Assembly: GCA_036270315.1 (NCBI GenBank)
Contig: DATBCS010000148.1
Location: 1 to 33,150 of the forward strand
Source: Gemmatimonadales bacterium
GTDB taxonomy: Bacteria > Gemmatimonadota > Gemmatimonadetes > Gemmatimonadales > GWC2-71-9
Length of the DNA: 33,150 nt
Direction: 5' to 3'
The notes beneath the pieces are model-generated. The model did no database searches and was not told the DNA's origin. It saw only the letters and a program-made list of their open reading frames with translations. Both the position numbers and the translations under genes were made by a program. This document shows, one piece after another, positions 1 through 33,150 of this stretch (positions are counted from its first letter, which is position 1; each line of letters starts with the position of its first letter).

Positions 1-173
1 TGGTCGCGGGTGACCTGCCCGTAGTATGGCGGATCGCCATAGACGAAGTCGACCGTGAAGCCGAGCTGCTCGGCATAGAAATCGCACGACGCTGTGATGT
101 CGGCAACGAATAATTGTGCGGAGGTTGAACGGAGAATAGGGCGGTGTACGGTCTGTCCCCCTTCATGGGTCAT
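1..173 (-). CDS. VOC / glyoxalase-bleomycin-resistance family protein, N-terminal part (gene runs off the left edge)
   Basis: Not in the ORF track (under 60 aa inside the window). ATG at 173..171 reads MTHEGGQTVHRPILRSTSAQLFVADITASCDFYAEQLGFTVDFVYGDPPYYGQVTRD. The F-V-x-D...S..FY...LGF opening is typical of VOC proteins. Third codon positions are GC-rich. Confidence 0.5.
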   Translation of the reverse strand, partial: MTHEGGQTVHRPILRSTSAQLFVADITASCDFYAEQLGFTVDFVYGDPPYYGQVTRD

Positions 174-228
174 GGCCGCCCCCGAGTGGAGCCGGTTCTG
201 GTCGACGTCGACCCCGACGGACCCTGGG

Positions 229-2601
229 TCATCTCCCCGCGGCTCCCGACATGGCCGTGCCCAGCTCCCCTGCCCCTGACCCTGACGGGCTGGTGGCTGG
301 TCGGGGCGTCAGGGGCGTCCGCTGTTCGACCCAGAGCGCCACCCACGAGGCCGCGTACAGGAGGGCCGCGATCACCAACAGGGAGCGCACCCCCGTCCAG
401 AACGAGAGCGACTCGAGCAGGCCCCCCACGAGCGCGCCCACGAGGTTCGAGCCGAGCGCTTCCCCGCGGAACCCCTCGCGCGCGAAGCTGCGGATGAAGA
501 CGATTCCGGCGAACAGCACCGGCAGACACAGCACCGCGGTCGCGGCCAGCACCTTGAGCGCGAGCGACGCGAAGAAGAACCGTTCCAACGGAACGAGGTA
601 GGCGACCAGCAGAGAGGCGAAAATGCCCCCATAAGCGGCGCCCACCAGGATGCCGGGCCGCCACTGCACCAGGAGATTGGCTGCGACGATGAGCAGCAGT
701 AAGCCACTGATGACGATCGAATTCACCACCCACGTCGTGCCGAACAGCAGGGCCATCTTGCTGATGATCTGCGCCTCCAACAGCAGGAACCCCGCGCCCA
801 AGAAGAAGAAATGCCACCGGATCGAGCGGCCCGCTGCGCCGGTGCTGCCGAACAGCAGCCCGCACACGAGCAGCAGGGCGAGCGAGATCACGATCACCGT
901 GGCGGGCACGCCGGGTGCGTGCTGATAGAAGTAGGGCCAGTCATCCGTCGTGGGCGGTGCGCTTGCCATCGTGACGTGGCCATGGGCGGTGACGTAGGCC
1001 GCGAGCTGCGGGTCGGCCAACGCGCGGGCCAGGGCCACGTCGGCCCCACTAATGAAGAACATCCCGCCCGTGGCGCGGCGCGTCGCCGTGGACACCTGGT
1101 CGGCTTGGAGTTGCAGCGGCGGGCGGCCAAACACGGTGTTGAGGAGTCCGTATAACCGGCCGGCGATCCAGGGCACCTCGACCTGGAACTTGACGATGAA
1201 GATGCCGTCCGGCTTGAGGAGCCGCTTGGCGGCTTCGAGCGCCTCCACCGTGTAGACGTAGTTATCGATGCGGATGTTCGAGAAGTACGAGCTCGTGGTG
1301 TGCGAATCCAAAAGCGAGAATACGATCAGGTCGAACCGCTCCGGGCTGTTCTGGATGTAGCTGCGCGCGTCGTCGACCACCTGCTCGACGCGAGGCGAGC
1401 TGTAGGGCCGCTCCAAATGAAACTGGCGTCCGAGGTCGAGGATCAACGGGTCGATTTCCACGGCGACGACGCGGCCGGCGCCGTTGCGCAGCGCCGCGGC
1501 CACGTCGTTGCCCATGCCGGAGCCCAGCACGAGGACCGCGGGCGGCTGCGGATGGAAGTGATACGGCACGTTGTATGCGTTCCACTTGACGGGCGTCCGG
1601 GCGAAGAGCTGCGGATGAGCCGCCACGAACCCGGGCGAGAGATCGACGATCAGCTGGTACCAGCCTCCGTTCGTCGTCAGGATGTAGCCGATCGGGCGAC
1701 CCGCCTCGTAGCGCGGCGTGAGGGCGAGCTTCTGATAGGGCGACCAGTACACGGTCCCGCCTTCGAAGTCCTCGCGCGCCGCGAGGCCGGCGCACAGCGC
1801 CAGCGCGGCCAGGGCGGTCCAGCGCAGCATCGGGCGGCGCCACAGCAACCACACGAGCATCACGCCGGCCAGGGCCAACCAGATCGCCGGCGGCTGATAG
1901 AGAAAGCACAACAGGGTGTACAGCAGGATGCCCGCCAGGCTGCCGAGGATGTTCACCGAGTAGCCGACGATGCCCCGACCGGCGTTCTCGAGGTACCACC
2001 CCACGAGTTGGCCGATCGGGATGAAGACCAGCGCGATCAGCGCGAAGATCGGTACGATCACGAGCACCCCGGCGAGCAAGCGTCCGAGCGCGGCGGCGTT
2101 AAGCGGGACGGACGGCACCCCCCACACGTTGACGTCGGAGAACGGGCCCAGTTGCGCCGGGAGATTGGCGATCAGGTCGCGCAGCTCGTGCCAGGGCAGC
2201 TTCACCACGAGCACGAGGGCGAGCAGTGGGAGGATCAGGGTGACGAGGTTGATCGCGCGGCGGCACAGGTAGCAGCCCAGCCCGAACCCGAGGAAGCAGG
2301 CGATCAAGACGAAGTTCTTGAAGTATGCGAAGATCCGGATCTCGGACGCGATCCAGCGGATCATCAACAGTTCAAGGAACAGGCCCAGCACGCTCACCAA
2401 GGCGAGCTGCCGGTAGGAGAACCCGCCGAGTTCGGTCGGTGAGAAGGTCCAGCGCTCGACCCACGCGCCGGGAGTCCACCATCGGGCGCTGCTGGGCTCG
2501 GTCCGGTAGAAGCTGAAGAGGTACAGGTTCAGGAGGATCGCCACGGCGAGGAGTCCCACCAGCGGCGCGTATACGGCGATGTTGACGAGGACGGATTCCA
2601 T
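229..2601 (-). CDS. Spermidine-synthase-like (class I SAM-dependent aminopropyl/methyltransferase fold) protein embedded in a polytopic membrane protein
   Basis: 790-aa ORF with ATG start. Many hydrophobic helices lie on both sides of a soluble core. The core carries VLVLGSGMGNDVAAALRNGAGRVVAVEIDPLILDLGRQ (glycine-rich SAM/dcSAM-binding motif) and DLIVFSLLDSH. Confidence 0.75.
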   Translation of the reverse strand: MESVLVNIAVYAPLVGLLAVAILLNLYLFSFYRTEPSSARWWTPGAWVERWTFSPTELGGFSYRQLALVSVLGLFLELLMIRWIASEIRIFAYFKNFVLIACFLGFGLGCYLCRRAINLVTLILPLLALVLVVKLPWHELRDLIANLPAQLGPFSDVNVWGVPSVPLNAAALGRLLAGVLVIVPIFALIALVFIPIGQLVGWYLENAGRGIVGYSVNILGSLAGILLYTLLCFLYQPPAIWLALAGVMLVWLLWRRPMLRWTALAALALCAGLAAREDFEGGTVYWSPYQKLALTPRYEAGRPIGYILTTNGGWYQLIVDLSPGFVAAHPQLFARTPVKWNAYNVPYHFHPQPPAVLVLGSGMGNDVAAALRNGAGRVVAVEIDPLILDLGRQFHLERPYSSPRVEQVVDDARSYIQNSPERFDLIVFSLLDSHTTSSYFSNIRIDNYVYTVEALEAAKRLLKPDGIFIVKFQVEVPWIAGRLYGLLNTVFGRPPLQLQADQVSTATRRATGGMFFISGADVALARALADPQLAAYVTAHGHVTMASAPPTTDDWPYFYQHAPGVPATVIVISLALLLVCGLLFGSTGAAGRSIRWHFFFLGAGFLLLEAQIISKMALLFGTTWVVNSIVISGLLLLIVAANLLVQWRPGILVGAAYGGIFASLLVAYLVPLERFFFASLALKVLAATAVLCLPVLFAGIVFIRSFAREGFRGEALGSNLVGALVGGLLESLSFWTGVRSLLVIAALLYAASWVALWVEQRTPLTPRPATSPSGSGAGELGTAMSGAAGR

Positions 2602-2723
2602 AGCGCGGCGCGGCCCTCAGAACACGGTTCGTCGGGGTCGGACCCGGCGACACGTCTCCGGGGCCCGGTCAGCCAACGTCCGACGCTAGGCGCCCTGCTC
2701 CCGGCGCGTACCGATCGAGCGTC

Positions 2724-3440
2724 TCACAGGCTTTCGATCAAGCGTTGGTACGCGCCAGCGGGGTCTTGAGCCTGGAGGATCGGTCGGCCCACCACCAAGT
2801 GCGTCGCGCCACGCGCCACCGCATCGGGGGCGGCGATGGTGCGCGCCTGGTCCCCGGCCGCTTCGCCGGGGGCGCGGATCCCGGGCACGACGATCCAGGG
2901 CGCTTGGCCGAGCACGGCCCGCAGCAGGCCGACCTCCGTGCCGGCGGCGACCACGCCCGCGAGCCCTGCGGCCACGGCGAGGCGCGCGAGCCGTTCGGCT
3001 TCGAAGCCGAGATCGGGGACGCCTCGGCCCACGATCCGCTCGAACTCGCCGGTGTCGTGCGAGGTCAGGACGGTCACGCCCACGAGGGCCAAGGCCTCCC
3101 CGTTGGGTGCCCGCGCGCCTTCCGTCCGTTCGGGGGCGCCGGCCGCCACTGCCGCCGCGTGGAGCATGGTCGGTCCGCCGAGGGTGTGGACGGTCGCCAT
3201 GTGGGCGCCGAGCTGGCGGGCCGCCGCCACCGCTCGCCCGACGGCGCTCGGGGTGTCGTGCCATTTGAAATCGAGGAACACGCGCACGCCGCGCGCCACG
3301 AACTCGCGCACCAAGTCCGGCCCGGCGCGCAGGTACAGGCCGGGGCCGATCTTCGCCCAGCGGAGTCCGGGGAGCCGGGCCGCGAGCCCCAGCGCCTCGG
3401 GGCCGCTCGCGACGTCGAACGCGACGATGAGCTCAGCCAC
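2724..3440 (-). CDS. pyrF: Orotidine 5'-phosphate decarboxylase
   Basis: GTG start. AELIVAFDV...VFLDFKWHDTPSAV matches the PyrF D-x-K-x-x-D-I/T-P signature. 8-nt overlap with the pyrD stop. Confidence 0.9.
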   Translation of the reverse strand: MAELIVAFDVASGPEALGLAARLPGLRWAKIGPGLYLRAGPDLVREFVARGVRVFLDFKWHDTPSAVGRAVAAARQLGAHMATVHTLGGPTMLHAAAVAAGAPERTEGARAPNGEALALVGVTVLTSHDTGEFERIVGRGVPDLGFEAERLARLAVAAGLAGVVAAGTEVGLLRAVLGQAPWIVVPGIRAPGEAAGDQARTIAAPDAVARGATHLVVGRPILQAQDPAGAYQRLIESL

Positions 3441-4272
3441 GGTCCAGCTCGCGCGCGATGCGCTCGGGGACGCGCGGGTCAGCGAGCGCCGCCGTGCCGA
3501 TCGCGACGAGCGACGCGCCGGCCGCGAGGTACGCGCGTGCGTCGGCCGCGGTGCGGATCCCGCCCACGCCGATCACAGGAATGCGCACGTGCTCGGTCAC
3601 CCGGAGCGTCGCGAGCACGCCGATCGGCAGCAGCGCGGGTCCGCTCACGCCACCCGACCCGTTCCCCAGGCGGTGCGCCAGCGTCCCCGGGATGGTGTTC
3701 ACGAGCGTGACGGCGTCGGCGCCGGCGTCCGCGGCCACCGCGGCCATGGCGGCCACCTCGGGCAGGACGGGGGATAGTTTGACCGCCAGCGGTTTCGTGG
3801 TCGCGCTGCGGCAGCGGCGTACCAGCTCGCGCAGGCCTTCGGCCGTCGCCCCGAACTCGAGCCCGCCGGCGCTCGTGTTGGGGCAGGAGGCATTGAGCTC
3901 AAACGCGGTCACGACCGCGAGGGAGGTAAGCGTCCGGACGACCTCGACGTAGTCGTCCACGGTAGCGCCCGCCACGTTGACGAGCACGCGGGCGCGCGTC
4001 AGGTGTGTGGCGAGCCACGGCAGCTCGTGGGTGCGCACGCGCTCGAGGCCGGGGTTTGCGAGGCCGACCGCATTGAGCATGCCCCCGACGAACTCCGCCA
4101 CGCGCGGCGCCGGCGCGCCCGGGCGGGGCTCCGGAGTCACGGCCTTGGTGACGAGGCCCCCCAGGCGGTCGAGGGGGATGACGCCGTCCACCTCGCGGCC
4201 GAAGCCGGCGGTGCCAGAAGCGAGGAGAACGGGATTCTGAAACGCGACGCCGAACAGCTGGACCGCGCTCAC
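3433..4272 (-). CDS. pyrD: Dihydroorotate dehydrogenase, class 1 (Cys catalytic base)
   Basis: The conserved part starts at VSAVQLFGVAFQNPVLLASGTAGFG, followed by ELNASCPNT and GVGGI. GTG 4272 overlaps the upstream TGA (GTGA). The 389 Arg/Pro-rich residues upstream in the 668-aa track ORF are a GC artefact. Confidence 0.85.
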   Translation of the reverse strand: MSAVQLFGVAFQNPVLLASGTAGFGREVDGVIPLDRLGGLVTKAVTPEPRPGAPAPRVAEFVGGMLNAVGLANPGLERVRTHELPWLATHLTRARVLVNVAGATVDDYVEVVRTLTSLAVVTAFELNASCPNTSAGGLEFGATAEGLRELVRRCRSATTKPLAVKLSPVLPEVAAMAAVAADAGADAVTLVNTIPGTLAHRLGNGSGGVSGPALLPIGVLATLRVTEHVRIPVIGVGGIRTAADARAYLAAGASLVAIGTAALADPRVPERIARELDRG

Positions 4273-5783
4273 AAGGTATCCCGCGGCACGGCGGGGCGCT
4301 CGTCCTGATCGCCCACGGGTCGGGCGCCGCGGCGTCCCGGCGGCTCGGGACGCTCCGGGCGCGCTGGTGGGGGCGGGGCCGCGACGCCCGCCGCGACGAC
4401 GGGGCCGTCGAGCGGCGGGCCGCGGGGCCCTGGCACGGGGAGCGCGACGCGGCCGACGAACCGGGAGCTCGCCCGGCCGGCGGCGAGGCCCAGCGCGGTG
4501 GCGAGCGAGTCCTCTGCCGCGGCGAACCCGGGGCTCTGCTCGCCCCGCAGCGCCAAGGTGTAGGGCGAGGTGGCGTAGCGCGCGTCGAGCACGGCGACGA
4601 GGGAATCGTGCCGCTCGGGCTCGAGCGCGGCGGCGGCGACGAGCGCCTTGGGGGCGAACAACGAGGCCGGCTCCTGGCGCGCGAGCTCGAGAAACAGGCG
4701 GCCCGCGAGCCGCGCCGCCCCGAGTGAGTCGCGCACCGCCTCGGCGAGCTGGAACCGCTCGCCCGTCGAGCGGTCCTGCTGGTGCGCGATGCGGCGGATC
4801 AGCGCGATGAGCGCCTGGCCTTCGCTTTGGGCGACGCCCCCGCCGCCCTGGAGCAGGCGCTCGAGCGCGGCCGACGGTGCGGCGAGTTGGGGCACGCTCT
4901 CCGCCGCGACGCAGAGCACGCGCAGCGCCCGCACCCGCGCCACCTGGCCCTCGCTCGAGTCGGGCACGAGGGCGACGACGGCCGCATAGCGCGCCGCGGC
5001 GGCGGCGGTCCGCCCGCCAGCGAGCAGCGCATCCCCATCCGCGGACCACAGGCGCGCCCGCACGCCGCGCGGCGTCTGGCGGTGCGCCAGCATGCGGTCG
5101 AGCGCGCGGCTGGTGGCCTCGAGCCCGGCGGCGCGGCGCAGGTCGATCAGCATCGCCGCCCACGCCGTCTCCTCGACGGGACCGTGCGCCAGCGTGTCGG
5201 TCCATTCGAGGGCGTCGGCCACGCGGCCCGCCGCGACGAGCGCCCGGACGCGGGCGGCGAGCGCGCCGGGCGCGGCCGAGCGACGGAACCACTCGGCGGC
5301 GGCCTCCTCGTCCCCCTCGAGCGCCGCGACGCGGCCGGCGTCGAACGCGGCGCGGGAGCGTCGGGCAGCGTCGCTCGATTCCGTCACGCCGGCAAGCGCG
5401 CGGCCCGCCGTCGCAGGATCGTTGGCGTCGAGGGCGCACTCCGCGCGCGCTAGCCGCGCACGCTCAAGCAAGGCCGGGTCCCGCACGGTCGCGATGGCGC
5501 GCGCGAGCGGTGCCGCCGCCGGCGCGCACGCGCCGCTGCGGGCCAACGCCTCGCCGTGGAGCACCAGGGCAGCGTCGGCCCAGCGGCTCGTGGGGTGGCG
5601 CACCAGGACCGACTCGGCCTTCACCGCGGCCTGGGCCCAGTAGGTGCGCGCCTCGCCGGCGCGGTCCTGGCGCTCGAGCTTCCGCGCCTCACCGGCCAGG
5701 TGTTCGGCGCTCCACATCCCGTTGTAATAACCGCAGCCGGCGACGCACGCGCCGGCCAGCACGAGGGCGGTGGCGCGGGTCAT
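4269..5783 (-). CDS. Lipoprotein with TPR-like helical repeats and a Pro-rich C-terminal tail
   Basis: N-terminus MTRATALVLAGACVAGCGYY is a lipobox-type signal (L-A-G-C / A-G-C). Ala/Leu/Arg-rich helical repeats follow. ATGA overlap with the amidase stop. Confidence 0.6.
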   Translation of the reverse strand: MTRATALVLAGACVAGCGYYNGMWSAEHLAGEARKLERQDRAGEARTYWAQAAVKAESVLVRHPTSRWADAALVLHGEALARSGACAPAAAPLARAIATVRDPALLERARLARAECALDANDPATAGRALAGVTESSDAARRSRAAFDAGRVAALEGDEEAAAEWFRRSAAPGALAARVRALVAAGRVADALEWTDTLAHGPVEETAWAAMLIDLRRAAGLEATSRALDRMLAHRQTPRGVRARLWSADGDALLAGGRTAAAAARYAAVVALVPDSSEGQVARVRALRVLCVAAESVPQLAAPSAALERLLQGGGGVAQSEGQALIALIRRIAHQQDRSTGERFQLAEAVRDSLGAARLAGRLFLELARQEPASLFAPKALVAAAALEPERHDSLVAVLDARYATSPYTLALRGEQSPGFAAAEDSLATALGLAAGRASSRFVGRVALPVPGPRGPPLDGPVVAAGVAAPPPPARPERPEPPGRRGARPVGDQDERPAVPRDTL

Positions 5784-7051
5784 CGCCCCCCCGCGCGCGT
5801 GCCGACCGCGACCTTGTGCTCGAACTCCTGGAGGTACTGCACGATGCCGTCAGCGATGGCGGACGCGAGCTTGTGCTCGCCGAGGCCCGACGCCAGGAAC
5901 GCGGCGTCGGTGCGGTTCGTGGCGAAGCCCGTTTCGACGAGGATCGCCGGCCGCCGCGCGGTGGTGAGCACGGTGAAGCCCGCCTGCTGCACGCCGTGGT
6001 CCCCGCCGGGGTGCACTGCCGCCACGTGCCCCTGGACCAGTTGGGCGAGCGCGGCGGACTCGCGCAGATACTCGTTGAGCTGGAGGTCCTTGAGGATGAA
6101 GTTGACCGGCCCCTTCACCCCCGTCGCCGGCGCTGCCTCGAACCGGATCGCGTCGTTTTCCATGGTGGCGACGCGCTGCTGATCCTCGTTCTTCGCCTCC
6201 GACAGGAAGTAGGTCTCGACGCCGCCGGTGCGTTCCGCGCGCCGGCCGGCGGGCATGGCGTTCACGTGGATGCTCACGAACAGGTCGCAGTCCACCCGGC
6301 ACAGCGCGCCGCGGTCGGCCAGGTCGATCAGCGTGTCGCGGGTGCGGGTGAGCGAGGCCCCGATGGCGCGGCGGCTCAGCTCCGCGCGCAACAGCCGCGC
6401 GATGGCGAGCGTGATGTCCTTCTCGACCAGTCCACTCGGGAAGTAGAGGCCCGGGTTGCCGGGGTCGGCGCCGCCGTGCCCCGGGTCGATCACCACGGCA
6501 TGGGGGAAGCGGAGCCCGGTGAGCGGGTTCGGCGCGCGGTCCCGGGGAACGGCGACGACGGGTGTGAGGGGCGTGGCCGGCGGTGCGACGGCCGGGATCA
6601 GGGCGGCCGGCCCGGGCCGTTCGAGCCCGGGCGTTGGCGGCGCGGCCACGCGATCCGCGACCGGCAGCTCTTCCAGACGGCGCGCGGCGGCGTCCCAGCG
6701 GTAGCGCGGCCCGAGCGCGCGGGGCACGCAGTCCGTGAGCCACACGAGCGGCAGGAAGACGGTGTCGCGCGCGGTGTAGGGCTCGCCCACGAGGCCGTAC
6801 ACCGTCCCTTCGTGGCGCACGTAGGGAGCGCCCAGTTGGAACACGAACAGCGTGCCCCGGAGGTTGACGAGCACGCGCGATCCGTCGACGATGATCGTGA
6901 GGCGGAGCGGCTCCGTGAGCAGCGGGGCCGCGAGCGCTGCGCTGCCGCGCTCCATTGTCACCGGCACGCTCGTCGCGCCGCGGGGCGTCGTGATCATCAC
7001 CGTCTCCGGCGGCGTCGTCGCGACGAGCAGCCACACCAGCGCACGGGTCAT
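5780..7051 (-). CDS. N-acetylmuramoyl-L-alanine amidase (Amidase_3 family) with N-terminal AMIN-like domain
   Basis: VVIDPGHGGADPG, EKDITLAIARLL, SIHVNA and ETYFLS are Amidase_3 zinc-site and core motifs. ATGA overlap with the smpB stop. Confidence 0.85.
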   Translation of the reverse strand: MTRALVWLLVATTPPETVMITTPRGATSVPVTMERGSAALAAPLLTEPLRLTIIVDGSRVLVNLRGTLFVFQLGAPYVRHEGTVYGLVGEPYTARDTVFLPLVWLTDCVPRALGPRYRWDAAARRLEELPVADRVAAPPTPGLERPGPAALIPAVAPPATPLTPVVAVPRDRAPNPLTGLRFPHAVVIDPGHGGADPGNPGLYFPSGLVEKDITLAIARLLRAELSRRAIGASLTRTRDTLIDLADRGALCRVDCDLFVSIHVNAMPAGRRAERTGGVETYFLSEAKNEDQQRVATMENDAIRFEAAPATGVKGPVNFILKDLQLNEYLRESAALAQLVQGHVAAVHPGGDHGVQQAGFTVLTTARRPAILVETGFATNRTDAAFLASGLGEHKLASAIADGIVQYLQEFEHKVAVGTRAGGR

Positions 7052-7503
7052 GCGCGCTTGCCCCGGACGCCGCGCGCCAGCTCGCGCTCGGCTACGCGCT
7101 GCTTGAGCGCTTCCCGTTTGTCGTGCAGTTTTTTCGCCTTGGCGAGCGCGATCGCCACTTTGGCGATGCCGTCCTTGAAGTACAGTTCCAGCGGCACGAT
7201 GGTGAGGCCTTTGCGGCTGGTGCCGCCGATGAGTTTGCGGATCTCGTGCGCGTGCAGGAGCAGCTTACGCGAGCGCGCCGGGGGGGGATTGTTGTAGCTG
7301 CCGGGAAGGTACGCCGAAATACTCAAGCCTTCGAGCCACACTTCGCCGCGTTTCACGTGAGCGTACGCCTCGCCGAGACTCGCCTTGCCGGTGCGCAGCG
7401 ACTTCACTTCGGTGCCCGTGAGCACCAGCCCCGCCTCCCACGTCTCCAGGAGATGGTAGTCATGACGCGCCCGCGGGTTGCGCGCGATGGTGACCTTGTC
7501 CAC
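7048..7503 (-). CDS. smpB: SsrA-binding protein SmpB
   Basis: KVTIARNPRARHDYHLLETWEAGLVLTGTEVKSLR...RKLLLHAHEIRKL...ELYFKDGIAKVAIALAKAKKLHDKR aligns along the whole of SmpB. Start placed at GTG 7503 (TTG 7515 is possible). The longer track ORF runs antisense across the tRNA gene. Confidence 0.85.
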   Translation of the reverse strand: MDKVTIARNPRARHDYHLLETWEAGLVLTGTEVKSLRTGKASLGEAYAHVKRGEVWLEGLSISAYLPGSYNNPPPARSRKLLLHAHEIRKLIGGTSRKGLTIVPLELYFKDGIAKVAIALAKAKKLHDKREALKQRVAERELARGVRGKRA

Positions 7504-7513
7504 CGGGTGAGGC

Positions 7514-7542
7514 AAGATAGAAACCGGGTGCGAAGCGGTCAA
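7514..7542 (-). promoter_or_regulatory. Candidate sigma70-type promoter for smpB (TTGACC-17 nt-TATCTT)
   Basis: On the minus strand TTGACC is at 7542..7537, followed by a 17-nt spacer and TATCTT at 7519..7514. The -10 ends 10 nt before GTG 7503 and there is no SD. Confidence 0.4.
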
Positions 7543-7550
7543 GCCAAGAG

Positions 7551-7580
7551 TTGACTTGAGGTTATACCGCCGTCTATATT
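7551..7580 (+). promoter_or_regulatory. Candidate sigma70-type promoter for tRNA-Leu (TTGACT-18 nt-TATATT)
   Basis: TTGACT at 7551..7556 and TATATT at 7575..7580. The mature tRNA 5' end lies 14 nt downstream. AT-rich hexamers stand out in a 70% GC background. Confidence 0.45.
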
Positions 7581-7594
7581 CGCCGTTCCAACGG

Positions 7595-7679
<85 letters not shown>

Positions 7680-7713
7680 CGGCGCCGAGCGCTCGCGCGC
7701 ACCGGCACACAAG

Positions 7714-7736
7714 AGGCGGCGAGGTGATCGCCGCCT
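7714..7736. terminator. Perfect 9-bp hairpin between the convergent tRNA-Leu and cysO-moeZ genes (candidate bidirectional terminator)
   Basis: AGGCGGCGA-GGTGA-TCGCCGCCT, followed on the plus strand by TGGTGTTCT. Confidence 0.45.
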
Positions 7737-7767
7737 TGGTGTTCTCCCGCGCTGCCGTCGCCGCGCC

Positions 7768-9195
7768 TCAGTAGCGGGGCATGTCCGGATCCACGTTCAC
7801 CGCCCACGCATCGATCCCGCCGCGCAGACTGCGCGCCTTCGCAAATCCCGCCGCCCGCAGGATCTCGAGCGCCCTGAGCGAGCGGGCGCCGTGGTGGCAG
7901 TACGTGACGACTTCGGCGTGATCGTCGAGCTCCCGCAGGCGGGCGGGTAATTCGCCCAATGGAATGAACGTCCCCCCCGGGATGTGCGTGATCTCGTACT
8001 CGTGGGGCTCGCGCACGTCGAGCAGCACGACCGGCCGGCCCTGGTCGAGCTCGCCCTTCAGCTCGAGCGCGCCGACTTCGGCGCCCGCATAGGTCGGCTC
8101 CGCGCCGATCCCGCAGAACGCTTCGTAGTCGATCAGGGCTGTGACGCTCGGATGCGCGCCGCACACCGGACAGGCGGGGTCCTTCTCGAGCGCGAGCTCG
8201 CGGAACTGGAACTTGAGCGCGTCGAACAAGAGCAGCCGTCCCACGAGCGGCTCCCCGGCGCCTACGATCAGCTTGATCGTCTCGAGCGCCTGGATCGAGC
8301 CGATGATCCCGGGCAAGACGCCCAGCACCCCGCCTTCGGCGCATGACGGCACCAGGCCCGGGGGCGGCGGCTCGGCATAGAGACAGCGATAGCAGGGGCC
8401 CCGCCGCGCGTCGAACACGGAGGCCTGGCCCTCGAACCGGAAAATCGAGCCGTACACGTTCGGCTTGCCGAGCAGCACGCAGGCGTCATTCACGAGGTAG
8501 CGGGTGGGGAAGTTATCCGTCCCGTCCGCCACGATGTCGAAGTCGCGGATGATGTCGAGGCCGTTCTCGGAGGTGAGCCGGGTTTCGAACAGCTCGACGT
8601 GGACGTTGGGGTTCAGGTCCTCGAGGCGCGCTCGGGCGGACTCGAGCTTGGGGGTGCCCACCGCCGCCGTGCCGTGGAGGATTTGGCGCTGGAGGTTCGT
8701 CTTGTCGACCACGTCGAAGTCCACGAGCCCGAGCGTGCCCACGCCCGCCGCAGCCAGGTACAGGGCCGCGGGCGAGCCGAGGCCGCCCGCGCCGACGACG
8801 AGTACGCGCGCCGCCTTGAGTTTCCTTTGCCCTTCGACGCCCACATCGGGCAGAATCAGGTGACGCGAGTAGCGGAGGATCTCCTCGTGCGACAACGGGG
8901 GCAGGCCGGTCGTCACGGCCGTCCCGCCCGCGATGCTCGGGATGATCGACACGGTGTCCCCGGGCGCGACGGTGGTCCGCTCGTGCGCCAGCCGGCGGAT
9001 GTCGCGATCGTTCACGTAGACGTTGACGAAGCTGCGCAAGCGCCCATCCGCGGCGAAGAGATGCGGCTTCAGCGCGGCGTGCTCGCCCGTCAGGCGCGCG
9101 AGCAACTCCGCCACGCTCGTGCCCTCGAGCTCGAGCGTGTCACGCCCGCCGACATACGCCCGGAGCGGGCTCGGGATCAAGACCTTCACTGCCAT
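7768..9195 (-). CDS. Fusion protein: CysO-like ubiquitin-fold sulfur carrier (aa 1-91, ending AGG) + MoeZ/MoeB-type E1 adenylyltransferase + C-terminal rhodanese domain
   Basis: The N-terminus, FVNVYVNDRDIRRL...GDTVSIIPSIAGG, resembles M. tuberculosis CysO (FVNIYVNDEDVRF...GDSVTILPAVAGG). Then LSHEEILRYSRHLILPDVGVEGQRKLKAARVLVVGAGGLGSPAALYLAAAGVG (E1 nucleotide loop) and PSCAEGGVLG. The rhodanese active site is YCHHGARS. The end, DPDMPRY, resembles MoeZ. Confidence 0.85.
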   Translation of the reverse strand: MAVKVLIPSPLRAYVGGRDTLELEGTSVAELLARLTGEHAALKPHLFAADGRLRSFVNVYVNDRDIRRLAHERTTVAPGDTVSIIPSIAGGTAVTTGLPPLSHEEILRYSRHLILPDVGVEGQRKLKAARVLVVGAGGLGSPAALYLAAAGVGTLGLVDFDVVDKTNLQRQILHGTAAVGTPKLESARARLEDLNPNVHVELFETRLTSENGLDIIRDFDIVADGTDNFPTRYLVNDACVLLGKPNVYGSIFRFEGQASVFDARRGPCYRCLYAEPPPPGLVPSCAEGGVLGVLPGIIGSIQALETIKLIVGAGEPLVGRLLLFDALKFQFRELALEKDPACPVCGAHPSVTALIDYEAFCGIGAEPTYAGAEVGALELKGELDQGRPVVLLDVREPHEYEITHIPGGTFIPLGELPARLRELDDHAEVVTYCHHGARSLRALEILRAAGFAKARSLRGGIDAWAVNVDPDMPRY

Positions 9196-9638
9196 ACGGC
9201 GTTCCCTTCCTCAATCACCAACGGTTCCACGTCGAACGCCCCGCGGTCGTCCGCCAGCACCCAGCTCGCGAGCTCTCCCGAGCGTCCGCGGGCGACGCCC
9301 ACGATCACGTAGGACAGCCACGGCCAGGCGTGCGCCCGGTCGAACGCGGACGGCGTCGGCGGGTGATCGGGGTGCGAGTGGTACACGCCGAGCACCTCGA
9401 GGCCGTCGCGGTCGAGCTTCTCCTGGGCGCGCCGGAACGCGTCGGGGTCGATCAAGTAGCGGTTGCGGGCCGCGTCGGTGCGCTGGTTCGCGAGGGGCAC
9501 GAGGTGCACGGCCACCTTGCGGCCTCCCTCGCCCTCGTCGATCATGCCGCCGATCAAGCCGCAGGCCTCGGCGGGGTAGTCCGCCTCGCCGTGACGCCGG
9601 ATGGCCGCCACGTGACGCGGGTCGAGCTGCAGGGTCAT
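9186..9638 (-). CDS. mec: JAMM/MPN+ metalloprotease (Mec+-like CysO-cysteine peptidase)
   Basis: EACGLIGG and the YHSHPDHPPTPSAFD JAMM motif (H-x-H-x7-S-x2-D). ATG 9638 overlaps the cysM TGA (ATGA). The stop overlaps the fusion gene start by 10 nt. Confidence 0.85.
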   Translation of the reverse strand: MTLQLDPRHVAAIRRHGEADYPAEACGLIGGMIDEGEGGRKVAVHLVPLANQRTDAARNRYLIDPDAFRRAQEKLDRDGLEVLGVYHSHPDHPPTPSAFDRAHAWPWLSYVIVGVARGRSGELASWVLADDRGAFDVEPLVIEEGNAVWQ

Positions 9639-10666
9639 GACGTCTCCCCCTCCCCCGCCCCCGCCCCCGCCCCCGCGCCGTCGCCTGCGAGGCGGCGCCA
9701 CTCGCTCAAATAGCGGCCCCCGGAGTCTGGGGCGACGACCACGATCACGAGCGGACCGCGCCCCGGCCGGCGCGCGGCGGCGCGGATCCGCTGCGCCGCC
9801 ACGAGCGCCGCCCCCGTGGACCAGCCGAGCAACAGGCCGCGGTGCGCGAGACGCCGGACCGCGGCTTCCGCCGCTTCCGTGGCAACGAACTCGGTCCGGT
9901 CCACGAGGCCGGGATCGTAGATCGGCGGTACGTGGGCGGTCGCGAGGTGTTTCAACCCCTCCAGCCCGTGGAATGGGCCGTCCGGCTGCACGCCGACGAG
10001 TTCGATCCGCGGGTTCAACTCCTTCAAGCGACGGCCCGTGCCGATCAGGGTCCCGGTCGTGCCGAGCCCCGCGACGAAGTGCGTGATCCGACCCTCGGTC
10101 TGGCGCCAGATCTCTTCCGCCGTCGTCGCGTAGTGGGCCCGCGGGTTCGCGGGATGGCTGTACTGATCGGCGTACCAGTACCGCTCAGGCTCCTGGGCCG
10201 CAAGCTCGCGCGCGGCGCGAATCGCGCCGTCCGAGCCCTCGAGCGCGTCGGTGAGGCGTACCTCGGCGCCGTACAGCTCGAGCAACGTCTTCCGCTCGAC
10301 GCTGGCGTTGGCCGGGACGCACACCGTGACGCCGATCCCCGCCGCCGCGCCGAGCATCGCGTAGGCGATCGCCGTGTTGCCGCTCGACGCGTCGAGCAGT
10401 CGTTTACCGGGCAGCGCCCCGCGGGCGATCCCGTCGCGCAGAATGAAGAGCGCCGGCCGGTCCTTCACCGAGCCGCCGGGATTGAGCCACTCGGCCTTGA
10501 GCCACAGCGCCGCCCTCCCGACCTCCTCCTCCGCGGCGGGGAGGGCGAGGAGCGGGGTGTTCCCGACGAGCCCCCACAGGGCCGGCTCGCGGGCGTTCCG
10601 CGGCTCGCTCCCCCGCGTCCGCGGCCGTGCGGGGCGCGGGCTGCGTTTCAGCGTTGCCGCCTTCAC
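9635..10666 (-). CDS. cysM: PLP-dependent cysteine synthase, CysM-like
   Basis: GNTPLL...KAEWLNPGGSVKDRPA (PLP lysine motif), SSGNTAIA and GLGTTGTLIG. GTG 10666 overlaps the rhodanese TGA (GTGA). C-terminal (Gly-Ala)n tail. Confidence 0.85.
   Translation of the reverse strand: MKAATLKRSPRPARPRTRGSEPRNAREPALWGLVGNTPLLALPAAEEEVGRAALWLKAEWLNPGGSVKDRPALFILRDGIARGALPGKRLLDASSGNTAIAYAMLGAAAGIGVTVCVPANASVERKTLLELYGAEVRLTDALEGSDGAIRAARELAAQEPERYWYADQYSHPANPRAHYATTAEEIWRQTEGRITHFVAGLGTTGTLIGTGRRLKELNPRIELVGVQPDGPFHGLEGLKHLATAHVPPIYDPGLVDRTEFVATEAAEAAVRRLAHRGLLLGWSTGAALVAAQRIRAAARRPGRGPLVIVVVAPDSGGRYLSEWRRLAGDGAGAGAGAGEGETS
9646..9674 (-). repeat. Five G5 tracts separated by single nucleotides (sense strand): G-quadruplex-type motif / hexanucleotide repeat
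   Basis: The plus strand reads CCCCC-T-CCCCC-G-CCCCC-G-CCCCC-G-CCCCC. On the mRNA strand this is GGGGGCGGGGGCGGGGGCGGGGGAGGGGG. It encodes the GAGAGAGAGEG tail of CysM and ends 7 nt before the mec ATG. Confidence 0.7.
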
Positions 10667-11514
10667 TCCGCTCCTTTCGCGATGGGCGCCGCGACCAGGT
10701 TGCCCCACTCGGTCCAGGAGCCGTCGTAGTTCTTCACCTGCTTCACGCCCACCAGATACTTGAGCGCGAACCACGTATGACTGGACCGCTCGCCGATGCG
10801 ACAGTACGCGATCACGGCTTTCTTGCCATCGATCACCTTCGCGGTCTGGTAGAGCTTCACGAGCTCCTCGTACGGCTTGAACGTTCCGTCGGAGGCGACG
10901 GCTTGGGCCCAGGGGACGCTCCGCGCTCCGGGGATGTGGCCGCCGCGTTGCGCGGTCTCGGTCATGCCGGGCGGCGCGATCACGTCGCCCAAGTACTCCG
11001 GGGTGGAGCGGACATCGACCAGCGCGACCTTCGCCGACCCGCGCGCCCGCTCGACGTCCAGCCGCTTGGCGCGGATCGCCGCGTTCACCTTCTTCGGCGC
11101 CGGGTAGCGCGTGGGGCGCACGCTCGGCCGCTGGGTGACGAGGGGTCGGCCTTCGGCCACCCACTTGGCCCGCCCCCCGTTCATTAGTTGCGCGGCGGTG
11201 TGGCCGTACAGCTGCAGCAGCCAGAACGCGAATGCCGCGAACCAGTTGTTGTTGTCCCCGTATAGCACGACGGTCGTCTGGGGCGTCACGCCCGCACCGG
11301 ACAGGAGCGCGGCGAACGCCTGCTTGTCGGGGATGTCGCGGCGCACCGGGTCGTTGAGTTGCGACTGCCAGTTCCAGCCCACCGCCCCGGCGACGTGCCC
11401 GCCGTCATACGCCGTGGTGTCCACGTCGACTTCGATCAGCCGGATGTTGGGATCGTTGAGATGCGCCGCCACCCATTCGGTGGAGACGAGCACCTCGGGA
11501 TGTGCGTAGGCCAC
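10663..11514 (-). CDS. Thiosulfate sulfurtransferase (tandem rhodanese, CysA/SseA-like)
   Basis: Collinear with mycobacterial CysA2. Shared segments include VLVSTEWV, NNNWFAAFAFW, GHIPGA and the active site YCRIGERSSHTWF...NYDGSWTEWG. Start moved to GTG 11514 because GGAGG lies 5 nt upstream. The track ORF starts at TTG 11526. Confidence 0.85.
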   Translation of the reverse strand: MAYAHPEVLVSTEWVAAHLNDPNIRLIEVDVDTTAYDGGHVAGAVGWNWQSQLNDPVRRDIPDKQAFAALLSGAGVTPQTTVVLYGDNNNWFAAFAFWLLQLYGHTAAQLMNGGRAKWVAEGRPLVTQRPSVRPTRYPAPKKVNAAIRAKRLDVERARGSAKVALVDVRSTPEYLGDVIAPPGMTETAQRGGHIPGARSVPWAQAVASDGTFKPYEELVKLYQTAKVIDGKKAVIAYCRIGERSSHTWFALKYLVGVKQVKNYDGSWTEWGNLVAAPIAKGAE

Positions 11515-11532
11515 CGTTACCTCCAATCGGGG

Positions 11533-11559
11533 GAAACCCGACAGAGGGAGTCGGGTTTC
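11533..11559 (-). other. Perfect 10-bp stem-loop in the rrf2-rhodanese intergenic region, function unknown
   Basis: GAAACCCGAC-AGAGGGA-GTCGGGTTTC. On the transcribed strand a T8 run (11566..11573) precedes the hairpin rather than following it. AATCGGG direct repeats flank the element. Confidence 0.35.
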
Positions 11560-11589
11560 AGTTCAAAAAAAACAATCGGGATGGCGGGA

Positions 11590-12042
11590 TTAGTTCCCGG
11601 CCAGGACCCCGGCGATCTGGTACACTTCCGGCTCGTCGTGTGTCAGGTCGGCGAGCGAGATGCTGGCCAGCAGGTCGTTGATCCGCTGTTCCAGCATTCG
11701 CCAGACCGGCCGGATGCTGCACGACGCGTCCGGACTACATCGCTGGGGGTCGACCGGGTGGAGATCGCAGTTGACTTCGAAGGTGACGTGTTCCGAGGCT
11801 GCGACCACGTCCTTCACGGAGATGGCCTCTGGGGAGCGGGCGAGGTGATAGCCGCCCTTGGCGCCGCGCACTGAATCCACCAACCCGGCGCGCCGCAGCC
11901 GCAACAGGATCTGCTCGACGTAGTCGTGGGGCAGGTGTTCCTGCTCGGCCAGCTCGCGCGCCGCGACCGGCCCCTGCCCCGCGCGCTTCGCGAGGTTCAA
12001 GGAAACGATCAGTCCGTATTCGGCCCAGGTGGTGACGCGCAT
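11590..12042 (-). CDS. Rrf2-family transcriptional regulator (IscR/CymR-like) with three clustered Cys
   Basis: MRVTTWAEYGLIVSLNLAK...ARELAEQEHLPHDYVEQILLRLRRAGLVDSVRGAKGGYHLAR is the Rrf2 winged-helix domain. NCDLHPVDPQRCSPDASC provides a C-x10-C-x5-C cluster. Confidence 0.85.
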   Translation of the reverse strand: MRVTTWAEYGLIVSLNLAKRAGQGPVAARELAEQEHLPHDYVEQILLRLRRAGLVDSVRGAKGGYHLARSPEAISVKDVVAASEHVTFEVNCDLHPVDPQRCSPDASCSIRPVWRMLEQRINDLLASISLADLTHDEPEVYQIAGVLAGN

Positions 12043-12050
12043 ATGAAAGC

Positions 12051-12079
12051 AATATGGGAGACTGGTTACCGGGATTCAA
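12051..12079 (-). promoter_or_regulatory. Candidate promoter for rrf2 (TTGAAT-17 nt-CATATT), -10 ends 8 nt before ATG
   Basis: On the minus strand TTGAAT is at 12079..12074, followed by a 17-nt spacer and CATATT at 12056..12051. ATG is at 12042. There is no SD. Confidence 0.4.
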
Positions 12080-12158
12080 TGGCCCGCGGGCCCAGGGCGC
12101 GGCGGGGCCGTCACTTAGGGGTCGCGCGGACGGGCGGGCGCCGGGCCGCGCGGGGTCC

Positions 12159-13196
12159 CTAGCGCCGAGGCGGTGGGCTTCCCACGGCCGGTGAGAGGCT
12201 CACGCCGAGCTGCACACCGAACACGTTTTCTCCGCCCGAGCGTTGCAGCCAGAGCAACCGCGCGTTCAGGTTCCACAGCAGCAGCCCGCTCGCGAGGTCA
12301 GCGCCGATCCCGCCCTGGAGGCCCTGGAGGATGCCGCGGTCGGGGCCCTGCGTGTAGACGCCTGCGAGCAAGAGGCCCGCCTCGCCGTACAGCCGTCCCC
12401 AGGCCGACCGCGCCGACGCCTCGTAGCCCGGGGCGAAGAGGATCGCGTTCGGCTGGCATCCGGACGAGCAACTGCCGGTGACTTGGAGCGGGGCGAAGTC
12501 GATCTGCAGGCCGACGGTGCCCCCCTTCTTGGTATCGCGGCGGAACCGCACGCCCACGAACGGGGCGCGGGCCCGGAGCGAGCCCGACACGGGGATGAGG
12601 GCGCTGACGGCGGGGCCGAGCGTGCCGGCCAGGAACTCGCCCTTGCGCGGCGGGCCGAACGCCACCGCGGCTTGGGCCCGGGCCTCGAGCCCCTGGATCT
12701 GGCTACCCGGGACTTCGAGGAAGCGCCCCTCGACGCTCGCGACCGCCTGGTTCCCCAGGGTCAGGCGGAGCCCGAGCCCGAAGGCGATCGCGAACTGGCT
12801 CGAGGTCGACACGGTATCGCTACACAGCAACAGACAGGCGGCGGCGGATTCCGTGACCCGGGCAAGCCCGAGCGTGGTGAGGGCGAAGGGCGCGAGGCCG
12901 CGGGTGCCGACGGGATAGTAGTACGAGTCGAGTCCGACGAGGGTGAGGCGCCGCACCTTGCCGTCGGTCGATAGGTCGTTGAACCGCTCCACCGAAAGGC
13001 CGGTCTCGCCGTCGTCCCCGGTGATCAAGGCCACCGAGGCGCCGAACGAGGTGAAGCTGTGGCTCTTCCCCGAGAGGTCTTCGAGCGTCAGGGAGGACAC
13101 GGTCGGGCCAATCCGGACGCGACCTTGGGCGGGGAGCGCGGAGGCCGTCGCGAGCGAGAGCGCGAGCGCCGCACCGAACCACGGAGTCTTGGGCAT
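12159..13196 (-). CDS. Secreted hypothetical protein, probable outer-membrane beta-barrel
   Basis: Signal peptide MPKTPWFGAALALSLATASALPAQG. Alternating hydrophobic/Gly-rich beta-strand-like segments run throughout. No recognised family motif. Confidence 0.55.
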   Translation of the reverse strand: MPKTPWFGAALALSLATASALPAQGRVRIGPTVSSLTLEDLSGKSHSFTSFGASVALITGDDGETGLSVERFNDLSTDGKVRRLTLVGLDSYYYPVGTRGLAPFALTTLGLARVTESAAACLLLCSDTVSTSSQFAIAFGLGLRLTLGNQAVASVEGRFLEVPGSQIQGLEARAQAAVAFGPPRKGEFLAGTLGPAVSALIPVSGSLRARAPFVGVRFRRDTKKGGTVGLQIDFAPLQVTGSCSSGCQPNAILFAPGYEASARSAWGRLYGEAGLLLAGVYTQGPDRGILQGLQGGIGADLASGLLLWNLNARLLWLQRSGGENVFGVQLGVSLSPAVGSPPPRR

Positions 13197-13217
13197 GGCG
13201 TAATTGCTACCACGGAT

Positions 13218-13254
13218 GCGGGGTCGGATGCCGTGACTGGCATCACGACCCCGC
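13218..13254 (-). terminator. Very stable 15-bp hairpin (one bulge) between the small membrane protein gene and the OMP gene. Candidate U-tract-less terminator or RNA-stability element.
   Basis: GCGGGGTCG-GATGCC-GTGACT-GGCATC-A-CGACCCCGC, hand-paired. No T-run follows on either strand. Confidence 0.4.
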
Positions 13255-13265
13255 CCCCGAGACCA

Positions 13266-13685
13266 TCACTTCACGAGCAGCCCCACCAGCAGCCCGGCCA
13301 CGTTCATCCGGACGAGCCACGCCCAAAACGTCGCCATGTTCAGCCGCCGCACCTTGTCGAACCACACGCCGCCGCCGATCGTCGAGAGCGCGATCGTGGG
13401 CAGCCACAGCACCGTGGCGAACTCCATTCCCGCGAGCGGCCCGCCGCCCGTCACCCACAGTCCGCCTTGGAGCCGCACGTAGAACCACGCGAACAAGACA
13501 CCGAAGATGAGCGCCAGGACGCCCGATTTGAGGAGGGCGGGTCCCATCATCTTCTTCGTCTCCTCGGGCGAACTCGGCATGGTGCCGTACGATTCCAACC
13601 CCTTGTTGACGACCTTGCTCCACATGACCCAGTCGGCGAGAAACGCGCCGACGCCGGCGATGAGGCCTGCGACGACCCAATGCAT
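13266..13685 (-). CDS. Small integral membrane protein (about 4 TM), hypothetical
   Basis: 139-aa ORF with ATG start. Hydrophobic helices include VVAGLIAGVGAFLADWV, VLALIFGVLFAWFYV, TVLWLPTIALSTIGGGVW and AGLLVGLLV. GC3-rich. Confidence 0.6.
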   Translation of the reverse strand: MHWVVAGLIAGVGAFLADWVMWSKVVNKGLESYGTMPSSPEETKKMMGPALLKSGVLALIFGVLFAWFYVRLQGGLWVTGGGPLAGMEFATVLWLPTIALSTIGGGVWFDKVRRLNMATFWAWLVRMNVAGLLVGLLVK

Positions 13686-13732
13686 TGGTCCGCCTCCTCA
13701 AGGTAAGTGTGCGCTGCCGACGGCCCGTCGTG

Positions 13733-15139
13733 TCACTTCCGCTCGCCCGGCACACCCAGCTCCGTCATGGCGGCGAGATCGAGCACGCGATCCAGCTCTT
13801 TCCCGGTGAGCACGCCGCGCTCCATCACCAATTGGCGCACGGTCACGTTCTTGGCGAGCGCCTCCTTCGCGAGCTCGGCCGCGCGGGCGTAGCCGATCTT
13901 CGGGGCGAGCGCGGTGACGAGCGCGGGGCTGCGCTCGAGCCAGTGAGCGCACTGCGCCGCATCGGCCTCGATGCCCTCCACGCACCGCTCGGCGAAGACG
14001 CGCGACGCCGTGGTGAGAATCAGCAGGGTGAAGAGCAGGTTGTGGGCGATTACGGGCATCATCACGTTGAGCTCGAGCTGGCCCGCCTCCGCGGCGGCCG
14101 CGATCGTGACGTCGTTCCCGAGCGCCTGGTAGCAGACCATGTTCACCATCTCGGGAATCGACGGGTTCACCTTCCCCGGCATGATGCTCGAGCCGGGCTG
14201 CACGGGGGGCAGGATGATTTCCGCGAGGCCAGTGCGCGGCCCGGACGCGAGCAGCCGCAGGTCGCTCGCGATCTTTCCCAGGTCGACGGCGTAGGTGCGG
14301 AGCGCGCCGGAGAACGCCGTCGCGTCGCCGAGCGACTGCATCAGCTGCACGCGGTCGCGCCCCTCGCGCAGCGTGAGCCCGGTGAGCGCGCCGAGCTGTT
14401 TCACCATCAGGGCCGGGTATTCGGGCTCGGCGTTCAGGCCTGTCCCCACCGCCGTGCCGCCGATCCCCAGGTCGCGGAGCTGGTCCGCCGCCTGGGCGAG
14501 GCGCTCGCGATTGCGCTCGATCGTGTGCCCGTAGGCGGTGAACTCCTGCCCCAGCCGGATCGGCGTCGCGTCCTGCAGGTGGGTGCGGCCGGCCTTGATG
14601 ATCGAGTCGAACGCCGTGCCCTTCGCGAGGAACGCGGCCGCGAGGCGCCCCAGGGCCTCGAGGAGCGCGGGCAGCTGGGCCAAGGCCGCGAGCCGGATAG
14701 CCGTGGGGATGACGTCGTTCGTCGACTGCGCCATGTTGACGTGATCGTTAGGATGCACGGGGCGGTACTCGCCCCGCCGGCCGCCTAGGAGCTCATTGGC
14801 GCGGTTGGCGAGGACCTCGTTGGCGTTCATGTTGTGGGAGGTCCCCGCGCCCGCCTGATAGGGATCGACCAGGAACTGGGAGCGGTGCTCCCCGGCGAGC
14901 ACCTCGTCCGCGGCCTGCACGATCGCGTCCGCGAGCTTGGGGTCGAGCCGCTTGGTCTGCTTGTGGGTGAGGGCGGCGGCTTTCTTGATCCAGATGACGG
15001 CGTCGACGAAGGAGGCGAGCGGGGCGAGGTGGGAGATGGGGAAGTTCTGGCGCGCCCGTTCCGTCTGAATCCCATACAGCGCGTCGGCCGGCACCGCCAG
15101 CTCGCCCAGCGAATCGCGCTCGATGCGCGTGGTGCTCAT
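13733..15139 (-). CDS. aspA: Aspartate ammonia-lyase (class II fumarase/aspartase family)
   Basis: QAGAGTSHNMNANEVLANRA, NDHVNMAQSTND, GSSIMPGKVNPSIPEMVNMVCYQ and AAEAGQLELNVMMPV. The GAGTS and AAEAGQL segments match aspartase rather than FumC (GSGTQ). Start placed at ATG 15139 (MSTTRIERDSLGE). Confidence 0.85.
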   Translation of the reverse strand: MSTTRIERDSLGELAVPADALYGIQTERARQNFPISHLAPLASFVDAVIWIKKAAALTHKQTKRLDPKLADAIVQAADEVLAGEHRSQFLVDPYQAGAGTSHNMNANEVLANRANELLGGRRGEYRPVHPNDHVNMAQSTNDVIPTAIRLAALAQLPALLEALGRLAAAFLAKGTAFDSIIKAGRTHLQDATPIRLGQEFTAYGHTIERNRERLAQAADQLRDLGIGGTAVGTGLNAEPEYPALMVKQLGALTGLTLREGRDRVQLMQSLGDATAFSGALRTYAVDLGKIASDLRLLASGPRTGLAEIILPPVQPGSSIMPGKVNPSIPEMVNMVCYQALGNDVTIAAAAEAGQLELNVMMPVIAHNLLFTLLILTTASRVFAERCVEGIEADAAQCAHWLERSPALVTALAPKIGYARAAELAKEALAKNVTVRQLVMERGVLTGKELDRVLDLAAMTELGVPGERK

Positions 15140-15191
15140 CGCCCCCGTCCGTTCGGTCACGGCGCCGTCGGTCTCAAACCAGGAATCGCCC

Positions 15192-15524
15192 ATGGACACC
15201 CAGGATCTGCTGCAGCGCCTCCCCACCCGTGCCGCCTTCTCGGGCCGCGGCATGACGAAGCTCGACTGCTTCCGATCCGAGCGACTGCTCGTGGGGCTCA
15301 ACTGTTTCGAGCCCGGCCAGGCGCAGCCGGTGCACGCCCACGCGGGCGCCGACAAAGTCTATTTGGTTGTGAGTGGAAAGGCGAGCTTCGCGGTGGGTGA
15401 GCGCGTGTTGGACGCCGGCCCCGGCGACCTCGTCCTCGCGCCCGCGGGCGTGCCGCACGGGGTGCTCCAGGCGCGGGAGCGCACCGTGGTCCTCGTGGCG
15501 ATCGCCCCGGCGCCGGCCACGTAG
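15192..15524 (+). CDS. Cupin-domain protein
   Basis: GQAQPVHAHAGADKVYLVVSGKASF...LVLAPAGVPHGV are the two cupin motifs. ATG 15192 has AGGAA 7 nt upstream. Confidence 0.75.
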   Translation: MDTQDLLQRLPTRAAFSGRGMTKLDCFRSERLLVGLNCFEPGQAQPVHAHAGADKVYLVVSGKASFAVGERVLDAGPGDLVLAPAGVPHGVLQARERTVVLVAIAPAPAT

Positions 15525-15558
15525 GGCGCCCGCGGGCGGGCGCGCGCGGGTCAGGCGC

Positions 15559-16101
15559 TCAGGTGGTCGGCGCAACGCGCAGGGCGTCATTGAACCGGTT
15601 GAAGTACTCGGTCATACCGATGACCAGCGTGAGCTCCACGATCTGGCCGTCATCCCACGCGGCGCGCAGCTTCCTGTACAGGTCGTCCGTAACGTCGTGT
15701 CCCGACCGGTGGACCACGTCGGCGTACTCCAACGCGACTCGCCACCCAGGCTCCAGCCGTTCGACCGCCTCACGACCGCCACGGTCCTGGATCGCGTCGA
15801 CCAGCGCCTCGCTCGCACCCTTCTGTCCCGCCAAGACAGTATGGGAGTTGAGTCAGTAGCGGCAGCGATTCAGGTGCGAGATGCGCACCCACAGGAGCTC
15901 CTTCAAGAGCGGCGGCACCGTCCCCTCGTTCATCACGACGCGGAAATGCGCGACGAGGGTGCGCAGGTGATTGGGTCGCAGTGCGACCGTGCGAAACATG
16001 TTGGGGATGTTGCCGCGCTCCTGGAGAAACGTGTCGAAGATGGGCCGCACGTCGGGGGCGGCCTGGTCGGGCGCGAGGGGCGTGATGCGTGGGTCCGTCA
16101 T
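15559..16101 (-). CDS. AhpD-like / carboxymuconolactone-decarboxylase-family protein with in-frame TGA (candidate selenocysteine, codon 83, at 15853..15855)
   Basis: Two track ORFs, 15853..(16101) and 15559..15834, lie in the same frame and are separated by a single TGA. The joined read ELLWVRISHLNRCRY-TGA-LNSHTVLAG fits the AhpD core motif N-x-C-x-Y-C-x3-H. ATG 16101 has GGAGG 6 nt upstream and an ATGA overlap with the upstream gene. Confidence 0.8.
15818..15845 (-). promoter_or_regulatory. Candidate bacterial SECIS hairpin downstream of TGA 15853..15855
   Basis: Hand-folded mRNA: CCC-(A)-U-(A)-CUGUC-[UUGGCGG]-GACAG-(A)-A-GGG. The GG in the apical loop is 22-23 nt after the U of UGA. Confidence 0.4.
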
Positions 16102-16973
16102 GGGTTGCCTCCGGAGCGCTTGCCCCACCCGATCTTGAACAGCTCGACGGTGGCGCGGTAGCCGAGCTGGCGCACCAGGACGTAGACGCCGAGGAGCGTG
16201 AGCAGGATGGTCGAGTAGAACCGCCACAACACCAGCATGCTCACCTGGCGCGCCCCGAAGTCCCCGGCGAAGCCGTTCAGGAACGCCACTTCGAGCCCGC
16301 CGCCGCCCGACGGCAGCGGAACCACGAGGGGCGCCTGCAGCAGGGCGAGTGAGCCGTAGAGCATCTGGCTGAGCGACGGGCGGGCCGGCATCCCCCAGGC
16401 GAGCGCCGGGAGGATCAGGGCGCGAGCCGCGATGCTCACGACGGTGAGCAGGGCGCCCGCGCCCAAGACCCACCACGGGGCCCGGCGCACGTGGGCCAAG
16501 GCGACGCGCCACTGGCGCCGTACCCGGTGGGGGATCGTCCCGGAGCGCACCAGCCGCTGCAGCAGGTAGATCGTGAGCAGCACGACCAGCGCGATGACCT
16601 CGACCGTCACCAGCTCGCCGGCGCGGTGGCGGCGCAACCACACGAGCGCCGCGGCGCGCCAATCCGGGACGTAGTACGCGAACAAGAGGCCGCCGAGGAT
16701 CAGGAAGACCGGCCATTCGGAGGCCACCTCGACGCCGATCGCCACGATCCCCGTGACCGGGCGCAGGCGGGCTTCGTTGAGGCCGAGGAAGCGGGCCGGC
16801 TCGCCGCCCAGGCGATTGGGCGTGAGCTGGGAGGCCGCTTCGCCGTACAGGTTCAGCCGGAACGCGTCCCCGAACGACAGCCGCCCGCCCGCGGTCCAGA
16901 CGGCGAGCTGGATGCGCCACGCGCGGACCACGCAGTCGATGGCGAGGAGCGCCAGGGAGAGGAGGTGGCCCAC
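16098..16973 (-). CDS. Flippase-like / lysylphosphatidylglycerol-synthase-TM-region family membrane protein (start uncertain)
   Basis: Polytopic membrane protein. LSLALLAIDCVVRAWRIQL...LNLYGEAASQLTPNRLGGEPARF resembles the PF03706-type R-W/R-x-x-L and G-G-E-x-R segments. GTG 16973 was chosen because it lies just after the Zn-ribbon stop. The ORF is open up to 17069. Confidence 0.6.
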   Translation of the reverse strand: MGHLLSLALLAIDCVVRAWRIQLAVWTAGGRLSFGDAFRLNLYGEAASQLTPNRLGGEPARFLGLNEARLRPVTGIVAIGVEVASEWPVFLILGGLLFAYYVPDWRAAALVWLRRHRAGELVTVEVIALVVLLTIYLLQRLVRSGTIPHRVRRQWRVALAHVRRAPWWVLGAGALLTVVSIAARALILPALAWGMPARPSLSQMLYGSLALLQAPLVVPLPSGGGGLEVAFLNGFAGDFGARQVSMLVLWRFYSTILLTLLGVYVLVRQLGYRATVELFKIGWGKRSGGNP

Positions 16974-16980
16974 GGTGCGA

Positions 16981-17169
16981 TTAGTCGGAGCAGTCGCCGA
17001 GCGGGTAGACGAAGCCGCAGTTGGGGCAAGGGTGTTTGCAGCCCCACGGCTTGGGGGAGACAGCGGCACCGCAGCGCAGGCAGGTGGCGCGCGGTTCAGG
17101 CGAAGCGCGAAGCGTCGGTGAGGAACGGGTTGGCGCGGCGCTCTCGTCCAACAGTCGTTTCCGGTCCAT
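16981..17169 (-). CDS. Small zinc-ribbon protein (C-x2-C...C-x3-C-x2-C), start uncertain
   Basis: The C-terminal part is TCLRCGAAVSPKPWGCKHPCPNCGFVYPLGDCSD, with strongly GC-rich third positions. The only in-frame canonical starts (ATG 17169, TTG 17151) overlap the 3' end of the MBL gene. Confidence 0.4.
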   Translation of the reverse strand: MDRKRLLDESAAPTRSSPTLRASPEPRATCLRCGAAVSPKPWGCKHPCPNCGFVYPLGDCSD

Positions 17170-17734
17170 GGCCGGTGTACACGATGGTGGAATCGGGGAG
17201 CGTAAGCAACTCGCGCTCGATGCTCTTGAGCAGGGTCTCGAAGTCACCGCCGGGCAGATCCGTCCGTCCGATCGAGCCTTGAAACAAGACGTCGCCCGCG
17301 AACGCCACACCCTCCCCCTCGAACACCACGCTGCCCGGCGAATGGCCTGGGGCATGGCGCACCCGAAACGCCAGCTCGCCCAGGCGCAGCACATCGCCCG
17401 CCGCGAGCGGCCGGTCGGGTGCCGGGAGCGGCGCGGCGCTCATTCCGAACGCGACGGCCTGCTCGGGGACATGGTCGTAGAGGAGTCGGTCGGCGGGGTG
17501 GAGGTACACCGGGGCCCCCGTGTCGGCCTTGAGGCGCGCGACGCCCACGACGTGATCCACGTGCGCGTGCGTGAGCCAGATCCCCACCGGCCGCACGCCG
17601 GCGGCGGCCACCTTGTGGGCGATGAGACCCGCTTCCTCCCCGGGGTCGATGATGGCGCACGCCCCGCTCGGCTCGTCGATCACGAGGAAGCAGTTCTCGG
17701 CGAACCGTCCGTTCGGGATGGGGACGACCTTCAC
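17096..17734 (-). CDS. MBL-fold metallo-hydrolase (glyoxalase II / YcbL-like)
   Basis: THAHVDHVVG (H-x-H-x-D-H), HAPGHSPGS, GDVLFQGSIGRTD and GHGPETTVGRERRANPFL. GTG 17734 overlaps the trxB TGA (GTGA). Confidence 0.85.
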   Translation of the reverse strand: MKVVPIPNGRFAENCFLVIDEPSGACAIIDPGEEAGLIAHKVAAAGVRPVGIWLTHAHVDHVVGVARLKADTGAPVYLHPADRLLYDHVPEQAVAFGMSAAPLPAPDRPLAAGDVLRLGELAFRVRHAPGHSPGSVVFEGEGVAFAGDVLFQGSIGRTDLPGGDFETLLKSIERELLTLPDSTIVYTGHGPETTVGRERRANPFLTDASRFA

Positions 17735-18699
17735 GGCGTGACGCCCGCTTTGTCGCGCTCGCGGACGCGCGCCAGGTACTTCTCGACGGCGATCGCCGCG
17801 GTGGTCGCGTCGCCCACGGCAGTGGTGATCTGGCGGGTGAGCTGGCTGCGCACGTCGCCCGCGGCGAACAACCCCGGGATCGACGTCATCATCCGCTCGT
17901 CAGTCACGAAGTACCCGCCGGCGTCGTGTTTGACGTGGCCTGCGACGAGTCCGGTGTTCGGTTGGAAGCCGATGAAAATGAACACGCCGCCCACGACGAG
18001 CGGGGCGCGGGCGCCGCTCACCGTGTCCTCGAGCTCGACGCGGTCCGCGCCGCGCGGGCCTCCCGTGATGGCGGCGACGCGCTTGTTCCACACCAGCTCA
18101 ATCTTGGGGTTCGCGAACGCGCGTTCCTGGAGGATGCGGGAGGCGCGCAGCCGATCGCGCCGGTGCACGATATACACCTTGCTCGCGTAGCGCGTGAGGT
18201 AGTCGGCCTCCTCCACCGCGGCGTCCCCGCCGCCGATGACCGCGAGCACCTCGCCCTTGAAGAACGCGCCGTCGCACACGGCGCAGTACGACACGCCCTT
18301 CCCCGCGTGCTCGAGCTCTCCCGGCACGCCGAGCTTCACGGGCGTCCCGCCGGCGGTGAGGATCACGGCGGGCGCGCGGTACATCCCGCCCCGCGCCGTC
18401 TGCACGTCGAACCGGCCGTCGTCGGCCTTGGCGACGCGCTCCACCGTGTCGGTGAGGATCTCGGCGCCGAACTTCTGCGCGTGCGCGGCCATCCGCTGCG
18501 CCAGCTCCCAGCCCTTGATGCTCTCGAACCCGACGTAGTCTTCGATCAGGTCGGTGTTCAGGAGCTCGCCCCCGGGGGCCCCGCGTTCGATGGTGAGGGC
18601 CTTGAGCATGCCGCGGCCCGCGTACATCGCGGCGCAGAGCCCCGCGGGCCCGGCGCCGACGATGATCACGTCGTATCCGTTACGGCTGGTCTCGGGCAT
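17731..18699 (-). CDS. trxB: Thioredoxin-disulfide reductase
   Basis: YDVIIVGAGPAG (FAD), redox-active CAVCDG, VIGGGDAAVEEA (NADPH) and GLFAAGDV. Start placed at ATG 18699 (MPETSRNGYDV). Confidence 0.9.
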   Translation of the reverse strand: MPETSRNGYDVIIVGAGPAGLCAAMYAGRGMLKALTIERGAPGGELLNTDLIEDYVGFESIKGWELAQRMAAHAQKFGAEILTDTVERVAKADDGRFDVQTARGGMYRAPAVILTAGGTPVKLGVPGELEHAGKGVSYCAVCDGAFFKGEVLAVIGGGDAAVEEADYLTRYASKVYIVHRRDRLRASRILQERAFANPKIELVWNKRVAAITGGPRGADRVELEDTVSGARAPLVVGGVFIFIGFQPNTGLVAGHVKHDAGGYFVTDERMMTSIPGLFAAGDVRSQLTRQITTAVGDATTAAIAVEKYLARVRERDKAGVTP

Positions 18700-19048
18700 C
18701 GCTGCGGAATTCCAATCGCGGGGGGTCACCCTCCCCTGCCAGGGCGCGCGCGAGGCGCGCGCGGAAGCTCTCGGTCTCGAACTCGACATCGGGGCGGGCT
18801 GCGCCCGCCAGCTTCGCGAGCGCTGCCTGCCCCACGATGCGGGCGCCGTGCGCATTGGCACGGCGCTGGTGCAACAATGCCGCCGCCGCCTGAATCAGGC
18901 CTTGCCACACCGCGGCGGCGGCGGGATCGCCGTCCCTAATAATAGAACGCCAGACGGTTTCCAGCGCTTCGTGGGCCTCCCAATAGGCGCCGGCGTTGAA
19001 CAAGTCACGGGCGCGCACCAGGATGGTGCGGCGCTGTTCAGGCGTCAC
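18680..19048 (-). CDS. DUF309-domain protein
   Basis: RARDLFNAGAYWEAHEALETVWR is the DUF309 signature (LFN.g.yfEaHE.lE..W). GTG 19048 overlaps the upstream TGA (GTGA). Confidence 0.7.
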   Translation of the reverse strand: MTPEQRRTILVRARDLFNAGAYWEAHEALETVWRSIIRDGDPAAAAVWQGLIQAAAALLHQRRANAHGARIVGQAALAKLAGAARPDVEFETESFRARLARALAGEGDPPRLEFRSDARDQP

Positions 19049-19803
19049 GCGCGCGCAGGGCCGAGGCGCAGCAGATTGAGGGCGCCGTGGCACGCGCTGA
19101 TCGTGCCCACGAGCACCGCCGCCGGCCCGCCGCGGGTGCCCGCGGCGCGCACCAGGTCGTCCCCCGCAAGCACGGCGTCGACCGCGAACGTCCCCACGCC
19201 GAACACGTGGTGGCGGCACACGAACAGCGCCACGCCCTCGACCGGTTCGCCGGCGCCACGCAGCCGCTCGGCCAGCCCGCGGATCGCATCGCCCATTTCC
19301 CAGGTGCGCGCGCTCCCAATCGCCGGACAGACGGCGGGCTCGATACAGTGCGTGGGACAGATCCAGTCGGCGAACGAGACGTAGCGGGTGTGGTCCGGCA
19401 CGGCGCGATCATAGGGCGTGCCGAGCGCCCCCGGGACGGGCGCCGGCGCGACCGCGCGCCCCGGCCAGCGCGCGCGCGCCCGCGCCAGCACCCACGCGAA
19501 CATGAGGTGTGGCATCAAGGGTGAGGGGACGATGTAGTCGGCGGGTGCTCCCGCCGGTGTGGGTGCGGCCGCGCCCAGGAATGTCGCGACGTAGTCCGCC
19601 CACTCGGCGACGGCAAACGTGCGATCGGGCGCGGCCCCGAGTTCGGTGCGCGCGCGACACCCGGTGTCTCGGTCGACCACAATCACGCGTCGGAAGCGCG
19701 CCTTCCCCTTTTGCTGCGCCACCGCGAGCTGGCGCGCGTAGAAGGTGCCGTAGCAGCCTCCCCCGACGACGATCACGTCGCGCATGACGACCGGTTCGCT
19801 CAT
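19045..19803 (-). CDS. Hypothetical Rossmann-type (GGGCYG) protein with a conserved-looking Cys cluster
   Basis: RDVIVVGGGCYGTFYARQL is a dinucleotide-binding loop. The Cys cluster is ADWICPTHCIEPAVCPAIG, with CRHH and SACHG further on. Start at ATG 19803 or 19785. Confidence 0.55.
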   Translation of the reverse strand: MSEPVVMRDVIVVGGGCYGTFYARQLAVAQQKGKARFRRVIVVDRDTGCRARTELGAAPDRTFAVAEWADYVATFLGAAAPTPAGAPADYIVPSPLMPHLMFAWVLARARARWPGRAVAPAPVPGALGTPYDRAVPDHTRYVSFADWICPTHCIEPAVCPAIGSARTWEMGDAIRGLAERLRGAGEPVEGVALFVCRHHVFGVGTFAVDAVLAGDDLVRAAGTRGGPAAVLVGTISACHGALNLLRLGPARA

Positions 19804-19825
19804 CGCGGACCGGCCGGGTCCACGA

Positions 19826-20548
19826 CTATCCGTCTCCGGCAACGGCGAGTACCTGGCCGGTGACGGCGCGCGCCTCGTCGCTCGCGAGGTACAGAACGGC
19901 CGCGACCAGGTCGTCGAGCTCCACCCAGCGCACCTTCGCATCGGTGATCTGGGCGAGGTTGTCGGTGGTCTTCATCGTGCCCGGGGCGACGGCGTTGACC
20001 CGCACGCCGCGCCCCTGGAATTCGCGCGCTAGGGCGCGGGTCAGGCCGGCGACCGCCGCTTTCGCGGCGATGTAGGAGGCCATCTGGGGCTGGGGCCTGA
20101 GCACCGCGACCGAGGCGAAGTTGACGATCGCCCCGCCGCCGCGCTCGAGCAGCGCGGGGAGGGCGGCCTGGGACAGGTAAAACGTGGTCTTCACGTTGAC
20201 CGCGAGTTCGCGCTCGAACTGCTCGGGGGGCGTGCTGAGGACGGGGCCGTAGTACACGAGCCCGCCGGCGACGTTGACCACGACGTCGAGCCCGCCGAAC
20301 TCCTGGCGGGCGGTGGCCACGGCGCGCTGGGCCGCGTCGGGGGTCGTCAAGTCACCTGCGACGCTCCGGACGGTGAAGCCGGCCGCGGTGAACTCGGCGG
20401 CCCGCTCCGCCACCGCCGCCGCGGTGCGATCGGCGATCACGAGGGCCGCCCCGGCGCGCCCGAAGCCGCGCGCCACGGCCTGCCCGATCTGGCCGACGCG
20501 GCCCACCCCCGTGATGAGGGCGACCTTGCCGCGGAAGTCAGGCGGCAC
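19826..20548 (-). CDS. Short-chain dehydrogenase/reductase (SDR)
   Basis: GKVALITGVGRVGQIGQAVA (glycine-rich loop), NVAGG and YIAAKAAV (Y-x3-K). The start is GTG 20548 or GTG 20590. Both overlap the peroxiredoxin 3' end. Confidence 0.8.
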   Translation of the reverse strand: MPPDFRGKVALITGVGRVGQIGQAVARGFGRAGAALVIADRTAAAVAERAAEFTAAGFTVRSVAGDLTTPDAAQRAVATARQEFGGLDVVVNVAGGLVYYGPVLSTPPEQFERELAVNVKTTFYLSQAALPALLERGGGAIVNFASVAVLRPQPQMASYIAAKAAVAGLTRALAREFQGRGVRVNAVAPGTMKTTDNLAQITDAKVRWVELDDLVAAVLYLASDEARAVTGQVLAVAGDG

Positions 20549-20987
20549 GGCGGACGGCCGCGACGATCGCGTCCGGCGGTGGCGCCCCACGCTCGGCGAA
20601 GGCGACGGTGCCGTCGCGCGTGATCAGGTAGACGGAGCGTTGGATGCCCTTGCCGTCGTCCTTGAGCGCGTGGTAGGCGCGCGCGATGGTGCGGTCGGGG
20701 TCGGAGAGGAGGGGAAAGGTGAAGCCCAGTTTCCGGACGTAGCCCGCGTGGGCTTCCACGCTCGCCGGGTTCACGCCGAACGGCTGGATGCCCGCCTTCC
20801 GAAACTGTGCCATCTCGTCGCGCACGGCGGAGAGTTGACGGTTTCAGCCGGGGGTGTTGTTGCCCGGATAGAAGATGAGGGCCACATGCTGCGTCTTGAG
20901 CACGTCGCCGAGCGTGTAGGTCTGGCCGTCCGAGGCCCGGGCGGTGAACGCCGGGGCGATGGTGTCGAGCGGCAGCAGGTCGGTCAT
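20538..20987 (-). CDS. Bcp/PrxQ-type peroxiredoxin with in-frame TGA at the peroxidatic Cys position (candidate selenocysteine, codon 48, at 20844..20846)
   Basis: The frame of track ORF 20538..20825 continues upstream through one TGA. The full read is MTDLLPLDTIAPAFTARASDGQTYTLGDVLKTQHVALIFYPGNNTPG-TGA-NRQLSAVRDEMAQFRKAGIQPFGVN...FPLLSDPD. It is collinear with E. coli Bcp (VLVYFYPKAMTPGCTVQAC...LLSDED). GGAGAGG SD lies before ATG 20987. ATGA overlap with the PHP gene. Confidence 0.85.
20813..20840 (-). promoter_or_regulatory. Candidate (weaker) SECIS-like hairpin downstream of TGA 20844..20846
   Basis: Hand-folded: UCUC-CGC-[CGU]-GCG-(CGAC bulge)-GAGA, with an alternative outer CGUC/GACG pairing. 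The G-U in the apical loop is 22-23 nt after the U of UGA. Confidence 0.3.
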
Positions 20988-21838
20988 GGAGCCTCTCCAG
21001 GGGGCTGTGGGTCGGTGTGCGGCGCCGCGGCGAGGCGGCGCGCCTCGAGCTGCTCGAGCCAGGCGAGCGGGATGTCGAGCCCGCCGAGCGACGCGTGGGC
21101 GTCGCCGAACACGGTGTCGCCGTGCCAGTCCGAGCCGCCGCTCACGGCCAAGCCGAGCCGCTCGGCCAGTGCGGTGAGCCGCCGCTCGGTGGCGGGGGAG
21201 TGGCTCGGATGGCGGACCTCGAGCCCGTCCAGGCCCTGCTCGCGGAACTGGCGGAGTTGGCCCTCGCTCCCGTGGTCGCCCAAGTGGGCCGCCACGGCGA
21301 CGCCGCCCGCCGCGTGCGCCAACGCGGTGACCTGGGCCAAGGTGGGCAGCGGTTTCTCCACGTAGCCGGGTCGCCCCCGCGCCAGGTAGCGCGCGAACGC
21401 GTCGTTGATGTCGGCGCTTGCGCCCCGTTCGACCAGCGCCCGAGCCACGTGGGGCCGGCCCACCGCCCCGCCGTTCGCGGCGCGCACCACATCCTCGACC
21501 GCGATCGGCACGTTCAGCCGCTGCAGCCGCGCGACCATCTGGTCGGCGCGCTGCCGGCGCGCGGCGCGGGTGCCGGTGAGGAACGCTGCGAGCCGGGGGT
21601 CGCCCGGCGCGAGAAAGTAGCCCAGCACGTGCAGCTCACCCCAGGGGGCCCGCACGCTGAACTCGCACCCGGGCACGACCCGCAAGCCCAGGGCGGTGCC
21701 CGCCCGTGTCGCCTCCGGGACGCCCTCCGTGGTGTCGTGATCGGTGAGCGCGATCGCCGCGAGACCTGCCGCCCGCGCGCGCCGCGCCACCTCGGCCGGC
21801 GGGTATTCCCCGTCCGAGGCGGTCGAGTGGCAGTGCAG
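20984..21838 (-). CDS. PHP-domain (polymerase/histidinol-phosphatase-like) metal-dependent phosphoesterase. No canonical start codon upstream of the first metal-binding motif.
   Basis: The frame reads ...PRVDLHCHSTASDGEYPPAEVARRARAAGLAAIALTDHDT...HVLGY...DWHGD. The D-L-H-x-H-S motif lies upstream of the first ATG/GTG/TTG (GTG 21790). Start tentatively set to CTG 21838. Confidence 0.65.
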   Translation of the reverse strand: MHCHSTASDGEYPPAEVARRARAAGLAAIALTDHDTTEGVPEATRAGTALGLRVVPGCEFSVRAPWGELHVLGYFLAPGDPRLAAFLTGTRAARRQRADQMVARLQRLNVPIAVEDVVRAANGGAVGRPHVARALVERGASADINDAFARYLARGRPGYVEKPLPTLAQVTALAHAAGGVAVAAHLGDHGSEGQLRQFREQGLDGLEVRHPSHSPATERRLTALAERLGLAVSGGSDWHGDTVFGDAHASLGGLDIPLAWLEQLEARRLAAAPHTDPQPPGEAP

Positions 21839-21854
21839 GTCAACGCGCGGCGTA

Positions 21855-22169
21855 CTAGGCCTCGGTCGGGGCGGCGAGCGACACCTCGGTCCACAGCTCC
21901 CACGCGTCGGGCGCGTAGCTGCCGAGGGTTTCGAGGCGGCGCTCGAGCTTCAGCTCCTCGGGCAGGCGCGAGGCCTGCGCGCGGTGCGACATCTCGGTCG
22001 GGCTTTCGGAGAATTCGGTGAAAAGCTGCGGGTCCTTGGTGTTGCGGAACACCCAGATGCGTTGACCGCGCGCCTCGGCGAACTGGCACAGCTCCCGCAG
22101 CGTCGCGAGGTAATCCGTCTCGTGCGCCGGCGGCACGCGCACCCGGGCAGCGGTGAGCACCTTGGGCAT
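21855..22169 (-). CDS. Small hypothetical protein (104 aa), possibly ferredoxin-like alpha+beta fold
   Basis: ATG 22169 lies 2 nt after the E2 TAG stop. Sequence is MPKVLTAARVRVPPAHETDYLATLRELCQFAEARGQRIWVFRNTKDPQLFTEFSE... GC3-rich. No family motif recognised. Confidence 0.5.
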   Translation of the reverse strand: MPKVLTAARVRVPPAHETDYLATLRELCQFAEARGQRIWVFRNTKDPQLFTEFSESPTEMSHRAQASRLPEELKLERRLETLGSYAPDAWELWTEVSLAAPTEA

Positions 22170-22171
22170 AG

Positions 22172-23617
22172 CTAAATCGCTCCCTCGGGGAAGTCCTCGA
22201 GCGTTTTCTTCAAATCGGCGAGGAAGCGATCGGCGTCCGCGCCGTCCACGATGCGGTGGTCGTAAGACATCGAGACCATGCCCATCGTGCGGATCGCGAT
22301 CGTGTCGGTGCCGTCGGGCAGGGTCACGACCTTGGGGCGCTTCTCGATCGCGCCCACCCCGAGGATCGCCACCTGAGGCTGGTTGATGATGGGGGCGCCG
22401 GCGTACGAGCCGAACACTCCGGGGTTGGTGATGGTGAAGGTGCCGCGTTGGATCTCGTCCGGCAACAGCTTCTTGGTCCGGGCGCGCTCGCCGAGATCGT
22501 TGATGGCGCGCGCCAGGCCGAGCAGCGACAGCTCGTCCGCGTGTTTCACGACGGGCACGATGAGGCCCCAGTCGAGCGCCACGGCGATCCCGATGTTCAC
22601 CGCGGCGCGGTAGATCGTGGTGTCCCCGGAGACCGCAGCGTTCACGACGGGATGGCTCCGCAGGTTCTCGGCGCACGCCTTGGCGATGAATGCGAGGTAG
22701 GTGAGGTTCACGCCGCGCTCCGCATAGGACGCCTTGTGCTTACGGCGCAGCTCGGCCACGCGGCTGTAGTCGATCTCGAAAAAGCTCGTGACATGTGCCG
22801 ACGTGCGGCGCGACAGGATCATGTGATCCGCGGTGATCTTGCGGATCTTCGAGAACGGCTCGACGCGGTCCCCGGGCCAGGCCTCGACGGCCGGGTGCGC
22901 CACCGGGCCCGCTGGCGCGGAGGGGGCGCCGGGGGTGGGGGCGGGGGCGGGGGCTCGTCCGGGCGCGGCTGGGGGGCGGGCGGCCGTCGCGGCAGCGCCG
23001 CTCGAGATGAAGCTCAGGATGTCCTGCTTCGTGACACGGCCCGCGAAGCCCGAGCCCGGGATCGCCGCGATGTCGACCTGATGCTCCGCGGCGATCTTGC
23101 GCACGAGTGGCGTGGAGCGGCGGCGCAGCCGCTCCTCGGCGGTCTCCGCCCCATCCCCGCCCCGGGCCACCGGCGTGCTGGCGGGCGGCGCGGGCGGCGT
23201 GGCGGGCGCCGCGGCTGCGGGCGCCGCCGGCCGCGCCGGCGGGGCGAGCGGTGTGGCTGCCGCGGGTGGCGCGGCCGCAGCGGGCGGGGCCGTGGCGGAC
23301 CGCGCGGCGAGCGGGGCCGCGGGCGCCGCACTCGGAGCGGCGGTGGGGGCCGGCGGCGGGGGCGCGGTGGCCCCCTGCGCGGTCTCGATCACCGCCACAA
23401 GCGTCTGCACCGGGACGGTCTCGCCTTCTGTGACCTTGATCTCGGCCAGCACACCGGCGGCGGGGGCGGGGATCTCGGCATCGACCTTGTCGGTCGAGAT
23501 CTCGAACAGCGGCTCGTCGCGCTGCACCGGGTCGCCGACCTTTTTGAGCCACTTGCTCAGCGTGCCCTCGGCGATCGACTCGCCCATCTGGGGCATCAAC
23601 ACGTCAACGCGGGCCAT
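22172..23617 (-). CDS. Dihydrolipoamide acyltransferase (E2) of a 2-oxoacid dehydrogenase complex (PDH/BCKDH type)
   Basis: Lipoyl domain LFEISTDKVDAEIPAP, Ala/Pro-rich linkers, E3/E1-binding domain STPLVRKIAAEH, and catalytic SYDHRIVDGA. Confidence 0.9.
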   Translation of the reverse strand: MARVDVLMPQMGESIAEGTLSKWLKKVGDPVQRDEPLFEISTDKVDAEIPAPAAGVLAEIKVTEGETVPVQTLVAVIETAQGATAPPPPAPTAAPSAAPAAPLAARSATAPPAAAAPPAAATPLAPPARPAAPAAAAPATPPAPPASTPVARGGDGAETAEERLRRRSTPLVRKIAAEHQVDIAAIPGSGFAGRVTKQDILSFISSGAAATAARPPAAPGRAPAPAPTPGAPSAPAGPVAHPAVEAWPGDRVEPFSKIRKITADHMILSRRTSAHVTSFFEIDYSRVAELRRKHKASYAERGVNLTYLAFIAKACAENLRSHPVVNAAVSGDTTIYRAAVNIGIAVALDWGLIVPVVKHADELSLLGLARAINDLGERARTKKLLPDEIQRGTFTITNPGVFGSYAGAPIINQPQVAILGVGAIEKRPKVVTLPDGTDTIAIRTMGMVSMSYDHRIVDGADADRFLADLKKTLEDFPEGAI

Positions 23618-23626
23618 CGCATCTCC

Positions 23627-24607
23627 TCAGTACGCCGCCAGCCAGCGGGCGGCCTTCACAATATCGTCCGTCTGGGGCAGCACGAAGTCTTCCAGGGTCG
23701 GCGCGTAGGGGAGCGGCACGTCGTGCGCCGTCACCCGCATGATCGGGCCGTCGAGCCACTCGAACCCCTGCTCGTTGATGCGGGCGGTGATCTCCCCGGC
23801 GACGCCCCCGGTGCGCGTGTCCTCGTGCACGATCAGCACCTTGTTGGTCTTGCGGACGGTCCGCATGATCGCCGCGTCGTCGAGGGGCAGGAGCGTCCGC
23901 AGGTCGAGCACCTCGGCCGCGAGTCCGTCCTCGCGCGCGAGCTGGTCCGCCGCCTCGAGCGCCTTCCACACCGTCGCGCCATAGGTGATGATCGAGAGGT
24001 GCTTGCCTTCGCGGGCGAGCCGCGCTTCGCCGATCGGCGTGAGGATCTCCTCCCCTTCGGGCAGCGCCTCCTTGATGCGGCGGTACAGCCATTTGTGCTC
24101 GAGGTAGAGCACGGGGTCGTCGTCCCGGATGGAGGCCTTGATGAGGCCCTTCGCGTCGCGCGCCGTCGCCGGGTAGACGATCTTCAGGCCCGGGGTATGG
24201 AAGAACGCCGCCTCGGGGCTCTGCGAGTGGAACGGGCCGCCGCGGACGTAGCCTCCACACGGCCCGCGGACCACGAGCGGCGTGGCGAGACCGGCGCGGT
24301 AGCGGGCCGTGGCGACGTAGTTCGTCAGCATGTCGTAGGCGCAGGAGATGAAGTCGATGAACTGCATCTCGGCGACCGGTCGCATCCCCATGTGCGCGGC
24401 GCCCGCGGCCGCCCCGACGATCGCGGCTTCGGAGATCGGCGTGTCGATCACGCGGGCTTCCCCGAAGCGCTTGACGAACCCTTCGGTGACCTTGAACGCG
24501 CCGCCGTAGAGCCCCACATCCTCGCCCAGGATGAAGACCCGGTCGTCGCGCTCCATCTCTTCCCACAGCCCCTGCCGCAAGGCCTCGAGGTAGGTGACCT
24601 CGGCCAT
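23627..24607 (-). CDS. 2-oxoacid dehydrogenase E1 component, beta subunit
   Basis: MAEVTYLEALRQGLWEEMERDDRVFILGEDVG...FGEARVIDTPISEAAIVG. ATG 24607 overlaps the E1alpha stop (TGATG). GTG 24610 is the track start. Confidence 0.9.
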   Translation of the reverse strand: MAEVTYLEALRQGLWEEMERDDRVFILGEDVGLYGGAFKVTEGFVKRFGEARVIDTPISEAAIVGAAAGAAHMGMRPVAEMQFIDFISCAYDMLTNYVATARYRAGLATPLVVRGPCGGYVRGGPFHSQSPEAAFFHTPGLKIVYPATARDAKGLIKASIRDDDPVLYLEHKWLYRRIKEALPEGEEILTPIGEARLAREGKHLSIITYGATVWKALEAADQLAREDGLAAEVLDLRTLLPLDDAAIMRTVRKTNKVLIVHEDTRTGGVAGEITARINEQGFEWLDGPIMRVTAHDVPLPYAPTLEDFVLPQTDDIVKAARWLAAY

Positions 24608-25662
24608 CACAGGCTCCGGTACCAGTGGCGCGGTGCGCTGCTCGGGTGCGCGTAGACGCCCGGGAGCGCCGTGTCACCCACCGGCAGGGGCTCATCGACA
24701 CACGCGTCCGTGGCCTGGTCGATCTCCGCGCGCGCGCGGTCGTCGATCTCGCGCAACTCGCGCTCGCTCGCCCAGGCGTGGTCGAGCAGCTGCCGCACGT
24801 AGCGATCGACCGGATCGTTTTGCTGGGCCCACCAGTCGAGCTCGGCGGGAGCGACGTAGTGCTGGTCGTCGTGCTCGGCGTGGCCCTTGCGGCGGTAGGT
24901 CTTGACCTCGATGAACTGCACCCCGGCGCCTTCGCGGGCCTGCGCCACGGCCGCCTTGGTCGCCTGGTACACGGCAAACACGTCGTTGCCGTCCACCGTG
25001 ACCGCCGGGATGCCGTAGCCGCGCGCCTTGTCGGCGAGGTCCTTCACGGCAAACTGCTTCTCGGGCGACGTCGAGTAGGCCCAGCGGTTGTATTCGGCGA
25101 TCACCACGAGGGGGACCTGCCGCACCGCGGCGAAGTTCAGCCCCTCGTGAAACGTGCCTGTGGAGGTCGCGCCGTCGCCGATGAAGACGAGGCCGACGCG
25201 CCGCTCCCCCCGCAGCTTGCAGGCGAGCGTGATGCCCGCCATGACCGGGATCATGTCGCCCAGGTGGGAGATCTGGCCGACGAAGCCGCGCTCCAGGTCG
25301 TTGAAGTGGACGTTCATCTCGCGCCCGGAGGTCGGGCCCGCGGCCTTGGCCATGTACTGGCGCAGAATCTCGATCGGCCGCGCGCCCATTACGAGCATGG
25401 CGCCGAGGTTGCGGATCAGGGGCGAGAGCAGGTCGCGGTGGGGACCGCGCTCGAGCGCATACGCCGCGGCGACCGACTCCCCCTCCTGCCCGAGCGAGCG
25501 GTACAGCCCGCCGATGACCTTGGTCTGCCGGTACAGAGCGCTAAGCCGCTCCTCGAGGGTGCCCGTGAGCCGCAGGAAGCGATAGATCTCGAGCAGCTGG
25601 GGGCGCGTGAGACCCGCCGGAACGGGCGGGGACTCGCGGATCGGAGCGGCGCGGGAGGCCAT
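24607..25662 (-). CDS. 2-oxoacid dehydrogenase E1 component, alpha subunit (TPP-dependent)
   Basis: The TPP-binding region is GDGATSTGTFHEGLNFAA...VVIAEYNRWA, plus YRRKGHAEHDD. Confidence 0.9.
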   Translation of the reverse strand: MASRAAPIRESPPVPAGLTRPQLLEIYRFLRLTGTLEERLSALYRQTKVIGGLYRSLGQEGESVAAAYALERGPHRDLLSPLIRNLGAMLVMGARPIEILRQYMAKAAGPTSGREMNVHFNDLERGFVGQISHLGDMIPVMAGITLACKLRGERRVGLVFIGDGATSTGTFHEGLNFAAVRQVPLVVIAEYNRWAYSTSPEKQFAVKDLADKARGYGIPAVTVDGNDVFAVYQATKAAVAQAREGAGVQFIEVKTYRRKGHAEHDDQHYVAPAELDWWAQQNDPVDRYVRQLLDHAWASERELREIDDRARAEIDQATDACVDEPLPVGDTALPGVYAHPSSAPRHWYRSL

Positions 25663-25669
25663 GACGTAA

Positions 25670-25675
25670 ATTATA
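25670..25675 (-). promoter_or_regulatory. Perfect TATAAT hexamer 7 nt upstream of the E1alpha ATG (candidate leaderless promoter -10)
   Basis: The minus strand reads CAC-TATAAT-TTACGTC-ATG. No SD, and no good -35 at 17 nt. Confidence 0.35.
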
Positions 25676-25771
25676 GTGGGCGTGAAACTTGGCGGGACGG
25701 GACGCCCAAATCAAGCGCGCGCGCTCAGCGGGCCGCGCTCCCGGTGATACCCGGGGCAGAGGGGAGGCGCG

Positions 25772-25987
25772 ATGGCGACGCTCAAGTTACGCGTGAGCGG
25801 GATGACGTGTGGCCACTGTCAGTCGAAGGTCGAGCAAGCACTGCGGCACACGGCGGGTGTGTACTCCGCTTTCGTCGAGCTCGAGACGGGCGAGGCGGAA
25901 GTGGACTTTGACGACGACAGCGTCACGACGGGGCAGCTCGTGTCGGCGGTCGAGCGCGCGGGGTACTCGGCGAAGCTCGCCGGCTAG
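25772..25987 (+). CDS. copZ: Heavy-metal-associated copper chaperone
   Basis: LRVSGMTCGHCQSKVEQAL is the HMA G-M-T-C-x-x-C motif. 71 aa. GGGGAGG SD. Confidence 0.85.
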   Translation: MATLKLRVSGMTCGHCQSKVEQALRHTAGVYSAFVELETGEAEVDFDDDSVTTGQLVSAVERAGYSAKLAG

Positions 25988-26274
25988 TACGCTCCGCGCA
26001 GTTCGTGGGTTGGCTCGACCTGCTGGTGAATCTCCGCCAGGAATCGCTTCGCCAACCGGTCGAGTTCCGACTCGCCCAGTTGATCCGTGCTCACTTCCAC
26101 CAGCGTATAGTGCCCGCCTTCGGCGCGGGCGCCGATCGTCACGCGGCCGAGCGCCCCCGTGTAGGTGCGCCGGCGCGGTGCCTCGTCCGCCGGCGCCAAG
26201 CGCGCGCCGAAAAACGCCTTGGCGTGCGCCAGCACCGCGTCGGGCGTCGCGCTCGTGCGGTGGAAGTATCTCAT
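25984..26274 (-). CDS. Hypothetical 96-aa protein, last gene of the copA operon
   Basis: ATG start. GC3-rich. Lies 40 nt downstream of the copA stop. Its 3' end overlaps the convergent copZ stop by 4 nt. No motif recognised. Confidence 0.5.
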   Translation of the reverse strand: MRYFHRTSATPDAVLAHAKAFFGARLAPADEAPRRRTYTGALGRVTIGARAEGGHYTLVEVSTDQLGESELDRLAKRFLAEIHQQVEPTHELRGAY

Positions 26275-26314
26275 GGCGCCGCCGGCCCCGCCACCGCCCC
26301 TGCCCTGCGCCCGT

Positions 26315-28867
26315 TCATGCGCCCCACGCCGGACGGAACCGGCGCAACCGGAGGCTGTTCAGCACGACGCTCAAGCTCGACCATGCCATCGCCGCGCTCG
26401 CCAACACGGGCGAGAGGAGGATGTGGAAGAACGGGTAGAGCGCGCCGGCGGCGATGGGGATCCCGATCACGTTGTAGACGAAGGCCCAGAACAGATTGAC
26501 CCGGATGATGCGCATCGTGCGACGCGACAGCTGTAGCGCCGTCACGACGCCGCGCAGGTCGCCGCGAATCAGGGTGACGTCGGACGCTTCCATCGCGATA
26601 TCGGTCCCCGTGCCGATCGCGATGCCCACGTCGGCCTGCGCCAGCGCCGGCGCGTCGTTGATCCCGTCGCCCACCATGGCGACGTGCTTCCCCTCGCGCT
26701 GCAGCTGCTTCACCAGCTCGGCTTTCTGCGACGGCAGCACGTCCGCCAGCACGACGTCGATGCCGACCTCGTGCGCCACGGCCTCCGCCCCCCGCTTCGA
26801 GTCTCCCGAGACCATCAGCACCGTGAGTCCCAGCCGTTTGAGGTAGGCGACGGCCTCGGCGCTCGTCGGCTTGAGGGGATCGGAGATCGCGATGACCGCG
26901 TACACGGTATTGTTCACGACCACGATCACCGGCGTGCGGCCCTGGGCGGCGAGCCGGTCCCCGTCCTGCCCCAGGCTCCCGAGCTCGAGGCTCCGCTCGC
27001 GCGCATGGCGCAGCGAGATCACTTCGATGATCCGCCGGTCCACCGTGCCGCGTACGCCGCGTCCCTCCATCACGGCAAACCGGTCCACCGGGAGCAGCTC
27101 CACCTGGCGATCTTTGGCCGCCTTGAGGACCGCCCCCGCGAGCGGGTGTTCGGACTTCTGCTCCACCGAGGCGGCGTACTTCAGCACCTCGGCGGGCGCG
27201 ATGGGGGTGCCGTCGGGGCGTTTGGCGGTCACGATATGGGTGACCATGGGGTGGCCCTCGGTGATCGTGCCGGTCTTGTCGAGCAGTACGGTGCGCACGC
27301 GGGACAGGCGATCGAGCGCCTCGCTGCTGCGGATCAGGATGCCGTGCTCGGCCGCCTTCCCCGTCCCCACGAGGATCGCTGTGGGGGTGGCGAGGCCGAG
27401 CGCGCAGGGACACGCGATCACGAGGACGGTGACCAGCGCGATCGTGGCGAACACGACGGCGGGCGCGGGGCCCACGTCGAACCACACCACGAAGGCGGCG
27501 ATGGCGAGCGCCAGCACGATGGGAACGAACACGCCGGCCACCTGGTCGGCGAGCCGCTGGATCGGGGCCTTGGTCGCCTGCGCGTCCTCGACGAGCTCGA
27601 CGATCTGGCCCAGGGCGGAGTCCTTGCCGACGCGCGTGGCGCGGAACGTGATGCTCCCGGTGGTGTTGAGCGTCGCGCCGATCACTTCGTCGCCTGGGCG
27701 CTTCGCGACCGGGAGCGGCTCCCCGGTGAGCATGGACTCGTCCACGGCGGCGGCCCCTTCGGTCACGACGCCGTCCACGGGAACCTTCTCGCCCGGCTTG
27801 ACGATCACGTGATCGCCCGGCGTGACCGCCTCGACCGCGAGCTCGATCTCCTTGCCATCGCGCAGCACATGCGCCGTCTTCGGCTTGAGGGCCGCGAGCC
27901 GGCGGATCGCTTCCGAGGTGCGGCTCTTGGCCCGGGCTTCGAGCAAGCGCCCGAGGAGAATGAGGGCGAGGATGGCGGACACGGCTTCGTAATAGACGTC
28001 GGCGGGCCGGCCGGCGGCGGCCCACACGCCCGGGGCGACGGTGGCCCCGAGCGAGTAGAGGTAGGCGGCGAGGGTGCCCACGCCGATCAGCGTGTTCATG
28101 TCGGCGGTGCGGTGCTTGAACCCGCTCCACATCCCCCGGTAGAACTGGGCCCCGCACCACACCACCACGGGCAACGTCACGACAGCGAGCGCGACCTTCA
28201 ACCAGCGCGGGTCGATCGCCGTCCGCCCGCCGAGCGCCTCCTCGACCCGCAGGGCGAGCGGCATGAGCAGCCGGCCCAGCAGGTCGACCTGTTTCAGGGT
28301 GTCGTCGGGTTCCCGGCCCATGAGGAGCATGGCCCCGAGCATGCTCACCACCGTGGCCGCGGCGGCGAGGGCGAACTTCCGGCTCAGGGTGCGGACTTCG
28401 CGCTCGCGCGCCAGGCGCTCGCGCTCGACGGGATCCTCGGTGGGAATCGGCGCGGCCACCTGGAACCCGGCCGCGCGAACGGCGCGTTCCAGCGCGTCGG
28501 CCGTCGTGGCGCCGGGGATGTAGTCCACGGTGATGGTCTCGGTCGCCTGGTTGGCGGCGGCGCGGATCACGCCGTTCACCCGGCGCAGCGCCTGCTCGAG
28601 CGGCACGACGCTCGGCGCGTAGTGCAACTGCTCCACGGCGAACGTGACGCTCGCCTTGCCGCAGTCGTAGCCGGCGGCGCGAATCGTCTTGATCAGTTCG
28701 GCAACATGGGTCTGGGCGTCGTCGTAGTCGACCGCGGCCTTGCCGGTGGCGTAGTTGACGGTCGCGGCGCCGACGCCCGTGGCGCTGCCCAGCGCCTCCT
28801 GGACCGTCGCCGCGCAGGACGCGCAACTCATGCCCTCGATCGGGAGGATGGTGCGCGCCTTACTCAT
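26315..28867 (-). CDS. copA: Copper-translocating P1B-type ATPase
   Basis: N-terminal [14 protein letters not shown], a second HMA-like domain lacking C-x-x-C, TM CPC motif ([11 protein letters not shown]), DKTGTITEG, and [10 protein letters not shown]. Confidence 0.92.
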
Positions 28868-29285
28868 GGAACTTGTGGGGTGAGGCCGAGGGTTTGCGAT
28901 CGGCCGTGGCGGGCTCCACGACGAGCAGGCCCTTCAGCATGTTCATGCCGCAGCGGAACGCGAACTCGCCGGCGGCCTCGGGGGTGAACGCGATCGCGGT
29001 CGTTTGGAACGCGGGCAGCACGGCGTCGATCCCGAACGCCTCGAACACGACGCGCTCGGAGCAGTCGGCGGTCTCGTCGCGGTAGAACAGCAGCCGGACC
29101 GGCCGGCCGGCTTGCACCACGATCGTGTCGGGGGTGTAGCCGCCCTTCACGGTGACCCGCACCTCCTGCACGCCGGCCGTCTGGGTCGCCGCGGTCGCGG
29201 GCCCGGTCGCGAACAGGAAGTACCACAGCACCCACGCGATGGCGCCGAGACCGGCGGCGGTGACGACGTACTGCGAGACGCTCAC
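28860..29285 (-). CDS. Membrane-anchored cupredoxin-like domain protein (copA-associated)
   Basis: TM helix [19 protein letters not shown], then [40 protein letters not shown]...[13 protein letters not shown] 29285 overlaps the ino1 TGA (GTGA). The stop overlaps the copA start by 8 nt. Confidence 0.7.
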
Positions 29286-30607
29286 GCCTTCTCGTAGTAC
29301 TCGATGCCGAGGTGAGTGATCTGTTCTTCGCCCTTGAGCCACCGCAAAGTGTTCTTGAGCTTCGTCTGCTGGATGAACAGGTCGTGTTCAGGGTAGAGAC
29401 CGGGGGCCGCCTGCGGGCTCTTGAAGTAGAAGGAGAGCCACTCCTGGATCCCCGAGAGCCGGGCCCGCTGCGCCAAGTCGAAGAACAGCGCGAGGTCGAG
29501 CACGATGGGCGCCGCCAGGATCGAGTCGCGGCAGAGGAAGTCTACTTTGATCTGCATCGGATAGCCGAGCCATCCGAAGATGTCGATGTTGTCCCAGCCC
29601 TCTTTGTTGTCGCCGCGCGGCGGGTAGTAATTGATGCGCACCTTGTGGAACACGTTCCCGTACAGCTCGGGATACTGGTCCGGCTGGAGGATGTACTCCA
29701 GCACGCCAAGCTTCGACTCTTCCTTCGTCTTGAACGATTCGGGGTCGTCGAGCACCTCGCCGTCGCGATTGCCGAGGATGTTGGTGGAGTACCAGCCCGC
29801 GAGGCCGAGCATGCGCGCCTTGAAGGCGGGCGCGAGCACGGTCTTCATCATGGTCTGGCCGGTCTTGAAATCCTTGCCCCCGATCGGGAGCTGGCGCTCT
29901 TCCGCCAGGCGCTCGAGCGCCGGGATATCGACCGTGAGGTTCGGCGCCCCGTTCGCGAAGGGGATGCCTTCCATCAGGGCCGCGTACGCGTAGAGCATCG
30001 ACGGCGCGATGGCGGGATCGTTCTGGTCCATCGCCTGCTCGAACGCGCGGAGATTCTGGTGCGCCGGGCCCGGCGTCAGGAACACTTCGGTCGAGGCGGC
30101 CCAGATCATCACCAGCCGCTCGGCGCCCGAGCGTTGGCGGAACTCGCGGATGTCCTGCCGCAGCTGCTCGGCGAGCTCGCGCTTGGTCTTCCCCGTCTTG
30201 ACGTTGGTCCCGCTCAGCCGCTTCACGTAGTGCTGATCGAACGCGGCGGGGAGCGGGCGGATGGCCTTGAGGAAATCGGCGACGGGCTCGACGTGGTGGG
30301 GTTCGAGCACGCCGGCCTTCTTGGCCGCGGTGTAGGCGTCGTCCGGAATCGGATCCCAGGCCGCGAACACGAGGTCCGTGAGCTGGGCGAGCGGCAGGAA
30401 CTCCTTGATCTTTGGCGCGCGTCGCTCGGTGCGCTTGCCGAGGCGGATCGTGCCCATTTGCGTGAGCGACCCGATGGGCAGGGCGGTGCCGCGCCGCACG
30501 TGCTCGACGCCGGCGATGAAGGTGGTGGACACTGCCCCCAGCCCCACGAGCATCACCCCCAACGTCCCCTTGGCGGGCGCGATGTCCCGGCCGGCCTTCT
30601 GTGGCAC
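29282..30607 (-). CDS. ino1: myo-Inositol-1-phosphate synthase
   Basis: LVGLGAVSTTFIAGVEH, IWAASTE, NGAPN, PIGGKDFKTGQT and STNILGNRDG are MIPS family segments. GTG 30607 lies 2 nt after the upstream TAA (ATG 30544 is an alternative). Confidence 0.85.
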   Translation of the reverse strand: MPQKAGRDIAPAKGTLGVMLVGLGAVSTTFIAGVEHVRRGTALPIGSLTQMGTIRLGKRTERRAPKIKEFLPLAQLTDLVFAAWDPIPDDAYTAAKKAGVLEPHHVEPVADFLKAIRPLPAAFDQHYVKRLSGTNVKTGKTKRELAEQLRQDIREFRQRSGAERLVMIWAASTEVFLTPGPAHQNLRAFEQAMDQNDPAIAPSMLYAYAALMEGIPFANGAPNLTVDIPALERLAEERQLPIGGKDFKTGQTMMKTVLAPAFKARMLGLAGWYSTNILGNRDGEVLDDPESFKTKEESKLGVLEYILQPDQYPELYGNVFHKVRINYYPPRGDNKEGWDNIDIFGWLGYPMQIKVDFLCRDSILAAPIVLDLALFFDLAQRARLSGIQEWLSFYFKSPQAAPGLYPEHDLFIQQTKLKNTLRWLKGEEQITHLGIEYYEKA

Positions 30608-30609
30608 GA

Positions 30610-31308
30610 TTACGGTCCTTTCGGCGATTGGAGGGCCGGCGTGCGACTCGGGAGGGGATCCCGCGGGCGCGGGGCCCGCTGCACTGCCGGCGCCCGGGCG
30701 GCCCGCGCCACGTAGACGACGCGCTGCACCACGGTGACCGAGGTGGCGAGCGCCAGGGTGACGACGATCCAGAACAGCAGGCTGCCGCGCTCCCCGGCGC
30801 CCAGGACCATCGTCGGCGCCCCGAGCAGGAGCACCCGCTCGGCGCGCTGCGCGATGCCGACCCGCACCATGAGACCCAGGCCCTCGGCGCGGGCGCGCGT
30901 GTAGGACACGAGGAGCGACGCGGCGAGCGCGCCGAAGGTCGCCAGGACCGCCACGGTAAGGCGCTCGGGCGCGACGCCGCCGCGCAGGAAGTAGACGGCG
31001 ACCCCGCTGAACAGGACCGACTCGCCGATGCGGTCGAGGGTCGAGTCGTAGAACGCGCCGAACGTCGTGGTCATCCCGCCCTGGCGCGCCACCCGCCCGT
31101 CGATCATGTCCAGCAGGCCGGACAGGAGCAGCAGGAACCCGCCCCAGTGCACGGCGCCGAGCCCGAATGCGGCCGCCGCGCCGCCGATGACGAGGGTCCC
31201 GAGCGTGGTGATGAGGTTGGGTCGCACGTGCCACCCGATCAGCAGCCGCGCGAGCGGATCGAGCGCCCTCCCAAACCCGTCGCGCACCCACTGCGGGATC
31301 ACGTTCAT
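30610..31308 (-). CDS. CDP-alcohol phosphatidyltransferase (probable phosphatidylinositol-phosphate synthase type)
   Basis: DMIDGRVARQGGMTTTFGAFYDSTLDRIGE matches D-G-x2-A-R-x8-G-x3-D-x3-D. About 6 TM helices. Lies directly upstream of ino1. Confidence 0.85.
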   Translation of the reverse strand: MNVIPQWVRDGFGRALDPLARLLIGWHVRPNLITTLGTLVIGGAAAAFGLGAVHWGGFLLLLSGLLDMIDGRVARQGGMTTTFGAFYDSTLDRIGESVLFSGVAVYFLRGGVAPERLTVAVLATFGALAASLLVSYTRARAEGLGLMVRVGIAQRAERVLLLGAPTMVLGAGERGSLLFWIVVTLALATSVTVVQRVVYVARAARAPAVQRAPRPRDPLPSRTPALQSPKGP

Positions 31309-31317
31309 AGGCGGGGG

Positions 31318-31346
31318 AAGCTAGCGGGGCGTGGCAAGAGTCTCAA
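31318..31346 (-). promoter_or_regulatory. Candidate promoter for the inositol/copper operon (TTGAGA-17 nt-TAGCTT), -10 ends 9 nt before ATG
   Basis: On the minus strand TTGAGA is at 31346..31341, followed by a 17-nt spacer and TAGCTT at 31323..31318. ATG is at 31308. No SD. Confidence 0.35.
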
Positions 31347-31534
31347 TAGCGCGACGCGTGACAGGGCGGCGCGCGGCCGTGCGCTCCGGTGGCCGGAGGT
31401 CTCAGGGTCGGGCGCCGGGCGGCGCGCCACGGCGGGGCGGCCGTGAGCGGGGGCAGCACGATGCCGAGGACGAGGAGCGTGATCGCAAACGCGAACACGC
31501 CATCGGAGAAGGCTTCGAACCGCGCCTTATTCAT
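31343..31534 (-). pseudogene. Remnant of a DUF1211 / TMEM175-like potassium-channel-family gene (only the first helix is retained)
   Basis: MNKARFEAFSDGVFAFAITLLVLGIVLPP matches the family's R-x-E-A-F-S-D-G-V-F-A-I-A-I-T-L-L-V-L N-terminal helix. It then degenerates into Arg/Pro-rich sequence and stops after about 63 codons. Family members are roughly 200 aa. Confidence 0.45.
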
Positions 31535-31570
31535 CGCGCGCGGCACGAGACACGCCCTACGCGCATCCGG

Positions 31571-32287
31571 CTAGTGGCGGATCTTGAAGTCGATCGGAAT
31601 CCTCATGAACACCGAGACGGCATGGCCCGCGAGCTGCCCCGGCCGGTACTTGGCGTGCAACACGTAGTCGATGCAGACGTCGTCGAAGTCGGAATTAGGA
31701 CTCCGCAGCACCGTGACGGACGACGGTTCGACCCGGCCGGTGCTGTCGATAATCGCGCCCACGATCACGCGACCCTGCACCCCTTGCTCGAACAGTTGCG
31801 GGGGATATGTGAGCCGCGGCTGGACGAGGATGCGGGGTTTTTCGTCGACCTGGCCTTCGCGATACACGCCGTGCGGCAGCGGCGGCACGACGTCGAAGAC
31901 GACCGGCACCTTGACCCAGGTGCGCACCGCCTGTCCCTTGCGTCGCCCCGGCCGGAACGTGGTGCCGAGCGCGAACTCCTGCGCCGCGGCCACGAGACCG
32001 GAATCGGCGCTTTCGAGCACCTCGAGCGACGCCGGGTCGGGCCGGCCCAGCGTGTCGATGACCACGCGCAGCATGATGCGGCCCTCGATTCCGGCGTGCC
32101 GCAGGCTATCGGGGTAATTGAGCGGGGGCCGGGACAGCACCGTCGGGCGCTCGTCCAGTTCCTCCGCCGCGAACACCTTGGCCGCGGCCGCCGTGGAGTC
32201 CTGGGCGTGCCCGGTCCGCGCGGCGGTGGCCGCGACGGCCACGATCGCGATTAGGACGCGTTGCCCATGCACTGGCACTCCTCCCAT
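31571..32287 (-). CDS. Secreted protein with two tandem TonB C-terminal-like domains
   Basis: Signal-like N-terminus VLIAIVAVAATAARTGHAQ. Two repeats follow the pattern P-x-L-x-YP..L...G.EGR..L..VID..GR....S..VL.S.....D......L....YRPG. The first is ...PPLNYPDSLRHAGIEGRIMLRVVIDTLGRP... and the second is ...PRLTYPPQLFEQGVQGRVIVGAIIDSTGRV... Confidence 0.7.
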   Translation of the reverse strand: MGGVPVHGQRVLIAIVAVAATAARTGHAQDSTAAAAKVFAAEELDERPTVLSRPPLNYPDSLRHAGIEGRIMLRVVIDTLGRPDPASLEVLESADSGLVAAAQEFALGTTFRPGRRKGQAVRTWVKVPVVFDVVPPLPHGVYREGQVDEKPRILVQPRLTYPPQLFEQGVQGRVIVGAIIDSTGRVEPSSVTVLRSPNSDFDDVCIDYVLHAKYRPGQLAGHAVSVFMRIPIDFKIRH

Positions 32288-32428
32288 GAGGCCCCGGGGT
32301 AGGTCAGCGACCCCGCGCTCCGGCGCGGGCGCGGTGCGTACTAGTGTAGCACAACGAGGCCGCGCGGGAAGACGGGGCGTGGCGTCTAGACCCTCGGCGC
32401 GCGGCGCGTGCGGCCGGTGGGCGATCGC

Positions 32429-33150
32429 TCAGTAGAGCAGGTACTGGGCGCGCATCCGGCGGAACCGCTCGAGCCCCGGCTGCCACGCCCGCACGATGGC
32501 CGCCGCGGTCGTCCCGCGGAGAATCGCCCGGCGCAGCGCCGGGCCGGCCGCGAGCCCGTCGAAACGCGGCGCGTTGAAGCGCAGCGAATCGCGTTGCGCC
32601 AGATGGAGCGCGGTGAGCAGGGCGACCGCCGTCGCGGTGGGATCATAGCGCCGCCGGTCCGTCACGCGCAGCCGCACCCCGCGGAGCGGGACGCCGTCGT
32701 ACTTCCCGTCCGTGGGCGTCTGGGGGGTGAATATCGTCGCCGAGAGCTCAACGCCCGCGAGCAGGTGTCCCGGGCCCCGGCCAGCGTCCGCAGGCGGGCC
32801 AGCACGGCGGCGGTGTCGAACCACGGCGCGCCGATCACCTGGAATGCGACGCCCGTGCCGCGCCCCACCGACAGGTTCGTGCCTTCGAAGAGACAGGTGC
32901 CGGGGTAGTGGAGCGCGCTTTCCAGGTCGGGCATGTTGGGCGAAGGGCGCACCCAGCGGAGCCCGGTCGCGTCGTAGTCGACTGCCCGCCGCCATCCGGC
33001 CGCGGGGACCACGGTGAGGTTGGCGTCGACCTTGAGCGCCGCGGCGGCGAGCCGGACCAGTTCGCCGAGCGTGAGGCCGTGGCGCATCGGGACCGGCAGG
33101 AACCCGACGAACTGCGTATCAGGGTCGGCGATCCGGTCACGCACGTCTCC
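32429..33150 (-). pseudogene. DUF1343-family (NamZ-like exo-N-acetylmuramidase) gene, 3' two-thirds, interrupted by a frameshift near 32765..32795. The 5' end lies beyond the right edge.
   Basis: The upstream frame gives ...PSPNMPDLESALHYPGTCLFEGTNLSVGRGTGVAFQVIGAPWFDTAAVLARLRTLAG. The family continuation GHLLAGVELSATIFTPQTPTDGKYDGVPLRGVRLRVTDRRRYDP...RMRAQYLLY is in a different frame (track ORF 32429..32995). The switch occurs in a GGCCGGGGCCCGGG run. Confidence 0.65.

Follow-up and report, generated by a model that had tools for sequence, protein, structure and literature searches.

A single open reading frame of a soil bacterium (Gemmatimonadales) joins a CysO-type sulfur carrier, through its Gly-Gly end, to a MoeZ-type E1 enzyme with a C-terminal rhodanese domain. 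We consider it probable that the product is a precursor polyprotein, cut after Gly91 by the JAMM protease encoded next door, and that the resulting CysO and MoeZ then serve thiocarboxylate-dependent cysteine synthesis. The frame lies in a stretch of 33,150 nt (contig DATBCS010000148.1 of assembly GCA_036270315.1), which was analyzed as a whole and is called the window below, and it belongs to a cluster of genes on the reverse strand (Table 1). The cleavage itself, the neighboring JAMM protein as its agent, and the substrate used by CysM are each proposed from sequence and by analogy with characterized systems.

Table 1 Features of the fusion gene and of the surrounding cluster, in window coordinates
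Feature	Coordinates	Strand	Remarks
CysO-like carrier + linker + MoeZ-type E1 + rhodanese domain	7768..9195	-	single ORF
CysO-type ThiS/MoaD beta-grasp domain	8923..9195	-	residues 1-91, last residues SIIPSIAGG
Gly90-Gly91 codons (ggc ggg)	8923..8928	-	from sequence; predicted JAMM cut after G91
Linker (TAVTTGLPP)	8896..8922	-	residues 92-100; length and sequence differ among homologs
ThiF/MoeB-type adenylation (E1) domain	8164..8871	-	residues 109-344; Pfam and motifs
C-terminal rhodanese domain	7801..8064	-	residues 378-465; active-site loop CHHGAR (Cys433)
JAMM/MPN+ metalloprotease (Mec-like, Prok-JAB)	9186..9638	-	150 aa; PF14464
CysM-like PLP-dependent cysteine synthase	9635..10666	-	343 aa; PF00291
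Tandem-rhodanese sulfurtransferase (SseA/3-mercaptopyruvate or thiosulfate sulfurtransferase-like)	10663..11526	-	
Rrf2-family regulator (CymR/IscR-like)	11590..12042	-	first in cluster
Peptides of the fusion			TTVAPGDTVSIIPSIAGG, semi-tryptic; TAVTTGLPPLSHEEILR, N-terminal; TTVAPGDTVSIIPSIAGGTAVTTGLPPLSHEEILR, tryptic, across the junction

The frame encodes 475 aa (50.9 kDa), and Pfam recovered three domains in it: ThiS (PF02597) at residues 5–91 (E 2.8e-13, 50.6 bits against a cut-off of 22.5), ThiF (PF00899; E 6.9e-85, 284 bits), and Rhodanese (PF00581; E 9.6e-20, 71 bits). Residues 1–91 align over their full length, terminal GG included, with the A. orientalis CysO-type carrier 4n6e_B (E 8e-17) and with M. 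tuberculosis CysO 3dwg_C (E 3e-14), in agreement with an earlier note on this DNA that had described a CysO-like N-terminus ending in GG. The E1 domain carries the motifs GAGGLG at residue 135, CYRC at 268, and CPVC at 342, along with an invariant Cys285, and Foldseek matched this part to MoeB (1jw9_B, TM 0.96) and Uba4 (6yub_A, E 4e-36). The features expected of a MoeZ/MoeB enzyme with rhodanese are thus all present, namely the ThiF and rhodanese domains, the nucleotide-binding glycines, two CxxC zinc motifs, and the rhodanese cysteine. Among NCBIfam models, the fusion scored 509 for MoeZ (NF005902, cut-off 647), 522 for one MoeB model (NF005646, cut-off 633), and 476.8 for another (NF006444, cut-off 449).

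Read directly from the sequence, Gly90 is encoded by ggc (8928..8926) and Gly91 by ggg (8925..8923), exactly where the GG codons had been placed before, and the next codon is acg (Thr92), without a stop. Another 384 residues follow, so that the GG is not C-terminal in the translated product and a free GG terminus could arise only through proteolysis. In the MoeB–MoaD, ThiF–ThiS, and CysO systems, adenylation requires a free C-terminal glycine carboxylate; this requirement, combined with the internal position of the GG, supports cleavage of the fusion. Around the proposed cut, the AF2 pLDDT falls below 50 (residues 89–95), i.e., disorder is predicted. The predicted free CysO (residues 1–91) has a mass of 9761 Da, or 9630 Da after loss of Met1, and the remainder, beginning TAVTTGLPPL, would have 41129 Da.

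We regard it as vanishingly improbable that the fusion arose as an artefact of sequencing or assembly, in which a stop codon was missed or a frameshift crept in between separate genes. No evidence supporting such an artefact was found. On the other side, an independent soil-metagenome run yielded a Logan contig that covers 8773..9037, junction included, with 0 differences and no indels. The closest 120 database clusters (80–87% identity) all represent the same three-domain single protein, a further 120 proteins from Bryobacterales are likewise three-domain single chains, and at least 61 genomes, counted at species level and drawn from several phyla, have the fusion as a single ORF. Closed genomes with the fusion are CP070722.1, OY970342.1, OY762429.1, and OZ255823.1. 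A missed stop or frameshift between two genes is thereby refuted, and the uninterrupted reading from the GG into a complete MoeZ-type E1/rhodanese enzyme, as the earlier note had it, can be taken as real.

The genes around the fusion are tightly packed. The end of the JAMM gene and the start of the fusion share 10 nt (ATGGCAGTGA), the start of the JAMM gene shares ATGA with the cysM stop, and the JAMM gene is predicted from this layout to be translationally coupled to the fusion. Its product matched Prok-JAB (PF14464) at 95.3 bits against a cut-off of 25 and the structure 2kcq_A at E 3.8e-26, which agrees with the prior assignment of an adjoining JAMM protease, and the catalytic motif E...HxHx7Sx2D is intact (EACG at residue 24, HSHPDHPPTPSAFD at residue 87). 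The likely start of cysM is the GTG at 10666, which has AAGGAG ahead of it and shares GTGA with the stop of the next gene upstream, the rhodanese gene. The CysM-like protein has the fold of a PLP-dependent cysteine synthase (PF00291, 228 bits; CysM/CysK structures at E 1e-51 to 2e-57), and its best family matches are CysM/CysK. It scored 299.5 bits for the CysM equivalog TIGR01138, under the NCBIfam cut-off of 394.2, and matched the sulfide-using E. coli CysM (2e-57) slightly better than the CysO-dependent M. tuberculosis CysM (1.5e-51). Neither profile nor PDB scores separate O-phosphoserine from O-acetylserine, or carrier from sulfide, as substrates of this enzyme, and because these scores are non-specific, the proposed dependence on a thiocarboxylate rests on gene context. 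The tandem-rhodanese sulfurtransferase is the likely sulfur supplier of the operon. The Rrf2 regulator is kept beside the module in Gemmatimonadales and in many Acidobacteriota loci.

To find other carriers, three queries, M. tuberculosis CysO and (as approximate sequences) MoaD and ThiS of E. coli, were run by phmmer against all window ORFs of ≥55 aa. Only the fusion ORF was returned, so that no other ThiS/MoaD/CysO-like ORF was detected in the 33 kb window and the operon indeed appears to have no stand-alone cysO, as previously stated. Over the window, Rfam returned only a tRNA, with no RNA element such as a riboswitch that would control the operon, and a scan of 6900..12400 gave no terminator-like sites.

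Homologs were then surveyed for fused versus split genes, a check that the earlier note had proposed, and both forms were found: among the top 80 loci, in a ranking that favors fused forms, cysO and moeZ were fused in 61 and were adjacent but separate genes in 17. Fused and split loci have the gene order cysM-JAB-cysO-moeZ in common. A JAB gene lies ≤300 nt upstream in 60 of the 61 fused loci, and cysM adjoins the fusion in 53, leaving 8 without an adjacent cysM. Where moeZ occurs without cysO, in two Gemmatimonadota loci, both JAB and cysM are missing. In these neighborhoods, JAB goes with CysO rather than with MoeZ. On a neighbor-joining tree of the MoeZ part (built without support values), at least 7 changes between the fused and split states were counted. 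Since both states occur in the same gene order and have interchanged this often, the fused domain would be the counterpart of the only carrier of the operon.

In all 17 split loci, the two genes were found in the same frame, as if fission occurred by nonsense mutation. This idea was rejected as a bias of search ranking, because a same-frame pair yields one long tblastn match and is ranked higher; two look-ups that took stand-alone carriers as their starting point found moeZ out of frame with the carrier, offset by 323 and 287 nt. Because same-frame pairs are favored in this way, the 61:17 ratio is not an estimate of frequency. Still, the fusion appears, from the genomes and proteins recovered, to be common and widespread in soil phyla. 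The best 120 matches to a Solibacteraceae fusion were all metagenome or MAG proteins, with no cultured organism among them.

The conservation pattern around the junction is consistent with processing. The GG is invariant both in an alignment of 34 fusions and in 78 loci (fused and split), and every fused homolog examined has the motif xIxP[SA][IV]AGG. Beyond it, the distance from the GG to the RYSRH motif of fused homologs ranges from 12 to 45 aa (median 19), and the sequence is unconserved. As far as alignments and structure prediction can indicate, an invariant GG ahead of a variable, predicted-disordered segment is the pattern that marks a cleavage site with a spacer behind it. In addition, extra residues (1–29) follow the GG in 17 of 17 split loci, and the 120 closest homologs of the CysO domain all continue past the GG, 95 of them with tails of 1–25 aa. 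For actinobacterial CysO chains, the GG is the exact C-terminus. The presence of post-GG residues in all 120 closest carriers and in the 17 split loci suggests that processing was already obligatory in this carrier subfamily, which would always be made as a precursor, the fusion being an extreme form.

These observations can be assembled into the following putative pathway. After translation, the JAMM/MPN+ metalloprotease encoded next door would recognize the CysO beta-grasp domain and hydrolyze the Gly91–Thr92 peptide bond within the predicted-disordered linker, yielding a CysO of ~9.7 kDa with a free Gly-Gly carboxylate and a MoeZ of ~41 kDa in a 1:1 ratio. The released MoeZ would adenylate CysO-Gly91, and the persulfide on its rhodanese Cys433, probably loaded by the tandem-rhodanese sulfurtransferase of the operon, would turn the adenylate into CysO-thiocarboxylate. 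The CysM-like PLP enzyme would then join this thiocarboxylate to an activated serine (O-phosphoserine or O-acetylserine). Following an acyl shift, hydrolysis of CysO-Cys by the same JAMM protease would release cysteine and recycle CysO, a last step established for the M. tuberculosis Mec/CysO/CysM/MoeZ system. The proposal of the earlier note that the JAMM protein matures the fusion thus gains comparative evidence (the invariant GG, the tails, the fused/split exchanges, and the association of JAB with CysO), while the cut itself is still one that we infer from sequence.

Several other explanations need to be weighed against this one. Mec of M. tuberculosis has an established role in the hydrolysis of the CysO-cysteine adduct, and the JAMM protein studied here could act on such an adduct only, leaving the cut after the GG to another protease or to autocatalysis. 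We consider this unlikely, although the protease responsible for MoaX cleavage in M. tuberculosis was reported as unidentified (PMC4326299): JAB immediately precedes the fusion in 60 of the 61 fused loci and is lost together with cysO, the cluster includes no further conserved protease gene, and JAMM proteases are able to cut linear fusions, as described for a Deinococcus MoaD-MoaE protein and for archaeal SAMP fusions (PMC8832034). Another alternative is that the beta-grasp domain is never released, and instead forms a permanent structural or regulatory part of the E1, with a free carrier encoded elsewhere serving CysM. There is a precedent in a ThiF with an N-terminal Ubl-like domain beside a stand-alone ThiS, for which a different role was suggested (PMC1779556). 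However, the present domain is truly homologous to CysO and has retained the invariant GG, a stand-alone carrier is absent from the operon and from the 33 kb window, and related genomes have a separate cysO gene at the same position. A permanent domain would also have no need of an invariant GG followed by a hypervariable, predicted-disordered spacer, and we therefore find this alternative very doubtful.

A third alternative does not conflict with cleavage and differs only in the end product. The thiocarboxylate may be used for something other than cysteine, e.g., homocysteine/methionine, a thio-cofactor, or tRNA thiolation, which would mean that the PLP enzyme is something other than a cysteine synthase dependent on CysO. 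The sub-equivalog score of the CysM-like protein, its similarity to E. coli CysM, which is no lower than that to the M. tuberculosis enzyme, and the fused loci without an adjacent cysM all leave room for such a use, as does the known service of several carriers by MoeZ-type E1s (PMC3227635). We nevertheless judge it rather improbable, given that CysM/CysK are the best family matches of the PLP enzyme, that cysM is adjacent in most fused loci, that the best solved relatives of the carrier are CysO-type proteins, and that a CymR/IscR-like Rrf2 regulator heads the cluster.

If the JAMM protease matures the fusion as we propose, the operon would be a compact bacterial equivalent of the processing of ubiquitin precursors, with a Ubl, an E1, and a deubiquitinase-type protease encoded together and the Ubl joined to its own E1. 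It would provide a simple system in which to study how a JAMM protease recognizes a Ubl and cuts linear fusions, and would bear on carrier-to-E1 stoichiometry as well as on the ease with which genes fuse or split once a processing protease is present. Fusions and tailed pro-carriers are common, according to our survey, in abundant and poorly studied soil phyla, and cysteine synthesis in these phyla may thus need a protease step that is absent from the M. tuberculosis model. The fusions are currently annotated as “MoeB”, or even, for a 478-aa protein, as “ubiquitin-like small modifier protein 1”; such annotations hide the carrier, so that pathway reconstructions would wrongly count cysO as missing. 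A broader and clearly speculative reading, which is possible but which we do not favor, is that in a large group of soil bacteria thiocarboxylate-dependent cysteine synthesis hinges on ubiquitin-style precursor processing: every carrier would be a pro-form, either tailed or fused to E1, and one JAMM protease would both license carrier and E1 and recycle the carrier. The groups named in this context are Gemmatimonadota, many Acidobacteriota, Eremiobacterota, Armatimonadota, and others. Were it true, carrier and E1 would undergo a zymogen-like 1:1 co-activation, the JAMM protease would be a control point for sulfur assimilation, and the uncut Ubl-E1 might hold the E1 inactive towards MoaD and ThiS until cleavage.

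Among the closest known systems is the M. tuberculosis pathway of Mec (Rv1334), CysO (Rv1335), CysM (Rv1336), and MoeZ (Rv3206c), in which moeZ is unlinked to the other genes. The same four families (CysO-type carrier, JAMM, CysM-like, and E1 with rhodanese) and the same expected chemistry are found here. In M. tuberculosis, however, CysO is made as a protein of its own with GG as its very last residues, whereas in the present case the carrier is fused to the E1 in the order cysM-JAB-cysO::moeZ, relatives have tails after the GG, and a maturation cut would be needed ahead of the first turnover. Trimming of this kind occurs for QbsE by QbsD (thioquinolobactin) and for HcyS by HcyD (Wolinella methionine synthesis), where a JAMM protease removes a 1–2-residue extension of the carrier and exposes the GG. 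With their post-GG residues and in-cluster JAMM, these resemble the split relatives and their 1–29 aa tails, but their tails are of 1–2 residues, their end products are different, and the carrier is not fused to an E1.

The release of fused ThiS/MoaD domains by JAB proteases was predicted in 2006 (PMC1779556) and has since been shown for MoaD-MoaE fusions: M. tuberculosis MoaX requires cleavage after Gly82 for activity (PMC4326299), and the Deinococcus JAMM DR0402 cuts DR2607, leaving a C-terminal Gly (PMC8832034). As in MoaX and DR2607, a single ORF here encodes a ThiS/MoaD-family carrier followed by a partner enzyme, and the GG lies within the chain. There, however, the partner is the downstream sulfur acceptor MoaE, the pathway leads to molybdopterin, and a JAMM gene was not described as the immediate neighbor; here, the partner is the upstream activating E1 and the expected product is cysteine. 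Fusions of a Ubl to an E1 were also previously listed, including the Ubl-E1-TBP of Thaumarchaeota, described as “shared with bacteria” (Makarova and Koonin 2010, PMC2948915). With the principle already predicted and demonstrated, and the fusion widespread in soil phyla, the arrangement is less exceptional than the earlier note implied. A full-text literature search returned no paper on a CysO-MoeZ fusion, although Burroughs, Iyer and Aravind 2009 (Proteins) may show the architecture.

The Thaumarchaeota proteins and the Campylobacter Ubl-ThiF, whose domain is described as distinct from ThiS and occurs beside a stand-alone ThiS (PMC1779556), share with the present fusion a beta-grasp domain N-terminal on an E1-like adenylating enzyme. 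Unlike the Campylobacter type, the domain here belongs to the CysO/ThiS family and is a genuine CysO with GG, the E1 has a C-terminal rhodanese, the operon includes cysM and JAB, and no other carrier is nearby. More broadly, the fusion fits the layout of linear Ubl-fusion precursors, with a GG carrier, an in-frame pathway enzyme, and a JAMM gene. Eukaryotic and archaeal ubiquitin precursors (polyubiquitin, ubiquitin-ribosomal protein fusions, and the Caldiarchaeum pro-ubiquitin processed by Rpn11) are likewise made as linear fusions, and a deubiquitinase-type protease uncovers their GG ahead of E1 activation (PMC6043591). In these precursors, however, the modifier is conjugated to proteins, whereas here it is expected to act as a sulfur carrier and is fused to the E1 itself.

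The fusion ORF encodes 475 aa in an unbroken frame and combines three Pfam domains (see table). For residues 101–475, the top NCBIfam models were MoeB and MoeZ adenylyltransferase/sulfurtransferase, and the N-terminus yielded weak NCBIfam matches to SAMP1 and archaeal MoaD models. When queried separately against solved structures, residues 1–91 aligned end-to-end, including the final GG, with an Amycolatopsis orientalis CysO-type carrier (4n6e_B, E 8e-17) and M. tuberculosis CysO (3dwg_C, E 3e-14), two chains whose C-terminus is exactly GG. Direct reading of the ORF gave ggc for Gly90 (8928..8926) and ggg for Gly91 (8925..8923), exactly where the earlier note had located the GG codons (8923..8928); acg (Thr92) comes directly after, with the reading frame continuing into TAVTTGLPPLSHEEILRYSRHL. 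In the E1 part, the glycine-rich nucleotide-binding motif (GAGGLG at 135), the two CxxC zinc motifs (CYRC at 268 and CPVC at 342), and the invariant Cys285 are retained, as is the rhodanese loop CHHGAR (Cys433). An AlphaFold2 model based on an alignment of 34 fusions reached a mean pLDDT of 84 and matched Uba4 (6yub_A, E 4e-36) and MoeB/ThiF (TM about 0.96 on target). Residues 89–95, i.e., the GG and linker start, had pLDDT below 50 and are predicted to be disordered.

Features of the operon, its downstream flank, and the fusion protein
Feature	Position	Strand	Remark
Rrf2-family regulator	11590..12042	-	CymR/IscR-like
Tandem-rhodanese sulfurtransferase	10663..11526	-	
CysM-like PLP enzyme	9635..10666	-	
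Prok-JAB/JAMM protein	9186..9638	-	
CysO-MoeZ fusion	7768..9195	-	
ThiS domain of fusion	residues 1-91 region, match 5-91		Pfam, E 2.8e-13
ThiF domain of fusion	residues 109-344		Pfam, E 6.9e-85
Rhodanese domain of fusion	residues 378-465		Pfam, E 9.6e-20
tRNA-Leu(CAG)	7595..7678	+	84 nt; between fusion gene end and smpB

The fusion is real and not an artefact. The earlier note had considered a missed stop codon or frameshift after the GG; neither was found, and an independent soil-metagenome run yielded a Logan contig that spans the junction (8773..9037) with zero differences and zero indels. All three Pfam domains were present in 120/120 of the closest protein clusters (80–87% identity; 469–559 aa, mostly 475–485), which are Gemmatimonadetes where named, and in 120/120 further clusters centred on a Solibacteraceae fusion. 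An exhaustive 50%-representative search placed about ten different clusters of full-length fusions in the best 150, the remainder being ordinary MoeZ/MoeB proteins of 370–400 aa. Public names for the three-domain protein are inconsistent (database proteins P0484, 478 aa; P0068; P0391), and include ‘molybdenum cofactor biosynthesis protein MoeB’, ‘ubiquitin-like small modifier protein 1’, and ‘putative adenylyltransferase/sulfurtransferase MoeZ (Includes: Sulfur carrier protein CysO aden...’; none of these signals that the carrier in the fusion forms a functional unit of its own.

A genome scan with one genome per GTDB species identified at least 595 related loci. Among the best 80, analyzed with a custom ORF/BLASTP script, CysO and MoeZ formed a single ORF at 61, were encoded by separate adjacent genes at 17, and moeZ stood alone at 2. 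Fused loci occurred in Gemmatimonadota, many Acidobacteriota orders, Eisenbacteria, Chloroflexia, Armatimonadota, and a few other lineages, including some MAGs labelled archaea, cyanobacteria, or Firmicutes whose binning is doubtful. The archaea-labelled loci (L020, L033, and L067; Methanobacteriota, Thermoplasmata, and Methanomassiliicoccales) group together in the tree. Like the fused genes in MAGs labelled Cyanobacteriota, Bifidobacteriaceae, Chitinophagaceae, and Clostridia (L014, L030, L060, and L068), they have a bacterial-type cysM-JAB neighbourhood, and reflect either horizontal transfer or mis-binned soil contigs.

Fused and split forms hold the same position in the order cysM-JAB-cysO-moeZ, and a neighbour-joining tree built from the MoeZ part interleaves them, requiring at least 7 state changes (tree without support values, from a biased sample). 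This interchange indicates that the fused domain is the operon’s carrier rather than a decoration of the E1. In 60 of the 61 fused loci, no more than 300 nt separated the end of the JAB gene from the carrier downstream of it, and both Gemmatimonadota loci with moeZ and no cysO also lacked JAB and cysM. JAB goes together with the carrier and not with the E1. At these two loci, the unfused moeZ (L009, 10001..11155; L058, 9980..11173) had no cysO, JAB, or cysM within 10 kb; the L009 gene is flanked by an Rrf2 gene and smpB, as in the window. The rhodanese-cysM-JAB-cysO block therefore seems to be acquired or lost as one module, and there must be other clients for MoeZ. Where the arrangement is split on Eremiobacterota and Acidobacteriota contigs (L081–L087, ~5564..5886), moeZ is directly followed by a small zf-CDGSH iron-sulfur protein gene and then by GGDEF and PilZ genes, a possible conserved addition to the module.

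MoaD, ThiS, and CysO can be adenylated only when their C-terminal glycine carboxylate is free. The motif xIxP[SA][IV]AGG was invariant across all fusions examined, and the segment from GG to the RYSRH motif (12–45 residues, median 19) was hypervariable in length and sequence and is predicted to be disordered. Of the carrier domain’s 120 nearest homologs, none ended at GG: 95 carried tails of 1–25 residues (commonest lengths 3 and 6), the longest of which may be truncated fusions, and about 20 were fusion fragments. All 17 split loci among the best 80 likewise encoded tails of 1–29 residues, and two look-ups starting at stand-alone carriers on Eremiobacterota and Acidobacteriota contigs again recovered cysM-JAB-cysO(+tail)-moeZ. 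Unlike actinobacterial CysO, which ends at GG, this carrier subfamily thus always requires trimming at the C-terminus, with the fusion as the extreme case of a ‘tail’. Several split-carrier tails are Cys-rich (GGCCPCGCCCCPR, ...VGCCPPACGR, GGSSLRCICS, GGCVNRAG, and GGTNCTGI; loci L052 ~5560..5580, L061 ~10300..10348, L026, L042, and L075; proteins P0160, P0164, and P0179).

In the window, the junctions from the sulfurtransferase through CysM and JAMM to the fusion overlap (GTGA, ATGA, ATGGCAGTGA), which indicates a single translationally coupled operon. Both the EACG and the HSHPDHPPTPSAFD motif of the JAMM protein are intact. No further ThiS/MoaD/CysO-like ORF was found across the 33 kb besides the fusion, bearing out the earlier statement that the operon has no stand-alone cysO. 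The CysM start is most likely the GTG at 10666, preceded by an AAGGAG box. At its C-terminus, the CysM-like protein has a tail of low complexity, …AGDGAGAGAGAGEGETS (9635..9700, -), whose GC-rich repeat encodes, in the JAB frame, a poly-Gly stretch upstream of the JAB ATG; the 171-aa GTG-started automatic JAB ORF is therefore probably too long. The tRNA and smpB lie downstream, outside the operon. Since the automatic smpB ORF (7048..7710; Pfam SmpB match from residue 75) overruns the tRNA, its true start must lie further downstream, around 7500; promoter-like sites in both directions occur at 7514..7580. Beyond smpB, 4269..7051 (-) holds a 423-aa ORF, whose C-terminal half is N-acetylmuramoyl-L-alanine amidase-like by eye, and a 504-aa alanine-rich ORF.

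Taken together, these comparisons support the carrier being cut from the fusion by the JAMM protein, and we infer both this protease and cleavage after Gly91, which would release equimolar CysO (9761 Da) and MoeZ (41129 Da). By homology, MoeZ would then adenylate CysO and thiocarboxylate it via its rhodanese persulfide, with sulfur probably supplied by the tandem rhodanese. The CysM-like enzyme would join the thiocarboxylate to activated serine, and JAMM would free cysteine and recycle CysO, as in M. tuberculosis. Scores alone do not place the CysM-like enzyme in the carrier-dependent, O-phosphoserine-using type.

In the QbsE/QbsD and HcyS/HcyD systems, short carrier tails are taken off by JAMM enzymes. 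Neither the CysO-MoeZ fusion nor the universal tails of this CysO subfamily were described in the literature searched. Related operons with ThiS/MoaD, JAB, E1+rhodanese, and cysteine synthase genes, one of them in an acidobacterium, were reported by Iyer, Burroughs and Aravind (2006; PMC1779556), who predicted that JAB proteins release fused ThiS/MoaD domains. They also described ThiF proteins carrying a Ubl-like domain of another type, which occurs alongside a free ThiS; this type does not fit the CysO-MoeZ fusion. Makarova and Koonin (2010; PMC2948915) noted a Ubl-E1-TBP architecture ‘shared with bacteria’. Among MoaD-MoaE fusions, M. tuberculosis MoaX needs cleavage after Gly82 (PMC4326299), and the Deinococcus JAMM DR0402 cuts that organism’s own fusion so that the C-terminal Gly is exposed (PMC8832034). 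A JAMM-matured sulfur-carrier precursor is of a kind already known, of which the CysO-MoeZ fusion is a new form, noteworthy in that the fusion partner is the carrier’s own E1, that this layout is widespread among abundant soil phyla, and that an entire carrier subfamily is made as pro-forms.

Follow-up and report, generated by a model that had tools for sequence, protein, structure and literature searches.

A BCP/PrxQ-type peroxiredoxin with a predicted UGA-encoded selenocysteine at its peroxidatic position in a Gemmatimonadales bacterium

Sec-peroxiredoxins with a TxxU motif and AhpD-like proteins with a CxxU motif are established selenoprotein families (PMC13188914, PMC1794560), and genes for Prx-like and AhpD-like selenoproteins cluster in operons in metagenomes (PMC13188914). 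The group listed as 'Prx, PF00578, TxxU' has as its prototype the PrxU protein from Eubacterium acidaminophilum (Sohling et al. 2001, as cited in PMC13188914). Here we describe a 33,150-nucleotide stretch of a Gemmatimonadales genome (hereafter the window), in which the minus-strand interval 20987..20538 very probably is one intact peroxiredoxin (Prx) gene with UGA-encoded selenocysteine (Sec) at its peroxidatic codon 48. As in the PrxU family, an AhpC/TSA fold is combined with a PxxxTxxC motif whose peroxidatic Cys is replaced by a predicted UGA-encoded Sec, with a putative SECIS directly 3′ and with common Cys-form homologs; unlike PrxU, the window Prx falls in the BCP/PrxQ branch, is 148 residues long with no other Cys, and is hosted by soil Gemmatimonadales rather than by strict anaerobes. 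With the Cys-type BCP/PrxQ proteins (E. coli Bcp, Xanthomonas campestris BCP 3gkk/5iox, Burkholderia AhpC/TSA 5enu) it shares the FYPxxxTPG-C/U motif and the catalytic Arg, but it differs from them in having a predicted Sec at the peroxidatic site and neither resolving Cys.

The peroxiredoxin coding sequence (20538..20987, minus strand) comprises 149 codons, that is 148 residues and a stop, with a single in-frame stop inside. This internal TGA (20844..20846) is codon 48, at the peroxidatic position of P41-x-x-x-T45-x-x-U48; the flanking residues are TQHVALIFYPGNNTPG-X-NR, where X is the UGA position, and translation yields no Cys elsewhere in the protein. A 149-codon Bcp-like frame crossed by one TGA is what the original prediction, made from the letters of the sequence alone, had proposed, and as it also pointed out, the ORF listing of the window represents the gene only by a 95-aa fragment (20538..20825). 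The start is equally legible, with both of the signals named in that prediction present: a Shine-Dalgarno-like GGAGAGG (20992..20998, minus strand) lies 4 nt 5′ of the ATG (20987..20985), which in turn overlaps, as ATGA, the TGA stop (20986..20984) of the gene upstream. ATG is the start codon in 127 of 136 distinct orthologs. The translationally coupled upstream gene (20984..21790, minus strand) encodes a PHP-domain phosphoesterase (Pfam PHP; the NCBIfam models for nucleoside bisphosphate phosphatase and RNase RNM match below their cut-offs) and stands directly upstream of Prx in 127/127 loci.

The fold is settled at the level of sequence, by alignment to solved BCP structures, which are the best structural matches (E = 2e-19 to 2e-16) and are collinear with the window Prx over ~135 residues. 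Pfam AhpC-TSA (PF00578) matches residues 10–130 at profile positions 4–123 of 124, running across the TGA, with E = 1.2e-30 and 106.4 bits against a gathering cut-off of 26, so that the domain and the active site alike place the protein among the peroxiredoxins (AhpC/TSA, PF00578). In 5enu and 5iox the TGA aligns with the Cys of TPGC and R117 with the catalytic Arg of GIERS, which bears out the claim that the TGA falls exactly on the peroxidatic Cys of a protein collinear with Bcp. Among 28 Cys-form homologs P41, T45, P46, G47, C48 and R117 are invariant; the proposed comparison with Cys-type Bcp proteins therefore pairs codon 48 with an invariant C48, and this is the alignment of an in-frame UGA with a conserved redox Cys, the Sec/Cys pair, by which bacterial selenoproteins are recognized. 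Within the superfamily, the best NCBIfam matches are Bcp and PrxQ, and both this ranking and the PDB matches make BCP/PrxQ the closest subfamily, though the window Prx is an equivalog of neither (NF006960 Bcp, 62.7 against a cut-off of 140; NF053650 PrxQ, 57.1 against 260); the PrxU model NF040737 scores 37.4 bits against a cut-off of 270. A resolving Cys was sought at the +5 (alpha-2) and alpha-3 positions and is absent from both, which are occupied by S53 and by V84, the latter aligned with Cys84 of X. campestris BCP. The missing resolving Cys implies a 1-Cys-type (here 1-Sec) mechanism.

The TGA at the catalytic codon is conserved across an order-level radiation. It occupies codon 48 in 66 of 67 loci from Gemmatimonadota species-representative genomes, whose proteins range from 89% down to 46% identity to the window Prx, and, despite the seeding of the metagenome search with Cys forms, in 78 of 80 contigs from soil metagenomes. 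Exactly one in-frame stop is found in each of 136 distinct Prx sequences. Both flanks of the UGA bear the same coding signature and are under the same purifying selection: entropies at codon positions 1/2/3 are 0.59/0.50/1.22 before it and 0.56/0.48/1.18 after it, so that UGA-bearing orthologs elsewhere keep coding sequence on both sides, as expected of selenoprotein genes. UGA otherwise serves as an ordinary stop, terminating 15 of the 23 confident genes of the window. A strict scan for further in-frame TGAs flanked on either side by coding signal picked up only the Prx site and one real stop–start junction; it missed the AhpD-like site described below, whose GC3 is lower.

Downstream of the TGA lies the strongest nucleotide-level constraint of the gene. 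A 24-nt block (CAACUCUCCGCCGUGCGCGAYGAG; 20814..20837, minus strand), at +10 to +33 counted from the U of the UGA, shows no variation across 114 distinct sequences save at position 30, a base predicted to stay unpaired. For codons 49–58 the synonymous entropy falls to 0.19 bits, as against 1.08 elsewhere (Mann-Whitney p = 3e-5), making these codons the lowest-entropy window of the whole gene. Of 62 genome-derived Sec forms tallied, 58 encode Gln51 by the rare codon CAA, and the third base of that codon is G in just 6 of the 114 distinct sequences, whereas all six Cys forms have CAG. The Cys forms keep a near-identical peptide (NRQLS-x-x-RD), yet differ from the invariant stretch at 2–8 nucleotides; one of them (TGT) retains a nearly intact SECIS remnant. 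These comparisons support reading the block as an RNA-level constraint that is specific to Sec forms and has SECIS geometry.

Folding predicts an upper hairpin from C13 to G33 with an apical loop of C21, G22 and U23 (20834..20814, minus strand), within a predicted SECIS region that spans 47 nt in all (20800..20846, minus strand; MFE −15.8 kcal/mol) whose lower stem includes the UGA itself. A hairpin folded by hand, with G-U in its loop about 22 nt past the UGA, had been suggested in the original prediction, and the G22 U23 of the computed fold is in keeping with it. Published criteria for a bacterial SECIS (bSECIS) are a loop of 3–9 nt, a stem of 4–16 bp, a spacing of 16–37 nt and an MFE of at most −7.5 kcal/mol, plus a G at loop position 1 or 2 whose next base is G or U (PMC13188914); with its CGU loop of 3 nt, a stem of 8 bp, 17 nt of spacing and the MFE given above, the Prx hairpin falls within all of these limits. 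Its likeness to the bSECISearch model extends to the 17-nt spacing, the 8-bp upper stem and the bulged residues on the 3′ side, and with both this model and E. coli fdhF it shares a coding-region stem-loop right after the UGA and a small loop with G then U. The fdhF loop carries G23 U24, one nucleotide away from the G22 U23 of Prx; the primary sequence, unlike the geometry, is unrelated to that of fdhF, and a SECIS core of 24 invariant nucleotides frozen across a whole order is unusually strict.

We rejected folding energy as stand-alone evidence for the Prx hairpin, as shuffled sequence of this 71% G+C DNA folds equally well (z = −0.39, +0.42, −1.12), and the significance of the hairpin comes from the comparative data instead. 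The lower stem varies between species and its register is not conserved. In the upper stem no covariation was found, since the paired nucleotides never vary, and the exact pairing accordingly draws no support from that source. An Rfam search at gathering and at permissive thresholds returned no matching family and no bacterial SECIS.

The original prediction also pointed to a second gene some 5 kb away with the same pattern, and this proved well founded. An AhpD/CMD-like predicted selenoprotein gene of 180 codons (15559..16101, minus strand; Pfam CMD) has a UGA at codon 83 (15853..15855, minus strand), the second Cys position of a CxxC (NRCRY-U-LNSH), giving C80-x-x-U83, and its ATG shares bases with the stop codon of the LPG-synthase-TM gene upstream. 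The protein matches Pfam CMD at 7.4e-10 (39.1 against a cut-off of 23) and TIGR00778 at 39.9 against 27.8. Like the AhpD/CMD CxxU selenoproteins (TIGR01926, PF02627, NF053654), it has a CMD/AhpD core whose CxxC has become CxxU, and a hairpin past the UGA; unlike those families, it scores below the NCBIfam cut-offs (78 against 310 and 65.9 against 81.8 for the two models concerned, NF053654 'YciW-related (seleno)protein' and TIGR01926). The putative SECIS hairpin of this gene (15823..15839, minus strand) has a 7-bp stem, +17 to +23 pairing with +27 to +33, and a GGC loop. Here the pairing itself is supported: 100% of the cells are paired, three of the seven pairs show compensatory changes, the covariation score was matched by none of 500 shuffles, and the folding z is −3.28. 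Codon 83 is TGA in 18 loci and TGC in the Cys-form genomes, from which the hairpin is missing. The two genes share one state, Sec or Cys, in 23 of 23 loci, 18 of them TGA/TGA and five Cys/Cys, the latter stemming from three independent genomes.

Could the TGA be a lesion rather than a codon? A random nonsense mutation, or a TGC turned into TGA by faulty sequencing or assembly, might be entertained given that the window does hold one apparent frameshift, in the NamZ gene at 32429..33144, and the assembly or genome is thus not flawless. The same TGA, though, recurs in 144 assemblies produced independently by different studies, no secondary disabling mutations accompany it (one stop in 136/136 sequences), purifying selection acts on both sides, and an error cannot yield a synonymous freeze downstream; the order-wide TGA, the single stops and that freeze effectively refute this explanation, which we give next to no credence. 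The original prediction had held recoding to be likelier than chance nonsense, and the order-wide TGA, the selection on both flanks, the Sec-specific invariant block and the second gene all side with it. We likewise consider it highly improbable that the gene is split, with termination at UGA48, a separate C-terminal product started from, for example, a GTG at 20825, and the invariant block as a re-initiation signal. That GTG does lie seven codons past the TGA, and public annotations call C-terminal fragments of 91–100 aa in many genomes; the GTG, however, is Val55 inside the hairpin loop and has no Shine-Dalgarno before it, the stop sits exactly on the catalytic codon, and neither fragment would have a whole active site, T45 and U48 lying before the split and R117 after it. 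The N-terminal 47 codons are, moreover, conserved at the protein level and show the selection signature seen in the remainder of the gene, and Cys-form relatives are single uninterrupted genes.

A further reading accepts recoding and questions the residue. The UGA might be decoded through a SECIS-like element to something other than Sec, either by a SelB-like factor with a Cys-charged, Sec-shaped tRNA, as Mukai and co-workers have reportedly proposed for some bacteria, or by read-through with a near-cognate tRNA-Cys or tRNA-Trp. The conserved TGA, the invariant hairpin and the concordance of the two genes do show recoding and not the identity of the residue, but both genes belong to families of established selenoproteins in which Sec and Cys alternate at just these sites, each hairpin conforms to the SelB-type bSECIS model, and Cys at a UGA would offer no gain over TGC, a codon that relatives have readily taken up. 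We therefore regard a non-Sec residue as quite unlikely, and take Prx to be almost certainly a selenoprotein of an already known kind, conserved across the order and routinely mis-annotated.

For Sec at codon 48, we propose that the hairpin at +13 to +33 past the UGA would act in translation as a bacterial SECIS, binding SelB and so recruiting SelB-GTP-Sec-tRNA(Sec) to the ribosome, where Sec would be inserted in place of termination. The U48 selenolate, with T45 and R117 from the universal Prx active site as its activators, would then attack peroxides, giving the protein its presumed peroxidase activity, and the resulting selenenic acid would be reduced by an external thiol system, as must be expected of a protein that has no other Cys and in which both resolving positions are replaced. 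The most likely reductant would be thioredoxin together with the thioredoxin reductase encoded a few kb downstream. This thioredoxin-disulfide reductase gene (17731..18861, minus strand; TIGR01292, 350.5 bits against a cut-off of 343), whose family match begins only at residue 63, so that the true start probably lies inside the called frame, is found within 6.5 kb downstream of Prx in 54/54 loci, directly adjacent in one clade (L053–L063), and is a candidate member of the Prx reducing system. The AhpD-like protein was also considered as an obligatory partner of Prx and was downgraded, as only about a third of the loci whose flanks are long enough have its gene beside the Prx cluster, compared with 54/54 for thioredoxin reductase.

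As for the Sec-decoding machinery, ARAGORN identified tRNA-Leu, tRNA-Val and tRNA-Gly genes and no tRNA-Sec in the window and 165 loci, and tblastn with approximate E. coli SelA, SelB and SelD queries gave no selA, selB or selD in the same set; as these loci cover only ~20 kb each around Prx, missing sel genes there are no evidence of absence. Among the papers covered by a literature search on Gemmatimonadota, Gemmatimonadetes and Gemmatimonas, none was on Sec use or selenoproteins, and the Prx finding points to selenium dependence in this lineage.

Speculatively, and we think it rather doubtful as a whole, selenium-dependent peroxide defence could be a core, vertically inherited trait of the entire order, in which a 1-Sec BCP peroxiredoxin is always linked to thioredoxin reductase and a lipoyl-E2 2-oxoacid dehydrogenase operon, a CxxU AhpD-like partner joins it in one third of lineages to form a selenium-based relay, and the SECIS stays frozen until both genes turn to Cys together on loss of the Sec trait. 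Such a relay would be analogous to the AhpC-AhpD-DlaT-Lpd system of M. tuberculosis. The Gemmatimonadales are presumably aerobic soil bacteria. A core trait of this sort, if true, would run contrary to the published view that selenoproteins are seldom kept by aerobic bacteria (PMC13188914).

The Prx and AhpD-like findings leave the known principles of Sec decoding unchanged. What they bear on more directly is annotation: among the best 120 protein clusters about 30 are fragments of 88–100 aa named 'hypothetical protein' or 'partial', public gene calls for Prx in Gemmatimonadota are thus systematically truncated, and as a result a presumably active antioxidant enzyme is overlooked when the metabolism of this abundant soil phylum is reconstructed. 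The close Sec/Cys pairs, for their part, constitute a natural experiment on why a peroxidatic Sec is kept or replaced, and the frozen element of 24 nt makes a clean candidate for working out the recognition requirements of a SelB from outside the enterobacteria.

The peroxiredoxin (Prx) gene, 20987..20538 on the minus strand, very probably encodes a selenoprotein, and the evidence supports this interpretation well. Translation gives a frame of 149 sense positions with a single interruption, a TGA at codon 48 (20846..20844), and, with that stop replaced by Cys, Pfam AhpC-TSA covers residues 10–130 (E = 1.2e-30), spanning the TGA. The top solved-structure matches are BCP-type (5enu, 2e-19; X. 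campestris BCP, 5iox/3gkk, ~2e-16), and in these alignments the TGA falls on the Cys of ...YPxxxTPGC... while R117 aligns to the catalytic Arg. As a peroxiredoxin the gene is intact and carries P41-x-x-x-T45-x-x-U48 and R117; translation, Pfam and structure alignments thus agree with the original prediction of a Bcp-type frame whose TGA pairs with the peroxidatic Cys of Cys-type BCPs. The protein lacks any Cys, both BCP resolving-Cys positions being occupied by S53 and V84. As that prediction had also noted, the mechanical ORF list offers only a 95-aa piece of the gene (20538..20825), a Shine–Dalgarno-like GGAGAGG (20998..20992, minus strand) precedes the ATG at 20987, and this ATG shares an ATGA with the stop of the PHP-domain gene upstream.

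A protein search places the gene in Gemmatimonadota, with relatives of two sorts: full-length Cys forms (147–152 aa, 56–74% identity to the window protein) and many C-terminal fragments of 88–100 aa (75–91% identity), which are how gene callers see the TGA (Sec) forms. A DNA-level genome scan using one genome per GTDB species yielded 67 Gemmatimonadota loci, at 89% to 46% identity to the window protein, where the aligned codon is TGA in 66 and TGC in one; a metagenome scan gave 78 TGA and two TGC loci among the best 80, even though aligned Cys forms served as its seed. Each of 136 distinct sequences has a single in-frame stop within its first 143 codons, and 127 start with ATG. Entropies at codon positions 1/2/3 are 0.59/0.50/1.22 for codons 2–47 vs 0.56/0.48/1.18 for codons 59–143, so that the two halves evolve as a single protein-coding gene on which purifying selection acts alike.

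The conservation of the TGA, the one stop per sequence and the equal selection on both flanks exclude a nonsense mutation, an assembly error or a pseudogene; for assembly error, which the original prediction had recognized as fatal to its case, the recurrence of the codon in both genomes and metagenomes tells against it. Nor is the codon globally reassigned: 15 of the window's 23 confident genes end in TGA, which makes it the most frequent ordinary stop there. Recoding of UGA as Sec, favored from the outset over chance nonsense, is instead supported by the TGA conservation, by a frozen block behind the codon and by a concordant AhpD-like gene. The residue inserted at UGA48 is probably Sec; conceivably it is Cys, delivered through a Sec-like tRNA, and selA, selB, selC (tRNA-Sec) and selD are absent from the window and from 165 relative loci (~20 kb each around the Prx gene).

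Counting from the U of UGA, positions +10..+33 read CAACUCUCCGCCGUGCGCGAYGAG, and 114 distinct sequences are identical there save at position 30 (C or U). Where the encoded amino acid is conserved, codons 49–58 have a synonymous codon entropy of 0.19 bits, the lowest window of the gene, vs 1.08 bits elsewhere (Mann–Whitney p = 3e-5). Among 62 genome-derived sequences, Leu52, Ser53, Ala54, Val55 and Arg56 each use one codon only (62/62), whereas elsewhere in the gene invariant Leu, Ala, Gly and Pro spread over three to six codons; Gln51 is the rare CAA in 58/62, while Gln68 and Gln116 are CAG. The peptide is almost unchanged (C-NRQLS-x-x-RD) in six Cys-form genes, yet all six use CAG for Gln51 and they deviate from the Sec-form consensus at 2–8 positions within +4..+33. 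Because the block varies in Cys forms with a near-identical peptide, the freeze is a constraint on the RNA, tied to the UGA, and reflects neither the protein nor codon bias.

The block is predicted to fold from C13 to G33 into 8 bp with two 3′-side bulges and the loop C21 G22 U23, matching the hairpin originally placed just downstream of the UGA with an apical G-U about 22 nt after it; alternatively, two 3-bp helices form, with CGUGC as the loop. The G-U lies one nucleotide off that of the E. coli fdhF loop, which we take to be G23 U24. The hairpin falls within published bacterial SECIS criteria: an apical loop of 3 nt (CGU; 3–9 nt required), an upper stem of 8 bp (4–16 bp), a G at loop position 1 or 2 with G or U after it (here G22 U23), a UGA–loop spacing of 17 nt (16–37 nt) and an MFE, with a lower stem that takes in the UGA itself, of -15.8 kcal/mol (<= -7.5 kcal/mol) (PMC13188914). 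In this G+C-rich sequence its energy is no better than that of shuffles, and the hairpin shows no covariation because its paired bases never vary. Position 30, the only one in the core to vary, is predicted to be bulged, which is weakly consistent with the fold.

The second gene reported 5 kb away with the same pattern is indeed a predicted selenoprotein gene: AhpD/CMD-like (16101..15559, minus strand), its TGA (15855..15853) lies on the second Cys of CxxC (NRCRY-U-LNSH), and an ATGA joins its start to the stop of the LPG-synthase-TM gene upstream. TGA at CxxU recurs in 18 loci (44–86% identity to the window copy). Its predicted SECIS hairpin (15823-15839, minus strand) has 7 bp (+17..+23 with +27..+33) and the loop GGC. 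It is paired in 100% of cells, G-U wobbles present, with both-side changes in three of seven pairs across 17 distinct sequences (U-A to C-G twice, one further U-A to C-G); its covariation score was attained by 0/500 shuffles, and slid controls were only 37–67% paired. Some compensatory changes are non-synonymous (V to A, Q to R), the protein sequence giving way to keep the pairing. The hairpin is missing from Cys-form copies.

Where both genes are visible, their states are 18 TGA/TGA, five Cys/Cys (three independent genomes) and none mixed, which is what a genome-level Sec-decoding trait predicts. In the relative loci L163 (sites 10142 and 15961) and L164 (same protein), Prx has TGT at the catalytic codon and a nearly intact SECIS remnant (its one change within +4..+31 is CAA to CAG), and the AhpD-like gene has TGC and a destroyed hairpin. 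These sequences suggest a recent Sec-to-Cys conversion, and it looks like a joint conversion of both genes, as expected after loss of the trait.

The window (71% G+C) is collinear with a Gemmatimonadales MAG (L001) over 10.6 kb at ~89.6% nucleotide identity. Gene order is 2-oxoacid dehydrogenase E1alpha-E1beta-E2, PHP phosphoesterase, Prx, SDR and, further on, thioredoxin reductase (TrxR), a metallo-beta-lactamase-fold protein, the LPG-synthase-TM protein, AhpD-like and fumarase. This order is strongly conserved among relatives: PHP is directly upstream of Prx in 127/127 loci, E2 upstream in 58/58 and TrxR within 6.5 kb downstream in 54/54; the AhpD-like gene occurs in only about one-third of the loci whose flank is long enough. 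In a divergent Gemmatimonadota clade (L053, L055–L057, L060, L062, L063, L066) TrxR directly follows Prx (roughly +300 to +500 nt relative to the Sec codon) with no SDR between, which strengthens a functional Prx–TrxR link. Between E2 and PHP, relatives carry two conserved small ORFs (86–93 aa) without a Pfam match (L161 8606-9138; L163 8590-9152; L165 8600-9126); the matching interval of the window is about 21800-22170.

We propose that SelB with Sec-tRNA(Sec), bound to the Prx hairpin, would insert Sec at UGA48, and that the U48 selenolate would reduce peroxides. An external thiol system may then recycle the selenenic acid, the likeliest candidate being thioredoxin together with the linked thioredoxin reductase; the cycle would be of the 1-Cys type, here 1-Sec. 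In a cell lacking selenium or the Sec machinery, only the first 47 residues would be translated.

Experiments have established Sec-peroxiredoxins (PF00578, TxxU) in Eubacterium acidaminophilum, and a survey of 5,200 genomes placed them seventh among the selenoprotein families of bacteria; AhpD-like CxxU proteins are recognized predicted selenoproteins (PMC13188914; PMC1794560; PMC5029168). The window Prx is not a PrxU equivalog (37 vs a 270-bit cut-off), and although Bcp and PrxQ are its nearest relatives it scores under their equivalog cut-offs; it is best filed with the known Sec-Prx kind, as a new BCP-branch 1-Sec member, and its novelty is modest. Our literature search found no paper tying Gemmatimonadota to selenoproteins. 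A recent review holds that selenoproteins are seldom retained by aerobic bacteria (PMC13188914), which makes order-wide conservation in a soil lineage mildly notable. NCBI and JGI gene calls systematically truncate the Sec form, leaving 88–100-aa fragments (database matches P0079, P0085, P0090, P0094–P0111, P0113–P0120) named ‘hypothetical protein’, ‘redoxin domain-containing protein, partial’ or ‘peroxiredoxin Q/BCP’. The significance lies mainly in this mis-annotation, the unusually frozen SECIS and the naturally occurring Sec/Cys pairs of this abundant soil order.

Elsewhere in the window, a ThiS-ThiF/MoeB-rhodanese triple fusion forms one ORF (7768-9195, minus strand) beside PALP (cysteine-synthase-like), double-rhodanese and Rrf2-regulator genes (9635-11164, 10663-11526, 11590-12042), with a JAB-domain gene also nearby in L163; the neighborhood is reminiscent of a thiocarboxylate pathway with a sulfur-carrier protein (CysO/MoeZ-type). 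MoeB is among predicted selenoprotein families (PMC13188914). A NamZ (exo-beta-N-acetylmuramidase) gene (32429-33144, minus strand) is spread over two reading frames, NamZ_N plus NamZ_C positions 2–44 in one and NamZ_C 46–152 in another; the relative L161 has one 432-aa gene, and the split looks like a frameshift, either a pseudogene or an assembly indel. Finally, a minus-strand copper-handling cluster (25984-29342), kept in some relatives (L163), comprises a small conserved ORF (25984-26274), a P-type ATPase with an HMA domain (26315-28867) and a cupredoxin-like protein (28860-29342).
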